From NCBI GenBank assembly GCA_963848295.1, contig CAWKDB010000010.1, forward strand, positions 1,408,001 to 1,472,000: DNA of 64,000 bases. The letters run 5' to 3'. The stretch is from an uncultured delta proteobacterium (lineage in GTDB: Bacteria; Myxococcota_A; Polyangia; Haliangiales; Haliangiaceae). The notes below the pieces were generated by a model. It was not told the DNA's origin. It saw only the letters and a list, made by a program, of their open reading frames with translations, and searched no databases. A program made the translations under genes and the position numbers. This document shows, one piece after another, positions 1 to 64,000 of this stretch (positions are counted from its first letter, which is position 1; each line of letters opens with the position of its first letter).

Positions 1-1224
1 CCAGGTCGCGCTCGCCGCGCCACCGCCGAGCACGACGATCTCCGAGGCTGGCAGCCCGAGCGCGGCGAGCCGGTCGACCACGTCGCGACACGCGAACGCG
101 AGGCCCTCGAGCACCGCGCGTGCGACGTGCGCGGGCCCGTGGCGTGCGGCGAGGCCGTGCAGTGCGGCGCGCTGCGCAGGTCGCCAGGTCGGCGTCATCG
201 CGCCGGCGAGCGCGGGCACGAACGTCACGCCGTCGGAGGTCGTGCCCGCGGCGAGCCGATCGAGCGCCGCGTCGTCTGCGACGCCGAGCAACCGCGTCGC
301 CCAGCGGATCGCGCCACCTGACAGCCAGCCCGGGTGCTCGATGAAGTACGCGCCGGTCGGGAACGCGTGGGACTCGACCATCGGCTCGGCGAGCGCGCTC
401 CAGCGCGTCGGCGCATGCGTGCGCGCCTCGGGGCGATCGAAGATCGGCGCGGTCGCAACCGCACCGACGACCTCGGCCGTGCCGAGCGTGCAGACGACCG
501 GGCCAGGCGCCGCGATCCCGGCGCCGAGCGGCGTCGCGAAGTCATCTCCGGTGCCGACCGCGACCGGTGTACCGACCGGCAAGCCGGCGAGCGCTGCGCC
601 GCGCGCGTGCAGGACGCCGGCGATCGCGCACGTCGGGGCCAGCGCCGGCAGCTCGCGCACGGGATCGATCGCGAAGACCTCGCACAGCTCGCGCGACCAC
701 GCACCCGCGGCGAGATCGTAGAGCATCGTCGTCGACGCGTGCGCCGGATCGAGCACGGCGTTGCCGGTGAGCCGCTCGACGAGGTAGCTCACCGGCACGT
801 GATAGCGAGCCGCGGCGACTCGCGCGCGCAGCCACGCGAGCTTCGGTGCGAGGTGGCTCGGATCGGCGACCTGACCGGTGATCGCGTGCACGCGAGCTGG
901 ATCGGCGACCGCGGCTTCGGCGAGCGCGCGCCGGTCGTGCCAGATCACCGCGCGATGCAGCGCTGCGCCGGCCGGATCGACCGCGACGCAACCATCGAGC
1001 TGGCCGGCGATCGCGAGTGCGGCGACATCGGCGGGTCGCACGCCCGCGGCGGCGATCGCACCGGCGATCGCGGCACCGAGCGCGCGTTCCCAGTCCACGG
1101 GATCTTGCTCGCCGTCGCCGAGCGGGTGCGCGACCCGATGCGCGCCGCACACGGCGAGATCATCGCCGCACACGACCGCCTTGCAGCTCTGGGTTCCGAG
1201 GTCGACCCCGACGACGAGCGCCAT
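1..1224 (-). CDS. FGGY-family carbohydrate kinase (xylulokinase-like), 3' end outside window
   Basis: Manual translation from ATG at 1224: MALVVGVDLGTQSCKAVV...EQDPVDW...IAGQLDGCVAVD...VIWHDRRA, typical FGGY N-terminal motifs. Absent from the ORF track because it has no stop in the window. Confidence 0.85.
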   Translation of the reverse strand, partial: MALVVGVDLGTQSCKAVVCGDDLAVCGAHRVAHPLGDGEQDPVDWERALGAAIAGAIAAAGVRPADVAALAIAGQLDGCVAVDPAGAALHRAVIWHDRRALAEAAVADPARVHAITGQVADPSHLAPKLAWLRARVAAARYHVPVSYLVERLTGNAVLDPAHASTTMLYDLAAGAWSRELCEVFAIDPVRELPALAPTCAIAGVLHARGAALAGLPVGTPVAVGTGDDFATPLGAGIAAPGPVVCTLGTAEVVGAVATAPIFDRPEARTHAPTRWSALAEPMVESHAFPTGAYFIEHPGWLSGGAIRWATRLLGVADDAALDRLAAGTTSDGVTFVPALAGAMTPTWRPAQRAALHGLAARHGPAHVARAVLEGLAFACRDVVDRLAALGLPASEIVVLGGGAASATW

Positions 1225-1247
1225 CGCGCTGAATGCTACAGTGAATC

Positions 1248-1874
1248 GTGAATTACTTCGGCCATGCCGCGGTCGCGAGTTGGCGCCGCGAGCCGCCCGG
1301 GTTCGTGCTCGGCGCGATGTTGCCCGACTTCTCGTCGATGTGTGGCGCGCGGCTCGCCCCGGGTGGCGACGCGGCGATCGAGGCGGGCATCGCGCTCCAT
1401 CACGCCACCGATGCGGCGTTCCACGCGCTCGCCCCGGTCACCGCGTCGATGCGCGAGCTCGACGGCCGGCTCGAGCACGGCGGGTGCGCGAAGGGACCGC
1501 GCCGCGCGGTCGCCCACATCGGCGTCGAGCTCCTGATCGATGGCGTGCTCGTCGCCGACGAAGCTTATCGCGCGGCGTACTCCGCCGCGCTCGACGTCGA
1601 CCCGGCGGGCATCGCCTGGCGCAATCCCGGCGACCGCGATCGGTTCGCGCAGTTGTTCGCGCGCTTGCGCGGCCACGGACCGCCCGACGACCTGCGCCGC
1701 GTCGACTCGATCGTGATGCGGCTGTCGCGCGTGCTCGCCCATCGGCCGCTGCTCGCTCCGAACGCGGCGGACCTGCGCGCGATCCACGCCGCGCTCGTCG
1801 ACCACCAGCCGCGCGTCACCGTTGCTGCCGAGACCGTGATGCGCGGGATGCGCGCTGCACTCAGTGCGCGATAG
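1248..1874 (+). CDS. AcpH/DUF479-like (ACP phosphodiesterase-like) protein
   Basis: MNYFGH...GAMLPDF...GIALHHATDAAFH...HIGVELLID motifs. Confidence 0.65.
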   Translation: MNYFGHAAVASWRREPPGFVLGAMLPDFSSMCGARLAPGGDAAIEAGIALHHATDAAFHALAPVTASMRELDGRLEHGGCAKGPRRAVAHIGVELLIDGVLVADEAYRAAYSAALDVDPAGIAWRNPGDRDRFAQLFARLRGHGPPDDLRRVDSIVMRLSRVLAHRPLLAPNAADLRAIHAALVDHQPRVTVAAETVMRGMRAALSAR

Positions 1875-2784
1875 CGATCCGCCACGCGTGATGGATCTTC
1901 GCGTCGCGAAAATCGGGCGGAATCGTCGCGCGCGTCTCGTCGCTGACCGCGACGCCGGGTCGCTCCCACTCGAGCTTGAACCGGCGGCGATTCGTCGAGA
2001 ACCAGATGACGCGGGTCGTGACCGCCGCGACATCGTCGAGTAGCGCCGCGTGGTCGCGCTGGAGGTCGAACGTGTAGTCCATCCGCTTCGAGTTCGAGAA
2101 CGTCGGCGGATCGACGACCGCAACATCCCAGCGCCGGCCGGCCGTGCGCGCTTCGCCGAGAAACTCGCGGACGTCGGCGTGGACGAGCTCGCCATCGAGC
2201 CGGTTGAGCTCGAGGTTGTCGCGCGCCCGAGCGAGGTACGTGTTCGACAGATCGACGCTCGTCGTGGTCATCCCCGCCGCCGCGGCGTAGACCGTGAATG
2301 CGCCGGTGTAGCAGAACAGATTGAGCAGCGACGTCGCCGGCTCGGCCGCGACGCGCGCGCGCGTCATGCGGTGATCGAGGAACAGGCCGGTATCGACGTA
2401 GTCGTCGAGGTTGACGGCAAAGCGATGGCCGCCCTCGTGCACGATGCGAGTCTCGCCGCGGTCGGCGAGCCGTTCGTACTGCTGGCCCTCGCTGCGGTGG
2501 GCGAGGCGCTCGCGGCGCTTGACGAACACCTCGGTCGCACCGAGCGCGGCCTTCGCGGCCGCGACGACCGCGTCGAGCCAGGCATCGTCGTCGCGCTCGA
2601 TCCGGAAGTCGTTGATCACGAGCGCGCCTTCGTAGGTGTCGATCGTGATCGGCACCTCGGGGATGTCGCGATCGTAGACGCGCCAACACGTGACGTTCTC
2701 GCGCTTCGCCCACTTGCCGAGGTGGCGCGCGTTCTTGCGCACGCGATTGCCGAGCATCTCGCCGATTGCAGTTGGCTCGCTCAC
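1861..2784 (-). CDS. Class I SAM-dependent rRNA methyltransferase, stand-alone RlmK-like
   Basis: NRVRKN, CWRVYDRDIPE, VNLDDYVDTGLFLDHR, LNLFCYTG, VDLSNTYL, DPPTFSNSK. GTG start overlaps the upstream TGA (GTGA). Confidence 0.85.
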   Translation of the reverse strand: MSEPTAIGEMLGNRVRKNARHLGKWAKRENVTCWRVYDRDIPEVPITIDTYEGALVINDFRIERDDDAWLDAVVAAAKAALGATEVFVKRRERLAHRSEGQQYERLADRGETRIVHEGGHRFAVNLDDYVDTGLFLDHRMTRARVAAEPATSLLNLFCYTGAFTVYAAAAGMTTTSVDLSNTYLARARDNLELNRLDGELVHADVREFLGEARTAGRRWDVAVVDPPTFSNSKRMDYTFDLQRDHAALLDDVAAVTTRVIWFSTNRRRFKLEWERPGVAVSDETRATIPPDFRDAKIHHAWRIAIAH

Positions 2785-4373
2785 ACGCCGGTGACGCCGC
2801 GCTGGGTCTTGATCTTGTACTCGAGCGTGACCGCGCGCCGGCCGTGCGGCGGGAGCTCGACCGACCACGTGATGAGGCCCCGCTCGTCGATCGAGCGGGC
2901 GGTGACTTGGGTGATCTCGTCGCCGCCGCCCTGCTCGTCGCTGTCGCCGAGCAGATAGGCATCGGCCGCCCCGAGCTGGACGTCGACCTGTTCGACCTCG
3001 GAGACCGGGATGCGCTCGGTGACGACGATCTCGCGCCGCTGCGCGCTGAGGTTCGACAGCCGCACCGCGACGCGCACGGTCTGGACGTTCCACCCGCCGA
3101 GCAAGCCGGCTTCGTCGCGTTCGCGCGTCTCGCTGCGATGGATGCGGACCTCGGACTCCGTGCCGAACCCGATGTAGGCTTTCTCGCCCGGCGCGACGAA
3201 CCCGATCTCGCCGCGGCCGACGTACCCCGATGCCATGATCAGATCGATCGGCCCCGCGAGCAACGGAGCCGAACCGGTGTTCACGACCCGGGCGCGCACG
3301 TGGACCCACGGCGACGCGAGCGGCATCGCGACGAGCGAGATCTGCGCCGGCGCGGTGAGCTTGCCGACCGAGATGCGATGCGGAGCGCCGTCTGCGACGA
3401 TCGTGACGCGACCCGCCGCGCGCAGCACGAGCCCGGTCCCGCCGTCGTCGATGCCAGGCACTTGTGGATCGCCGCCGCCGAGCCCGGTGGTCTGGACCTC
3501 CTGATCGCGAACCTCGACGACGACCGACTCGGTGCGCTTGCGCGTGTGCAGCTCGTCATCGCCGAGCACCGGCGGTTCGACGCCGAGCGACGGCCGCTCG
3601 AGCGAGCACGCGAGCTCGACGTCGCGCCAGTCCTCGCCGGTCGCCTGCCACACGCACGCCGTCGTCTCCCACTCCAGCTTCGCGGGCTCGCGCACGAGCG
3701 TCGCCCGGTGGTACGGCCGCCAGGCGGCGCCCGGCACGACGTAGCTCGCGACGATCGCCACGTCGCCGGGTATCTCCGCGACGAGATCGATCTCGATCCG
3801 GGCGGCTTCGCTGCCGAGGTGATCCTCGGCGCGGCCGATCTGCTCGGCGAGCCGCTCGACCGCAGCCGTCACCCTGCGCGCATCGAGCTCGGCGTCGACG
3901 AGTCGGACCCGCGCCGCGGCCTCGCGCGCGTCGAGCTCGGCGAGCGGGCCGGCGGCTTCGGCGATCGATCCGCGCGTCGCGGCGACCGAAAGATCGCGTA
4001 ACGCGGCGGCGTCGAGCTCGCCGAGCGCGCGGATCTCGTTGCGCGCGGCGACCGTGCGAGCGATCGCATCGTCGCGTTCGGCTTCGAGCCGGCTGCGCTC
4101 CGCGTGCAGCGCGGCGAGCGGTTGCATCTCGGTCGCAGCGCCCGCTGGATCGCGCCATGGTGCGAGAAACCGAGCACAGCGCACGTCGAGCACGCGCGCA
4201 CCCGTCGCGCTCGCGAACAGCGTCTTGTCGGCGAGGATCGGCGAGACGCCCTCGATCGAGATCCGCTGTTGCCCCGCGCGCACCGCGACGATGCCTCGCC
4301 GCGTGACCGATGCGCGATCTTCGAGCACCGTGACCGCGTCGATCGGCAACACCGCGACGATCTCGGCGCTCAC
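2781..4373 (-). CDS. DUF4139/DUF4140 (MuiA-like) domain protein
   Basis: PIDAVTVLEDRASVTR, coiled coil, AAWRPYH, VWQATGEDW, LLAGP, VTERIPVSE. True start is GTG 4373, overlapping the upstream stop. Confidence 0.85.
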   Translation of the reverse strand: MSAEIVAVLPIDAVTVLEDRASVTRRGIVAVRAGQQRISIEGVSPILADKTLFASATGARVLDVRCARFLAPWRDPAGAATEMQPLAALHAERSRLEAERDDAIARTVAARNEIRALGELDAAALRDLSVAATRGSIAEAAGPLAELDAREAAARVRLVDAELDARRVTAAVERLAEQIGRAEDHLGSEAARIEIDLVAEIPGDVAIVASYVVPGAAWRPYHRATLVREPAKLEWETTACVWQATGEDWRDVELACSLERPSLGVEPPVLGDDELHTRKRTESVVVEVRDQEVQTTGLGGGDPQVPGIDDGGTGLVLRAAGRVTIVADGAPHRISVGKLTAPAQISLVAMPLASPWVHVRARVVNTGSAPLLAGPIDLIMASGYVGRGEIGFVAPGEKAYIGFGTESEVRIHRSETRERDEAGLLGGWNVQTVRVAVRLSNLSAQRREIVVTERIPVSEVEQVDVQLGAADAYLLGDSDEQGGGDEITQVTARSIDERGLITWSVELPPHGRRAVTLEYKIKTQRGVTGV

Positions 4374-6442
4374 GATTCCCTCCGATTGCCGCCGACGAGC
4401 TCGAGCTTGCCCGAGAGCTTCACCTCGTAACCCGCGCGCAACATGAGCTTGCCGCTCGGGGGAACCGCGACGCGCCAGCGATAGCCGCCCCGCAAGCGCC
4501 GTTCGCCGGGCGCATCGGGCTCGGGTGCCCATTTCTCCCACGCCGGCTCGACCTTGCCGATCGCGAGCTCGACATCGCTGTCGCCTTCGCGGACGGTCGG
4601 CACGCGCTCGCGCACGTCGAGATCGATCGCGCGCGGCGACAAGTTCTCGACCTCGATCGCGATCGCGTGGATCAGCCGCAACCCGCCGCGCAACACGCCG
4701 GCGGTTTCTTCCCGGTACTCCGCGTTGCGCGCGATCTTGATCGTCGGGTCGACACCGAGCCCGATCTCGACGCTGGCGCCCGGCGGCGTGAAGTCGATCG
4801 TGCTCGTGACGAGGAACCGCCCGCGCTCGTACACGTCGATCGGCCCGGGCAACAGCGGTCCGGCGAGCTCGTTCGAGATCACCGCGATCCGAAACACGTC
4901 GGCTTGCTCGCGCGGCACCGCGACGTGGCGCTGCTTCGTCGCGGCAGGCGCCGCCGACAACGCGATCGACGACCACGCGCTGTCGGAGCGCACGTCGACC
5001 ACACCGTCGCTCGCGAATGCGTAGTCGTAGGCATGCGACCACTCGGTAGCGCTGCCCGGTGGCGGCACGAGCTGGTCGAGCGCGACCGCGGCATCGACGA
5101 GCGCCGCGAACGCATCGTGATCGATCACCGGCGGTGCCGCGACGAGCTGGCCGCGCTGGGCCGAGCCCGTCGGTGCCATGCGCAGCGCGGAGTAGTCGAG
5201 CCGCGGCGTTGGCGGGCTCGGCTCGCGCACGACCGGTGCCGACTCCTCGAGCTCGGGTCCACCATAGGCCGGCATCGACGGCGCTGGAGCGGCCGCCGGT
5301 GCACCGGCCCGGCGCGCCTGGACGCGGCCTTCGGTCCGAATCGCGCGCGACTCCTCGCCGAGCTCCTGCACCGACGAGTCTTCGTCCCAGGTCTCCGACC
5401 GCAGAAGGCCGAGCGCCATCGCCTCCCCCGGCGCCGTACCCTGGCGCGGCGCGGTCGGCGCGCGGCCCTCGTACGTCGAGTCGTCGAACGGCGGCTCGTT
5501 CGAGAACCGCTCCGCGATCCGGGCGGGAAACGCGCGATCGTAGTCCGCGAACAGCTCCGCGCTGCCGATCGGCGGCGGGCGAAACCCGGTGCGCGCCTGT
5601 GCCGCCTGACGCTTACCGATCTTCTGCGGCGCGAGCTCGGGCAACGGCGCGAAGCGATCCGGCAACGCGGTCGACAGCTGGATCGCGACCGCGGCCCAGT
5701 CCTCGCCGGTCGCTTGCGCGACGACGGCGCGGAGCTCGAGTCGACTCGACTCGCCATCGAGGCGCACGACGTAGCTCGGCGCCCACTTCGCGGCGGTGAC
5801 GCGGTACTCGATCGACACGACGAGCTCGCCGGTCGTCGCGGCGCTCGACAGCTCGAGCTCGATGAACTTGCGCGCCTCGTGCAGCTTCGCGGCCCGCGCG
5901 GTGCCCGCGCGGAGCTCGCGATCGGCGACGGCTTCGTACGCGAGGTTAGCGTCCTCGACTTCGCGTCGCGCGGTCGATAGCCGTTCGCGCAGCGCGAGCT
6001 CGCGCGCCGCTCGCAGCTCGACGACGCTGCGCCGCGCCGTGACAATCGCGGCCCACGGCGCCGGCGCCTCGTCGACCGTCGACCGCTGCACGACCGGTGC
6101 CCCGCCGAGCCGATCGAGCGCCTGGCTCAGCCGCTCGACCTCGCTCGTCGCGAGTGCGACCCGGCGCCTGGCCGCGACGCGCTCCGGCGACTGCTCGTCC
6201 GCGGCAGCAGGCGCTGCACCGGTCGCGAGCCCGACGCGCACCGCGGTCGCGAGCCCTCCGCCTTCGACCTCGGCGCGCACGCTATCGTCGGCGAGCGAGA
6301 GCGGCAGATCGGTGAACCGCACGACCGCCGGAAATGGCGCGGCGACTCGCGCGACCCGGTGCACCCGCGCCCCCACCGCATACACCGTCACTCGATCGAT
6401 TCGCGACTCGACATCGCGTCGGTCCACCGCGAACTCCACCAT
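4370..6442 (-). CDS. DUF4139/DUF4140 domain protein
   Basis: SRIDRVTVYAVGARV, KWAPSY, VAQATGEDW, LLPGPIDVY, GLGVDP, VRERVP. Confidence 0.85.
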   Translation of the reverse strand: MVEFAVDRRDVESRIDRVTVYAVGARVHRVARVAAPFPAVVRFTDLPLSLADDSVRAEVEGGGLATAVRVGLATGAAPAAADEQSPERVAARRRVALATSEVERLSQALDRLGGAPVVQRSTVDEAPAPWAAIVTARRSVVELRAARELALRERLSTARREVEDANLAYEAVADRELRAGTARAAKLHEARKFIELELSSAATTGELVVSIEYRVTAAKWAPSYVVRLDGESSRLELRAVVAQATGEDWAAVAIQLSTALPDRFAPLPELAPQKIGKRQAAQARTGFRPPPIGSAELFADYDRAFPARIAERFSNEPPFDDSTYEGRAPTAPRQGTAPGEAMALGLLRSETWDEDSSVQELGEESRAIRTEGRVQARRAGAPAAAPAPSMPAYGGPELEESAPVVREPSPPTPRLDYSALRMAPTGSAQRGQLVAAPPVIDHDAFAALVDAAVALDQLVPPPGSATEWSHAYDYAFASDGVVDVRSDSAWSSIALSAAPAATKQRHVAVPREQADVFRIAVISNELAGPLLPGPIDVYERGRFLVTSTIDFTPPGASVEIGLGVDPTIKIARNAEYREETAGVLRGGLRLIHAIAIEVENLSPRAIDLDVRERVPTVREGDSDVELAIGKVEPAWEKWAPEPDAPGERRLRGGYRWRVAVPPSGKLMLRAGYEVKLSGKLELVGGNRRES

Positions 6443-6446
6443 ACCG

Positions 6447-8081
6447 CTACGCTAGCAGCTTGGTGTCTTCGAGCGGAGCGTCCGCGACCTGATCGACACC
6501 GTTCAGCGCGAATCGCCGCGCCGCCGCCGCCGCGCGTGGCCCGTGACCGTGACCGAGGCACCATTGCGCGTGCTCGGTGACCAGCGCGAGCTCCAACGCG
6601 CGGCCGAGCGTCAACGCGAACCGGCGCGCACCGGCCTCGAGACGATCGGGCTTCGTCATCGCCTCGGCGATCCACGCGCGCGCGCTGCGGATCGCGCCGC
6701 GCGCTGTCTCGCGCGGTGCCGCCAGGCTCGCATCGGTCGCAGCGGCGCAGCAACGCTCGACCTCGCCGGCGAGCGCGTCAAACGCTCCGCCCTTGCCGAG
6801 CGCGCGCAGGGTGTCGAGCGACAGCACGTTCGTCGTGCCTTCCCAGATCGGCAGGACCTGCGCGTCCGCGAGGATCCGCGGCAGCCCGGTGTCCTCGATG
6901 TAGCCGGCACCGCCGCACGCCTCGATCGCCTCGGACGTCACGGCGACGGCTTGCTTCGCGGTCGTCAGCTTCGCGATCGGCACGAGCGAGCGCTCGAGCA
7001 GCTCGTTCGCTTCCCCGCCGCGCTCGCGCGCGCCGATCAGCGCGGCGCTGCGAAACGCGAGGCAGAACGCGCCGGCGTACTCGGCCTCGAGCCCGGCGAG
7101 CGTATCGGCGTGCAGCGGCTTGTCGACGAGCAGCGCGCCGAACGCGGTCCGGCGCCGCGCGTAGTCGCGAGCGAGCGCCAGGCCGCGGCGCATCGCCGAC
7201 GCCGAGTTGATCGCGTTCCACGTCCGCGTGATCGCGAGCATCGGGGTGATCGCGCGCACGCCGCCCTCGAGCTGACCGACGAGCATCGCCGGCGTGCCTT
7301 CGAGCGTGAGCTCCGCGGTCGGCACCTTGCGGGTCCCGAGCTTGTCCTTGAGGCGATTGACGAGGATGTTGCGCAGTCGACCATCGCCGTCGCGCAGCTC
7401 GATGGCGAACAGCGCGAGGCCGCGGCTGCCATCCGCGTTGCCTTCGGGCCGCGCGAGCGCGAGCGCGAGCTGGCCGGTCGTCGCCGACGTGAACCACTTC
7501 GTGCCGTACAACCGCCAACCATCGCCGTCGCGCTTCGCGATCGTCTCGGTGTGCGATACGTCGGAGCCGCCGCTGCGCTCGGTCATCCACTGCCCGCTCG
7601 TCCACATCTGCGCCGGATCGCGCGACGTCAGCCGCGGCACGTAGCGATCGATGAGGTCGCGATTGCCGCTGTCGAGCAGCGTGCGGGCGGCGCCGTCGGT
7701 CATCGCGAGCGGGCACGAATAGACGTCGAGCGACGGCCCGAGCACGTGCGCGATCGCGAACTGGTGCGTGCGCGCGTGGACGCCGTAGGTCGGCTCGTAG
7801 CCGGCGGCGACCATGCCGTGGCGCGCGGCGAGCACCTGCGCCTCGCGCCACAACGGCGAGACCTCGATGCGATCGACGCGATTGCCCCACGCATCCCACT
7901 GCGTGAGCACCGGCTCGTTCGCGCGATCGAGTAGCTGCTTGCCGTAGTGCTCGATCGCGAGCTCGCCGAGCTGGCGCAATTCCCCAGCGGCCTCGGGGGC
8001 GAACCGCGCGATCCACGAGACGAGCAGCGGATCGTCATCGAATTGGTTGCCGAGGCGAGGCGGCTCTTGGAAGAACGGCAT
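6447..8081 (-). CDS. Acyl-CoA dehydrogenase family protein (AidB/ACD-11-like)
   Basis: CPLAMTDGA, GQWMTERSGGSDV, GTKWFTSA, RLKDKLGT, EACGGAGYIE, IWEGTTNV. Confidence 0.92.
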   Translation of the reverse strand: MPFFQEPPRLGNQFDDDPLLVSWIARFAPEAAGELRQLGELAIEHYGKQLLDRANEPVLTQWDAWGNRVDRIEVSPLWREAQVLAARHGMVAAGYEPTYGVHARTHQFAIAHVLGPSLDVYSCPLAMTDGAARTLLDSGNRDLIDRYVPRLTSRDPAQMWTSGQWMTERSGGSDVSHTETIAKRDGDGWRLYGTKWFTSATTGQLALALARPEGNADGSRGLALFAIELRDGDGRLRNILVNRLKDKLGTRKVPTAELTLEGTPAMLVGQLEGGVRAITPMLAITRTWNAINSASAMRRGLALARDYARRRTAFGALLVDKPLHADTLAGLEAEYAGAFCLAFRSAALIGARERGGEANELLERSLVPIAKLTTAKQAVAVTSEAIEACGGAGYIEDTGLPRILADAQVLPIWEGTTNVLSLDTLRALGKGGAFDALAGEVERCCAAATDASLAAPRETARGAIRSARAWIAEAMTKPDRLEAGARRFALTLGRALELALVTEHAQWCLGHGHGPRAAAAARRFALNGVDQVADAPLEDTKLLA

Positions 8082-8111
8082 GGCGCGAAGCTACCGCGGT
8101 AAGCTGCGCGC

Positions 8112-8867
8112 GTGAACCTCCTGCTCGTCGAGCCCGCGGAGATCGCCGCCGATGGCACGTGCGCGCTCACCGGCCGTCGGGCCGAGCATCTGCGGCGGGT
8201 GCTCGGCGTCGAGGTCGGTTCGCAGGTCAAGGCCGGCATCGTCGGGGGCCTGGTCGGCAGCGCCGAGGTCATCGCCGACGATGGCGAGCGGATCGCGCTG
8301 CGGCTGACCACGACCACGCCGGCGGCGCGACCGCTCGACGTCGAGCTCGTGCTCGCGATCCCGCGGCCGAAGGCGATCGCGCGCGCGATCGAGACGTGCG
8401 CGACCTTCGCGATCCGCCGCGTCGATCTGACGAACGCGTGGCGAGTCGACAAGAGCTACCTGCGATCGCCGCGGCTCGCGCCGGATGTGCTCGCCCACGC
8501 GGCGCGGCTCGGCGCCGAGCAGGGCGCGACAACGCATCTGCCCGAGCTCGCGGTCCACGACCGGCTGATGGCGCTGCTCGAGGCGCGGTTTCCAAGCGCG
8601 ACCGGCGCGGTCCGGCTCGTCGCACATCCCGGCGCGCCGCCGATCGAGACCGCGGTCTCGGGCACGGCGCCGGTGACGCTCGCGATCGGGCCCGAAGGTG
8701 GCTGGATCGATCGCGAGCTCGCGACGCTCGCCGAGCGCGGGTTCATACCGGTGTCGCTCGGCGCGCCGATCCTGCGGGTCGAGGCCGCGATCGCGGCGGC
8801 GCTCGCGCAGATCACGCTGCTCCACCGGCTGCGGCCCCAGTTACAACGTGTAACAAACTCGCATTAA
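8112..8867 (+). CDS. rsmE: 16S rRNA m3U1498 methyltransferase RsmE family
   Basis: HLRRVL, AIGPEGGW, VSLGAPILRVEAA SPOUT motifs. Confidence 0.88.
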   Translation: MNLLLVEPAEIAADGTCALTGRRAEHLRRVLGVEVGSQVKAGIVGGLVGSAEVIADDGERIALRLTTTTPAARPLDVELVLAIPRPKAIARAIETCATFAIRRVDLTNAWRVDKSYLRSPRLAPDVLAHAARLGAEQGATTHLPELAVHDRLMALLEARFPSATGAVRLVAHPGAPPIETAVSGTAPVTLAIGPEGGWIDRELATLAERGFIPVSLGAPILRVEAAIAAALAQITLLHRLRPQLQRVTNSH

Positions 8868-8905
8868 CGCGCGACTCATGGCTCGTGCGAGCGTCTGTAC
8901 CGTCG

Positions 8906-10093
8906 ATGTTCATCGTCTTTGGTACGCGGAATTACGGCCGGATCGAGTCTCACGGCGGCGAGTACGCGCACACCACGTTCGCGCACTGCCAATACATGCC
9001 GTTGATCCCGATGAGCTCGACCTGGGTGACCGAAGACGTCGGAGCGGGCCTTCGAGGCTTCGCGATCCCGCTCTCCGCGAAGAGCGTCGTTGCGGGATAC
9101 CTGCGGATGTGGGGGCTGATTGCAGCTGCGATCTCGCTGCTCATCGGTGGGCTCGGTGGCACTGTCACGGCTGCGGTACTCGGAGCGCTGTGGCTGTGGG
9201 CGTGGGCGTGCCGGTGGCAGCGCGGATCGCGGCGCAGCGACTTCTCGTTGATCGCGTTCGGCACGCGCTGCCCGCCCGAGCGCATGCCGATCGAGATGCG
9301 CGCCGACCTCCGGCAGGCGCTCGAATCAGCTTGGCGCGACCTCGCGACGACGCGATCCCCCGAAGACATCGCGGCGTACGGCCCGCAGTCGACGACCGAG
9401 GCGGTGCTCGCGTTCGGCTTGCTCGAGCTCGCGGCACTCACCGGGCAGTCGGGGGCTGCCGCCGCGGCGAGTCGCATTCTGCGCGGCACACATGAACTGC
9501 TGCCGGAGGGTGATGGTCCGTACCGCAGCGGGGCGCGTACGATCGCGGACGATGTGCACGCGAAGGTGGCTGCGGCTGCCGGTGCGCGAGTCGCAGCGGT
9601 CGCCGCCGCGCGCGCGAAACGCGGATACGGCTGGCTCGCCACCGTCGCCGCGCTCGGCGTCATCGCGTCCGCTGTCGGCGTCATCGAACTGGGACCCGCG
9701 TTGCTCGGTACGACCCACATCGGCCACGCCGAGCTCACGCGCGGCAACGAGTCGACCAGGTTCGTTCAGGTCACGTGCGACTCGCTCGAGGTGATCGGTG
9801 AGTTCTCGGCGAGCGAACCGGTTCGGTCGTGCGCGATCGGCAACCGCGAGCTCGCGGTGGTCGGTGAGGTCGGCGGCCACGTCGTCGGCAAGCTGAAGCA
9901 CATGGGGGGGAGCAACGACCACTATGCTTGGCCGCCCGACATCGACGGCAACACGCCGTTCTACGACGTCTACCTCGAGGCCGAGAGTCCGTGCGGCGGT
10001 CAGATCGGCGCGATCGCTTCGATCCTCGTGCTCGCGGTGTGCGGTGGTGGCTTGCTGGTGCGCTGGCGCCGACGCCGCCGAGCAGCGGCGTAG
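8906..10093 (+). CDS. Hypothetical multi-pass membrane protein
   Basis: Start MFIVFGTRNYG..., several hydrophobic segments, C-terminal TM plus poly-Arg. The track ORF over-extends the 5' end. Confidence 0.65.
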   Translation: MFIVFGTRNYGRIESHGGEYAHTTFAHCQYMPLIPMSSTWVTEDVGAGLRGFAIPLSAKSVVAGYLRMWGLIAAAISLLIGGLGGTVTAAVLGALWLWAWACRWQRGSRRSDFSLIAFGTRCPPERMPIEMRADLRQALESAWRDLATTRSPEDIAAYGPQSTTEAVLAFGLLELAALTGQSGAAAAASRILRGTHELLPEGDGPYRSGARTIADDVHAKVAAAAGARVAAVAAARAKRGYGWLATVAALGVIASAVGVIELGPALLGTTHIGHAELTRGNESTRFVQVTCDSLEVIGEFSASEPVRSCAIGNRELAVVGEVGGHVVGKLKHMGGSNDHYAWPPDIDGNTPFYDVYLEAESPCGGQIGAIASILVLAVCGGGLLVRWRRRRRAAA

Positions 10094-11119
10094 TCAGAGC
10101 ACGAGGCACGCATCGCCGAGCTCGTGCGCCGACAAGTGATGCGCGGCCGCGACATCGAGCGCTACGAGCAAGCGGTTGCGCGGCGCGAACGCGCGCAGCA
10201 GCTCGAAGTGGCTCTCGCCCGGGGCGTGCAGGCCGCTGACGATGCCGTCGACGACACCCAGCGTCGACTCGGGACCGAGCCGCAGCGTCGCGACGCCGGG
10301 GCCGGGGCTGCCACCCGACGCCTCGAGCGCGCGCACTACCGTCGTGCCGATCGCGATGACTCGGCCCCCGCGTGCCTTCGCAGCGACGAGCTCGCGCGCA
10401 GTTCGCTCGGGAACCTCGTAGCGCTCCGGCCATGGCAACGCGCGATCGAGCGCGGCGTCACCGGTCGAGCTCAGGCCCGCGGCGTGGGTCAGCCTCGCGA
10501 GCGAGACGCCCGCGCGACGCAGCCCGAGCAGCACCTCCCAGGTCAGCGAGCGGCCGGCCGATGGCATCTCTGCCGCCCACGGCCGCGCGGCGTACGCGGT
10601 TTGCACCGACCACAGCGGCAGCAGCTCGGGGCGATGTGCGTACTGCACCGGCGCGCCGTGCGCGTACAGCGCCTGCCACAGGGCATCGCCGTCGCGTTCG
10701 GCGTCGAGCGCGACGAGCCGACCATCGGCACTCGCGACCTCGGCGATGATGCCGCCGACCGTGACGTGCTCGCCGCGCCGCAATGCGGGCGGCGGTGGGC
10801 GGTGCTCGGTGCGCGTGTGATAGTCGCCGGCGCCGAGCAACACGCCGGTCAGGCGCACGCCGTCGATCGGGCCGGCGAGCCGGAGCTCGAATGCTGCACC
10901 GTCGGCGGTGTGACCGTGGAGCAATGCCGGCAACGTCGCCGCATCGTTGACGACGACGAGGTCGCCGGCGCGCAACCACTGCGGCAGTGCCGCGAAGTCG
11001 GTAACGCGAATCGCGGGGCGGGCTCGATCCACGACGACCAAGCGCGCGAGCGGGCGCGGGACCTCGGCGGAGCTCAGCGACGGCACCTCGACGCTCGACA
11101 GTGCGAGCGCCGCGGTCAT
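10094..11119 (-). CDS. QueA-like S-adenosylmethionine:tRNA ribosyltransferase-isomerase family protein
   Basis: GDLVVVNDAATLPA, VQTAYA..PWAAEMPSAG, GRVIAIGTTVVRALE, GLHAP..SHF, HELGD. Confidence 0.82.
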   Translation of the reverse strand: MTAALALSSVEVPSLSSAEVPRPLARLVVVDRARPAIRVTDFAALPQWLRAGDLVVVNDAATLPALLHGHTADGAAFELRLAGPIDGVRLTGVLLGAGDYHTRTEHRPPPPALRRGEHVTVGGIIAEVASADGRLVALDAERDGDALWQALYAHGAPVQYAHRPELLPLWSVQTAYAARPWAAEMPSAGRSLTWEVLLGLRRAGVSLARLTHAAGLSSTGDAALDRALPWPERYEVPERTARELVAAKARGGRVIAIGTTVVRALEASGGSPGPGVATLRLGPESTLGVVDGIVSGLHAPGESHFELLRAFAPRNRLLVALDVAAAHHLSAHELGDACLVL

Positions 11120-11850
11120 GGCTGCCACGCCGGCGCGACGAGGCGCGCTCCGCTCGGTGCGCGCACCGGATCCGCGATCATCGCGACGATCCGCGCCGCG
11201 ACGTCGGCCGGTCGCTGCAGCGCGTTGCGATCGGCGTCGGGGATCGCGTCCGCATGCATCTTCGTGTCCATCTCGCCCGGATCGACGGCGAGCACCCGAA
11301 CGCCGGTGCCGTCGAGCTCGGCCGCGAGGATCCGGCTCAGGTGATCCTGCGCGGCCTTCGCGATCCCGTACGCACCCCAGCGCGGATACGGTTCGATCGC
11401 GGCATCGGAGCTGATGTGAACGATCACGCCGTCGCCGCGCAGCGCCATCGCGCCGGCGAGGATCTTCGTGAGCCGGAACGGGCCGACCAGGTTCGTCTCG
11501 AGCACGGCGGCGAGGTCTTCGCATTCGGTGTCGAGCAAGAGGCGCAGCGGGACCGGACCGAGCATGCTCGCGGCGTGGACCGCGATCGCGATCTCGCCGA
11601 CGAGGCCCTGCGCTTGCCCTGCGATGCGATGGATCGCGGCCTTGTCACTGATGTCGGCCGCGATCGCGTGCGCGTCACCGCCGTTGTTACGGATCGTCCC
11701 GACGACGTCGGCGAGCGGCCCGGCTTCGCGCGCGACGAGCGCGACCTTGGCCCCGCGCCGCGCGAGCAGCTCGGCGATCGCCCGCCCGAGGCCGCGGCTC
11801 GCTCCGGTCACCAACGCCGCTCTGCCTGCGAAGTCTTCTTCGGTAGTCAT
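11116..11850 (-). CDS. Short-chain dehydrogenase/reductase (SDR)
   Basis: TGASRGLG, YGIAK (YxxxK), DPGEMDTKMH. ATGA overlap with the QueA-like gene. Confidence 0.9.
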   Translation of the reverse strand: MTTEEDFAGRAALVTGASRGLGRAIAELLARRGAKVALVAREAGPLADVVGTIRNNGGDAHAIAADISDKAAIHRIAGQAQGLVGEIAIAVHAASMLGPVPLRLLLDTECEDLAAVLETNLVGPFRLTKILAGAMALRGDGVIVHISSDAAIEPYPRWGAYGIAKAAQDHLSRILAAELDGTGVRVLAVDPGEMDTKMHADAIPDADRNALQRPADVAARIVAMIADPVRAPSGARLVAPAWQP

Positions 11851-11920
11851 GACGTCACGGTAACCACGCTGCGCCAAACCGTCATCATCTGCGCTATTAT
11901 ATTGGCAGGAGGTTAGCCCG

Positions 11921-12475
11921 TTGCCCCGAGAACCCGACCACCTCGCCGATAACATCAAGGCGCTGCGCGAGACCCGCGGGCTGTCGCAACAGCAGATCGC
12001 GAAGGCGGCCGGCATTCCGCGCGCGACCTGGACTCACCTCGAGTCGGGCGCCGCGAACCCGACGCTCGCGGTGCTCGTCAAGGTCGCGAACAGTCTGCAA
12101 GTTCGGCTCGACGAGCTGCTGGCGGCGCCGCGGCAACCCGCCCGGCTGATCCGCGCGGACGAGCTACCGACCCGGCAGCGCGGCGACGTCGCGATCCGCA
12201 AGCTGCTCCCCGAGCCCCTGCCCGGGCTCGATCTCGAGCGCATGGTGCTGCCGCCGGGTGCGCGGATGGCCGGCGTCCCACACACGCCGGGCACGCGCGA
12301 GTATCTGACGTGCGAGCGCGGCAGTGTCGAGCTCGCGGTCGCGGGCGAGCGCTACACGCTGCGCGAGGGTGACGTCGTGACGTTCCGCGGCGATCAGCGC
12401 CACGGCTATCACAACCCGGGCAGCGCGACGGCGGTCGCTTACTCGGCGATCGCGTTCGCGCCGGTCACCGCCTAG
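11921..12475 (+). CDS. XRE-family HTH regulator with C-terminal cupin
   Basis: RGLSQQQIAKAAGI...LESGAANPTL HTH; cupin motifs PH..GTRE and FRGDQRHGYHN. SD GGAGG upstream of TTG. Confidence 0.9.
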   Translation: MPREPDHLADNIKALRETRGLSQQQIAKAAGIPRATWTHLESGAANPTLAVLVKVANSLQVRLDELLAAPRQPARLIRADELPTRQRGDVAIRKLLPEPLPGLDLERMVLPPGARMAGVPHTPGTREYLTCERGSVELAVAGERYTLREGDVVTFRGDQRHGYHNPGSATAVAYSAIAFAPVTA

Positions 12476-12564
12476 GTTGACAAAGTGAACACCGTCCCCA
12501 GCTAACCGCGCAGAATCTATGGGTCAGGCCGCGGGGCGCGGTTGACAAAGTGAACACCGTCCCC
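12475..12564. repeat. Two identical 25-bp direct repeats (GGTTGACAAAGTGAACACCGTCCCC) 40 bp apart
   Basis: Copies at 12475-12499 and 12540-12564, between convergent genes. Confidence 0.9.
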
Positions 12565-12569
12565 CCGGC

Positions 12570-14789
12570 TTAGAATTTATAGGTGAGGCCGACGCGGCCG
12601 TAGAAGTCGGGGTCGGTGTCGAGCATCGAGTGGGCGAACTCGTTCGTGAAGAGCGCGCGGCGCTGGCTCTGGAACGGCGCACCCTCGATGAGCGCGAAGA
12701 GGCTGAGCTGCTGTTGCAGCGCGAGCTCGGCGATGAGGCTGGTCATGAACCGCACGTTGTTGTCGCGGTTGAAGACGTCGTCGGGCTTCTTCCAGCCGGT
12801 CAGCGCCGAGACTTGCGCCATGTCGGTCGCAGATAGGCCGCCGTCCTTGAACTCGCGGCACACCGCGAGCACGTCGGTCGCGTTCGTGACGCCGTCGAAG
12901 CCGTCGTTCTGCGCGGTCGGCATCGAGCTCTTGCCCGGGCAGTGGCGGTCGCTCCACACGTCGAGGTAAGCGCGCGCGCTGATCGTGACGTGCGACAGCG
13001 CGGTCAACGAGCCGATCAGGCCGACGTCCCAGGTCAGGCCGTCGCGGCCCGAGTTGTCGATGATCTTGCTGCCGTAGTAGAGGTTCGTGAACGCGCCGAC
13101 GGCGAAGGGATCTTGGTTGACGAACATGGCGCGCACGCCCAGGCCGAGCTCGGTGCGGGCGAGCATCGTGCGCACGCCGACATTCGCGTCGAAGCCGAAG
13201 CGATGGGCGATCCGTCCGGCGCCGACCGACACGCGGCCGTCGAAGTAGTACGGATAGCCCGCGCTGATGTCGACCGTCGAGCGGCCTCGGGGCAGCGTGC
13301 GCGCGCCGTACGAGGTCAGGCCGCGCTGCTCCTCGAGCATCTCGGCTTCGCTCGGCCCGGCGACCGCGAGCTCGCGCGATAACGTGGTCGTCTTGCCGCC
13401 CTCGATCGTCACCGTCTGTTCGAACGCTTGGTAACCGGGCAACTCGAGGCGGACGACGGTCTCGCCGGTCTCGATCTCCTGATCGATCGGGGTCTTGCCG
13501 ACCGCGACGCCGTTGACGAGCACGGTCGCCTGTGCCGGCGTAGACAGGATCCGCAACCGGCCGACCGACTTGAGCTCGGCCTGCACGGTCACGGTCTGCT
13601 GCGCCTCGACGCTGACTTTTTGCTCGAAGTCTTTGAATCCGTCGAGCCGCACCACGACCGGGTGCTCGCCGGCGGCGACCTTCTTCTCTTGCGGAACTTT
13701 GCCGACCGCGGCGCCGTCGATGAACACTTCGCCTTCGGGCACGTTCGAGACGACCTTGAGCGTGCCCATGTCGCCCGACACCTCCTGGTTGAGGTCGAAC
13801 TTCACGATCTGCGACGCGCCGGCCGCGACCGTGACGTGCTTCTCGCCGGTCGCCATGCCCGGGGCTTTCACCTGCACGATGTGATCGCCTGCTTTGACAT
13901 CCTTGATGTCGACCGGGACCGGCCCCATGTCGGTGCCGTCGATGAACGCGCGTGCGCCTTGCGCATCGGACAGCACGCGCACGACACCGACGCCCCCGTT
14001 CATCCCGCCCTGCAATTCGGCGCGAACCTTCGTCTGCTGTCCTGCGCTGACCTGCACGGTCTGCTTCCAGGGCAGCGCCGGCGCTTTGCGCACCTCGATG
14101 ACGTGGAGACCCTCGATCACGTTGTCGATCACCGCCGGCGTGTTGTCGGGATGCTTGTTGCCGTCGATGTAGACCTCGGCGTCGGGGACGTCGGCATCGA
14201 CGACGACCGTGCCGTACTTCGGCTTCGCGATCTCCTTGAGCGTCGGGATGATCGTCTCGACCTGGTTGTCGGCGAGCGTCAGCCACTGCTCCGACGGCTC
14301 GAACCCGTCTTTCTGGAGGCGCAGCTGATGGCGACCCGAGGTCGTGACGACGACGGCCGGCGCCGTGCCCTTGACCTCGCCGTCGAGCATGATCGTCGCG
14401 CCCGCGACGCCCTTCGGATCGGCGTCCGCGCGGATGTCGATCTTCGGCGGATCAGCCTTCTTGACGAGCGGCGCGAACACTTCCTGCGCCGCGCGCAGCT
14501 TCGCGACCCTGAACGACTTCGAATACGTTTCGTAGCCCGGCGCTTCGATGATGATGGTGTAGTCGCCGTTGTTGAGCTTGCCCTGCCACGGGGTCACGCC
14601 GATCGCGGGGCAGTCCTTCGTGTTGATGTAGATCGCGGCGCCTTGCGGTGCGGAGTCGATCTTCACGGAGTACCTGCCGCTCCTGGCGACCGAACAATCC
14701 GCGGCCTGCGCGACGCGCGCGCTCGCGACGAGCCCGATGACCATGACGAAGACCGCGAGCGGTCTGACGAGACGACAGATCTGCATCAT
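12570..14789 (-). CDS. Secreted multi-PEGA-domain protein with probable C-terminal outer-membrane beta domain
   Basis: Signal peptide, repeated S.P.GA.V.IDG...G.TP PEGA units, C-terminus GRVGLTYKF. Confidence 0.88.
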   Translation of the reverse strand: MMQICRLVRPLAVFVMVIGLVASARVAQAADCSVARSGRYSVKIDSAPQGAAIYINTKDCPAIGVTPWQGKLNNGDYTIIIEAPGYETYSKSFRVAKLRAAQEVFAPLVKKADPPKIDIRADADPKGVAGATIMLDGEVKGTAPAVVVTTSGRHQLRLQKDGFEPSEQWLTLADNQVETIIPTLKEIAKPKYGTVVVDADVPDAEVYIDGNKHPDNTPAVIDNVIEGLHVIEVRKAPALPWKQTVQVSAGQQTKVRAELQGGMNGGVGVVRVLSDAQGARAFIDGTDMGPVPVDIKDVKAGDHIVQVKAPGMATGEKHVTVAAGASQIVKFDLNQEVSGDMGTLKVVSNVPEGEVFIDGAAVGKVPQEKKVAAGEHPVVVRLDGFKDFEQKVSVEAQQTVTVQAELKSVGRLRILSTPAQATVLVNGVAVGKTPIDQEIETGETVVRLELPGYQAFEQTVTIEGGKTTTLSRELAVAGPSEAEMLEEQRGLTSYGARTLPRGRSTVDISAGYPYYFDGRVSVGAGRIAHRFGFDANVGVRTMLARTELGLGVRAMFVNQDPFAVGAFTNLYYGSKIIDNSGRDGLTWDVGLIGSLTALSHVTISARAYLDVWSDRHCPGKSSMPTAQNDGFDGVTNATDVLAVCREFKDGGLSATDMAQVSALTGWKKPDDVFNRDNNVRFMTSLIAELALQQQLSLFALIEGAPFQSQRRALFTNEFAHSMLDTDPDFYGRVGLTYKF

Positions 14790-14818
14790 TCACCCTCGAA
14801 AGACGGAGATTAACGCTA

Positions 14819-15634
14819 TCACAACCATCCGCGCGTCACCGCCGCCAGCAGTGCTCCACCGCACGCGATCCGGTAGATCGCGAACCCCGTGAGCTGATGC
14901 GTGCCGAGCCAGCGCAGGAGCCACGCGATCGTGATGTAACCCGTGATAGCAGCGACGCCGATGCCGATGCCGAGCGCAGGCAAGGCATCGCCTCCGAGGC
15001 CGGGAATCGCTTTCCAGGCCTCCAAGATCCCGGCGCCGCCGACCGCGGGGATCGATAGCAAGAATGAAAATCGCGCGGCGTCGCTGCGCGCAAACCCGAG
15101 CAACAACGCCATGCAGATCGTCGAGCCCGAGCGCGAGACCCCCGGTAGCAGCGCGAGCGTCTGCGCGAGACCGATGAGCATGACGTCGCGCCAGCCAATC
15201 GCGGTCAACGGTCGGGCTGCGTCTCCGGTGCGCGTCCCGTAGCGATCGACGAGCGCGAGCACGATCCCGAACACGATCAGCATGGTCGCGATGAACCGGA
15301 GCGAGTCGATCGCTTCGATCCGGTGCTTGAACGCGAGCCCGAGGACCACGATCGGGACGGTCCCGGCCGCGATCATCCACAACAGCTTGCCCTCGTGCGA
15401 CGACGGGCTCTGGATCATCGCGGTCACGAGCGCGATCAGGTCGCGCGCGAAGTAGATCAGCACCGCGATCAGCGTGCCGAGCTGGATCACCGCGATGTAC
15501 GCGGTGTACGTCTCGGTCGAGACGTGTTGCCCGAACAGCGCCGGCGCGATCTTGAGATGCGCGGTCGACGAGACCGGAATGAACTCGGTCAGCCCCTGGA
15601 TCAGGCCGAGGATTGCCGCGAACCACAGCGCCAT
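14819..15634 (-). CDS. uppP: Undecaprenyl-diphosphate phosphatase (BacA)
   Basis: GLIQGLTEFIPVSSTAHL, PGVSRSGST, AARFSFLLSIP. Confidence 0.95.
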   Translation of the reverse strand: MALWFAAILGLIQGLTEFIPVSSTAHLKIAPALFGQHVSTETYTAYIAVIQLGTLIAVLIYFARDLIALVTAMIQSPSSHEGKLLWMIAAGTVPIVVLGLAFKHRIEAIDSLRFIATMLIVFGIVLALVDRYGTRTGDAARPLTAIGWRDVMLIGLAQTLALLPGVSRSGSTICMALLLGFARSDAARFSFLLSIPAVGGAGILEAWKAIPGLGGDALPALGIGIGVAAITGYITIAWLLRWLGTHQLTGFAIYRIACGGALLAAVTRGWL

Positions 15635-15660
15635 CGCGAATCCACGCTAACATCAATCGT

Positions 15661-16071
15661 GTGATCAGGTCGCTGTGCTGCCTCGTGGTGTTCGCGTGCG
15701 GGTCGGCCGCGCCCACCTCGCGGCCGCCGGTGCGTCCCATGGCGCCACCGGTCGCCGCGGAGCCTCCGCCCGACGAACGCGAATGCGACGCGCTGATCGC
15801 GCACGCGATCGACCTCGGGCTCGCCGAGCAACGCGCCGCGACACCCGATCGCGCCGCGACCGATGCCGACGGCCGGAAGCTCGAGACCGAGCTGCGCGCC
15901 GAGCTGGGCCCGGCGTGCCGCGCGCTAGCTCGCACCCGCTACCGCTGCGCGATCGCGGCGGCCAGCCTAGACGAGCTCGAGCGCTGCGATCAAGACACGC
16001 GCAGCAGCTCGACCTCGAACAACAGCGTCGCGCCCGGCGGGATCAACCCACCCGCGCCGCGATCGCCGTAG
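15661..16071 (+). CDS. Hypothetical Cys-rich lipoprotein
   Basis: Lipobox LVVFAC, Pro linker, spaced Cys residues. TAACAT lies 7 nt before the GTG. The 3' end overlaps the convergent FKBP gene. Confidence 0.55.
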   Translation: MIRSLCCLVVFACGSAAPTSRPPVRPMAPPVAAEPPPDERECDALIAHAIDLGLAEQRAATPDRAATDADGRKLETELRAELGPACRALARTRYRCAIAAASLDELERCDQDTRSSSTSNNSVAPGGINPPAPRSP

Positions 16072-16340
16072 CCGAGCGCCGCCGGGATCAGCAGCGTGCG
16101 CTTGCCGCCGATCTTCATCGACGCGACGCCCTCGTCCCAGCCCTTGATGACCCGCCCCATGCCGAGCGGGAACTCGAACGGCTTGCCGCGGTCGACCGAA
16201 CTGTCGAACTTGGCTCCTTTCGCCCCGTCGAGCCATAACCAGCCCGTGTAGTGCATCACGCACGTTTGGCCCCGGGCCGGGCTCGCCCCGGTACCGACGA
16301 CGGTATCTTCGAATTGCAGTCCGCTGGCGGTTTGTTGCAT
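15990..16340 (-). CDS. FKBP-type peptidyl-prolyl cis-trans isomerase
   Basis: HYTGWL, KFDSSVDRGKPFEF, VIKGWDEGV, LGYG, IPPGATLLFEVELL. Confidence 0.96.
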   Translation of the reverse strand: MQQTASGLQFEDTVVGTGASPARGQTCVMHYTGWLWLDGAKGAKFDSSVDRGKPFEFPLGMGRVIKGWDEGVASMKIGGKRTLLIPAALGYGDRGAGGLIPPGATLLFEVELLRVS

Positions 16341-16411
16341 GCGCGGACGTTACCGCGTGGCCTACGTCGCTTTCAGCCGGGAGCAGGCCATTGTACGATT
16401 CGCCCTAGGCG

Positions 16412-19400
16412 ATGAGCGCGAAGCATTGGGTCGGGCTGCTCTTCATTGTTGCAGTTGGGGCGTGGTCGCGTGGGGCGCGAGCCGCGAACGTGATCACGAT
16501 GAACCCGGATCCGGTGGACGCCGGGTCAGTCCGGGTCGGTACGCCGAGCACGGTGTTCGGCAGTCTTACCGATTCCGGTGCCGACTCGGTCGACCTCGCG
16601 ATCGATGGCGCGTGCACGTACGCGGCGGACTTCGCGCTCGGCGCGACCACGATGACCGATCTATCGATCTCGAGCACGGCGCTACCGATCCAGGTGACGT
16701 TCACGCCGTCGACCGACGCGCTCGAGAACTGCAACGTGTTCGTCTACACGACCGGCACGATGATCGAGCTCGGCAACTTCCACGTCCAGGGGACGGGCGG
16801 CGATCCGATGATCACGGTCACCCCGGCGTCGCCCGCCAATTTCGGCAGCGTGCGCGTCGCCGGCGGCTCGAGCACGGTCACGATCGTCGTCAAGAACACC
16901 TCGGGCGACACCGGCACCGCGGCGAACCTCGTGATCCCGGTCGGCGGGCTCACGCTCGGCGGGGTGAGCCCCGGCGACTACTCGATCATGACCGCGCCGA
17001 CGCTGCCCGCGACGATCGCGCCCGGAGGGTCGGCGAACGTCGTCGTGAAGTTCGACCCGACCGCGACCGGCACGCGCACGGCGGAGCTCGACATCGCGAG
17101 CAACGACCCGACCACCGCGACGTACAAAGAGGGCCTCACCGGCGACGGCACCGCCGCGCTGATCAACGTGACCGACGTCAGCTTCGGCACGCTGCTCGGC
17201 GGCGCGACCGGCACGGGCTCGATCATGGTGCAGAACACCGCGATGATGGGCGGCACGAACCTGAACGTGACGGCGGCGGCGATCACGCAGTCGTCGACGT
17301 GGTTCTCTTTCACCGGGGCGGGCGGCTGCGCACCGGGCTCGACGGTGTGCACGTTCTCGCCGCCGACCATGATCGCATCGGGTGGCATGGCGACCGTCGG
17401 CGTCCAGTGCCATCCGCCAGCGAACGCGAACACATCGCAGACCGCGACGGTCACGTTCACGAGCGATAGCGATCCGGGCGGCAACAACGTGGCGATGCTG
17501 TCGTGCACTGGAAGCTCGCCCGACATCACGCTGACGATGCCGGCGACGACGCCGGTCAACTTCGGCACGGTGGAAGTGCGCCCGGCGAACGCCAGTGCAC
17601 CGGCCACGCTGCAGTTCACGAACACCGGCACGGCGACGCTGAACATCACGAATGTCGCGTTGCCGGCGAGCCCGGACTTCGCCGTCACGAACGGCCCGCT
17701 CGGGCCGCAGACCACGCCGGTCGCCGCGGGAGCGACCGCGAGCTGGCAGGTCGTGTGTGAACCGACGACGTTCGGGACACGGACCGGGACGTTCCAGGTC
17801 ACGAGCGATGCGCAGAACGCGAGCACGCTCAACATCGGCCTGACCTGCGTCGGCAACCAGGCGATCCTCGCGGTCTCCTCACCCGCGTTCGGCGGCGTGA
17901 ATGAAGGCGACACCTCGAACAAGACCGTCACGCTCACCAACAACGGCAACGTCCCGATCACGAACATCTCGTACATGTTCGCGAACGCGGCGCTCGGCTA
18001 CAGCGTGACCGCGCCGACGTTCCCGATCGCATCGCTGAACCCCGGCACCCCGATCAACGTGACCGTGCAATTCGCGCCCGTCGCCGGCATGGACGGCGGT
18101 CCGGACGACCTCACGTTCAGCGGCGTCTGGGGCACGGCGCCGACCGCGATCAGCCAGGCCGCGCACTGCACCGGTACCGGCTTGAAGCCGGGCTGGGACG
18201 TGTCACCGGCGACGGTCGATTACGGTGACATGCGGTGGGACGCCACCTCCCCGATGACGTTCACGATCACACTGACCGGGACGTCGCCGACGACGTTCAA
18301 CGAGATCGATGTCGCATCGAATGCCGGCACGCCCGCAGGCGAGTTCCACCCGCCGACGTTGATCAAGCACGGCGGCACGACCGTCACCTTGCCGTTCCAG
18401 CTCACGACCACGAGCGACACGCTCGTCGTCACGATCCCCGCGGGTCCAGCGACGCAGCTCGGTCCGCTCGCCGGCACGGTCACGGTCCGCAGCGACTCCG
18501 CCGCGATCCCGACGCGCAGCCTCCAGCTCACCGCGAACGCGGTTGCGCCCGAGCTCACACTCGACCCCGGCGCGACCGTGCCGTTCGGCCCGGTCGACAT
18601 CCAAGGTCCCGCGCAGCACACGACCATCACGATCACGAACGGCGGCGACGGTCCGCTCAACCTCGGCGCGGTGACCGCGGCCGGCGGCAGCGCGCGGATC
18701 ACGTTCCCGAATGGCCTGCCGACCGCGCAAGTCATCCCGGCCGGCGGCATGGTCGCGATCGCGGTGACGTATGCGCCCACGCTGGTCGCGAATGACACCA
18801 CGACGCTGGTCGCGCCGCTCACCGGCTTGTTCGGCGCCCCCCAGCCGATGAACCAGATGATCATGATCACCGGCCGCGGCATCACGCGCGCGATCCAGGT
18901 CGGCGCTACCCCGACGTTCCCGGACACGTTCCGCAACCCGGGCAGCGACGCGCCGGTCCTGCCGTTACACGTTCACAACGGTGGCGAAGCGACGCTCTCG
19001 ATCTCGACCGTGATGCTCTCGAGCTCGCCGGTGTGGACGCTCGCCGACCCGGCGCCCGTCGACATCCCCGGCGACGGCGACCACGACTTCATGATCAAGT
19101 TCGCGCCGACGATGGCGGGCAAGGCGCCCGATGGCCAGCTCACGCTCGTGGATAACGATACCGGCACGCCGATGGTCGTCGTCGATCTCAAAGGCAACGG
19201 CCTCGACCGCGCGGTCGAGCTAGGGCCGCTATCGATCAACCTCGGCTATACCGGCGTCGGGATCCCGGTCCGGCTCTCTGACCTCGCGCCCGACAACTTG
19301 CTGAACGTGACGAGCCTCGACGGCAACGACACGTTCCAGATCCGCGCGATCTCGCTCGACGGCGACGACACGAGCGTGTTCGAGGTCGAAGATTCGTCGG

Positions 19401-21397
19401 GCAATACCCCGACGAACATCGCGCTCGCGCCAAACATGACCGACTCGTTCGACGTGGTGTTCAACCCGACCGCGGTCGGCGACTACACCGCGACCGCGAC
19501 GCTGTTCCTCGACCAAGATCCAACCGGGCAGGCGCAGGTCACGATCGAAGGTCACGCGGTCTACGTCGAGGCGAACGGTGGCGGCGGCTGCAACGCCGGT
19601 AATCGCGGCGGCGGCGGTGGCGCGCTCGTCATCGTGGGCGCTGCGCTGCTCGCCAGGCGCAGGCGGCGGCGCGCGGCGGGCGTCGTGATCGCCGCCGCGG
19701 CAGCGTGCGTCGTCGGCGAGGTCGCGCATGCCGAGCCGAGCCGCAACCTCGACCTGACGATGTTCGATCCGACCCCGGCGACGACCGGCACCGGGTTCCA
19801 GCTCCAGGCCGCGACCACGGGCAGCAACGGCGACCTCGTCGCGAACGCGCTCGTGTCGTATTCGAGCGAGCCGCTCGTGCTGGCGACGGTGCAGAACAAC
19901 GACACCGCGATCAAGAACCGCACGATGCTCGAGCTCGGCGGTGCCTACGCGTTCCTCGGTCGCTTCGAAGCTGGCCTGCGCATGCCGATCTACTTGCAGA
20001 GCGGCGACGACATCGATTCGTCGATGATGTTCGGTGTTCCGGCGGCGAGCGGCGCGGCGCGCGGCGATCTGACGCTACACGGTAAGGCTCAGCTGTGGCA
20101 CGGCCCGCTCGGCGGCGACTTCGCGGTCGCGATCGGCGCTGCGCTCACGCTGCCGACCGCCTCGTCCGACGAGTTCGCCGGCGTCACGAACCCGACCGGA
20201 CGCGTGCTCGCGCTCGCGCAGCTCACGCCCGACGTGCTCGCTCATCGGCTGTCGTTCGCGGTGAACGCCGGCGCGGTGCTGCGCGCTCGCAGCGAGTTCG
20301 CGAACATCGATCAAGGCAGCGGGCTCGACTGGGGCGTCGGCGCGTCGTACCGCGTCCTCGACCCGCTAACCGCGTCGGCCGAGATGTTCGGCGAGCTCGT
20401 GCCGTCCGGAGAGCTCGCCGCCGACGGCAGCAAGCGCGCTCTCGACACGATCGAATACCTCGTCGGCGTTCACTACCAGCTCGAGCGCCGGTTCAACCTC
20501 GGCGCGGCAGTCGGTCGCGGGCTCGACTCGGGGCTCGGCGCACCCGCGTTCTTCGGCGCGGTCACGCTCGCGTTCGTGCCGATGGCTCGGACCCAGCTGC
20601 CGATCGGTACGGTCGTGCACGAGCCGCATGACAGCGACGGCGACGGCATCGACGACAGCGTCGACAAGTGCCCGAACGAGCCGGAAGACAAGGACGGCTT
20701 CCAGGATCAAGACGGCTGCCCTGATCTCGACAACGACAACGACGGCATCCCCGACGCGCAGGACAAGTGCCCGAACGAGCCGGAGGACAAAGACGGCTTC
20801 CAGGATCAGGACGGCTGCCCCGATCCCGACAACGACAACGACGGCATCCCGGACGCGAAAGACAAGTGTCCGAACGATCCCGAGGACAAAGACGGCTTCC
20901 AAGATCAGGATGGCTGCCCCGACCCGGATAACGACAACGACGGCATCCCCGACACGAAGGATCGTTGCCCGAACGAGCCCGAGACGATCAACGGCTACCA
21001 AGATGACGACGGTTGCCCCGATAAGGGCGACCCGCTGGTCATCGTCAGCGAGGATCGCATCGAGCTGCTCGAGCCGATCGAGTTCTCCGGTACGAAGATC
21101 AAGGGCTCGAGCTTCAACCTGCTCGGTCAGGTCGGCGCTCAGCTGCGCGCGCACAAAGAGATCAAGCGGCTGCGTGTCACCGTCCACGTCCAGCCGACCT
21201 CGAATCCCACACGCGATCAGGAGATCACCGACAAGCGCGCACAAGCGGTGCGCGACTGGCTCGCCCAATGGGGCATCGACGAGAAGCGGATCGAGCCGCG
21301 CGGGTTCGGCGGCACCAAGCCCCTCGTCCCGGCAGACTCGAAGGGCGCGGCGGCGATCAACGAGCGGGTCGAGCTGATCGTGCTCGTGCGCGAGTAG
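16412..21397 (+). CDS. Large envelope protein: signal peptide, about 8-9 ASH/choice-of-anchor-D Ig-like domains, internal MYXO-CTERM-like segment, OM beta-barrel, TSP3 repeats, OmpA-like C-terminus
   Basis: Repeated FG.V.V...T.T..N.G...L....V.F.P motifs; GGGGC...TM...RRRRRR at aa ~1056-1087; barrel-type alternating strands; D.D.DGI.D..DKCP repeats; RAQAVRDWL...RGFGGTKP...NERVE. Confidence 0.88.
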   Translation: MSAKHWVGLLFIVAVGAWSRGARAANVITMNPDPVDAGSVRVGTPSTVFGSLTDSGADSVDLAIDGACTYAADFALGATTMTDLSISSTALPIQVTFTPSTDALENCNVFVYTTGTMIELGNFHVQGTGGDPMITVTPASPANFGSVRVAGGSSTVTIVVKNTSGDTGTAANLVIPVGGLTLGGVSPGDYSIMTAPTLPATIAPGGSANVVVKFDPTATGTRTAELDIASNDPTTATYKEGLTGDGTAALINVTDVSFGTLLGGATGTGSIMVQNTAMMGGTNLNVTAAAITQSSTWFSFTGAGGCAPGSTVCTFSPPTMIASGGMATVGVQCHPPANANTSQTATVTFTSDSDPGGNNVAMLSCTGSSPDITLTMPATTPVNFGTVEVRPANASAPATLQFTNTGTATLNITNVALPASPDFAVTNGPLGPQTTPVAAGATASWQVVCEPTTFGTRTGTFQVTSDAQNASTLNIGLTCVGNQAILAVSSPAFGGVNEGDTSNKTVTLTNNGNVPITNISYMFANAALGYSVTAPTFPIASLNPGTPINVTVQFAPVAGMDGGPDDLTFSGVWGTAPTAISQAAHCTGTGLKPGWDVSPATVDYGDMRWDATSPMTFTITLTGTSPTTFNEIDVASNAGTPAGEFHPPTLIKHGGTTVTLPFQLTTTSDTLVVTIPAGPATQLGPLAGTVTVRSDSAAIPTRSLQLTANAVAPELTLDPGATVPFGPVDIQGPAQHTTITITNGGDGPLNLGAVTAAGGSARITFPNGLPTAQVIPAGGMVAIAVTYAPTLVANDTTTLVAPLTGLFGAPQPMNQMIMITGRGITRAIQVGATPTFPDTFRNPGSDAPVLPLHVHNGGEATLSISTVMLSSSPVWTLADPAPVDIPGDGDHDFMIKFAPTMAGKAPDGQLTLVDNDTGTPMVVVDLKGNGLDRAVELGPLSINLGYTGVGIPVRLSDLAPDNLLNVTSLDGNDTFQIRAISLDGDDTSVFEVEDSSGNTPTNIALAPNMTDSFDVVFNPTAVGDYTATATLFLDQDPTGQAQVTIEGHAVYVEANGGGGCNAGNRGGGGGALVIVGAALLARRRRRRAAGVVIAAAAACVVGEVAHAEPSRNLDLTMFDPTPATTGTGFQLQAATTGSNGDLVANALVSYSSEPLVLATVQNNDTAIKNRTMLELGGAYAFLGRFEAGLRMPIYLQSGDDIDSSMMFGVPAASGAARGDLTLHGKAQLWHGPLGGDFAVAIGAALTLPTASSDEFAGVTNPTGRVLALAQLTPDVLAHRLSFAVNAGAVLRARSEFANIDQGSGLDWGVGASYRVLDPLTASAEMFGELVPSGELAADGSKRALDTIEYLVGVHYQLERRFNLGAAVGRGLDSGLGAPAFFGAVTLAFVPMARTQLPIGTVVHEPHDSDGDGIDDSVDKCPNEPEDKDGFQDQDGCPDLDNDNDGIPDAQDKCPNEPEDKDGFQDQDGCPDPDNDNDGIPDAKDKCPNDPEDKDGFQDQDGCPDPDNDNDGIPDTKDRCPNEPETINGYQDDDGCPDKGDPLVIVSEDRIELLEPIEFSGTKIKGSSFNLLGQVGAQLRAHKEIKRLRVTVHVQPTSNPTRDQEITDKRAQAVRDWLAQWGIDEKRIEPRGFGGTKPLVPADSKGAAAINERVELIVLVRE
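20630..21022 (+). repeat. Four 99-bp coding tandem repeats (thrombospondin type-3 Ca-binding repeats)
   Basis: 33-aa unit of the form DNDNDGIPDxxDKCPNEPEDKDGFQDQDGCPDx, four copies. Confidence 0.92.
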
Positions 21398-22072
21398 CTA
21401 TTCGGCTCGGGCGAGGGCCACGCCGACGACGCTGACCGCCCCCGCGGCGCGCAGGGCCCGCGCACAGGCCGCCAGAGTAGAGCCGGTCGTCACGACGTCG
21501 TCGATCAGCACGATCGCGCGACCGCTGACGTCTCGGCGCACCGCGAACGCACCCGCGACGTTGCGCGCGCGTTGCGATGCAGGCAGCGTGCTCTGCGCCG
21601 GCGCGGCCCGGATCCGGCGCAACGCCGCGACCGGTGGCTCGAGGTTCGCGGCGGCACACGCATGGCGAGCGAGGAGCCACGCGTGGTCGTAGCCGCGCTG
21701 GAGCCGGCGCCGCCAGTGCAACGGCACGGGCACGATCAGCGCGTTCGGCTCCGCCGCCGCGGCGACGAGCGGCGCCCACAGGGGAGCGATCGTGCGCGCG
21801 ATGTGGCTCTGGCCCGTGAACTTGAGCCGGCGGATCGCGGACGCGAGCTCACCGCCGAACCGCCACGGACACGCGATGCGATCGAGCGGCCACGCCTCGT
21901 GGGCGCACCGCCGGCAGACGACCGCACGTGCGCCGGTCGGCTCCGCGCACCGCGGACATGCCGGCCCGAGCTCGACCAGGGTCGTCGCGCACGGCTCGCA
22001 CATCGGATCGCGCGACCGGGCTCCGCACGCCGCGCATTGCGGCCGATACAACCATTCGAGCAAGCTCGCCAT
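21398..22072 (-). CDS. comF: ComF family protein (double zinc ribbon plus phosphoribosyltransferase)
   Basis: CAAC/CEPC/CPRC/CRRC, VPVPLH..R..QRGY, LIDDVVTTGST. Confidence 0.9.
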   Translation of the reverse strand: MASLLEWLYRPQCAACGARSRDPMCEPCATTLVELGPACPRCAEPTGARAVVCRRCAHEAWPLDRIACPWRFGGELASAIRRLKFTGQSHIARTIAPLWAPLVAAAAEPNALIVPVPLHWRRRLQRGYDHAWLLARHACAAANLEPPVAALRRIRAAPAQSTLPASQRARNVAGAFAVRRDVSGRAIVLIDDVVTTGSTLAACARALRAAGAVSVVGVALARAE

Positions 22073-22125
22073 GCCCAGCGTATCGGCCGGCGTCGCGCCG
22101 GGTTGCGTGATAAGGAACGAGTCGC

Positions 22126-22941
22126 GTGATCGACCGCTGTTACGTCTACGAACCCGGCTTCATCGACGACGCGGCCAACGCCGAAATCGAGGCTTGGCTC
22201 GCGACGCTGCGGCCGCTGTGGGAGATGCGCTATTCGACGAAACGCCCGCCGCCGTCCGGCAAGGCTCAGCGGCCGTTGCTCCGGCCGGTGTACTGGCTCG
22301 GCAACTGGCAGTTCGCTTGCCTCGGCTACTACGAGCCGCCGAAGCGGATCCGCGGCGTCGCGGTGCAGGCCGAGGCGTTCCCGCCGGTGCTCGCGCGGCT
22401 GGTCGCGGCGATCGAACGCCGCGTACGCGCTGGCTTTCCCCGCAACGTCGTGCCGCAGCGCTGGCACCTCAACACGTGCCTCGTGAACTTCTACGGCGAC
22501 AAGCTCGAGAACGGCAAGGAGATCGATGCCGCGCGCGTCGGCGAGCACCGCGACTTCGAGCCCGGGCCGGTCGCGTCGCTGTCGCTCGGCGAGCGCGCGC
22601 GGTTTCAGTTCGTCCGGCGCGGCGCACGCGATGCACCGCCGGTGCGCACCGAATGGCTCGAGGATCGCTCGTTGCAGATCTTCGCCGGCCCGCGCTGGAA
22701 GGACGACCTGTTGCATCGCGTCCAGCGCGTCGACGACAAGCGCGCGCTCGATCTGCCGCCGAACATCGCCGGCTTTCGCACGCGGCGCGTGAACTTCACG
22801 TTTCGCTACGTGCCCGACGACCACGTCATCCCGTTCGCGCAGCTGCCGCCGCCGGCGCGCGACGACGTTCGCGACTACGTCGCGGAGCTCGCAACGGCCT
22901 CGGCATTCTTTGCCAGCGCGCTGTCGTCAGAAAAGCGATAA
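22126..22941 (+). CDS. AlkB-family 2OG-Fe(II) dioxygenase
   Basis: NTCLVNFY, GEHRD (HxD), VASLSLG..ARFQF, LHRV, RVNFTFR. Confidence 0.85.
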   Translation: MIDRCYVYEPGFIDDAANAEIEAWLATLRPLWEMRYSTKRPPPSGKAQRPLLRPVYWLGNWQFACLGYYEPPKRIRGVAVQAEAFPPVLARLVAAIERRVRAGFPRNVVPQRWHLNTCLVNFYGDKLENGKEIDAARVGEHRDFEPGPVASLSLGERARFQFVRRGARDAPPVRTEWLEDRSLQIFAGPRWKDDLLHRVQRVDDKRALDLPPNIAGFRTRRVNFTFRYVPDDHVIPFAQLPPPARDDVRDYVAELATASAFFASALSSEKR

Positions 22942-22950
22942 CAAGAAACT

Positions 22951-23247
22951 ATGGCGGCCCCGGACCAAGGACAGACGCCCGGGCGCATTCGCGCGCAGGT
23001 CTCGATCTCGCTCGGGCTGGTCGGCGGCGTCGCGATGCTCGCGATCGGCTACTGCGGCCAAGCGGGTTCGGCCGTGGCGGCGTACGGCAAGCTCGGCGAC
23101 TGCGGATTGGGTTGCGACCACGCAATCGCTGCGCCGGCTCCGCTCACCTGGGCCGATATCGTGTTCTACATCGGCGCGATCGGCGGCGCGGCAGCCGTAC
23201 TCGGCGGGATCATCGCGCTGGTTCTATTACCGGGCGGCCGGCGCTGA
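22951..23247 (+). CDS. Small hypothetical membrane protein (2 TM)
   Basis: Two hydrophobic segments, 9 nt downstream of the AlkB-family gene. Confidence 0.5.
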   Translation: MAAPDQGQTPGRIRAQVSISLGLVGGVAMLAIGYCGQAGSAVAAYGKLGDCGLGCDHAIAAPAPLTWADIVFYIGAIGGAAAVLGGIIALVLLPGGRR

Positions 23248-23293
23248 CGATCACGCGCTAAGAGCCCGGGCAAGTGGTGGTCGTCGGGTGTCG

Positions 23294-23364
23294 CGAGATC
23301 GGTTGGAGTCGAACCAACGCCCCTCCGGTTAACAACCGGCCGCTCTCCGATGAGCTTCGATCTC
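23294..23364 (-). tRNA. Non-canonical tRNA-Asn(GTT)-like RNA (possible pseudo-tRNA or Y-RNA-type mimic)
   Basis: Cloverleaf: acceptor GAGATCG/CGATCTC, D arm GCTC-ATCGGA-GAGC, anticodon arm GCCGG-TTGTTAA-CCGGA, T arm GTTGG-TTCGACT-CCAAC. Has A at position 8 and is followed by CGA, not CCA. Confidence 0.75.
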
Positions 23365-23428
23365 AAATACCGGCGTGTTGCCACGCCGGCAGCGGTCGCA
23401 AGCCGCGCCTTCGCGCTTTCACGTATCG

Positions 23429-23716
23429 CTACGCGCGCGCGAAGTCGGCGATGACCGGCGGCGTCGACGCGTCGAAACCGACGACGTCTAGCATGCCGGC
23501 GTCGGTCGGATCAGCAACGCTGAACCGGTTCGACGTCATTCCGACCACGACCAGCTTGGCCGGAACGCCTCGTGCTTCTCGACCCAACCGTTGGTGCGGC
23601 GAGATCGGCGGAGTCTTGCCGCCGCGGTACGTCCGCAGCGCCGAAAGGATCGCGATCGGGTGAACGCGAGCCTTCGCGAGATGCTGCGGATCGGCGAGCC
23701 GATCCGCGACGTCTCG
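23429..23716 (-). pseudogene. Ro60/TROVE (Rsr-like) RNA-binding protein remnant, internally deleted
   Basis: A mid-protein block DVADRLADPQHLAKARVHPIAILSALRTY (about 23615-23716) is joined in frame to the C-terminal vWA block PAKLVVVGMTSNRFSVADPTDAGMLDVVGFDASTPPVIADF (23429-23569). Both resemble conserved Ro60 segments, and several hundred residues are missing. Confidence 0.8.
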
Positions 23717-23876
23717 TGCGAGGAAAAAGTATCGACGGATCGTTCTTGGGCGCACGTCCCGAAGTTGAAATAGCAACGATCCGATCGACGTAGGAATTGG
23801 CGGCCCTCGTAGGGAACGAAGGCCTAGTGACGCGAATCGCCGTCGGCGCACGAAGCAGCGTTCGGCGACTCGCTCG

Positions 23877-23949
23877 CCCCACCCCCCGGAGTCGAACCAG
23901 GACCTCTCGGCTTTGCAGGCCGAGCGCGTACCGACTACGCGAGAGTGGG
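23877..23949 (-). tRNA. Non-canonical tRNA-Cys(GCA)-like RNA
   Basis: Acceptor CCCACTC/GGGTGGG, D arm GCGT-AGTCGGT-ACGC, anticodon arm CTCGGC-CTGCAAA-GCCGAG, T arm CCTGG-TTCGACT-CCGGG. Discriminator G, followed by CGA. Confidence 0.75.
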
Positions 23950-24042
23950 GATCGTCTTCAATTTTCATAGACCACTCCAGCTATGTGAGATTGGCTATCT
24001 CGCGTCGGGAGAACCTAAATTGTGAGCCCGTGAAACGGGCCT

Positions 24043-24083
24043 GAAACGACGAAGGGCCGCTTGGCTTGCGCCGAGCGACCCTC
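24043..24083 (-). terminator. Terminator hairpin of a putative attenuator
   Basis: GAGGGTCGCTCGGC-GCAA-GCCAAGCGGCCCTTC followed by GTCGTTTC (imperfect U tract). Confidence 0.6.
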
Positions 24084-24106
24084 GCAGTGCAACGTGGATT
24101 ACGTCG

Positions 24107-24190
24107 TTACCGCGAGGGAACTCGACCGGAGAGCGCTTCGTTACCCGCTGCGCGGGCCGCGAGAACGTTATGGGTTGGACGCTTCGTCAT
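24107..24190 (-). CDS. Putative 27-aa leader peptide MTKRPTHNVLAARAAGNEALSGRVPSR
   Basis: ATG..TAA lying between a TTGACA element and competing antiterminator/terminator hairpins. Its last codons form the antiterminator 5' arm. Confidence 0.55.
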   Translation of the reverse strand: MTKRPTHNVLAARAAGNEALSGRVPSR

Positions 24191-24206
24191 AGCTGCGAGA
24201 CTTGAA

Positions 24207-24235
24207 CGATTAACAGGGGGCGTTCGATCTGTCAA
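24207..24235 (-). promoter_or_regulatory. Putative sigma70 promoter of the tRNA-like/Ro60 island
   Basis: Perfect TTGACA (24230-24235), 17-nt spacer, weak -10 TAATCG. Confidence 0.4.
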
Positions 24236-24281
24236 CGTCTTTCGCGCGTCCAGATCGAGAGTCGCGACTACCACGTTGGAT

Positions 24282-25262
24282 TCAGACTGATTTCGCGACC
24301 GCGATCGTCACCGGCGCGGTCAGGCCGAGCTCGATGTGGCGATGCCGACCGAGCAGCTCGCCGCCGGCCTCGACCGCGGTCTCGCGATCGAGATCGATCG
24401 CGACGCGATCGCACAGGAAGTCCGCCGTATGGTCGGAGAAGTACTCGCCGCGAAACGCCGCAGGGACATGACGGAGCACTTCGATCAAGCCGCCATCGCC
24501 GCAGCGCAGGTGAAATCTGCCGGCGCGCGCGTCGGAGAACGCGAACATCTTCAGCCCGAAGCCGAAGTACGGGATCGTCGCGCCGGCGACCAGCGTACAC
24601 GTGCCGGACCATAGCTCGCGGTCCGCGCCGATCGTCCGGCCGGTGGGTCCGCCGCGCGCCATCTCGATCGCCGGTGCACCGAGGTTAGTCACCGTCGCGG
24701 TCGGACGCGCCGCCGTCGCGAACCGTGGGATCGATCGCAACGCGACAGACAACGCGTAGCGCGCGCCCCCGCCGAGGCCGCGCACGACCGGCACGCGATC
24801 GACGACGCGGCCGAACGCGGCTTGATCTTCGAGTAGCTGCGAGTCGATGCCCAAGCCGACGAACGGAGCTCGGACGCCGAGCACGTCGACCATCGCGAGT
24901 TGTCTCCACACCGATTGCCCGCGCACGAGCCGGCCGAGGTCCGCGGCCACATCGTCACCGGCACCCACCGCGTCGGCGATCGCGTTGCCCGAGCCGAGAC
25001 GCAACATCCCGATCGCCGGCTCGGGCTTGGCGAAGCCGCGACATGCTTCGGCGACGAGCGCGAGCCCCATCACGAGCGTGCCGTCGCCGCCGCCGAGCAC
25101 GATCAGATCGACGCCTCGGCGAATCTCGGCGCGGATCCGGTCGCGCGCATCGTCGAGCGACACGGTGAACCGCACGCCTCCGGGCAGCGCGCGCTCGAGC
25201 TCGTCGGGCAGCCGACCGCGCAACCGCCGCGCATTGCGGTTGATGATCGCGACCGCTCTCAT
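24282..25262 (-). CDS. Diacylglycerol/sphingosine kinase family lipid kinase
   Basis: AIINRNA, LGGGDGT, LRLGSGNAIA, PYFGFG, EAGGE. ATGA overlap with the upstream gene. Confidence 0.85.
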   Translation of the reverse strand: MRAVAIINRNARRLRGRLPDELERALPGGVRFTVSLDDARDRIRAEIRRGVDLIVLGGGDGTLVMGLALVAEACRGFAKPEPAIGMLRLGSGNAIADAVGAGDDVAADLGRLVRGQSVWRQLAMVDVLGVRAPFVGLGIDSQLLEDQAAFGRVVDRVPVVRGLGGGARYALSVALRSIPRFATAARPTATVTNLGAPAIEMARGGPTGRTIGADRELWSGTCTLVAGATIPYFGFGLKMFAFSDARAGRFHLRCGDGGLIEVLRHVPAAFRGEYFSDHTADFLCDRVAIDLDRETAVEAGGELLGRHRHIELGLTAPVTIAVAKSV

Positions 25263-26953
25263 GGGCACAGCTCGCGCACGGCCTCGGCGGGATCCGACGG
25301 GATCACGAGCCGCGTCCGGCCGAACGCGCCGACGAGGTTGTCCCAGAACCTGCCCGCGGTCAGCGGCTCGCGCACGGATGCGAGTAGCTCGGCGACGGGC
25401 TCGCAAGTCATCACGCGGCGCGCCGCAGCGATGCCCTCGGGGCTCGTGCGATCCGGATCGGAGCGCATCACATCGAATGCGGGATCGCCGTACTCGGCGA
25501 GCACCCACGCCCACGGCAGCTGCTTCTCGTGACCGGTGCGCCCGGGGAACGTCGGAGTGATCCGCGCACCGATCGGATCCGCGAGCCCGTATCGGTCGGC
25601 TACTTCGCCGTCGAGCGGCGCGATCGCGCCTGCCGTCCCGAGTTGGTCGGCAACGATCACGACCGGTGTGTCGAGCGTCGGATCGACATGCATGGTCGAG
25701 CCATCGTGATCCCAGTACATCCGGTGCTGCACGCCGGCGTTGCTCGCGCGGCGATAGACGTCCGCGCCAAGGCTCCTGCGCACGTACGCCGCCGCATCGA
25801 CCGGGTGATCGTCTAGGGTCATCCGCACGTACGATTGGCGCTCGTCCCAGTCGCTGTACCAGTCGAACCCGACATCGGTGCCGTGATACGTGCGAACGCT
25901 CGCCGCGATGATCAGCGCCCAACCGGCGACGACCGCGAGCGCTGGCGTGCGGATCGGCACGAGCATCGCCGGCAAGATCAGCAAGAACATCGGCGCGAGC
26001 ATCATCCGCGCGAACATGAAGTCGCCGCCGACCCGCACGACGAAGATCGTGAGCGCGCCCGCCGCCGCGACCGGCGCGATCGCGATGATCCGATCGCGCG
26101 TGGCCAGCGTCTTGCGCGCGATCGCGAGTCCGGCGAGCACGGCGAGTGCGGCGAGTGGCACCCACAACCAGCAGTGCTCGATGAAGTGCCAGACGTAGCC
26201 GAGCCCGTGCAGCCACGCGCTCTTGCCGGCACTCTTCGCGAGCGCGGGCAACGGCACGAGCGAACCGTAGTAGCCGGCGCGAAAGATCTCGTAACCGAGC
26301 GGCAGCGCGATCGCATAGCCGGCGAGCGCGAGCGTCCGCCGGCGCGCCGGCCGGACGAGCAACCAACCCGCGACGAGGAACACCGCCGAGACCAGCGCGA
26401 GGTCGGGCCGGACGAGCGGACCGAGCCCGAACGCGATCGCGGTGGCGACGTGGCGGCGATCGCGCAACGTGACGAGCAGCCACCAGATCGCCGCGAGCCA
26501 GGCGAGCGTCAGCCCGGTCTCGAGCCCGGACGTCGCGAAGTCCCAGAACGGAAACGCGCCGATCAGCACGAACGCGCCGCACGGCGCGAGTCGAGCCGAG
26601 CTGCCCCGCGAGCGCAGCCAGCGGCGGGTCGCGTCCATCGCGATCACCAGCGCGAGCACCGCGAGCGACCCGCCGAGCGCGAGCGCGAGCCACTCGAGGT
26701 TCGCGCGCGTGACGAGCCCGGCGAGCGCGAGCAACCATGGCCACAGTGCGCTGGTGTTCGGCTCGGTGCGCTCGAACAGGTTGAACACCGGGCCGTTGCC
26801 CGCGAGGATCTGGCGCGCGACTCGGACGTCGATCAGCGCGTCATCGGTCATCCAGCGCCGTTGCCAGACGAGCGCGATGAACGCGAGCGTGACGACGATC
26901 ATCCCGACGAACGTCGCGCCGTCGGGCGTCGTTAGCCACGCGCGCCATCGCAC
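25259..26953 (-). CDS. GT-C membrane glycosyltransferase, AftB (terminal beta-1,2-arabinofuranosyltransferase)-like
   Basis: RRWMTDDALI..R.......GNGPVFN..ER.E.NTSALW, FATSGLETGL, GPLVRPD, RAGYYG.LVP.PALAK, GHEK; many TM helices. Confidence 0.8.
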   Translation of the reverse strand: MRWRAWLTTPDGATFVGMIVVTLAFIALVWQRRWMTDDALIDVRVARQILAGNGPVFNLFERTEPNTSALWPWLLALAGLVTRANLEWLALALGGSLAVLALVIAMDATRRWLRSRGSSARLAPCGAFVLIGAFPFWDFATSGLETGLTLAWLAAIWWLLVTLRDRRHVATAIAFGLGPLVRPDLALVSAVFLVAGWLLVRPARRRTLALAGYAIALPLGYEIFRAGYYGSLVPLPALAKSAGKSAWLHGLGYVWHFIEHCWLWVPLAALAVLAGLAIARKTLATRDRIIAIAPVAAAGALTIFVVRVGGDFMFARMMLAPMFLLILPAMLVPIRTPALAVVAGWALIIAASVRTYHGTDVGFDWYSDWDERQSYVRMTLDDHPVDAAAYVRRSLGADVYRRASNAGVQHRMYWDHDGSTMHVDPTLDTPVVIVADQLGTAGAIAPLDGEVADRYGLADPIGARITPTFPGRTGHEKQLPWAWVLAEYGDPAFDVMRSDPDRTSPEGIAAARRVMTCEPVAELLASVREPLTAGRFWDNLVGAFGRTRLVIPSDPAEAVRELCP

Positions 26954-26962
26954 GCAGCGACA

Positions 26963-27685
26963 CTACCAGGCGGCGGCGACGAACGCTCCGACCTCGGCGG
27001 CGAACCGCTCGAGCTGATCGAGGTAGACCCAGTGACCGGCCGGCTCGATCCCGATCCAGCGCACGCGATGCCGATCGAGCAGCTCGCGACTCCGCGCGCA
27101 GATGCCGTCGGGGACGCCGGCGACGTACAGCATCGGCACTCGCAGCGCTGCCAATCGAGGCGCGAGGCGATCGTCGCTCGACAACGCCACGAGATCGGTC
27201 GCATCGCGCTGGAACCCGGCCGGACTCGCGAAGCACATCGCCGCGAAGTAGCCGCGCAAAGCGGGCTGCGTCGCGCCATCGGCGTAGACCTGTGCGCGCA
27301 ATTCAGCGAGCCCGGCCGCCGCGTCGCTCCAACCGAGCGCCTGGCCGCTGAACGTGCAGTCGCCGCGCGAGATGTTGCCTTCGACATCGACGACCGCTCG
27401 CACCGGCGCGCGCTCGGCGACGAGCAGCGCGAGCACGCCGCCCATCGAGTGCCCGATCACGACCGCGGGCGAGCGCTCCGCGAGCCAGCCGGCGAGGAGC
27501 TCCGCGGTCGCGTCGAGCCCGACCGGATGACTCGGCCACGCCGACCGGCCGTAACCCGGGAGATCCGGCAAGACATGCGTGTAGCCGGGCAAGCGCGCGA
27601 CGACCGGGTCGAAGCTCGTCGACGATTCGCCGAGGCCGTGGACCCAGACGAGCTCGGGGCCGTGACCGACGCGGCGTACCGACAT
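26963..27685 (-). CDS. Alpha/beta hydrolase
   Basis: VHGLG, PDLPGYGRS, GHSMGG, AGHW. Confidence 0.88.
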   Translation of the reverse strand: MSVRRVGHGPELVWVHGLGESSTSFDPVVARLPGYTHVLPDLPGYGRSAWPSHPVGLDATAELLAGWLAERSPAVVIGHSMGGVLALLVAERAPVRAVVDVEGNISRGDCTFSGQALGWSDAAAGLAELRAQVYADGATQPALRGYFAAMCFASPAGFQRDATDLVALSSDDRLAPRLAALRVPMLYVAGVPDGICARSRELLDRHRVRWIGIEPAGHWVYLDQLERFAAEVGAFVAAAW

Positions 27686-27708
27686 GCCGTGCTCGATCGA
27701 CCAGCTCA

Positions 27709-28200
27709 CTAGTTCCCGTAGTCTTGGACGATCGTCACGCCGGTGCCCATCTGATAGATGCCGCAGCCGAGTGTCGCGTAGGCGCCCATCATGTTGATGT
27801 AGTGGCCGTGGGTCGAGTAATCGGTGCCCGGTCCCTCGGCGTAGAATGCCGCGACGCAGGATCCGACGAGCACCTTCATGTCGCCGCCCGGCTGCAGCAT
27901 CCAGTTGCCTTGCACCGGGCACTCGTTCTCCGCGAACGCGATGCCGCCGCCGCTCGTCATCGTGAAGTGGTTGTGCGCCAAGCTCGAGAAGTCGACCATC
28001 GCGCCGGTCGCAGCGTACGCCTCGAGATCCGCCGACTCGGTGAGCGCCGGCTTATCGTTCATCGCGCGATAACGGTTGGTCTCGGACACGCAGAATTGCA
28101 GCGCGGTCTCGTTCGGATCGGCATCTGGCGAGCCGCCGCCACCGGCGTTACCGCCGCCGCACGCCGCGACCGCTAGCACGACGACCCAGGCTGACCGCAT
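27709..28200 (-). CDS. CAP (SCP)-domain lipoprotein
   Basis: Lipobox AVAAC, NRYRA....PAL, AENE, EGPG....GHYINM, LGCG. Confidence 0.8.
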   Translation of the reverse strand: MRSAWVVVLAVAACGGGNAGGGGSPDADPNETALQFCVSETNRYRAMNDKPALTESADLEAYAATGAMVDFSSLAHNHFTMTSGGGIAFAENECPVQGNWMLQPGGDMKVLVGSCVAAFYAEGPGTDYSTHGHYINMMGAYATLGCGIYQMGTGVTIVQDYGN

Positions 28201-28211
28201 ACACCATCGTA

Positions 28212-29450
28212 TCAACCAAACGCGCGGCGGATCCGCGAAATCGCTTCCTCGATGTTCGCCCGCGAGTTGAACGCGGACAGCCGGAAGTAGCCCTCGCCGG
28301 CCGGACCAAAGCCCGCGCCCGGCGTGCCGACGATCTGCGCCTCGCCGAGCAGCCGATCGAAGAAGTCCCAAGACGAAGCGCCACCGGCGGTGCGCAACCA
28401 CAAGTACGGTGCGTGTACGCCACCGAACAGCGTGAACCCCGCGGCGCCGAGCCCTTCGCGGAGCAAGCGCGCGTTCTCCATGTAGAACGCGATCTGGGCG
28501 CGGGTCTCGGCGAGCCCGGCCGGCGAATACGCCGCCGCGGCGGCGCGCTGCACGACATACGAGGCGCCGTTGAACTTCGTCGTGTGGCGGCGCGCCCATA
28601 GCGCGTTGAGCGACGTCCGCTTGCCGGTCGGATCGACGCCGGTGACCGACTTCGGCACGACCAGGAACGCGCAGCGCACGCCGGTGAACCCGGCGCGCTT
28701 CGAGAAGCTGCGGAGCTCGAGCGCGCAATCCTTCGCGCCCGGGATCTCGTAGATCGAGTGCGGCAGCGACGGATCCGCAATGTAGGACTCGTAAGCGGCG
28801 TCGAACAGGATGATCGCGTCGGTCTCGCGCGCCCAGGCAACCCAGCGCTCGAGCTGCGCGCGGGTCGCGACCGTGCCGGTCGGATTGTTCGGCGAGCATA
28901 GATACGCGACATCGACCTTCGCGGCGCCGGTCGGCGGCTCGGGCTGGAAGCCATTGGCCTCGTTGCCGACCAGGTACACGAGGCCTTCGTAGCGGCCGTC
29001 GCCACCGAGCGCGCCGGTGCGTCCGGCCATCACGTTCGAGTCGACGTAGACCGGGTAGACCGGATCGGTGACCGCGACCTTCGCGGCGAGCGCGAAGATC
29101 TCCTGGATGTTGCCGCTGTCGCACTTGCTGCCGTCGCTGACGAAGATCTCGTCGGCCGCGAGGTCGACCCCGCGCGCCTTGAAGTCGTGCTCGCGGATCG
29201 CCTCGACGAGAAAGTCGTAGCCCTGCTCCGGCCCGTAGCCCTTGAACGTCTCGCGCCTGGCCATCTCGTCGACCGCGGCGTGCATCGCCGCGATGATCGA
29301 CGGCGCGAGCGGCTCGGTGACGTCGCCGATGCCGAGCCGGATCACCTTCGCGTCGGGATGCGCGGCGGTGTACGAACGTACGCGGCGCCCGATCTCGGGG
29401 AACAAGTAGCCGGCGGGGAGCTTGCTGTAGTGCTCGTTGATCCGTGCCAT
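28212..29450 (-). CDS. dapL: LL-diaminopimelate aminotransferase
   Basis: [80 protein letters not shown]. Confidence 0.96.
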
Positions 29451-29562
29451 GCGCGCTGAGAATGTACGCCGTCTTGGGACCGGTGCGACGACGATCGCGG
29501 TTTGCGCGTCTCGGACAGCGGATTCTCGGTAACGTTTGGGGCGCTGGCGACAGGATAGGGTC

Positions 29563-30795
29563 GTGGCCGAAGTGCCGAGTCCAGAGCTGCTGCTCCAAGA
29601 CATCGCATGGCTGAAACGCCTCGCGACTACGCTCGCGAACGATCGAGACGACGCTGACGATCTCGTGCAGGAGGCGTGGATCGCCGCGTGGCGACGCCAA
29701 CCAGACGCCACTCGGCCGATGAGAGCGTGGCTCACCAAGGTGGTTCGCGACCTTGCTGGCATGAAGCACCGAAGCGATCGAAGGCGCGCTGCGCGCCACG
29801 TGCTCACGGATGACGCACAGGTACCTGCAGCGCCCGACGAGTTGGTGGCGCAGATCCGACTGCACCGACGGCTCGCGGAGCTCGTCATCGAGCTCGAGGA
29901 GCCGTATCGCTCGACCATCATCGGGCGCTTCGTCGAGGGCCGCACTTCGGCATCGATCGCCCAGTCTCTCGGCATCCCCGCCGGCACGGTACGGAAGCGA
30001 CTGCACGACGCGCTCTCGAAGCTGCGAGCAGGTCTGGATGCCAACGCTGGGGACCGCAAGCGATGGGCACCAGCCGTGCTCGCGTTCGCACAGGGAGGGA
30101 TACAAGTGGCGAAGCCGACCAAGCTTGTTCTTGTGGTTCTCGCCACACTCCTGCTGGCGACTGCCGCGACTGTCATGATCGTTCTCCCCATACGAGGCGG
30201 CGGCGGCGGGACGACGCTCTCGACGCGTTCACCGGAGACAACGGCGTCGAGCGATGCGGCGCCGGCCGGTCCGAGCGTGACTGCCGCCGCGACCGACGCG
30301 CGAACACCACTTGGGCCGCTATCCGCGCACCGCGCCGCGGAGCGTGCCGCGATGCTCGCGGCGATCGCGAGCGCACGAGAGGCCCGCGACCATCGCACCG
30401 CCGCATCCACGCACACGCCCACCACCCCCGGTGCGCCGACCACGACCGGTAGCGACTCGACTGGCACGGTGCTCGATCTACAGGACAACAGCGGCGACAC
30501 CAGCGACTGGGCGAAGCGGACGCTCAGCACGGTCGACCACCTGCTCGGCCAGTGCTACGACCTCGGTCTCGCCGAGGATGCCAACCTCGCAGGGACCATC
30601 AAGGTCCGGTTCACGCTCGTTGGAGAGCCCGGCGTCGGCGGTCTGCTCGAGAGCGTCGAGATCGTCGACGCGGACACGACGATCACGCAGCAGACGATCC
30701 GCGACTGTCTCACCCAGCAGCTCTACGCGCTGGAGCTCGACCCACCGCCCGACGGCGTGACGGTCAAGCGCGACATCAGCCTCAACGTCCCGTGA
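29563..30795 (+). CDS. ECF sigma factor fused to a TM helix and an extracytoplasmic AgmX/PglI/TonB-C-like domain
   Basis: Region 2 [10 protein letters not shown], region 4 [43 protein letters not shown]-terminal CY...LAGTIKVRF...CL. Start uncertain. Confidence 0.8.
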
Positions 30796-31217
30796 CGATT
30801 GCGCGCGCCATCCATCCCCACGATCTAGCGCTGCGTCCGCGCGACCACGGACCAGGGCGCAGCTCGTCGAGTCGGTGATTCGGCTGATACCACGCGTGCG
30901 GCTGTTCGCGAATCGGTCCGGCCGGCTGCCGGCCTCCTTCCCACAAACCAAAAAAGGTCAGTAGCAGAGCCTGTGCGGCGATGTGGACGGGTGCGCCGCT
31001 ACCTCGGTGGTCTCGTGGTCATCGCGATCGATCGCGGCGCAGCCGTCCAAGCGAGCGAGGTCAGCCGTGGACGATCGATGGCGAGAACCTCGATCGCGGC
31101 GCGAGCGGCTGTCCGCGCGAGCGCCATCGTCCACAGGCAGGCACGCAACCAGGCTGCTCTAACTTGCGTTGCGCCGGGTCGAGCAGATCCACAACATACC
31201 GATATCTGCCGAATCAA

Positions 31218-31246
31218 TTGACGCGATCGTCGACGTGTGCTACGGT
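31218..31246 (+). promoter_or_regulatory. Sigma70 promoter of the transposase gene (leaderless)
   Basis: TTGACG-17 nt-TACGGT with extended TG, 7 nt upstream of GTG 31254. Confidence 0.65.
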
Positions 31247-31253
31247 GCTCCTC

Positions 31254-31988
31254 GTGGCATCATATTCGCGAAACCGCCAAACTGAGCTCCCACGTCCCGA
31301 CAAGAACGGTCAGCGTCGAGGCGGCAAGCGGCCGGGCGCTGGGCGCAAACCGCGGGGCCTGCGGGCCGGTGTCACGCATGCGAGGCGCGCCGAGCTCGAC
31401 CCGAACAAGCCGCTCCACATCACGTTGCGCGTGGTTGCCGCCGTCGCCGCGCTGCGCACCGACAAGGCGTATCGCGCGATCCGTAAAGCGCTGGAGGTCT
31501 CGGCATTCAACCAACTCGGGCTGCGGATCTGCCACTTCAGCGTGCAGCGCAACCATCTCCACCTGATCTGCGAGGCCGACAGCAAGGCCGCGCTCGCTCG
31601 CGGCATGCAGAGCTTCAAGATCTCGGCGGCGAAGCAGCTCAACCACGAGCTCGGCCGTCGCGGCACCGTGTTCGCCGACCGCTACCACGTCGAGATCCTC
31701 GCCACGCCGACGCAAGCGAGCCACGCGATCAGCTACGTGCTTAACAACTGGCGCAAGCACGGCGAGCACCGCAACACGGCCGGGCTTTACCGCGGCCGCA
31801 TCGATCCGTTCTCGAGCGGCGCACAGTTCTACGGCTGGTCCACGCCGCGCTGGCGCACGAGCGTCTATCCAAGAGGATACGAGCGCGCCGCGATCGCCGC
31901 GCCGCTGACCTGGATGCTCGCTGTCGGTTACCTCCGCGGTAGCCCGGTCAGGGTATTCGCGGTGCCTTCCGGGCGAGCGACGCGCTAG
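31254..31988 (+). mobile_element. HUH Y1 transposase, REP-associated tyrosine transposase (RAYT)-like
   Basis: PLHITLR, FSVQRNHLHLICE (HUH), GTVFADRYH, ISYVLNN (catalytic Tyr), DPFSS. Confidence 0.82.
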
Positions 31989-32078
31989 ACGCCTTCATCG
32001 TATCGACCGCTGAGCTCGCGCGCCGGTTGCCTCGTCGGTCGCGAGCAACGCATCGGCGGTCGATCGAGACCAAGTGCC

Positions 32079-32465
32079 ATGGTTCGAACGCTCGTCGCGT
32101 TGCTCGTCGTCACCGGCTGCGCCGCCGATATTCACACGCGGTTCGTCACCGGCGCTGCCGATATGCCGACCGGCACGCTCGTGTTGCTGCTGTCGCAACC
32201 GGCTGGCGACCTCGATGTCTCGGTCAACGGCGTGCTGGTCTGCGAGAACGCGCACACCCAGCGCGTCGTCGTCACCAACGTCCCGGTCGGCACGGCCGAG
32301 GTGATGATCGCGGCGAACGGGATCGACAAGCAATTCCACGTGTGGATCGGCAGCGATCACGCGACGACCGTGCCGCTCGGCGTCCCCGATGCGACGATCG
32401 GGTTCTTGAAGACGTTGCTCGGAACGGTGCTGACGCTCGTCGCGTATCAGCTGATCCACGGGTAG
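32079..32465 (+). CDS. Hypothetical lipoprotein with C-terminal TM
   Basis: Lipobox VVTGC, beta-rich core, hydrophobic C-terminus. Confidence 0.65.
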   Translation: MVRTLVALLVVTGCAADIHTRFVTGAADMPTGTLVLLLSQPAGDLDVSVNGVLVCENAHTQRVVVTNVPVGTAEVMIAANGIDKQFHVWIGSDHATTVPLGVPDATIGFLKTLLGTVLTLVAYQLIHG

Positions 32466-32477
32466 ACTGCGGCGGTC

Positions 32478-34775
32478 ATGGCTGCCGAGCGCAACGACTT
32501 CATCCGCGACCTCATCGACGACGATCTTCGCGCCGGTCGCTACACCAAGGTCGCGACGCGATTCCCGCCCGAGCCGAACGGCTACTTGCACATCGGTCAC
32601 GCGAAGTCGATCTGCCTGAACTTCGGCCTGGCGCGCGATTACCACGGCACGTGCAATCTGCGCTACGACGATACGAACCCGGCAAAGGAAGACGTCGAGT
32701 ACGTCGACTCGATCGAGCGCGACGTGCGCTGGCTCGGCTTCGATCCCACCGCGGTGTTGTTCTCGGCCGACTATTTCCCGCGGATGTACGAGCTCGCCGA
32801 ACGGCTCGTGCGCGAAGGCAAGGCATACGTGTGCGATCTCGACGACGAACAGATCCGCGCGTATCGCGGCACGCTGTCGGAGCCCGGTCGACCGAGCCCG
32901 TTTCGCGATCGCGCGGTCGCCGAGAACCTCGAGCTGTTGCGCGCGATGAAAGCCGGCAAGTTCCCCGACGGCACGCGCACGCTGCGCGCGAAGATCGACA
33001 TGGCGTCGGCGAACATGAAGATGCGCGATCCGCTGCTGTACCGGATCCGCCACGCGTATCATCACCGCACCGGCGATGCGTGGTGCATCTACCCGATGTA
33101 CGACTGGGCGCATCCGATCGAGGATGGGATCGAAGGCATCACGCACTCGATCTGCACGCTCGAGTTCGAGAACAACCGCGAGCTCTACGACTGGGTGCTC
33201 GATCACACCGGACCGTGGAATCCGCGGCCGCATCAGCACGAGTTCGCCCGGCTCGCGCTCGACTACACCGTGATGAGCAAACGCAAGCTGCTGATGCTCG
33301 TCAAGGACGGCCACGTGTCGGGCTGGGATGACCCGCGGATGCCGACGCTCGCCGCGCTGCGCCGCCGCGGCTACAGCGCCGGGGCGATCCGCGCGTTCTG
33401 CGACATGATCGGTGTCGCGAAGGCGAACTCCACCGTCGACATCGCGAAGCTCGAATACTGCGTGCGCGACGACTTGAACCACAACGCGCCGCGCGTGCTC
33501 GGCGTCGTGCATCCGATCGAGGTCGAGCTCGTCGGCGCGCAGGCCGACACGTTCGAAGCGCCGGACTTCCCGCCCGATATCGGCAAGCCGGGTTCGCGGC
33601 CGTTGTCGATCTCGAACCGCATCTACATCGATCGCGACGACTGGCGCGACGATCCGCCGAAGGACTATCAGCGGCTCGCGCCGGGTCGCACGGTGCGGTT
33701 GCGTTACGCGTACTGCATCACCGCCGGCGAGGTCCTCGCGCGCGACGGCGAAGGGCGCGCGACGAAGCTACGCGCGACCGTGAACCTCGACACCAAGGGC
33801 GGCAAGAATCCGAGCGACGGCCAGAAGGTCAGTGGCGTGATCCACTGGGTCGACGCGGCGACCGCGGTCACCGCCGAGCTCCGGCTCTATTCGCACCTGT
33901 TCAAGAGCGCGAAGCCCGAAGAAGGCGGTGCCGATTTTCTCGAGCAGATCGATCCGAGCTCGCTCGAAGTGGTTCGCGGCGCGAAGCTCGAGACGTCGCT
34001 CGCGAATGCCGCCGTCGGATCGCGCTGGCAGCTCGAGCGCGTCGGCTACTTCCGCGTCGACGAAGACTCGAAGCCGGGCGCGCTCGTCTTGAATCGGATC
34101 GTCACGCTGCGTGACGTCCGGCAGGCAACGATGCGCGGCGTCGCTGGCGCCCTGGACAGCCCCATCGGTGGGGTGATGATCAACGCGAAGGCCAAGACGC
34201 GGCCGAAGAGCAAGTCGCCGGCTGAATATCGCGCCGAGGCGCGCGTGCGCCACCCCGAGCTCGCCGCGGCGTACGCGAACGCGAAGGCGCTCGGGCTCGC
34301 GGACGATCAGGCCGACTTGCTGAGCGGCGACGCGACGATCGCGCAGCTATTCGAAGCGACCGCCGCCGCGACGCATCTCCCCGACCTCGCGGCGAAGTGG
34401 ATGATCAACGAGCTACCGCGCGCGCTCGGCGACCGCGAGCTCGCCGACGTCGCACTCGATGCGAGCCGGTTCGCGGAGCTGATCGAACTACTCGGCTCGT
34501 CGGCGATCACCGCGACCGTCGGTAAGACCGTGCTCGCCGAGATGATCGCGACCGGCAAGCGCGCCGGCGAGCTGTCCGCCGTGCACGCGTCGCCGGCAGC
34601 GACCGATCTCGCGCCCGCGATCGACGCGGTGATCGCGGCGAACCCGGACAAGGCGGCGCAGTACAAGGCGGGCAAGACCGGGCTGCTCGGGTTCTTCGTC
34701 GGCCAAGTGATGAAAGCCACGCCGAACGCCGACGCCGCCGCCGTGAACCGCGCGGTCCGTCAACGCCTCGAGTAG
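32478..34775 (+). CDS. glnS: Glutamine--tRNA ligase with C-terminal YqeY/GatB-like domain
   Basis: TRFPPEPNGYLHIGHAK, MRDPLLYRI, CTLEFENNR, VMSKRKL, GWDDPRMPT; C-terminal YKAGK.GLLGFFVGQVMK. Confidence 0.96.
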   Translation: MAAERNDFIRDLIDDDLRAGRYTKVATRFPPEPNGYLHIGHAKSICLNFGLARDYHGTCNLRYDDTNPAKEDVEYVDSIERDVRWLGFDPTAVLFSADYFPRMYELAERLVREGKAYVCDLDDEQIRAYRGTLSEPGRPSPFRDRAVAENLELLRAMKAGKFPDGTRTLRAKIDMASANMKMRDPLLYRIRHAYHHRTGDAWCIYPMYDWAHPIEDGIEGITHSICTLEFENNRELYDWVLDHTGPWNPRPHQHEFARLALDYTVMSKRKLLMLVKDGHVSGWDDPRMPTLAALRRRGYSAGAIRAFCDMIGVAKANSTVDIAKLEYCVRDDLNHNAPRVLGVVHPIEVELVGAQADTFEAPDFPPDIGKPGSRPLSISNRIYIDRDDWRDDPPKDYQRLAPGRTVRLRYAYCITAGEVLARDGEGRATKLRATVNLDTKGGKNPSDGQKVSGVIHWVDAATAVTAELRLYSHLFKSAKPEEGGADFLEQIDPSSLEVVRGAKLETSLANAAVGSRWQLERVGYFRVDEDSKPGALVLNRIVTLRDVRQATMRGVAGALDSPIGGVMINAKAKTRPKSKSPAEYRAEARVRHPELAAAYANAKALGLADDQADLLSGDATIAQLFEATAAATHLPDLAAKWMINELPRALGDRELADVALDASRFAELIELLGSSAITATVGKTVLAEMIATGKRAGELSAVHASPAATDLAPAIDAVIAANPDKAAQYKAGKTGLLGFFVGQVMKATPNADAAAVNRAVRQRLE

Positions 34776-34808
34776 CGCACGTGCCCGAGGCCGGGCTACC
34801 ATCGACCG

Positions 34809-35519
34809 ATGTGGAGGCTCGCGATCGCGATCGGGTTCGCCGCATGCGCGGGCAATAGCTCGGCGCTGCCCCACGTCGACGCGAGCCCGGATGGTGCGGG
34901 CGATGGCGCCACCCACGACGGTGATCCCGGGGGCGTCGCGTGCTCGAACGGACGCGTCGTCTACCTCAACTACGGCCCGCAGACGCTGACGTTCGGATCG
35001 AGCGATGCGACGCTGAATCGCGCCGCGTGGCTCGGCGTTGCCTCGGGGACGAGCCCGGCGTTCGCGGGCGGCAACACGACCGACGCCGAGATCGTCACCG
35101 ATGCGGTGCGCGCGGCGCTGGCATCGTTTCCGATCACCATCGTGACGACGCGGCCCGCCTCCGGCCCCTACGTCATGATCGTGTTTGGCGGCGTCGCGGC
35201 GGACTACAACGTGCCGTACCTCTACGGCGCGAACACCCAGGACTGCGGCGATCTCGTGAAGAGCGACGTCGGCTGGATCTCCGACTCGGTTCCGAGCGTG
35301 CAGAAGGCCGCGGACTTCGCGATCGGCGCGATCGGCTACGGTCTCGGCCTATCGGCCACCAGCGACCCGAACGACTGCATGTGCAGCTGGGGGAACTCGT
35401 GTACGCAAGGCGCAGGGCCGTGCACGCTCGGCGCCTCCGAAACGGCGACGATCGCGTGCGCCGGTGCGACGAACCCGCAGGATGAAGTCACGGGCTTTCG
35501 CAAAGCGTTCTGCGAATAG
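34809..35519 (+). CDS. Hypothetical lipoprotein, degenerate matrixin-like
   Basis: Lipobox FAAC, VVYLNY, TTRPASGPY.MIVFGG, AIGYGLGL....DPNDCM. Confidence 0.65.
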   Translation: MWRLAIAIGFAACAGNSSALPHVDASPDGAGDGATHDGDPGGVACSNGRVVYLNYGPQTLTFGSSDATLNRAAWLGVASGTSPAFAGGNTTDAEIVTDAVRAALASFPITIVTTRPASGPYVMIVFGGVAADYNVPYLYGANTQDCGDLVKSDVGWISDSVPSVQKAADFAIGAIGYGLGLSATSDPNDCMCSWGNSCTQGAGPCTLGASETATIACAGATNPQDEVTGFRKAFCE

Positions 35520-35524
35520 CCACG

Positions 35525-36397
35525 TCAGATCACGCGCAGACGGCCACCGCTGAACACCGGCTCGGCCGCAGCGTGGCGGGTGCGCGGCTCGACGATTGCC
35601 GCCGGGCGGATCTCGGCGGCGCGCTCGGTCCACGCGCGCTGGACGTCGCGATCGAGCAAGTGGCTCGGCCGGACGTTGCGGAGCGCGTTGAGCATGACCG
35701 CGCGGACGTGCGGATGATCGCGCTCGAGCGTGTCGATCAATGACGTCATCGCGTCGCGCTTGAGGCCGTCCTGCGAGCCACACAGCTTGCACGGGATGAT
35801 CGAGAACGCGAGCTCACCGGCGAGCGCTGCGATGTCGCGCTCGGCGCATTCGATCAGCGGGCGAATGACGTCGAACCGGCCGTCGTCGGTGCGATAGCTC
35901 GCCGGCATCGCCTGCAGCTTGCCGCTGTAGAACAGGTTGAGCAGGAACGTCTCGAGCGAATCATCGCGGTGATGACCGAGCGCGAGCTTGTTGCAGCCGA
36001 GCCGTTCGGCGGCGGTGTAGAGGATGCCGCGGCGCAGCCGCGAGCACAGCGAGCAGTAGGTCGCGCGATCGTCGAGGTGCGACGTGACGACCGAGTACGT
36101 GTCCTCGCGCAAGATCTCGAACGGCCAGCCCGATGCGGCCAGGTACGCGCGCAAGCCGGCGCCGTCGTAGCCGGGTTGCGCCTGATCGAGGTGGACCGCG
36201 ACGAGCTCGACCTCGAACGGCAGCCGCGGCACGAGCTTGGTCAGCAAGTGAAACAGCGTGTAGCTGTCCTTGCCGCCAGACATCGCGACCATGATCCGAT
36301 CGCCGGGCGCGAGCAGCTCGTAGCGCTCGCACGTCTCGCGCACGTCGCGATAGAGCAGCTTCTCGAGTCGGGCGGACGCAGCCATGGCGCGAGTCAT
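35525..36397 (-). CDS. ttcA: tRNA 2-thiocytidine(32) synthetase
   Basis: SGGKDS, CSLCSRLRRG, ALGHHRDD, IRPL, IIPCKLCGSQ. Start may be 36385. Confidence 0.93.
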   Translation of the reverse strand: MTRAMAASARLEKLLYRDVRETCERYELLAPGDRIMVAMSGGKDSYTLFHLLTKLVPRLPFEVELVAVHLDQAQPGYDGAGLRAYLAASGWPFEILREDTYSVVTSHLDDRATYCSLCSRLRRGILYTAAERLGCNKLALGHHRDDSLETFLLNLFYSGKLQAMPASYRTDDGRFDVIRPLIECAERDIAALAGELAFSIIPCKLCGSQDGLKRDAMTSLIDTLERDHPHVRAVMLNALRNVRPSHLLDRDVQRAWTERAAEIRPAAIVEPRTRHAAAEPVFSGGRLRVI

Positions 36398-36415
36398 ACT
36401 CGATTTCGGCGCGGT

Positions 36416-38212
36416 CTACGGCGGTATTACGAGCGGAGAAAAGCTCTCTGGCGTGGTCAGCCACAGCCAGTCGCGCGCCCGGGTCGCCGCGACGTACAAC
36501 GCGCGAGCGAGCTCCGGCGCGCCGGCCGGATAGAACCCTGCGGTGAGGTCCGGAATCACGACGGCATCGAACTCGAGGCCCGACACCGCGGCGGCGGTCG
36601 TCACGATCACCCCGGGTTCGAACCGAAAGTCGCCATCGAGCACGAGCGCGGCGTCGACCCCGCGGGTCAGCTCGGCGTGGAGCCGGCGCGCGTGCTCGGG
36701 GTTGCGCGCGATGACCGCGATCTGCCGCCACGGATCGCGATCGACGAGTGCGGCGAGCTGCCAGCACAGCTGCGCCGCCTGCGCGAGCGCGCCGGGGTAT
36801 GCGCTCGCCCACACCGCCGGATCACGGGGCGGGTCGGCCGGCAGCTGCGCGCTGCCGATCGCGAGCTCGCGCGCGAAGGCGCCGATCGCGGGCACCGAGC
36901 GATACGTCACCGCGAGCGTCGCTTCGGCCCAGCGCTCGACCGAAAACTCTCGCCGCGCCGCCGGCCAGCCCGCGAAGTACGCCGTCTCGTCGGTCGCCTG
37001 CCGGTGATCGCCGGCGAGCGTGACCGTGCCATCGGGGGCGAGCGCATCGCCGATCGCGGCGAGCTCCATCGGCGCGCGCAGCTGAGCTTCGTCGATCACG
37101 ATGTGATCGTAGAGCGCGGTCCGGGTCGCGGGCAGCGCACCGATGCGCATCAGCTCGAACAACACCGGCACATCGTCGGCATCGAACGTGTGCGCGTCCT
37201 CGAGCCGCCCGCCGGCATCGAGCGCCCGCCCATCGAGCGCGACCAGGCGATCGGCATCGACGTGACGGTGCGCGCGCTCGGTCGTGGTCTCGAACTGGAT
37301 GCGGGTATGCGCGATCGTCGCGGCGATCGCCCGGTCCGGCAGCACGCCGTGCGCCGCCGCGACCACGCGTTCGAGCCGATCGCGATCGCCGAAGATGTGG
37401 AGCAAGCGCTGGCGAGACCGCGGCAGCTTCTCGGCGTCGATCTCGGGCGGCGGCTTCCAATCGCGAAAGTCGCCGAGCACCTCGCGCACCGCCGGATGGC
37501 GCTTGAGTGCGGTCACCTGCGCGCGCGCCCCTTCGCTCAGCCGTTTCGGCAGGCCCGGGAACGCGCGATGCGCCCGGTCGACGAGCCAATCGTCGACGAC
37601 CGCGACATCGAGCTTCGCGATGCGCAGCCGGTCCGCGATCAGCCGCACGAGCCTGCGCAAGCCCTCGGTCGGCACGAGCACGAGCGCGCGAAAGCCCCGC
37701 TTGCCGCGCGCGCGACGCTCGAGCGCGGCGATGCGATACAGCGCGACCAGGGTCTTGCCGACGCCGGCCTCGCCGTCGACGACGAGCGACGTGTCCGCGG
37801 GCAGATCGACGGCCCGCTGCTGGTCCGGATCGAGCACCGGCAACGCGGAGCGATCGGGCGCGGGCACGTGGGCCGGCGCCGGGCGAGGCCGGAGCTCGAC
37901 CCCGGCCGCCGTCACGATCCGGTCGTCGCCGAACAGCGCCGCGCCGTGGCCCGCGATCACCCAGCGCTCGCGCACGACACCTTCCTGGCTGCGGTCGCCG
38001 ACCTCGATCGAGTATGGCTCGCCCGGCGCGCTGCGAAAGAATGCCTCGGCGAGCGGCGAGGTTCGCCAGTCGAGCAGCGGCGGCACGCCATCGGGCTGCG
38101 TGCGCGGGCCGAGCAGGAACACGCGGTCGCCTCGCGCCGTCGTCACCGCGAGGTAGCCCTGCCCCGCCGGCACCGCCGCGAGCAAGGTTGCGAGCTCATC
38201 GAGCGTGACCAT
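36416..38212 (-). CDS. HelD-like SF1 (UvrD-family) ATPase
   Basis: LLDWRTSPLA (HelD-type N-terminus), GEAGVGKT.VALYR, IVIDEAQ, GDHRQ, YRS, GLEFD, LYVAATRA. Confidence 0.78.
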   Translation of the reverse strand: MVTLDELATLLAAVPAGQGYLAVTTARGDRVFLLGPRTQPDGVPPLLDWRTSPLAEAFFRSAPGEPYSIEVGDRSQEGVVRERWVIAGHGAALFGDDRIVTAAGVELRPRPAPAHVPAPDRSALPVLDPDQQRAVDLPADTSLVVDGEAGVGKTLVALYRIAALERRARGKRGFRALVLVPTEGLRRLVRLIADRLRIAKLDVAVVDDWLVDRAHRAFPGLPKRLSEGARAQVTALKRHPAVREVLGDFRDWKPPPEIDAEKLPRSRQRLLHIFGDRDRLERVVAAAHGVLPDRAIAATIAHTRIQFETTTERAHRHVDADRLVALDGRALDAGGRLEDAHTFDADDVPVLFELMRIGALPATRTALYDHIVIDEAQLRAPMELAAIGDALAPDGTVTLAGDHRQATDETAYFAGWPAARREFSVERWAEATLAVTYRSVPAIGAFARELAIGSAQLPADPPRDPAVWASAYPGALAQAAQLCWQLAALVDRDPWRQIAVIARNPEHARRLHAELTRGVDAALVLDGDFRFEPGVIVTTAAAVSGLEFDAVVIPDLTAGFYPAGAPELARALYVAATRARDWLWLTTPESFSPLVIPP

Positions 38213-38291
38213 GGTTGCGATGTTGCTCACGCCGCGCCGGATCGCAAGCTGGTATGCCGTTGGCGACGGCGGTACGATCTATAGTGTGGCG

Positions 38292-39233
38292 ATGCGCCGG
38301 CTCGCTCTCGTTGTCGCGGCCGGCTGTAACAGCGGGCCGACCGGCCCGGTGTACCTCGACGCACCGAAGCCGCTCGACGCGCCGGACCATCCAGGCGCCG
38401 GGCCCGGCGGCGGCTTGCTGGGCGAGCTGCGGTTCGCGATCTGCGGCGACACCCGACCGGCGGTGATCGATGACACGCCGAACTATCCGACCGCGGTCGC
38501 GGCGCAGGTCTGGGCCGATGTCGCCGCGCTGTCGCCGCTACCGCAGTTCGCGGTGACGACCGGCGACTATCAGTTCGCTTCGACCGATGGCTCGGAGCAG
38601 GCGCCGCAGCTCGATCTCTATCTGTCGGCGCGTGCCGCGTTTCCGAACTTCATGTACCCGACGATGGGCAACCACGAGTGCACCGGGTTTACCGACTCGA
38701 ACTGCGGGCCCGGCGCTCAAGATGGCGAGCCGCCGAACTACACCGTGTTCATGCAGAAGATGATCATGCCGATCGGCGAGGCGACGCCGTACTACATCGA
38801 GCGGTTCGCCGCGCAAGACGGCAGCTGGACCGCGAAGCTCGTCGACATCGCCGCGAACGCCTGGACGTTGCAGCAAGCCGCTTGGCTCGACGCGGTGCTG
38901 AGCGAGCCGACGACGTACACGTTCGTCGCGCGTCACGAGCCGATCGACGCGACCACCGCGCCGGGCGTGACGCCGAGCACCCAGATCATCGCGAGGCATC
39001 CGCTGACGTTGTTGATCACCGGCCACACGCATACGTACGCGCACGACCCCGCGTACAGGCAGATCATCGTCGGCAACGGCGGCGCTCCGCTGACGAGCGG
39101 CGCGGACTACGGCTACGTCATCGTCGTGCGCCAACCCGACGCGACGCTTCAGGTCACGTCGTACGACTACTTGAACGGGCCGATCCTGGAGCAGTTCGTG
39201 ATCAGCGCCGATGGCCTCGAGCACACGAACTGA
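38292..39233 (+). CDS. Metallophosphoesterase lipoprotein
   Basis: Lipobox AAGC, GDTR, TGDY, GNHE, GHTH, GNGG. Confidence 0.88.
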   Translation: MRRLALVVAAGCNSGPTGPVYLDAPKPLDAPDHPGAGPGGGLLGELRFAICGDTRPAVIDDTPNYPTAVAAQVWADVAALSPLPQFAVTTGDYQFASTDGSEQAPQLDLYLSARAAFPNFMYPTMGNHECTGFTDSNCGPGAQDGEPPNYTVFMQKMIMPIGEATPYYIERFAAQDGSWTAKLVDIAANAWTLQQAAWLDAVLSEPTTYTFVARHEPIDATTAPGVTPSTQIIARHPLTLLITGHTHTYAHDPAYRQIIVGNGGAPLTSGADYGYVIVVRQPDATLQVTSYDYLNGPILEQFVISADGLEHTN

Positions 39234-39306
39234 CCGCCGATTCGTGAACGCCGGGCGGTCGGAATTCTACGACGGCGCGACGTGGACCGATCTCAGCCCG
39301 TCGTGA

Positions 39307-40866
39307 TCACGGCACGAGGTGCGGCGGCGTCGCGGGCAACCCCGGCACGCTCGCGCCGGAGTCGGGCCCGAACCTGCGATCGTGGTCGCGCAGTCGCCAA
39401 TCGTCGACCTGATCGCGCGGGTGCATCGGCCCGTCGAACGAGAGCGAGAACGCGGCGTCGAAGTCGGTCGTGCCGCGCGTGCGGACGAAGATCGTCTTGC
39501 GGTTGTACGGCAGGAAGAACATCAGGAACGGGAAGAAGTTCTTCACGACGACGATGTCGGCGCGCCACGGATCGAGCCCGACCTCGGTGTAGAACGACGG
39601 GCGCATCACCATCGCCGGGCCCTCGACGACCACGAGCCGGAGATGGTCGATGACGAGCACGACGGTTCGGCCGAAGCCACGGCGCTCGTGCTTGCTCGCG
39701 ATCGTGCCGCGCACGGGTAGCGGCATCGAGTGGGCCGGATCGAGCGTGCCACCGATCGTCAGCGTGACGACATCGCCGGGCGCGCGGCTCCACAGCGTCG
39801 CGATCGCTTGCGGGTCGCGCACGGCCGCGTACGTCTTCAGGCCGCTGCCCTCTTCGAGCAACGCGCGCAACAAGTGTGTCGAGTCGCCGGGCGCGCCGGC
39901 GGTGACGACGTCCGACGCATCGGCCATCATCACGCACCCGAGCTTGCGTCGGAGCCTGGCCTTGCGCGCCGACGCGATCGCTTCGCTCGCCGATGGAAAC
40001 TCCGGCGGCTGCGCGTGACGCCGCGCCCAGCACAGCTCGGCGAGCTCGTCGGCGAGACGATCGGCGGCACCGTAGTCGCGATCGCTGACCGCGTAGGTCG
40101 ACCAGCCGAGCGCGACGTCGTCGTTCCACGGGTGGCACATGAACGTCGACGCCGACAGCACGTCGCCTCTGCGCTCGCTGCGCTTCATCCGGCGAAACAC
40201 GTGACGCATCGGCGACAGAAAATCGATGGTGTTGCCGCCGCCGAGCAGCATCGGCAGTGACCGCCACGACACTTTCGGCTTGATCTCGCCGAGCACCATC
40301 CCGATCGCGAGGTCGCCGGCTTTGCGCCCGGTCCGCGCGTGATCGCGATGCGGGTTCGTCTGGTAGCCCACGATCGCGTCGGCGGTCTCGACTCGCGCCC
40401 GGGTCAGATTCGCGTGCAGATCGTGCGACACGACGATCGGCGCGCCGCCGAGCACGCTGCGAGCCGCACGCAGCAAGCGCGAATCCGGGTCGCGGACGCC
40501 CTTCGCGCCCATCGCGCCGTGCATGCAGAAGTACATGCCGTCGAGCGGACCTGCCGCGCGTAGTTGCTCGACGAGACGACCTTGCAGGTCGTCGAACGAG
40601 GCGGCGTCGACCGGGCCACCCGACATCGCCCACGCCGACAAGATCGGGACCGGTTCGATCTCGGCCTTGCGCGCGCGCACCGCGGCCATGAACCCGGTCA
40701 GCTCCGCGCGCTTGAACATGCCGGCGATCTCGGGGCCGTTTGCGGCGGCGGCCAGCAACGCCGACCCTTCGAGATAATGCGCGGCCTCGAAGTCACCGAG
40801 CGTCGTCGCGACCGGCGACAACGCGTTCGACTCCTGAGCGATCCGGGCGAACGCAATGCGCTTCAC
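39307..40866 (-). CDS. M81 family metallopeptidase (MlrC-like)
   Basis: QESN, MHGAM, DLHAN, YQTNPHRD, DASD...AG.PGD. Confidence 0.88.
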   Translation of the reverse strand: MKRIAFARIAQESNALSPVATTLGDFEAAHYLEGSALLAAAANGPEIAGMFKRAELTGFMAAVRARKAEIEPVPILSAWAMSGGPVDAASFDDLQGRLVEQLRAAGPLDGMYFCMHGAMGAKGVRDPDSRLLRAARSVLGGAPIVVSHDLHANLTRARVETADAIVGYQTNPHRDHARTGRKAGDLAIGMVLGEIKPKVSWRSLPMLLGGGNTIDFLSPMRHVFRRMKRSERRGDVLSASTFMCHPWNDDVALGWSTYAVSDRDYGAADRLADELAELCWARRHAQPPEFPSASEAIASARKARLRRKLGCVMMADASDVVTAGAPGDSTHLLRALLEEGSGLKTYAAVRDPQAIATLWSRAPGDVVTLTIGGTLDPAHSMPLPVRGTIASKHERRGFGRTVVLVIDHLRLVVVEGPAMVMRPSFYTEVGLDPWRADIVVVKNFFPFLMFFLPYNRKTIFVRTRGTTDFDAAFSLSFDGPMHPRDQVDDWRLRDHDRRFGPDSGASVPGLPATPPHLVP

Positions 40867-42176
40867 GCTGCGGCTCCCGGGTCGTACATCTTCGCGATCA
40901 TGTCACGTACTTTCGAAGCGACCAGCCGGCGCACCGGCATCCGCGCGGCCATGCCGTACATCGGCGCGGTTCCGGTCTTCGCGAGCTTCGGCTCGGCGCG
41001 CACCTCGGCAACCGCGGCGCGTAGATCCGACAGGTAGCGCTCGACGATCGGCGCGTGATTCGCGGTGACCGTGAGATGGATCGTCGCCGGCCGATGCTGG
41101 CGATCGACGCTCCAGCCGCGCGCTTCGAGCCGATCGGCGACCGCGTAGACGTCCACGCCGAGCGCCGCATAGCTGACGATCGTCGAGTGCGACGGCAACA
41201 CGACGAGCCCGGGGATCGCCGCGATGCCGGCGCGCAGCGCGTCCGCAGCATCCGCCGCCTTACCGGCGAGCGCGAGGTAGCCGTCCTCGCCCAGCACTTG
41301 CAGCGCTGCCCACGCCGCCGCGATCGGACCGCCCGGCCGCGTGCCGAGCATCGTCGGCGATGCATAGATCCCGCCGGGAAAATCGGTCGCGACGAAGATC
41401 TGATGCCTCATGTCCTTCGGCGACCGCCACAGCAGCAGCGACGCGCCCTTCGCCGCGTATGCGAACTTGTGGAGGTCGGCGCTGATCGAGGTCACGCCCG
41501 GTACGCGAAAGTCCCACAGCGGCACGGGCCGGCCGAGCCGCTCGAGCCACGGCAGCTCGAACCCGCCGACGCACGCGTCGACGTGCAACGGCACGCCGCG
41601 CTTGTGCGCGAGCGCACCGAGCTCCGCGATCGGATCGACCACGCCGTGCGGATACTGCGGCGCGGATCCGACCAGGCCGATCGTCCGGCGCGTGATCGCC
41701 TTGCCCATCGCTTTGACGTCCGCGCGAAAATCAGGCCCGACATCGACCTTGACGAGCTTGACCCCGAAGTAATGCGCCGCCTTGTCGAACGCGGGGTGTA
41801 CGGTCCGCGCGACGACGAGCTCTCCCGCGCCGCGCGAGAACGCTCGCTTGCCCGCGCGGTCGCGATACGCGGCGACCGCGCACAGGATCGACTCGGTGCC
41901 GCCCGACGTCACCGCACCGGCGGCGCCCGGTCCATGGAACAGCGCCGCCGCGATAGCGACGATCTCGCGCTCGAGCTGCTTCAGGCTCGCGAACGCCATC
42001 GGGTTCAACAGATTCGCGCTCGCATACAGCGCGTGCGCGCGTTTCAGCATCGCTTCGTGCTCGTCGCCCGCGTGATAGACGAGCGAGAACACGCGACCGC
42101 CGCGCCAATCGGCGTCGGCTTTGCCGCGGCTCGCGAGCTCGGTCAGCACGTCTTCGGCGTTGCGCCCGGCGTTCAT
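40863..42176 (-). CDS. Sphingosine-1-phosphate lyase-like PLP enzyme
   Basis: TSGGTESIL, HPAFDKAAHYF, SAPQYPHG, LHVDACVGGF, SISADLHK, YASPT..GTRPGG, APMYG. Confidence 0.88.
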   Translation of the reverse strand: MNAGRNAEDVLTELASRGKADADWRGGRVFSLVYHAGDEHEAMLKRAHALYASANLLNPMAFASLKQLEREIVAIAAALFHGPGAAGAVTSGGTESILCAVAAYRDRAGKRAFSRGAGELVVARTVHPAFDKAAHYFGVKLVKVDVGPDFRADVKAMGKAITRRTIGLVGSAPQYPHGVVDPIAELGALAHKRGVPLHVDACVGGFELPWLERLGRPVPLWDFRVPGVTSISADLHKFAYAAKGASLLLWRSPKDMRHQIFVATDFPGGIYASPTMLGTRPGGPIAAAWAALQVLGEDGYLALAGKAADAADALRAGIAAIPGLVVLPSHSTIVSYAALGVDVYAVADRLEARGWSVDRQHRPATIHLTVTANHAPIVERYLSDLRAAVAEVRAEPKLAKTGTAPMYGMAARMPVRRLVASKVRDMIAKMYDPGAAA

Positions 42177-43483
42177 AGCTTGACCTCGACCGACAGCGTC
42201 GCGATGTTGTTGCTACCGCTGCCGCGAAAGTTCGTCGGCGGTGACGTGATCGAATCGGTCACGGTCGGAATCTCGTACCAGTAGTGGATGTAGCTCGCGC
42301 CGAGCCGCCAGCGACCGAACGAGTAGCGCACGCCGGAGTGCAGCCCCCAGTGCGTGAACGACGGCGTCTGGAACGACACGGTCTCGCTCGGCGCCGGCGA
42401 ATAGTCGTATTGCAACCCCGCCATGAGATCGACCTTCGGCAGCGCCGCGAGGTCGTGCACGCGCAGGCCACCCGAGGCTTCCCACGAGTCGTGATAGTCC
42501 TTCGGCGAGTCGAGCGAGCGCAGCAAGAAGATCCCGACGATGTCGGTATGTTGCTCCTGGAGCTGGCGATACAGCCAGTAGCGGCCCTCGGCGCCGAGCT
42601 CGATCTGGGGCGTGACGTCGAAGTTCGCGCCGACATACAGCGCCCACGGCAGGAGCTCCTTCGTCGTCTGCTGGCCTTGCAACGTGTCGCCCGGCGTCGG
42701 CGCGTCGTCGCTGTACGTCACCTTGATCGGGCCGGTCAGCGTCGCGTCGATCTTGCCGACGAGCGACGCCCCCCACGTCAGCCGCGGAATCGGATGGCCG
42801 AACACGCCGAGCTGCCACGTCGGTGCCCACCCGCTCGCATCGAGCTCGAGCAGCGGCGAGCTGCCGACGAGCGAGCTGATGTCCTGGCCGTTGACGATCG
42901 GGAACACGTTCTCTTTGCCGTGGATGCGAATGTTGACGACACCCGCGGTCGCACCGAATGCGAGCGTATCGGTGACCTTGTATGCGGCGCCGATCACGAC
43001 CTGCGGCGCGACGACGTAGCCGTCGATCAGGTGATAGCGGGTGACCGCGGTCGACGAGAACGCCGCACCGGTCGCGTTGCCCACGAACGCCGCGACGCCG
43101 CCGTACAGCTTGTGGCGCCAGATCGGACCGACCGCGGCGACCATCGGGATCACGCCGTACGCGCGCGTCGGCTTGACCGCGTTGTAGTAGCCGTCGGCGC
43201 CCGCGGTGACGCCGAGAAACTTGTCGCTCTGGTCCCACGAGTGCAACTGGAACTTGGTGTCGAGCAACGAGCCGCCGAGCGAGATGTAGAGCTGCCACTC
43301 GTCGGCGAGCACGAGCCCGGCGGGGTTGTGATACATCGCCGACGGATCGTCGGGACGGCCGACGATCGCGCCCATCCCGGTTCGCCGTACGCCGACTTCG
43401 GGGATCCCGAAGCCGCCGCCGAGCGCCGGCGCGCTGAGGGCGAGCCCGAGCGCGGCAGATACAGCGAGCGACGCGCGGAGCAT
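42173..43483 (-). CDS. FadL/OmpP1/TodX-family outer-membrane transporter
   Basis: Signal peptide, GGGF..PE.G.R..GMG, DDPSAMYHNPAGL, barrel strands. Confidence 0.85.
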   Translation of the reverse strand: MLRASLAVSAALGLALSAPALGGGFGIPEVGVRRTGMGAIVGRPDDPSAMYHNPAGLVLADEWQLYISLGGSLLDTKFQLHSWDQSDKFLGVTAGADGYYNAVKPTRAYGVIPMVAAVGPIWRHKLYGGVAAFVGNATGAAFSSTAVTRYHLIDGYVVAPQVVIGAAYKVTDTLAFGATAGVVNIRIHGKENVFPIVNGQDISSLVGSSPLLELDASGWAPTWQLGVFGHPIPRLTWGASLVGKIDATLTGPIKVTYSDDAPTPGDTLQGQQTTKELLPWALYVGANFDVTPQIELGAEGRYWLYRQLQEQHTDIVGIFLLRSLDSPKDYHDSWEASGGLRVHDLAALPKVDLMAGLQYDYSPAPSETVSFQTPSFTHWGLHSGVRYSFGRWRLGASYIHYWYEIPTVTDSITSPPTNFRGSGSNNIATLSVEVKL

Positions 43484-43543
43484 CCTTAGGCAGGTAGCGC
43501 GCCGAGGCCGTCGTCGTCCAGCGCGATCCGACGCTGTCGTTAT

Positions 43544-44404
43544 CTATTCGCCGCGCAGGGCGTCTTGGACGGCGCTCGGCGACGGTAACCGTGCATCGCG
43601 GAACGCGCGGGCCATCGCGATCGGGCTGCCGTAACCGACGAGCCGCGCCACTTCAGCGACGGTCGCTTCGGGCGCGGACAGCATCAGCGCCGCGACGCGC
43701 AGCCGCAGCACGAGCAACACCTCGCGATAACCGCTGCCTAACCCAAACGTCGCGACGAGCTCCTTCGCGTCGCGTCCGACCTGGCGCATCGACATCCCGA
43801 GGCTCGCCGCGATCTGCTTGATCGACGTCGTCGCGCCGTTCGCCTGGTAGAGCGGCTGGAGCGCCTCCCACAACCGGCGAAATGGCTCGGGCTCCTCGCG
43901 GCACAAGGTCGCCGCGACATCGTCGATCACGCCGGCGCCGGCAAGCGCGCCGATCTGCTCGCGCAACCGCCCGATGTCGTGCGGCTGATCGACCATCCCC
44001 TGCGCCGCCTGCCAGCACGCCGGCGGCAACGCGAGCGGGCCATGCTCGATCCCGATCGGGCGCTTGACGTTGATCTTGTGAAACCGCATCTGGGTCACGA
44101 TGACCTTCGGACCGTCGGTGCGAAACGTTCGCGACTTCGCGCCGACCCGCTCGATCTCTTCGTCGCGCAACATGAACGCGACCGGCGCGTCGATCGCCGG
44201 GCCCTGATCCGGGCGCCACCGCCCCGCCGCGAGCATGAACACGTAGCCGACCTGATCTGGCCTGCCAGGCTCGGCCGCGCCGAACCGGGTATCGAACGTC
44301 AACGAATCGCGAACGACGACCGTCGCGCGCACCGCTCGCTCGAGCAGCAACGTGGACCGCATCTTCGCGGCTCCGATCTGCAGTTCGCTTGTCGCCACCA
44401 GCAC
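43544..44404 (-). CDS. AraC-family transcriptional regulator
   Basis: C-terminal double HTH: IKQIAASLGMS, VAEVARLVGYGS..AMARAF. Start uncertain (44404 GTG or 44428 ATG). Confidence 0.78.
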   Translation of the reverse strand: MLVATSELQIGAAKMRSTLLLERAVRATVVVRDSLTFDTRFGAAEPGRPDQVGYVFMLAAGRWRPDQGPAIDAPVAFMLRDEEIERVGAKSRTFRTDGPKVIVTQMRFHKINVKRPIGIEHGPLALPPACWQAAQGMVDQPHDIGRLREQIGALAGAGVIDDVAATLCREEPEPFRRLWEALQPLYQANGATTSIKQIAASLGMSMRQVGRDAKELVATFGLGSGYREVLLVLRLRVAALMLSAPEATVAEVARLVGYGSPIAMARAFRDARLPSPSAVQDALRGE

Positions 44405-44426
44405 GTCGACGGTCGTAGAGTACGCC

Positions 44427-44999
44427 ATGGCCGACCTCGAGTGGCGACTCGGTGCGCGCTTGCCGGGTCACGATTACGGGATCTTCAAGACCGCGTTCGT
44501 CGAGGCCGAGCATCCCCGCGGCGGCGCGGCGAAGCGGTTCTCGCTGATCGAATGCGGCGACTGGGTCAACATCATCGCGTTGACCCCTATCGATCGCGTG
44601 GTCGCGCTGCGCCAGTTTCGCCCCGGCACGCGCCAGGTCTGCCTCGAGATTCCCGGCGGCATGGTCGATCCCGGCGAGGACCCGCGCGCCGCGGCGGAGC
44701 GCGAGCTGCTCGAAGAGACCGGGTACACCTCGACCCACTGGCGCCGGCTCGGGGCGGTCGCGCCAAACCCGGCGATCTTCAACAACCACTTGCACTGCTA
44801 CCTCGCGCTCGACGCGCGACCGACTCACGCGGCGCAACCGGACGGCGGCGAGGTCCTCGACGTGTTCACGCTGCCGCTGTTCGACATCCAGGCGAAGCTG
44901 CGCTCGGGCGAGCTCGATCACGCGCTCGTCGTCGCGGCGTTCGGCCTGCTCGCGCTCGAGCTGTGCGAGCTCAAGCGCCCCGCGCCGCGAGGCCCGTGA
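44427..44999 (+). CDS. NUDIX hydrolase (ADP-ribose pyrophosphatase-like)
   Basis: RQFR, LEIPGG.VDPGE....AAERELLEETG. Confidence 0.9.
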   Translation: MADLEWRLGARLPGHDYGIFKTAFVEAEHPRGGAAKRFSLIECGDWVNIIALTPIDRVVALRQFRPGTRQVCLEIPGGMVDPGEDPRAAAERELLEETGYTSTHWRRLGAVAPNPAIFNNHLHCYLALDARPTHAAQPDGGEVLDVFTLPLFDIQAKLRSGELDHALVVAAFGLLALELCELKRPAPRGP

Positions 45000-45039
45000 C
45001 GGCTCGCCAAACCGGCCGATTCGTGCTGATCATCGCGCC

Positions 45040-45276
45040 ATGCCGACCAAGACTTCGTGCCCCGTTTCGCTCGCGCACTTCCTCGAGAAGGCCGAGCCGC
45101 TGAAGGTGACGATCAACGGTCAAGAGATGCTCGCCGAGGTCAAGCAGTTCTCGACCGGCAGCTTCGGCTGGTACATGAACGGCAAGACCGTCGTGTCGAT
45201 CGACGGCAAGGCGATCTCGGTGCAGATCGGCATGAACATGACCGTCGTCGGTAGCAAAGACGCGGCGCGCGAGTAA
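45040..45276 (+). CDS. Small hypothetical protein (78 aa)
   Basis: Strong GC3 codon bias; beta-rich sequence KQFSTGSFGWYMNGK...VQIGMN. Confidence 0.75.
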   Translation: MPTKTSCPVSLAHFLEKAEPLKVTINGQEMLAEVKQFSTGSFGWYMNGKTVVSIDGKAISVQIGMNMTVVGSKDAARE

Positions 45277-46443
45277 CTACGGCGCTTGCGTGCAGATCGG
45301 CAGCGACGTCGCGAACGTATCGCGCGTCGCGGTATCGCCGTTGACGAGCTGGGCCGCGGCGTTCCAGCCCCAGCAGCGGATCGTCGAGGTGCTCGCCTCG
45401 ACGCCGCAGTAGTGATGCCCGCCCATCCAGAACTGCGCGAAGCCGATGCCGGTGGCGACCGCGGTCGGCACGCCGACGTTGACGTCCGCGCCGGCGCTGT
45501 CGACGACCTGGAGGCCATAGTCGTCGCCGCCCCAACACAGCACGTCGCCGCTCGACTTCATCGCACACGTGTGGTGCCACCGGCTCGTCAGCGACGTCCA
45601 GTCGGTGTCGGGCGCGATCTGCGCCGGCACGCCGCCGCTGTCGGCGAATCCCGTCCCGGTGTACGCGTTATCGCCCCAACACCAGATCGTGTGGTCGGTC
45701 TTCATCGCGCACCCGAACACGTCGCCGACCGTCGCGCTCGACCAATCGGTCGCCGCGCCGACCTGCACGGGCGCCGCGACCACCGTGCCGTCGGTGAGGG
45801 GCTGGCCGAGGCAGTTGTCGAAGCTCGTGCCGTAGCACCACAGCGTATGGTCGGAGCGCACGCCGCAGAAGATGCCGTTGCCGGCCGCGAAATTCAGCCA
45901 CGAGCCGGAGAGGCTCTGGCCATCGCACGCGGCGACACCAGTGGTGTTATCGACGGCACACCAGTGGAACGTATCGGCCGAGTAGGTCGTGGGCGGTGGG
46001 CCTGCAAGGTCGAGCGCCGGCGCGTTGTCATCGCTCCATTGATAGACATCACCGCCGTGGAGCCCGAAGTTGACCGTGTAGCCGAGGACGAGCGCACTCC
46101 AGCCATCGTCGCCGGCGATCCGCCGCGGATAGAAGGGCGGGACGTTCGTCGGGATACCCTCGCCGGCGTCTTCACCGATGCACCATCGGCTGTCCTGATC
46201 GCCGAGGAAGCACGTCGAGCGATGGCCGAGCGCGAGATCCCCAACGGGTTCCTTCGCACAGACGTCGTTCGCGCAGCGCTCGCACAGCTCGCAATCGGTA
46301 TCCGCCGCGCACACGCGGGGCGAGGCGTCGATCGCGCCCGCATCGCCGCGGCCGCCACCACCGCCATCGCCCGACTCGTGGAAATCGAGCCGCCCACAAC
46401 TCGCGGCGCCTAGCGCGACCAGCCACGGCATCGTTCGAGACAC
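45277..46443 (-). CDS. RCC1/BLIP-II repeat lipoprotein
   Basis: Lipobox AASC, repeats HTCA....G.V.CWG. TATCAT lies 6 nt before GTG 46443. Confidence 0.85.
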   Translation of the reverse strand: MSRTMPWLVALGAASCGRLDFHESGDGGGGGRGDAGAIDASPRVCAADTDCELCERCANDVCAKEPVGDLALGHRSTCFLGDQDSRWCIGEDAGEGIPTNVPPFYPRRIAGDDGWSALVLGYTVNFGLHGGDVYQWSDDNAPALDLAGPPPTTYSADTFHWCAVDNTTGVAACDGQSLSGSWLNFAAGNGIFCGVRSDHTLWCYGTSFDNCLGQPLTDGTVVAAPVQVGAATDWSSATVGDVFGCAMKTDHTIWCWGDNAYTGTGFADSGGVPAQIAPDTDWTSLTSRWHHTCAMKSSGDVLCWGGDDYGLQVVDSAGADVNVGVPTAVATGIGFAQFWMGGHHYCGVEASTSTIRCWGWNAAAQLVNGDTATRDTFATSLPICTQAP

Positions 46444-46465
46444 GAGTCCATGATACGTCTCCCGC

Positions 46466-47866
46466 GTGTCCGTCACACGCATCTCTCAGGTGTTTGCCGG
46501 TGCCGCCGCGGTCGGATCCAAGCTGACGATCGAAGGCTGGATCCGCACGCGCCGCGACTCGAAGGCCGGCCTGTCGTTCCTCGCGATCCACGACGGGAGC
46601 TGTCACGACGCGCTGCAGGTCGTCGCGCCCGCCGAGCTCGCGAACTATCAGACCGACGTCATGCGGATCACGACCGGCTGCGCGGTGCGCGCGACCGGTG
46701 AGCTCGTCGCTTCGCAGGGCAAGGGCCAGGCGGTCGAGCTGCGCGCCGACACGATCGAGGTCGTCGGCTGGGTCGACGATCCGGATCATTATCCGATGCA
46801 GCCGAAGCGCCACACGATGGAGTACCTGCGCGAGGTCGCGCATCTTCGGCCGCGCACGAACATCATCGGTGCGGTCACCCGCGTGCGCCACACGCTCGCG
46901 ATGGCGGTCCACCGGTTCTTCGACGAGCACGGCTTCTTCTGGATCCACACGCCGATCATCACCGCGTCGGACGCCGAGGGCGCCGGCCAGATGTTCAAGG
47001 TGTCGACGCTCGACTTCGCGAACCTACCGCGCACCGCCGATGGCAAGATCGACTACGACAAGGACTTCTTCGGGCGCGAGACCCGGCTGACCGTGTCGGG
47101 CCAGCTCAACGTCGAGACCTACTGCATGGCGTTGAGCCGGGTCTACACGTTCGGGCCGACGTTCCGCGCCGAGAACTCGAACACGCGGCGCCACCTCGCC
47201 GAGTTCTGGATGATCGAGCCGGAGATCGCGTTCGCCGATCTCGCGGCCGACGCCGATCTCGCCGAGGCGTTCCTCAAGTTCATCTTCAAGACGCTGCTCG
47301 ACGAACGCAAAGACGACATGGCGTTCTTCGAGAAGTTCGTCGACAAGGAGTGCATCCAGCGGCTGACCGCGATGGTCGAGGCGAAGTTCGCGCGGATCGA
47401 CTACACCGACGCGATCAAAGAGCTGGAAAAGTCCGGCGAGAAGTTCGAGTTCCCCGTGAAGTGGGGGATCGACATGCAGAGCGAGCACGAAAAGTTCCTC
47501 ACCGAGAAGGTCGTGAAGGGCCCGGTCGCGGTGATCAACTACCCGAAGGACATCAAGGCGTTCTACATGCGGCAAAACGCCGACGGCAAGACGGTCGCCG
47601 CGATGGACGTGCTCGCGCCCGGCATCGGCGAGATCATCGGCGGGAGCCAGCGCGAGGAGCGGCTCGAGATGCTCGACGCGCGCATCACCGAGATGGGCCT
47701 GCACGTGAAGGACTACTGGTGGTATCGCGATCTGCGCCGATATGGCACCGTGCCGCATGCCGGCTTCGGCCTGGGATTCGAGCGTGCGATCCTGTACGCG
47801 ACCGGGATCGAGAACATCCGCGACGTCATTCCGTTCCCTCGCGCGCCGCGCCAGGCCGAGTTTTGA
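46466..47866 (+). CDS. asnS: Asparagine--tRNA ligase
   Basis: [58 protein letters not shown]. Confidence 0.97.
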
Positions 47867-48417
47867 TCACGACCGCGACCGATTGGGTGCTCGACGTCGA
47901 GCGCGCCTACGCGGCGGCGTACAAGCAGCCGGTGACGACGCGCGGCCCGGCGTCGCTGCGCGCGCTCGCCGCCGCCGGCGCGGTCGCGTCGCGCTATCTC
48001 GCGGTCGGTACGCCGCGCAGCTTCGCGCTCGTCGGCGACGATCCAGCGATCGCGATCTCGCTCGAAGCGCATCGCGCATGGTTCGAGCCCCGCGACCTGC
48101 GCTGCACCTCGGAGCCAGTCGCGGCCGCGGTCGGTGGTCGGGTCGTCTCGCTTGCCGAGGCGCTCGCGGCCGATATCGTGTGCGTGCACGAACCGATGCA
48201 GCTGGTCGCGAGCGCGCTGCGCCGCGGCACGCACGTCAACGCGCTCGCTCGGTGCAAGCTCGACGACGATCTCGAGCACGTCGCGAAGCTATTCGACGAA
48301 CCGCGCGGCTTGCCGGCACTCGCCGCGGGCATCGTCGACGGCCGCGAGCTCGACGAGCTCACGCTGTTCGAAGCGGGCGACGCTGCGGTCGCGGCCGCGT
48401 GTCTCAGCGCCCGTTGA
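47863..48417 (+). CDS. Short ornithine cyclodeaminase/mu-crystallin-like protein, possibly degenerate
   Basis: [41 protein letters not shown] resemble the OCD NAD-binding part. TTGA overlap with asnS. Confidence 0.55.
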
Positions 48418-48766
48418 GACGAAGCCAGGCTTCGAGCCGTGCGGCGTAGACCAGATCGAGCATCGTGATCGCCTGCACGTCGTGCGTGTTGATCTTCAGC
48501 GTCAGGCCGGCGTACTCGAGCGTGATCGTCGGATGGTGATCGAGCTCGTCGGCGAGCTTCGCCGCCGCGTCGACGACCTTGGCGTGCTTCGCCATCGGGC
48601 CACCTTTGAGCTCGAGCTTGAGCTCGGTGCCGGTGTTGGTCCAATGGGGACCGAGCGTGCCGAGCTCGGCAGCGAGCTGCTCCGGCTTGAGCGCGACGCG
48701 GCTCGTGGTCTGGTTCGCGAGGCCGTCGAGACTGAGGATGGCGGGTGTGCGGTCGTCGTCCGACAA
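48404..48766 (-). CDS. Pterin-4-alpha-carbinolamine dehydratase
   Basis: ADELDHHP, INTHDV.AIT.LD...AAR. Confidence 0.85.
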   Translation of the reverse strand: MSDDDRTPAILSLDGLANQTTSRVALKPEQLAAELGTLGPHWTNTGTELKLELKGGPMAKHAKVVDAAAKLADELDHHPTITLEYAGLTLKINTHDVQAITMLDLVYAARLEAWLRLNGR

Positions 48767-48776
48767 GCCGGCTAGC

Positions 48777-49799
48777 CTACCACTGGGCCTGGCTCGACTT
48801 GATGAAGTCGTACGGGTAGCCGAGCTCGAACGCCGACGCCGTATCGAGGAGCTCGACCTGCTTCGCCGACAGCTCGAGGTCGGCGGCGGCGAGGTTCGCG
48901 TCGAGCTGCTCGACCGTGCGCGCGCCGAAGATCACCGAGGTCACTTGCGGCTTCGCGAGCAACCACGCGAGGCTGACCGCGGCCGGCGTCGTGCCGAGCT
49001 CCTTGGCGAGCCCGCGCACCGCGTCGAGGATCTTCCAGTTGCGGTCGTTGTCGTAGCGCGTGATCCGATCTTTGTTGCCGAGCCGCGTGCTCGCATCGGC
49101 CGCCTTGCCGCGCTCGAACTTGCCGGTGAGAAATCCGCCCGCGAGCGGCGACCACGGCAGGATGCCCAGCCCGGTCTCGCGACACAGCGAGACGTGCTCG
49201 CGTTCGAGGTCGCGCACGACCAGGCTGTACTGCGCCTGCAACGTCACGTACGGCGCGAGGTGCTCGGCCTTTGCGAGCATGATGCTGTGCATCAACCGAT
49301 AGGCCGCGTAGTTCGAGCAGCCGATGTAGAGCACCTTGCCGGCGCGGATGAGGTCATCGAGAGCGCGCAGCGTCTCGTCCTCGGGCACCGTGATGTCCTG
49401 CATGTGGATCTGATAGAGGTCGATGCGATCGGTGCGCAGCCGGCGCAGCGAATCGTCGCAGCACTTGCGGATGCGATAGCGCGACGCGCCGGTGCGGTTC
49501 GGGCCCTCGCCCATCGTGAAGCGAAACTTGGTCGCGAGCACGATCTGATCGCGCACGCCGCGCGCGGTCAGCCAGTTGCCGAGCACGCGCTCGGACAGGC
49601 CGTCCTGACCGTAGACGTCGGCGGTGTCGATGAAGTTGATGCCCGCGGCGAAGGCTTGATCGAGCACCACGTGCGCGGTCGCCTCGTCCGAGCCGGCCTC
49701 GTGCATGAACGACTTGTCGTCGGCCTCGCCGAACGTCATGCCGCCAAGGCACAGCGCCGAGACCTTGACGCCTGCCACGCCGAGATTGCGATATTTCAT
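48777..49799 (-). CDS. Aldo/keto reductase
   Basis: GINFIDTADVY, LATK, SLRRLRTDRIDLYQIH, YIGCSN, PWSPLAGG. Confidence 0.94.
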   Translation of the reverse strand: MKYRNLGVAGVKVSALCLGGMTFGEADDKSFMHEAGSDEATAHVVLDQAFAAGINFIDTADVYGQDGLSERVLGNWLTARGVRDQIVLATKFRFTMGEGPNRTGASRYRIRKCCDDSLRRLRTDRIDLYQIHMQDITVPEDETLRALDDLIRAGKVLYIGCSNYAAYRLMHSIMLAKAEHLAPYVTLQAQYSLVVRDLEREHVSLCRETGLGILPWSPLAGGFLTGKFERGKAADASTRLGNKDRITRYDNDRNWKILDAVRGLAKELGTTPAAVSLAWLLAKPQVTSVIFGARTVEQLDANLAAADLELSAKQVELLDTASAFELGYPYDFIKSSQAQW

Positions 49800-49823
49800 T
49801 CGCCGCAGCCTAGCGCCGGAATT

Positions 49824-49954
49824 GGTGACGCTGTCTCTTTTGTCACTTTGCCCTTGGAACCAAAGTGACAATAGAGACAGCGTCCCCACAACTTGTTGTG
49901 TGTTTCCGCTGGGCTGCGAGGCGAGCGTTGGTTGACAATAGCGACAGCGTCCCC
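49824..49954. repeat. 27-bp inverted repeat (49824-49850 / 49861-49887) plus a third copy (49930-49954) of the 25-bp repeat family
   Basis: GGTGACGCTGTCTCTTTTGTCACTTTG versus CAAAGTGACAATAGAGACAGCGTCCCC (2 mismatches). The third copy GGTTGACAATAGCGACAGCGTCCCC matches the 12475 repeat at 19/25. Confidence 0.88.
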
Positions 49955-49969
49955 ATTTGCTGGTAAGGA

Positions 49970-50857
49970 ATGGCGATGTCCACGGCTGTAGACGCGGCTC
50001 GCGCCAAGGGTTGGCGCCACGTCTACTTCAACGCGCTCACGATTCCTTTTTGGGGGGTGCACATCCTGGCGATCGTCGGCTTGGCGATCACGGGATTCTC
50101 GTGGTTCGGCGTCGCGATCTGCGCCGCGCTCTACGTGCCGCGCATGATCCTCGTGACCGGGGTCTACCACCGCTACTTCTCGCACCACAGCTTCAAGACG
50201 TCGCGCTGGTTCCAGTTCGTGCTCGCGCTCGGCGCGACGATGACCGCGCAAAAAGGAGTGCTGTGGTGGGCCGCGCATCACCGCATCCATCACAAGCTGT
50301 CCGACATGCCGGGCGACCTTCACTCGGTCAAGCAGTCCGGGTTCTGGTGGTCGCACATGGGCTGGATCCTCGCGCGCGATCTCGAAGGCACCGACCTGTC
50401 GAAGATTCGCGACTTCTCGAAGTACCCCGAGCTCGTGTGGCTCGATCGTTATTGGTTCGCCCCAGCGGTCGCGGCCGGCGTGATCACGTTTCTGATCGGC
50501 GGGTTCTTCGCGTTGATCTGGGCGTTCGCGCTGTGCCAGGTGCTGTGCTGGCACGGCACGTTCACGATCAACTCGCTGTCTCACCTGTGGGGCGGGCGGC
50601 GCTACGCTACCGACGATGACTCCCGCAACAACCCGGTGCTCGCGATGATCACGATGGGCGAAGGCTGGCACAACAACCATCACCACTATCAAGTCTCGGC
50701 GCGCCAAGGCTTCTTCTGGTGGGAGGTCGACATCACGTACTACACGCTGCGCGCGCTGTCCGCGGTCGGCTTGATCTGGGACCTGCACGGGGTGCCCGCT
50801 CACATCCGCACGCAGGACCCGGCGCCCGATCCGGAGCTTCTAGATACCGCCGCGTAA
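49970..50857 (+). CDS. Delta-9 acyl-CoA/acyl-lipid desaturase
   Basis: His boxes HRYFSH, HRIHH, HNNHH. Confidence 0.93.
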   Translation: MAMSTAVDAARAKGWRHVYFNALTIPFWGVHILAIVGLAITGFSWFGVAICAALYVPRMILVTGVYHRYFSHHSFKTSRWFQFVLALGATMTAQKGVLWWAAHHRIHHKLSDMPGDLHSVKQSGFWWSHMGWILARDLEGTDLSKIRDFSKYPELVWLDRYWFAPAVAAGVITFLIGGFFALIWAFALCQVLCWHGTFTINSLSHLWGGRRYATDDDSRNNPVLAMITMGEGWHNNHHHYQVSARQGFFWWEVDITYYTLRALSAVGLIWDLHGVPAHIRTQDPAPDPELLDTAA

Positions 50858-50877
50858 CGGGGTAGAGTTCTCGGGCA

Positions 50878-51843
50878 TTGCGTTTCCCGCCCGCCAACGT
50901 CCAGCTCCGCCGCGCCCAGCTCGTGCTGATGCTCGCGGTGCTGATTCCGACCGTGCTGATGACCGCGGTCGGCATCTTGCTGCTCGTGCTCGGCGCGGGA
51001 ACCGGTACCACCGTCCTGTCGGGAGTGCTCGTGCTGACGTTTTGCACGAGCGGCATCACAGGCTACGTGCTCGTGTCGATCTTCGTCGGCAAGGGCGCGT
51101 CGCTCGCGCGGGTTCAAAACGACTTCGTCTCGAACGTGTCGCACGAGCTGCGGACGCCGGTGACGTCGATCCGCCTGTTACTCGAATCGCTGCGCGACAA
51201 CCGGCTCGCCGACTCCGACCGCGTCCAGGTCCTGTCGCTGCTCGCGCGCGAGACCGATCGGCTCGAACAGCTCGTCGGCCGCGTCCTCGAGCTCAGCCGG
51301 CTCGAAGCGCGCCACGTCTTTGCCCGCGAAGCGGTCGATGTCGCCGAGCTCGTCACGGAGTCGCAGGCGGCCTTCGATGCGGTGACGCTGACCACGCCGA
51401 CGACCATCAAGGTGACGCTCGAGCCCGGCCTGGTCGTACGCGGTGATCGCTCCGCACTGATCCGCGCGGTGCTCAACCTCCTGACGAACGCGTGGAAGTA
51501 CACCGGCGATGACAAGCAGATCGCGATCGAAGGTCGCACCGCCGGGCGCTGGATCGAGCTGATCGTGCGCGACAACGGCCGAGGTATCGCGCGGGACGAG
51601 CAACGCGCGATCTACGAACAGTTCAGCCGCGGACGAGCCGCGATCGATAGCGGCGTCCCGGGGTTCGGTCTCGGCCTCGCGTTCGTCCGGGCGATCGTGC
51701 GAGGCCATCGCGGCAAGATCGACCTGCGGTCCGAGCCCGGCCACACCGAATTCCGGATGCGGCTGCGCAAGTTTCACGAGCGCGGCGAAGCGCGAGCGCG
51801 GTCCACGGCGACCCGCACGATGTCCGAGCGAGCCATGCCATGA
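50878..51843 (+). CDS. Sensor histidine kinase (2 TM, almost no periplasmic loop)
   Basis: VSHELRTP, NLLTNAWKY, DNGRGI, GFGLGL. Confidence 0.93.
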   Translation: MRFPPANVQLRRAQLVLMLAVLIPTVLMTAVGILLLVLGAGTGTTVLSGVLVLTFCTSGITGYVLVSIFVGKGASLARVQNDFVSNVSHELRTPVTSIRLLLESLRDNRLADSDRVQVLSLLARETDRLEQLVGRVLELSRLEARHVFAREAVDVAELVTESQAAFDAVTLTTPTTIKVTLEPGLVVRGDRSALIRAVLNLLTNAWKYTGDDKQIAIEGRTAGRWIELIVRDNGRGIARDEQRAIYEQFSRGRAAIDSGVPGFGLGLAFVRAIVRGHRGKIDLRSEPGHTEFRMRLRKFHERGEARARSTATRTMSERAMP

Positions 51844-52541
51844 CCGAACGGATCTTGATCGTCGAGGACGACGAAGCCATCGCGACCGGATTGTCTCTTA
51901 ACCTGAAGCTCGCCGGGCGTGCGGCGGTGATCGCCCGCGACGGCGACGAAGCGCTGCGCCTCACCGACGCCGAAGAGTTCGCGCTGATCTTGCTCGACAT
52001 CAACCTGCCGAAGCTGAACGGGCTCGAAGTGCTCGCCGCACTCCGCGCTTCCGACAGCCTCGTGCCCGTGATCGTGCTGTCCGCGCGCGACGGCGAGTTC
52101 GACAAGGTCGCCGCGCTGCGGCTCGGCGCCGACGACTACGTCACCAAGCCGTTCGCGCTGGCCGAGCTGCTCGCTCGGATCGACGCGGTGTTGCGCCGGG
52201 TCCAACCGGTGCTGACCACCCCGATCACCGTGCCGCCGCCGAGTGGCGCGCTCGGGTTTGACGACGTCGCGATCGATCTCGCGCAGCGGGTCGTTACCCG
52301 CGCCGGCGTCGAGATCAAGCTGACCCACCTCGAGTTCGAGCTCCTCGTGTTCTTCGTCCGCCACGCGAGCCAGGTGTTCAGCCGCGCGCAGCTGTTCCAG
52401 CTCGTCTGGGGTCAATCGGCGGGCACGGTCCGCACGGTCGATAACTTCGTCGGCCAGCTGCGCAAGCGGTTCGAGCGCGAGCCCGATCGGCCGGCTCACT
52501 TCATCACGGTGCGCGGCTCGGGCTACCGGTTCGATCCCTGA
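51840..52541 (+). CDS. OmpR-family response regulator
   Basis: LIVEDD, LLDINLP, GADDYVTKPF, winged HTH ending TVRGSGYRF. Confidence 0.95.
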   Translation: MTERILIVEDDEAIATGLSLNLKLAGRAAVIARDGDEALRLTDAEEFALILLDINLPKLNGLEVLAALRASDSLVPVIVLSARDGEFDKVAALRLGADDYVTKPFALAELLARIDAVLRRVQPVLTTPITVPPPSGALGFDDVAIDLAQRVVTRAGVEIKLTHLEFELLVFFVRHASQVFSRAQLFQLVWGQSAGTVRTVDNFVGQLRKRFEREPDRPAHFITVRGSGYRFDP

Positions 52542-52614
52542 CATCGCTGTCGCGAACCGCCGGCAAACGCTGGTTCATTTGCCACTAACCCCGCGGATCT
52601 GCGTAGCGAGGCCG

Positions 52615-52630
52615 TGGCACGTCGGGTGCT
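52615..52630 (+). promoter_or_regulatory. Putative sigma54 (-24/-12) promoter
   Basis: TGGCAC-GTCGG-GTGCT, one mismatch to TGGCAC-N5-TTGCW, 15 nt upstream of ATG 52646. Confidence 0.55.
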
Positions 52631-52645
52631 TTTTGGCGGCGTAAT

Positions 52646-53683
52646 ATGAAGCGCCTCGTCTATGTCTCGGCCGCCCTGTGTTCTCTGCCACTGGTCGCGT
52701 GCTACGGCGGCGACCGCGCCGACGGGGTGTGCCCGGCGGGCGAAACCTGCTCGCCCGCGACGCCCGATGGACTGCTGTTCGTCGGCCGCAACCCGACCGA
52801 TCAGATCGCCCTGTCCGGCCCGCTCGCGACCGTGATCGGCGGCACTCAGGACGTCGAGCTCGAGTTCAACGACGCGACCCTCGGCGCGTTTGATCTCGCT
52901 TACACCGCGAAGGTCGATGCGCCGACCGGTGTCAACATCGACGCGACCTCGGGCTCGACCGTGACGGTCACCGGCACCGGCACCGACGCGAACTACGTGC
53001 GCATCGTCGATCCGAACGGCGAGCTCTACGATCGGAAGCAGATGACGGGCGCCTCGATCGACACCGTCTCGCTCGTACCTGCCGCGGTCGAGACGATCCC
53101 GAGCGGGATGGACATCTCGTTCGCGACCAGCAACGAGAAGTTCGTGGTCGCGTTGACCGGTCGCGTCGAGGACTCGGTGCTCGGCGAGATCGAGGAGCGC
53201 CTGATCGACGATTCGATGCAGCTCACGCTCGCCGGCTCGCTGCGCGTCGGCTGGGATGCGTTCACGATGCCGAGCGCGACCGCCGGTGTGTACTCGCTCG
53301 CCGTCAGCTCGGGCGATTACAGCGGCCCACCGCTCGATCTCGTGATCGTCGACCACATCGATGCGCTAGCCGCGCAACCGGATGCGCCGGGCTCGATCGC
53401 GCAGAACGAGTCGGTGATCGTGTGCTTCACCGCGTCGAGCTCGGGCCGCTATGTCGCCGGCCTCGACTGGGCGTTCACGGTCAACGACCAGGCCGTCACC
53501 GCGTTCGGTAACAACTGCGCCAATGTCTACACGGCCGCCGCGTCGGGAACGCTCACGGTCAAGGCAAGCGTCGCCGGCATGTCCGCGCAGACGACGTTGG
53601 CGGTTGGCCCAGCGTCGCGCCAGGTGCCGGGGAAGCGACCGTTGGCGTGGCGCGAGCCGGCCGGCGAGCGGGCGGCCGACTGA
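52646..53683 (+). CDS. Hypothetical beta-rich lipoprotein (paralog 1)
   Basis: Lipobox LVAC; shares GGTQ, VRIVDP, RL.DD, WD, CFTA, G.DW.F, NCA with the next gene. Confidence 0.75.
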   Translation: MKRLVYVSAALCSLPLVACYGGDRADGVCPAGETCSPATPDGLLFVGRNPTDQIALSGPLATVIGGTQDVELEFNDATLGAFDLAYTAKVDAPTGVNIDATSGSTVTVTGTGTDANYVRIVDPNGELYDRKQMTGASIDTVSLVPAAVETIPSGMDISFATSNEKFVVALTGRVEDSVLGEIEERLIDDSMQLTLAGSLRVGWDAFTMPSATAGVYSLAVSSGDYSGPPLDLVIVDHIDALAAQPDAPGSIAQNESVIVCFTASSSGRYVAGLDWAFTVNDQAVTAFGNNCANVYTAAASGTLTVKASVAGMSAQTTLAVGPASRQVPGKRPLAWREPAGERAAD

Positions 53684-54639
53684 TGCGCTGGCTGCTCGGC
53701 GCGCTAGCCACGTCGGCGTGCCTCGGCGGGACGGATCGGCCATTGCTGTGCGGCTCGGACTGCGGCTCGGACTACTCGCCGATCGACGTGACGATCACAG
53801 GCCGCGAGGTCGGCGACGACGGCGAGCTGATGCTCGACGGGCAACAGCTGCGCTACCCCACCGTGGTTGGCGGCACCCAGACGTTCGGGCTCCACTTCAC
53901 GTTGGACGGCGAGCCTACCGAGGTCACGAGCTGGAAGGCCTCGATCAACGGGCCGGCGCTGACCGAGCTGCCAACCGGCGATGAAGGCGACAACCTCGCG
54001 CTCGTCGGCGCAACCGCCGGCAGTGCGGACGTCCGCATCGTCGATCCCGCGACCGGCCAGCTCTACAACGGCAACACGCTGCTCTCGGTCGACCTCGCGA
54101 TGATCTCGTTCGTGCCCGCTCGCACCGAGTGGCCCTCGACGCCCTCGATCGCGTTCGCGAACGGCACGTTCGGCGTGGTCATCGCGCTGTCCGATGGCGG
54201 CACGGACCTCGCCACCCGACTCGTCGACGACACGATCGCGGTCGACGCCGGGCCGATCACGCGCAGCGCGTGGGACACGCTCGACCTCACCGGGCTTGCC
54301 GCGGGAGACTATCCGGTGACGGTCACCGCCGCGGGGCAAACCTTCGCGCTCGACCTGGCCGTCGCCGACGCCCCCGATGCGGTCACCGGCGATGACGTTT
54401 CGGTGACGTTCGGCGCGACCGACGGCGTGTGCTTCACCGCGGTCGCGAGCGATCGCGGCGTGGTCGGCTACGACTGGACCTTCGCGAGTAACGGTATCGC
54501 GCTTCCGACGTTCGGCAAGCCATTCTCGAACTGCGCGTCGACCGCGTCACTCGGGCCGGCAGGCACCGTCCAACCGGTGACCGCGACGGCGCGCGGCGTC
54601 ACCGGGACGGCGAACGTCACGATCACGCCGGCGACGTAA
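53683..54639 (+). CDS. Hypothetical beta-rich lipoprotein (paralog 2)
   Basis: Lipobox TSAC; TGATG overlap; same shared motifs. Confidence 0.75.
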   Translation: MRWLLGALATSACLGGTDRPLLCGSDCGSDYSPIDVTITGREVGDDGELMLDGQQLRYPTVVGGTQTFGLHFTLDGEPTEVTSWKASINGPALTELPTGDEGDNLALVGATAGSADVRIVDPATGQLYNGNTLLSVDLAMISFVPARTEWPSTPSIAFANGTFGVVIALSDGGTDLATRLVDDTIAVDAGPITRSAWDTLDLTGLAAGDYPVTVTAAGQTFALDLAVADAPDAVTGDDVSVTFGATDGVCFTAVASDRGVVGYDWTFASNGIALPTFGKPFSNCASTASLGPAGTVQPVTATARGVTGTANVTITPAT

Positions 54640-54664
54640 CGCGACGGCGAGGTATGCTCCGCGG

Positions 54665-55075
54665 ATGGCGGACACGATCTTCGGCAAGATCTTGCGCAAC
54701 GAGCTTCCTTGCCACCGCGTCTACGAAGACGCCGATGTCGTCGCGTTCCTCGATGTCAATCCGCTGGCGCGCGGTCACACGCTTGTGATCCCGCGCGAGC
54801 CGGCGGTCACGCTCGACGAGCTGTCCGATGCATCCTCGGCGGCGATCGGTCGCGCGTTGCCGCGGATCGCTCGCGCGGTGATGGCGGCGACCGGCACCCG
54901 CGCGTACAACGTGTTGCAGAACAACGGCACCGCGGCGCACCAGGTCGTGATGCACGTGCACTTCCACATCATCCCGAAGCCGGATGCCGATCACGGGCTC
55001 GGCATCGGATGGCCGGCCGGCACGCTCGAGCACGGGGCGGAGCTCGCGAAGGCGATCGCGGACAAGCTCGCGTGA
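54665..55075 (+). CDS. HIT family nucleotide hydrolase
   Basis: FLDVNP..RGHTLVIP, QVVMHVHFHIIP. Confidence 0.93.
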   Translation: MADTIFGKILRNELPCHRVYEDADVVAFLDVNPLARGHTLVIPREPAVTLDELSDASSAAIGRALPRIARAVMAATGTRAYNVLQNNGTAAHQVVMHVHFHIIPKPDADHGLGIGWPAGTLEHGAELAKAIADKLA

Positions 55076-56112
55076 CCCGAATCGCTGCGCTAGCGGCGCT
55101 CGCGCTCTCGGGGTGCCTGTATGCGCGCTTCGTCGTCGAGCAGGCGCCCGGGCAGCTCGAGATCTTGACGAGCGCGCGTCCGCTCGACGAGGTGATTCGC
55201 GATCCCGAGACCCCGCTACGCACGGCGATGATGCTGGCGGAGATTCCCGAGATCAAACGCTACGGGCGGAGCTACGGGCTGACGATCCGACACAATTACG
55301 AGACCTACGTCCAGCTCGAGCGACCGGCGGCGGTGTGGTTCGTCGGTGCGGCGGATCCGGTGGCGTTCAAGCCGAAGCCGTGGTGCTTCCCGTTCGTCGG
55401 CTGCTTCCCCGGCTTGGGGTTCTTCGATGAAGACGAAGCGATCGCGATGGAGCAGAAGCTGATCGGCGATGGCTACGACACGGTCCTGCGTACGGCGTCG
55501 GCGTACTCCACCGGCGGCCGGCTTTCCGACCCGGTGCTATCGTCGATGCTGGGCGGCGGCGACGACGCGCTGCCGTACCTCGCAAACACGATCCTGCACG
55601 AGTCGGTGCACGCGACGGTGCTGATCAAGGACGAGCAGTTCTTCAACGAGAGCCTCGCCGAGTACATCGCCGACGTGCTGACCGACCACTGGATCGAGGT
55701 GCGCTTCGGCCCGGGCACCCCCGAGCAAGTCGCGTGGACGCTCGGCCAGGCGCGATACCTGACCGATGCCGCGCGCCGACTCTCGGCGTACTCCGCACTC
55801 AAAGCGGTCTACGCGTCGAACAAGCCGCGGGCCGAGAAGCTCGCCGAAAAGGCGAAGATCATCGATGCGCTCGTCGCGGACTTGCACATGCGCAAGCGGC
55901 CGAACAACGCCACGCTCAACGAGTCGAAGCTGTACAACGGCGGCGCCGCTGCGCTACACGAGGCCCACGTCGCGTGTGGCGACATCGCGGCATTGATCCG
56001 CGCGGCGAAGACGCTCGAGCGCAAGGACTTCACGTCCGAGCTGCAAGACGACTTGACCCCGATCGGCAAGCTGCTCGGCGAGCGCTGCGCCGCCGCCAAA
56101 AATCGCACCTGA
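55072..56112 (+). CDS. Zn-dependent aminopeptidase family lipoprotein
   Basis: Lipobox LSGC, WCFPFVGC, AYSTGG, ILHESVH...FNESLA. Confidence 0.82.
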   Translation: MTRIAALAALALSGCLYARFVVEQAPGQLEILTSARPLDEVIRDPETPLRTAMMLAEIPEIKRYGRSYGLTIRHNYETYVQLERPAAVWFVGAADPVAFKPKPWCFPFVGCFPGLGFFDEDEAIAMEQKLIGDGYDTVLRTASAYSTGGRLSDPVLSSMLGGGDDALPYLANTILHESVHATVLIKDEQFFNESLAEYIADVLTDHWIEVRFGPGTPEQVAWTLGQARYLTDAARRLSAYSALKAVYASNKPRAEKLAEKAKIIDALVADLHMRKRPNNATLNESKLYNGGAAALHEAHVACGDIAALIRAAKTLERKDFTSELQDDLTPIGKLLGERCAAAKNRT

Positions 56113-56193
56113 ATGACTGTGCAGCGGAGTCGTCTTTGGCATAAAACTGGATCACCGCGCGGCGGCGGCCGACCAGATTTTTCGGGGGAACCA

Positions 56194-56967
56194 ATGCGAT
56201 CGCTCGCCGTCGTCGTCAGCCTGCTCGCTCTCACCGCCACGTCGCAGGCGCACGTCCGCCACAAGCATCGCGCCCCTCGCGCGAGCGCTCGCCACGCCGA
56301 CCGCCAGGCCCACGACCGGCTCGACGGCTCGGACAGCGCCTCCGGCTGGCGGCGCGGTTCGATCGAGGGGCAGAGCGTCGGCCAGCCGTGGTCGGGTCGG
56401 TTGCGCGACGCGACGAAGCTCGAAGAAGGTGACGGCTACGTCATTCGCCGCCCGTACCGCGCGTACGGCACCGCGACCACGATCTCGCTCGTCGAGCAGG
56501 TGATCACCTCGATTCGCGCGAAGTTCCCCGACAACCACGTGCTCGCGATCGGCGACATCTCGGCCGAGCACGGCGGGCCGATCACCCAACACCACTCGCA
56601 CCAGGCGGGTCGCGATATCGACGTCGGCCTGTTTTACAAGGAGAAGCCGCGCGACTACCCCGCGAGCTTCGTGACCGCGACCGCGGCCAACCTCGATTGC
56701 GCGTCGACCTTCGCGCTGCTCTCGGCGTTCGCCGACACCGCGCACGAGAACGGCGGCGCGCAGATCATCTTCCTCGACTACGACGTCCAAGGCCTGCTCT
56801 ACAACTGGGCGATCGACCACGGCGTCGGCGTCGAGCGGCTGGAGCGACTGTTCCAGTATCCGAGAGGTCGTGATTCGAGCGATGGCCTCGTTCGCCACTT
56901 CCCGAACCACGACAATCACATGCACGTCCGGTTCAAGTGCAACGCCGCCGACAGCGCGTGCCGATAG
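56194..56967 (+). CDS. Penicillin-insensitive murein endopeptidase (MepA-like)
   Basis: SVG.P.SGRL, IGDIS..HGG, HHSHQAGRDID, HDNHMHVR. Confidence 0.85.
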   Translation: MRSLAVVVSLLALTATSQAHVRHKHRAPRASARHADRQAHDRLDGSDSASGWRRGSIEGQSVGQPWSGRLRDATKLEEGDGYVIRRPYRAYGTATTISLVEQVITSIRAKFPDNHVLAIGDISAEHGGPITQHHSHQAGRDIDVGLFYKEKPRDYPASFVTATAANLDCASTFALLSAFADTAHENGGAQIIFLDYDVQGLLYNWAIDHGVGVERLERLFQYPRGRDSSDGLVRHFPNHDNHMHVRFKCNAADSACR

Positions 56968-56993
56968 CCGCGGAACCTGAGCTGGGAACCGAT

Positions 56994-58517
56994 CTAGTGC
57001 GTTAGCTTGCGGATGAAGTCGCCGGCGCGCGAGACCACGCCGCTGCCGTAGAGCTGCTTGACGAGGCCCTTCAGCTGCTTCGTCGCGTTCTTCGGCTGGC
57101 GAAAGCTCATCATGTTGACCGGAATCGACATGAGTTGCTCGGACGTCGACTTGATCCGCGTGAACTCGCGAATGCCCTCGTCCCCGTGGATCCGGCCGAA
57201 CCCGGAGTCGCCGATGCCACCGAACGGTAGCGTCGGCATCCCGGCGAATGCCATGACCGAGTTGATCGAGGTCATGCCCGCGCGCAGCCGCTCGGCGATC
57301 GCGCGCGCGGCCTTGCCGGCGAACACGGTCGAGCCAAGCCCGTAGCTCGTGTCGTTCGACAGCTGGACCGCTTCTTCGACCGACTTGACCTTCGCGATCG
57401 GGATCACCGGCCCGAACGTCTCGTCCGTCATGATCTTCATGCGGTGATCGACGCCGGTGAGCACCGTCGGCTGGATGTAGCTGCCCGAGATCGCGGCCGG
57501 GCCGCCGGTCAGCACCTTCGCGCCCTTCGCGATCGCATCGTCGAGATGGTCCTTGACGATCGCGACCTGCGCGGGGCTCGTCATCGCTCCGAGCTGAGCG
57601 TCGTCGCCGCCGACCTTGAGCTCCTTGACCTGCTTGACGACCTCGGTGACGAATGCATCGTGGACCGCTTCGGCGACGTAGACGCGCTCGACGGAGATGC
57701 ACGCCTGACCCGCGTTGGTCAGCGCGCCGTACACGCAGGCTTCGGCGGCCTTCGCGAGGTCGGCGTCTTCGGCGACGATCATCGGATCCTTGCCGCCGAG
57801 CTCGAGCAGCACCGGCGTCAGCCGCTCCGAGGCCGCAGCCATCACGCGCCGTCCCGTCGCGGCCGAGCCGGTGAACGCGATCTTGTCGACTGCGGAGCGA
57901 GCGAGCGCGGCGCCCGTCGCGCCGGCACCGGTCACCACCTGCAGCAGATCGGGCAGCGCGAACGTGCGCTTCGCGATCTCGGCAAGCTCGACCGCCACGA
58001 GCGGTGTCAGCTCGCTCGGCTTCCACACGACCGCGTTGCCCGCCGCCAGCGCGTACGAGATCGAGCCCATCGGCGTGAACAGTGGATAGTTCCACGGGCC
58101 GATCACGCCGATCACACCGAGCGGGTGGTAGCTGATCGTCGCTCGGAAGTTCGCGAGCAAGCCCGGCGACACCCGCCGCGGTGTCATCGCGTGCTCGGCG
58201 ATCGCGGTCGCGTGCTTGATGTGGCCGAGCGCCATCATCACTTCGGTGTAGGCCTCGAGCTCGGGCTTGCCGTTCTCGCGGTGAATGATGCCGGCGAGCT
58301 TGTCGACATTGTCGGCGATCGCCTTGCGGAACGCGACGAGCTCTTCGGTGCGCGCCGCGAACGACAGCGCCGACCACGCTTGGCCGGCTGCGCGAGCGCG
58401 GGCGACCGCGGCATCGACCTCGGCGGGCGTCATGATCGGAACCGTACCGATGACCTCACCGGTCGACGGATCGTGGCTAGAGAGTCGTTCGGTGCTCGAC
58501 GTGACGTGGGTCGCCAT
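56994..58517 (-). CDS. Aldehyde dehydrogenase
   Basis: PWNYP, KPSE, FTGS, LELGGKD, NAGQAC, ETFGP, PFGG. Confidence 0.94.
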   Translation of the reverse strand: MATHVTSSTERLSSHDPSTGEVIGTVPIMTPAEVDAAVARARAAGQAWSALSFAARTEELVAFRKAIADNVDKLAGIIHRENGKPELEAYTEVMMALGHIKHATAIAEHAMTPRRVSPGLLANFRATISYHPLGVIGVIGPWNYPLFTPMGSISYALAAGNAVVWKPSELTPLVAVELAEIAKRTFALPDLLQVVTGAGATGAALARSAVDKIAFTGSAATGRRVMAAASERLTPVLLELGGKDPMIVAEDADLAKAAEACVYGALTNAGQACISVERVYVAEAVHDAFVTEVVKQVKELKVGGDDAQLGAMTSPAQVAIVKDHLDDAIAKGAKVLTGGPAAISGSYIQPTVLTGVDHRMKIMTDETFGPVIPIAKVKSVEEAVQLSNDTSYGLGSTVFAGKAARAIAERLRAGMTSINSVMAFAGMPTLPFGGIGDSGFGRIHGDEGIREFTRIKSTSEQLMSIPVNMMSFRQPKNATKQLKGLVKQLYGSGVVSRAGDFIRKLTH

Positions 58518-58668
58518 GCGGTCAAGATCGCACACGACTGGCTGGTCCCCAAGGGCGATCAGCGCGATGACGCGGCCCCGCAAGCGGGGGCCTCTCGGCC
58601 CAAGGAGTCGGCCGTCCTTGCCGCGCCGGACAGCCGATCGATCGAAAGGCCTCGAGGCTGGAGCGCGT

Positions 58669-60279
58669 TCACTTAGGCGATACCGCGGGTGCGCTGTCGC
58701 CCTGAGTCTCGATCGCGATCGCGACCCCAGCGACGACGCCGAGCGCCATCAAGATCAACAGCACGACCCAACCCGCGCTCGATTTGATCTTGTAATCGGC
58801 GGGCATCATCGTCGGGATCCGCGTCGACGTCGGCTGCATCATCTGTCGCTGCGCGACGCCGGTGGTCCATCCGAGCTTCGCGTCATCGACGAGCGGGCGC
58901 GCCCCGACATCGCTGATCTCGTCCTTGGGGATCCTGGGCGATTCCATCCGGCGCGGCGGAACTCCCGAGCCGGTGAGCGTATCGACCTCGGGATCGAGGT
59001 CGGCTTGCGCCGGGTTGCCCTGGGCCGGCGTGCGGCGCGATCCGGCCCGAGGCGCATAGGCCGGCTCCGGAGCTTGTTGCCATGCCGCGGCGTCTTGCGG
59101 CGGGCTCGACGACCGCTTCGGCATCGGCGTCGGACGCACCGGCGCCGGGACCTCGGGCAGTGCGTCGGTCTGTGCGCGCGACGACGGCGGTCGTTGCGCC
59201 TCCATGTGCGGCGATGATGGGCGCCGCTCTTCGATGATCGACGTCTTCTCGTTGTCGACCTCGCCGTCATCATCGGTCTCGGTGATCTGCGTGCGGTCGG
59301 GACCGCCCGGACTCGACCCTTCGACCCACGGCTCGCGCTTAGAGCCGAACAGCTGCGTCATGAACCGGCCCATCGCCGTGTCCGAGCCGTTGAGCTTCGC
59401 GCGCACGGTGAACGCGTCGAGCGCTTCGATCATCTCGGCCGCGGTCTGGAACCGCGAGCCCGGATCGTTCGCCATCGCGGTGAGCACGATCGCCTCGAGC
59501 TCGCGCGGGTAGCCCGGCACCGCGACCGACGGCAGCATCACGTCGCCGGCGACGATCCGCTTCATCGTCTCGAAGTCGTCGTTGCCTTTGAACGCTCGGC
59601 GCAACGTGGTCAGCTCGTAGAGACAGATGCCGAGCGCGAAGATGTCGCTGCGCCGGTCGATCGGCTTGCCCTTGCACTGCTCCGGCGACATGTAGCCGTA
59701 CTTGCCCTTGATCGTGCCACCGACCGTCTTGGTCGCGCGCTCCTCGGCTTTCGCGATGCCGAAATCCAAGACCTTCACGCTGCCGTCGAAGCCGACCATG
59801 ATGTTCGCCGGCGAGACGTCGCGGTGAACGATGTTGAGCGGCTGGCCTTGTTTGCCTTTGCGCTCGTGCGCGTGATGCAGCCCGGCCGCCGCGCCGCTCA
59901 CGATCATCACCGCGAGCTCGAGTGGAATCGTCCAGCCACGCCGCAGGGTGGTCTCGAGAATCGCGCGCGCGTTCTCGCCATGGACGTACTCCATCGCCAT
60001 GAAGTAGGCGCCGTCGGCCTGATCGACTTCGTAGACTTGCGCGACGTTCTGGTGATTGAGCGTCGCCGCGAGCCGCGCCTCGTCCAGGAACATCGTGACG
60101 AACCGCTGATCGCTCGCGCGCTCGCGCAAGATCGTCTTCAGCACCACGTGGCGCTCGAACGAGCCCAACCCGGACTGGCGCGCGAGATAGATCTGCGCCA
60201 TTCCGCCCGTTGCGAGGTGACTGATCACCTCGTAGCGGCCAACCCGCAAGGGGGCCCCTGACGTGGGCTCCGGCACCAC
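58669..60279 (-). CDS. Membrane-anchored Hanks-type Ser/Thr protein kinase
   Basis: GGMA, VVLK, HRDVSPAN, DFG, YMSPEQ, DIFALG; C-terminal TM. Confidence 0.95.
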   Translation of the reverse strand: MVPEPTSGAPLRVGRYEVISHLATGGMAQIYLARQSGLGSFERHVVLKTILRERASDQRFVTMFLDEARLAATLNHQNVAQVYEVDQADGAYFMAMEYVHGENARAILETTLRRGWTIPLELAVMIVSGAAAGLHHAHERKGKQGQPLNIVHRDVSPANIMVGFDGSVKVLDFGIAKAEERATKTVGGTIKGKYGYMSPEQCKGKPIDRRSDIFALGICLYELTTLRRAFKGNDDFETMKRIVAGDVMLPSVAVPGYPRELEAIVLTAMANDPGSRFQTAAEMIEALDAFTVRAKLNGSDTAMGRFMTQLFGSKREPWVEGSSPGGPDRTQITETDDDGEVDNEKTSIIEERRPSSPHMEAQRPPSSRAQTDALPEVPAPVRPTPMPKRSSSPPQDAAAWQQAPEPAYAPRAGSRRTPAQGNPAQADLDPEVDTLTGSGVPPRRMESPRIPKDEISDVGARPLVDDAKLGWTTGVAQRQMMQPTSTRIPTMMPADYKIKSSAGWVVLLILMALGVVAGVAIAIETQGDSAPAVSPK

Positions 60280-60366
60280 CTGTGAAGGATCGGCTGCTTA
60301 GCTCGGTGTGTCAAGCGGACGTCCGCTCACGATCTCCGTCGAAGCGCTACATGGGTTCCCGCGATC

Positions 60367-61140
60367 ATGGCAACGTTCAGGTCGGTGTCACACACGACGC
60401 TCGAGATCGCGCTGTCCGGGGCGTTGCCGGCGATCGTCGCGATGTGGGTCGTCGACCGACTAGACGCCAAGCGGCCCGAGCCGCCGAGGCTGCGCCGGCT
60501 CGTCGCATTCGCGGGCATGCTGTCGACGATCCCCGCGATCCTGATCGAGCTTCAGCTGACGAAGCGGGCCGCTCCATACATCGGCCCACAGCTCACCTAT
60601 CAGGGCGCGGTGTTTCACGCGTTCGGGGTCGCGGCCGTTGTCGAGGAGGCTTGCAAGATCGCGGTGGTTTACTGGGTGGTCTGGCGCCGGCCCGAGTTCG
60701 ACGAACGCATGGATGGGATCGTCTACGCGAGCCGCGCCGGCCTGGGGTTCGCGCTCGTCGAGAACGTGCTGTACCTGATGCAGCAGCCATCGGCCGGCGG
60801 CGAGCTCCAGGTGTGGATCCTACGCGCGGTGCTCGCGGTACCGGGCCACGCGATCTGGACCGGCATGATCGGCGCCCTCGCCGCGCGCCGGCGGTTCGAC
60901 GGCAAGGGTCTCGGACTCCTCGGCGGCTATCTGCTCGCGGTCGCGTTTCATGGCACGTACGACATGTGCGTATTTTTGCAGGCGCCGCTCCACCTCGAAG
61001 GCCACACGACGCTGTCGATGCTCGTGATGCCTGCGCTGGGGGCGATCACGCTGCTGGGCTTCCTCTTGCTGCGCGGGATGGCGCGTTCGGCGCTGCGGCT
61101 CGACGACCTCGATGCCGCTCGCGCCGCGCAGGTTGCTTGA
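60367..61140 (+). CDS. PrsW-family intramembrane metalloprotease
   Basis: EEACK, DGIVY, GLGFALVEN, GHAIW, FHGTYD. Confidence 0.88.
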   Translation: MATFRSVSHTTLEIALSGALPAIVAMWVVDRLDAKRPEPPRLRRLVAFAGMLSTIPAILIELQLTKRAAPYIGPQLTYQGAVFHAFGVAAVVEEACKIAVVYWVVWRRPEFDERMDGIVYASRAGLGFALVENVLYLMQQPSAGGELQVWILRAVLAVPGHAIWTGMIGALAARRRFDGKGLGLLGGYLLAVAFHGTYDMCVFLQAPLHLEGHTTLSMLVMPALGAITLLGFLLLRGMARSALRLDDLDAARAAQVA

Positions 61141-61142
61141 GC

Positions 61143-61607
61143 TCACTCGCGCGCGCGCAACAGCCGGATCGCGGCGGTGGCGCCGAAGACGATCGCGATC
61201 GCGAAGGTCGGCAGCCCACGATCGATCGACATGCCCGGCAGCGACGGCAACTGGACGGCGAACGCCACGGCCGCGGCGATCGCGGTGACGATCGAGACCA
61301 ACACGAGCTTCGCGAGCTGACGCGGAATGCGCCGCGACGCGACGGTGCCCGCCATCGCGATCAACAACACCATCGCGATCAACCCCGCGGCGGTCGTCGC
61401 GGTCGCGCTGCGCTGCCACAGCGAGCTGCCACCGACCCAGTCGAGGTTCGTCGGGTGACACTCACCATCGAAACAATTGACCGATCCGAACGGGCCGATC
61501 GGCACGCCCGCGACCGTCCACCACTGGCCGCCTTCGACGGCGAGCGCGAATCCCCCCGCGCCGAGCAGCGCGAGCGAGATCGTGATCCAGCGAGAGCGCG
61601 CGGTCAT
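61143..61607 (-). CDS. Hypothetical 4-TM membrane protein
   Basis: Four hydrophobic helices and a C-x4-C loop. Confidence 0.65.
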   Translation of the reverse strand: MTARSRWITISLALLGAGGFALAVEGGQWWTVAGVPIGPFGSVNCFDGECHPTNLDWVGGSSLWQRSATATTAAGLIAMVLLIAMAGTVASRRIPRQLAKLVLVSIVTAIAAAVAFAVQLPSLPGMSIDRGLPTFAIAIVFGATAAIRLLRARE

Positions 61608-61711
61608 CGGCGGCGCATCTTACATAACTGTGGCGGGATGAAAACCGCGTTGCCTACATTGACCTCGCACGGCCTCGTGCAAAAAACTGGTGTTTGCCTC
61701 GCAGCCCGCTC

Positions 61712-62560
61712 ATGGATCGCGCCCCGCTCCTCCGCAGTCTGTTGTTCGTCCCGCTCCTCGCGTGCGCGGTCACGGCGGTCGCGGTGCAGGCGCCGGCGAC
61801 GATCGAGGTCGCGGCTCCGGAGCCGACCGACTTCGTGAATCTCGGCCGCGCGGTGCATTGGCTCGGTGAGATCGATCTTCGCTTCGACGTCGACGCGGCT
61901 CGCGGCCGACTCGCGAGCCTCGGCCTGATCGTCCACGACGGCGTGATCGAAGCGAACGACCGACTCGAAGCATACGCCCAGTACTTGCCGCTGCCGGTGC
62001 CCGATCTGCGGATGCTGACGGTGTCGCCGGTCGAGAAGGTCGAGAGCTCGGGCTACGGCTGGCGGGACGATCCGTTCCACCACGATCGCCGGTTCCACTA
62101 CGGCACGGACTTTCATGCGAAGCCGGGCACGACCGTGATGGCGGCCGGACCGGGCACGGTGGTCTATGCTACCTGGCAAAGCGGTTACGGCAAGGTCGTC
62201 TATATCGATCATGGCGGTGGCGTGATCACGCGCTACGGTCACCTGCGGCGGATCACGACCAAGAAGGGCGCAACCGTCGCCGCCGGCGATCAGATCGGCG
62301 AGGTCGGCTCGACCGGCCACGCGACCGGCCCGCACCTCCACTTCGAGGTCCGGCTCGACGGCCGCGCGGTGGATCCGGTCACCGCGATGACGGTCGCGAG
62401 CCTCGAGCGCGACCATCCCGCGGCCGGGCACATCGCCGCGTTCTCGCTCGCGCCGGCCGTTCAGGCGAAGTCGCGCGATCACCAGGACGCGACGAACCGC
62501 CGCACGGCAACTCGCCCCGAACGCGCTGGCCGCACCAAGCGTGCGCAGGTCCTCTGGTAG
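61712..62560 (+). CDS. M23 family metallopeptidase
   Basis: SSGYGWR.DP, FHYGTDF, GYGKVV.IDH, RYGHL, GSTG.ATGPHLHFE. Confidence 0.92.
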   Translation: MDRAPLLRSLLFVPLLACAVTAVAVQAPATIEVAAPEPTDFVNLGRAVHWLGEIDLRFDVDAARGRLASLGLIVHDGVIEANDRLEAYAQYLPLPVPDLRMLTVSPVEKVESSGYGWRDDPFHHDRRFHYGTDFHAKPGTTVMAAGPGTVVYATWQSGYGKVVYIDHGGGVITRYGHLRRITTKKGATVAAGDQIGEVGSTGHATGPHLHFEVRLDGRAVDPVTAMTVASLERDHPAAGHIAAFSLAPAVQAKSRDHQDATNRRTATRPERAGRTKRAQVLW

Positions 62561-62592
62561 CGCCGCCCGTCGAGCCGGGATAGAACTCCCGC

Positions 62593-64000
62593 GTGCCCGA
62601 CCGATCCTCCGAGCAGCTCGCGCGACGCTACGTCGCGTGGTGCAAGCGGCGCGCACTCGCGATCATCGCGGCACACGTCGCGGTCGTCGCAGCAGCGGTC
62701 TACCTGATCGCGTTCCATCTCCCGCTGTACGCCGACTTTTCGTACTTGTTGCCGCAAGACGCGCCGGCGGTGAAGGACCTGCGCAAGATCGAAGCGCGCG
62801 TCAAGACGCCGGACACCGTGCTCGTGTTGATCACCGCGCCGACCAAAGCGGAGCGCGCAGCGGTCGCCAGCGAGATGGCGGCCGAGATGCGCAAGCTGTC
62901 GCCCGAGCTCGTCGACCGCGTCGACGACGATGATTCGGTCACGCGCAACTTCCTGCACGCGCATCGCTTCCTGCTCGCGCCACTCGACGACTTGATCGCG
63001 GCGCGCGACGCGCTGAAGCAGCGGATCAAAGACGCGAAGCTCGCGGCCGATCCGCTGTACGTCGATCTCGAAGACCACGATGCGGCGGCGGACAAGGCCG
63101 AGCTCGAGCGACTGCGCAAGAAGCGCAAGGACGCCGAAGCGAAGATCGATCGCCCGACGATGGTCAGCGCCGACGGGCTCACCGCAAAGCTCGAGGTCCG
63201 CGGCGCGTTTCGTGCGACCGACGCCGGGCTCGGCCACAAGCTCCTCACCGAGCTCGAGGACATCGGCGCGCGGATCACGGCGCAGCATCCGCAAGTGAAG
63301 ATCGGCTATACCGGCAGCGTCGTCACGTCGGTGGTCGAGCACAACGCGATCCTCAACGGCATCGTGCTGTCGAGCATCGTGACGACGCTGCTCGTCGCGC
63401 TCGTGCTCGCGCTGTACTTCCGCAGCGCGACGCTGCTCGTGCTGCTCGTCGGGACGATCGGGGTCGCAACCGCGGGAGCGTTCGGCGCCGCCGCGCTCAC
63501 CGTCGGTCACCTCAACGCCGCTACCGCGTTCCTGGGCGCGATCATCGCCGGCAACGGGATCAACTACGGCATCTTGTTGATCGCACGTTATCTCGAGGAG
63601 CGCCGCTCGACCGACACCGACGAAGCGCTGGTCCAGGCGATCGTCGGCACCTTACGTCCGACCGCGGTCGCTTCGCTCGGCGCGTCGATCGCGTACGGCT
63701 CGCTCGCCGCGACCAGCTTCAAGGGCTTCGCCGACTTCGCCGTGATCGGCGCGATCGGCATGTTGCTGTGCTGGATCGCGACGTACCTGTTGCTGCCGGC
63801 CCTGATGCTGCGGTTCGGTCGCGACACGCGGATCCACACCGGCGATCCAGTCGTCGGTCGCACGCTCGTCAGGGTGCTCGGCTTTCGCAACTCGAAAGCG
63901 GTCCTCGCGGTCAGCGCTGTACTCGCAATCGCCGCGGCGGTCGTGGTCACGCGCTACGTGATGCACGACCCGTTCGAGTACGACAGCAAGAAGTTGCGGT
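62593..64000 (+). CDS. MMPL/RND-family transporter, 3' end outside window
   Basis: Manual translation from GTG 62593: N-terminal TM, LYADFSYLLP.DAP, then TMs with AIIAGNGINYGILL..RY.EE and SFKGFADF. Confidence 0.85.
   Translation, partial: MPDRSSEQLARRYVAWCKRRALAIIAAHVAVVAAAVYLIAFHLPLYADFSYLLPQDAPAVKDLRKIEARVKTPDTVLVLITAPTKAERAAVASEMAAEMRKLSPELVDRVDDDDSVTRNFLHAHRFLLAPLDDLIAARDALKQRIKDAKLAADPLYVDLEDHDAAADKAELERLRKKRKDAEAKIDRPTMVSADGLTAKLEVRGAFRATDAGLGHKLLTELEDIGARITAQHPQVKIGYTGSVVTSVVEHNAILNGIVLSSIVTTLLVALVLALYFRSATLLVLLVGTIGVATAGAFGAAALTVGHLNAATAFLGAIIAGNGINYGILLIARYLEERRSTDTDEALVQAIVGTLRPTAVASLGASIAYGSLAATSFKGFADFAVIGAIGMLLCWIATYLLLPALMLRFGRDTRIHTGDPVVGRTLVRVLGFRNSKAVLAVSAVLAIAAAVVVTRYVMHDPFEYDSKKLR

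Follow-up and report, generated by a model that had tools for sequence, protein, structure and literature searches.

At positions 16412-21397 of the window (the whole stretch of 64,000 nucleotides analysed here, from an uncultured delta proteobacterium) lies an open reading frame on the + strand that encodes 1661 aa and has zero internal stops. The product begins with an N-terminal Sec-type signal peptide, read off the sequence (aa 1-24, with an A-R-A end; 16412-16483), which is followed by an Ig-like stalk of nine choice-of-anchor D/ASH-type repeats (aa 25-1055; 16484-19576). The NF012200 profile scores 186.7 bits on this N-terminal half, over nine choice-of-anchor D stretches, and Pfam gives ASH/HYDIN Ig domains. 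The stalk leads into an internal MYXO-CTERM tag (19577-19672; TIGR03901 and TIGR03382), made up of a Gly-rich motif with Cys1060 (19589-19591), a hydrophobic helix and a run of six Arg. The tag overlaps a second, internal Sec-type signal peptide (19655-19732), recognized by alignment and from split genes, in which the same six Arg precede a hydrophobic core and A-H-A stands before Glu1108. Residue by residue, the joint at 19577-19732 thus reads Gly4-Cys1060, a Gly linker, hydrophobic aa 1071-1081, Arg 1082-1087 and a 20-aa hydrophobic stretch with the A-H-A end, after which E-P follows at 19733; the Arg run serves both as the end of the tag and as the charged region of the second signal peptide. 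The remainder consists of a predicted beta-barrel of the outer membrane that has a non-strand segment at its N terminus and a FapF/COG4313-like fold (19733-20596; AlphaFold2 and fold comparison), thrombospondin type 3 (TSP3) repeats (20627-21037; PF02412 and sequence) and an OmpA-like C-terminal domain (21086-21382; PF00691 and alignment). The Pfam barrel model PF13557 matches at 22.6 bits, just above its cut-off of 22. An earlier note on this DNA had described a signal peptide with an ASH-type Ig stalk, an uninterrupted joint and a C-terminal half in the order barrel, TSP3 and OmpA-like domain; the profile matches recover these parts in that order, and the letters of the joint are as the note gave them, in a frame without a stop.

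The same note had called the tag MYXO-CTERM-like, a reading borne out by the profiles. On TIGR03901 the joint scores 20.0-21.7 bits (20.8 in the genome-wide search), which is right at the curated cut-off of 20, and on TIGR03382 it scores 17.8-19.6 bits against a cut-off of 15.85. MYXO-CTERM is expected at the C terminus, and here 574 residues lie downstream of it; rare internal cases are noted in the available text of PMC11980579. The tag resembles the terminal tags of the same genome and those of split relatives. Its Cys and one Arg are invariant in all 28 aligned fused joints, and the hydrophobic stretches drift freely. In a larger set of 148 profile-aligned segments, the Cys is present in 121 of 122 filled cells, in an alignment that leans to the profile.

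Relatives of the gene were found, at E 1e-20, in 82 of 91 genomes of the genus, and at most loci long enough to tell the gene is placed between an FKBP gene and comF. The earlier note had set a conserved fused junction against split two-gene versions; in the genus the joint is in one frame at 82 of 92 loci (74 genomes), with three short rows excluded from the count as upstream halves of split loci. A stop occurs further on, inside the barrel, at one of the 82, and the other ten loci comprise six that are split, three that are in frame but short or divergent and one that is not judgeable. Two unpublished genomes (G010 and G057) are included in these counts and in the tree below, and no claim is based on them alone. 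A strict joint pattern also fits 76 of 83 long database proteins. By these comparisons, the single-frame fusion is genuine and conserved.

At the six split loci, the Ig gene stops 0-4 residues past the Arg run and the barrel gene opens at a GTG, overlapping the Ig-gene stop by 4 or 8 nt, much like a coupled gene pair (compare TraA/TraB, as described in the text available). Each of the six barrel genes has an ordinary signal peptide that ends at the same site as in the fused joints. In a tree of 52 barrels, rooted by midpoint, the six split loci fall into two sets, both surrounded by fused rows, which requires two changes; a topology with all split loci in one clade is rejected (p-AU 1.7e-62). 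Since the fused forms of the order's other families branch off outside every split and fused row of the genus, an old fusion that later underwent fission is the simpler explanation. On the tree, at least two separate fissions gave the six two-gene versions. Across the phylum, a profile of joint plus barrel has matches in 158 of 201 genomes, many of them via stand-alone barrels; the best 29 of these loci comprise 13 fused forms, which include seven families outside the gene's own order, 11 stand-alone barrels, 2 two-gene pairs and 3 that are unreadable.

The second signal peptide, with its AxA site, had likewise been claimed from the letters of this one gene, and it survives comparison with the relatives. 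The sites were called by pattern and alignment, and the stretch has the basic region, the hydrophobic core and the small residues at -3 and -1 of an internal Sec/signal peptidase I substrate. The -1 Ala is invariant in 28 of 28 aligned fused joints and occurs in 128 of 136 filled cells of the 148 profile-aligned segments (again with a lean to the profile). Among 43 fused joints taken from the loci retrieved, 40 have A-x-A ahead of the barrel start, and A-x-A then D/E/Q/N/G stands just ahead of the barrel in 36, compared with 8.5 expected from shuffles (the related genomes are non-independent). The six split genes use this same site. By these comparative tests, the second signal peptide is real. 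At one locus (L058, G041:C537, upstream of 5107), the signal-peptide region is present in about three tandem copies ahead of the barrel, with the frame kept.

The joint recurs in other families of the genome. The genome has 42 MYXO-CTERM profile matches, of which three others run on from the tag into a second hydrophobic stretch with a lipobox-like Cys end. Two of these are large proteins with an internal MYXO-CTERM and a second lipobox signal (L072, G000:C10:3543168-3547262, + strand; L073, C10:716479-720204, - strand). Both have an N-terminal lipoprotein-type signal and belong to one unannotated family of about 1240-1360 aa, with no Pfam or NCBIfam match at E 0.01; in this family the joint is in frame at 26 of 28 related loci examined, up to class level. 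The third is a choice-of-anchor V-like protein fused via tag and lipobox to a DUF4266 lipoprotein (G000:C10:4121665-4122680, - strand; about 5666-6680 of L074). This pair is fused at 10 of 30 loci examined, including 9 other genomes of the genus; at most of the remaining loci, DUF4266 is encoded by a gene of its own that has this lipobox too. In this assembly, L074 has an apparent one-base frameshift upstream of the tag. By alignment of these loci, the tag-plus-lipobox joint is conserved in two unrelated families. A pattern scan yielded six internal matches, three of which are without a signal-like second stretch bearing a clear site.

The barrel was modelled by AlphaFold2 with a mean pLDDT of 84.8; in the model of the joint, residues 27-39 and 51-69 have pLDDT below 50, which is unsurprising as the model has no membrane. 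The best fold matches of the predicted barrel are FapF (5o65; Z 22.2, rmsd 3.2, 233 aligned) and the COG4313 Pput2725-type channel (4rl8; Z 21.6, rmsd 3.0, 236 aligned), and Foldseek gives E 1e-9. Identity to these channels is 10-15%; a shared fold shows no function, and the barrel here differs from both in its additional TSP3 and OmpA-like domains. In the OmpA-like domain, Gln1594 aligns with the H-T-D Asp of solved OmpA domains, and Arg1609 is kept 15 residues on, the same spacing as in the diaminopimelate (DAP)-binding pair Asp271/Arg286 of Acinetobacter baumannii OmpA described in the accessible text of PMC5974059. The Asp is retained in only 2 of 98 readable close relatives (of 153 examined), compared with 47 of 50 readable distant ones (of 76), so by alignment the DAP-binding Asp is lost family-wide. 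Anchoring of the OmpA-like domain to the peptidoglycan wall is doubtful because this residue is missing in the family of this gene. At 21185-21240 of the window and its equivalents, H-V-Q, H-V-H or H-V-N replace H-T-D in the family.

The layout of this protein is already in print. In the available text, Guo, Haft and Wall 2025 (PMC11980579) describe MXAN_5598 of Myxococcus xanthus as an adhesin with an internal MYXO-CTERM, a barrel and OmpA, compare it to a fusion of TraA with TraB and suggest that its N-terminal half undergoes processing; MXAN_5598 is also included in a vesicle proteomics table in the accessible part of PMC4158809. Compared with that published description, the gene here has the same large adhesin region, internal tag, barrel and OmpA in one frame. 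It differs in its neighbours, as MXAN_5598 adjoins ftsA/ftsZ whereas the gene here sits between the FKBP gene and comF, and in its stalk, which is of the choice-of-anchor D type with no AgmC_N domain. The N-terminal domain of AgmC (NF047640) had no match in the gene's own genome at E 1e-30 and was absent from the matches to the N-terminal half. An AgmC_N search aimed at MXAN_5598-like loci brought 4 of 151 genomes over the cut-off; one of the four loci has a terminal tag, one ends a few residues past a tag-like stretch and two are cut by the contig. The available text of PMC11980579 leaves a second signal peptide and re-export of the barrel unmentioned, and its Table S1, which colours signal peptides, may show one. 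In the accessible part of the Haft preprint, neither 'internal' nor 'fusion' was found, and a literature search, with most subscription journals outside its reach, found no paper on a retained second signal peptide. What the present analysis adds is the second signal peptide, the cases of natural fission, the versions with lipoprotein signals and the loss of the Asp.

The conserved fusion, the MYXO-CTERM tag and the second signal peptide together imply a hairpin topology at the joint, for which established Sec rules give the order of export, stop-transfer and restart. The precursor would enter the inner membrane as a hairpin of two helices: the Ig stalk would be exported via the first signal peptide, the MYXO-CTERM helix would stop transfer with the Arg run staying in the cytoplasm, and the second hydrophobic stretch would restart export. 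Signal peptidase I would cut after Ala1107 and so free the barrel for outer-membrane insertion; Cys1060 would be lipidated, a myxosortase would cut behind it and a type II secretion system (T2SS) would carry the stalk to the surface. Judged from sequence, one precursor is likely cut twice, by myxosortase and signal peptidase I, and would give equal amounts of two products: a surface protein made of the Ig stalk with a predicted lipid anchor and, separate from it, a predicted barrel of the outer membrane. The genome encodes candidates for each step: one myxosortase-core gene (NF040914 Mrt_core, 105.1 bits against a cut-off of 100), which fails the MrtX, MrtC and MrtP models in the profile search, and three signal peptidase I loci and two T2SS secretins, all over their cut-offs. 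The available text of PMC11980579 reports that the tag Cys is required for cleavage of TraA by MrtX; in the same text, T2SS transport to the surface after lipidation and the myxosortase cut is a proposal for TraA, and action of a myxosortase on a tag with a second helix behind it is a proposal only. As far as its domains indicate, the protein most likely serves as a housekeeping adhesin at the cell surface, with a barrel partner of its own, rather than in kin-specific membrane exchange ('adhesin' being a label based on the Ig repeats alone).

If signal peptidase I were the sole cutter, the barrel would be released, but the stalk would keep its hairpin and stay in the inner membrane or reach the surface uncut. 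The tag here precedes a second helix, a setting outside those tried for MrtX, and the Discussion of PMC11980579, in the text available, states that without MrtX part of a MYXO-CTERM protein gets to the surface uncut. We nevertheless give a single cut a small chance, as the Cys is invariant in all 28 rows and the tag is like the terminal tags of the same genome and of split relatives.

The earlier note went further and read the gene as a single-gene TraAB-like contact system. Its conserved fusion, MYXO-CTERM tag and second signal peptide stand, but the contact system is unsupported. A role in kin recognition and outer-membrane exchange of the TraAB type would be compatible with two cuts in one precursor, and there are likenesses to TraA/TraB (NF033763; PMC12045341 and PMC6372800, as far as their text was available): a MYXO-CTERM surface protein is followed by barrel, TSP3 and OmpA in the order of traA-traB, the TraB model matches the barrel half at E 1.6e-9, and TraA and TraB act 1:1 according to the available text of PMC12045341. 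The tip domain is also the least conserved part in distant relatives (10-33%, global alignment); in a close relative, however, it is 84% identical, like the other domains. Here the parts are in one frame, and the Ig stalk replaces the PA14-like domain and Cys-rich repeats of TraA. No PA14-like domain or Cys-rich repeats were found in the N-terminal half with Pfam and NCBIfam profiles, which a distant PA14 homologue could escape, and there are just 9 Cys in 1059 aa. The whole protein scores 172.2 bits on the TraB model NF033763, far below the cut-off of 700, the barrel alone scores 36.3 bits, and the wall-binding Asp is absent. A different gene reaches 201 bits, with a separate MYXO-CTERM gene ahead of it, and the TraB cut-off is not reached by any locus of the genome, which is 85% complete. 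Outer-membrane exchange by this protein is thus unsupported by its profile matches and domains, and a TraAB-type function has, in our estimate, a somewhat smaller chance than a single cut. Given its low conservation in distant relatives, the tip may still have a recognition role. The higher-scoring gene belongs to L075 (G000:C2:559016-562000, - strand), in which a TSP3-repeat MYXO-CTERM gene has a barrel-OmpA gene directly behind it; the latter is the best TraB-model match of the genome, under the cut-off.

The barrel might instead be made from an in-frame internal translation start, in which case the fusion would be two genes sharing one frame. In the split relatives, the barrel's start codon is indeed a GTG within the Arg run or directly behind it, and an in-frame ATG, GTG or TTG occurs somewhere in the tag region of 38 of 43 fused joints. 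The position of this codon is not conserved, however; just 2 of 43 joints have an SD-like word ahead of an in-frame start, and in 23 of 43 no such codon lies close to the Arg run. Four complete joints lack any start codon from the Cys through the Arg run, among them that of G104 (89% identical to the gene here), which is without a start codon all the way from the Cys to the cleavage site. The gene itself has a single in-frame GTG, within the first helix and without an SD-like word. As the frame has no stop, translation from the upstream start would still yield an Ig half joined to the barrel. These codon comparisons make an internal restart unlikely, and we see only a slim chance for it.

An uncut, autotransporter-like protein, whose barrel would export the attached Ig stalk and whose joint would be a linker, is very unlikely. 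The barrel model also matches the autotransporters Hbp (Z 17.4) and NalP (Z 17.3), but FapF and COG4313 score higher, TSP3 and OmpA-like domains lie C-terminal of the barrel, the joint consists of two hydrophobic stretches flanking six Arg, and in the split relatives the barrel has its own signal peptide and the stalk a normal tag. Loss of a stop between two genes through assembly error is already refuted by the relatives, with 82 genus loci fused in one frame, one of them 89% identical, and 76 of 83 long database proteins fitting the joint pattern, even though an apparent frameshift of one base does occur at least once elsewhere in the assembly (L074 near 6040). Among the public sequencing runs listed for this DNA there was no RNA run, the best DNA share was 0.13, and among the contig pieces listed none runs across the joint.

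Cleavage of one precursor at the two sites remains our preferred reading. Membrane chains that are split at an internal signal peptide include the cytochrome b-c1 precursor FbcH of Bradyrhizobium and viral envelope polyproteins with anchor-plus-signal hairpins. These are unrelated proteins and differ from the one here in that they are not known to involve a Cys sorting tag or a second protease. To our knowledge, bacterial secretory polyproteins with cuts by two different membrane proteases have rarely been described. If both cuts occur, they would explain how the barrel is exported behind a stop-transfer tag, a point left open in the available text of PMC11980579. The fused and split alleles of one gene form a ready-made control pair, and the pairing of parts in a fusion hints at which barrel serves which surface protein. 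For annotation, genes of this fused type, which are listed as single 'choice-of-anchor D' or 'OmpA' proteins, likely have two products. A broader reading is possible, if on the doubtful side: the tag-Arg-signal hairpin may be a general, reversible polyprotein joint of myxobacteria, processed by signal peptidase I or signal peptidase II, with at least three unrelated partner pairs in this genome and conversion into two genes by a small frameshift, and the FapF-like barrel without the wall-binding Asp may serve specifically its own lipidated stalk, as a dock or exit port, and not be a wall anchor. A dock or exit port of this kind would explain why stalk and barrel are made 1:1 from one chain.

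Among relatives, the last two Ig repeats of the stalk are the best conserved (identity by domain). One repeat (P0001 aa 711-825; 18542-18886) is 64% identical to that of a relative that is 84-99% identical elsewhere, and is possibly a swapped module, judging from the alignment. At L050 (G003:C326, 5149-8704), two Ig-stalk genes with stops occur in tandem and the barrel is absent in 14 kb; the same genome has a fused copy elsewhere.
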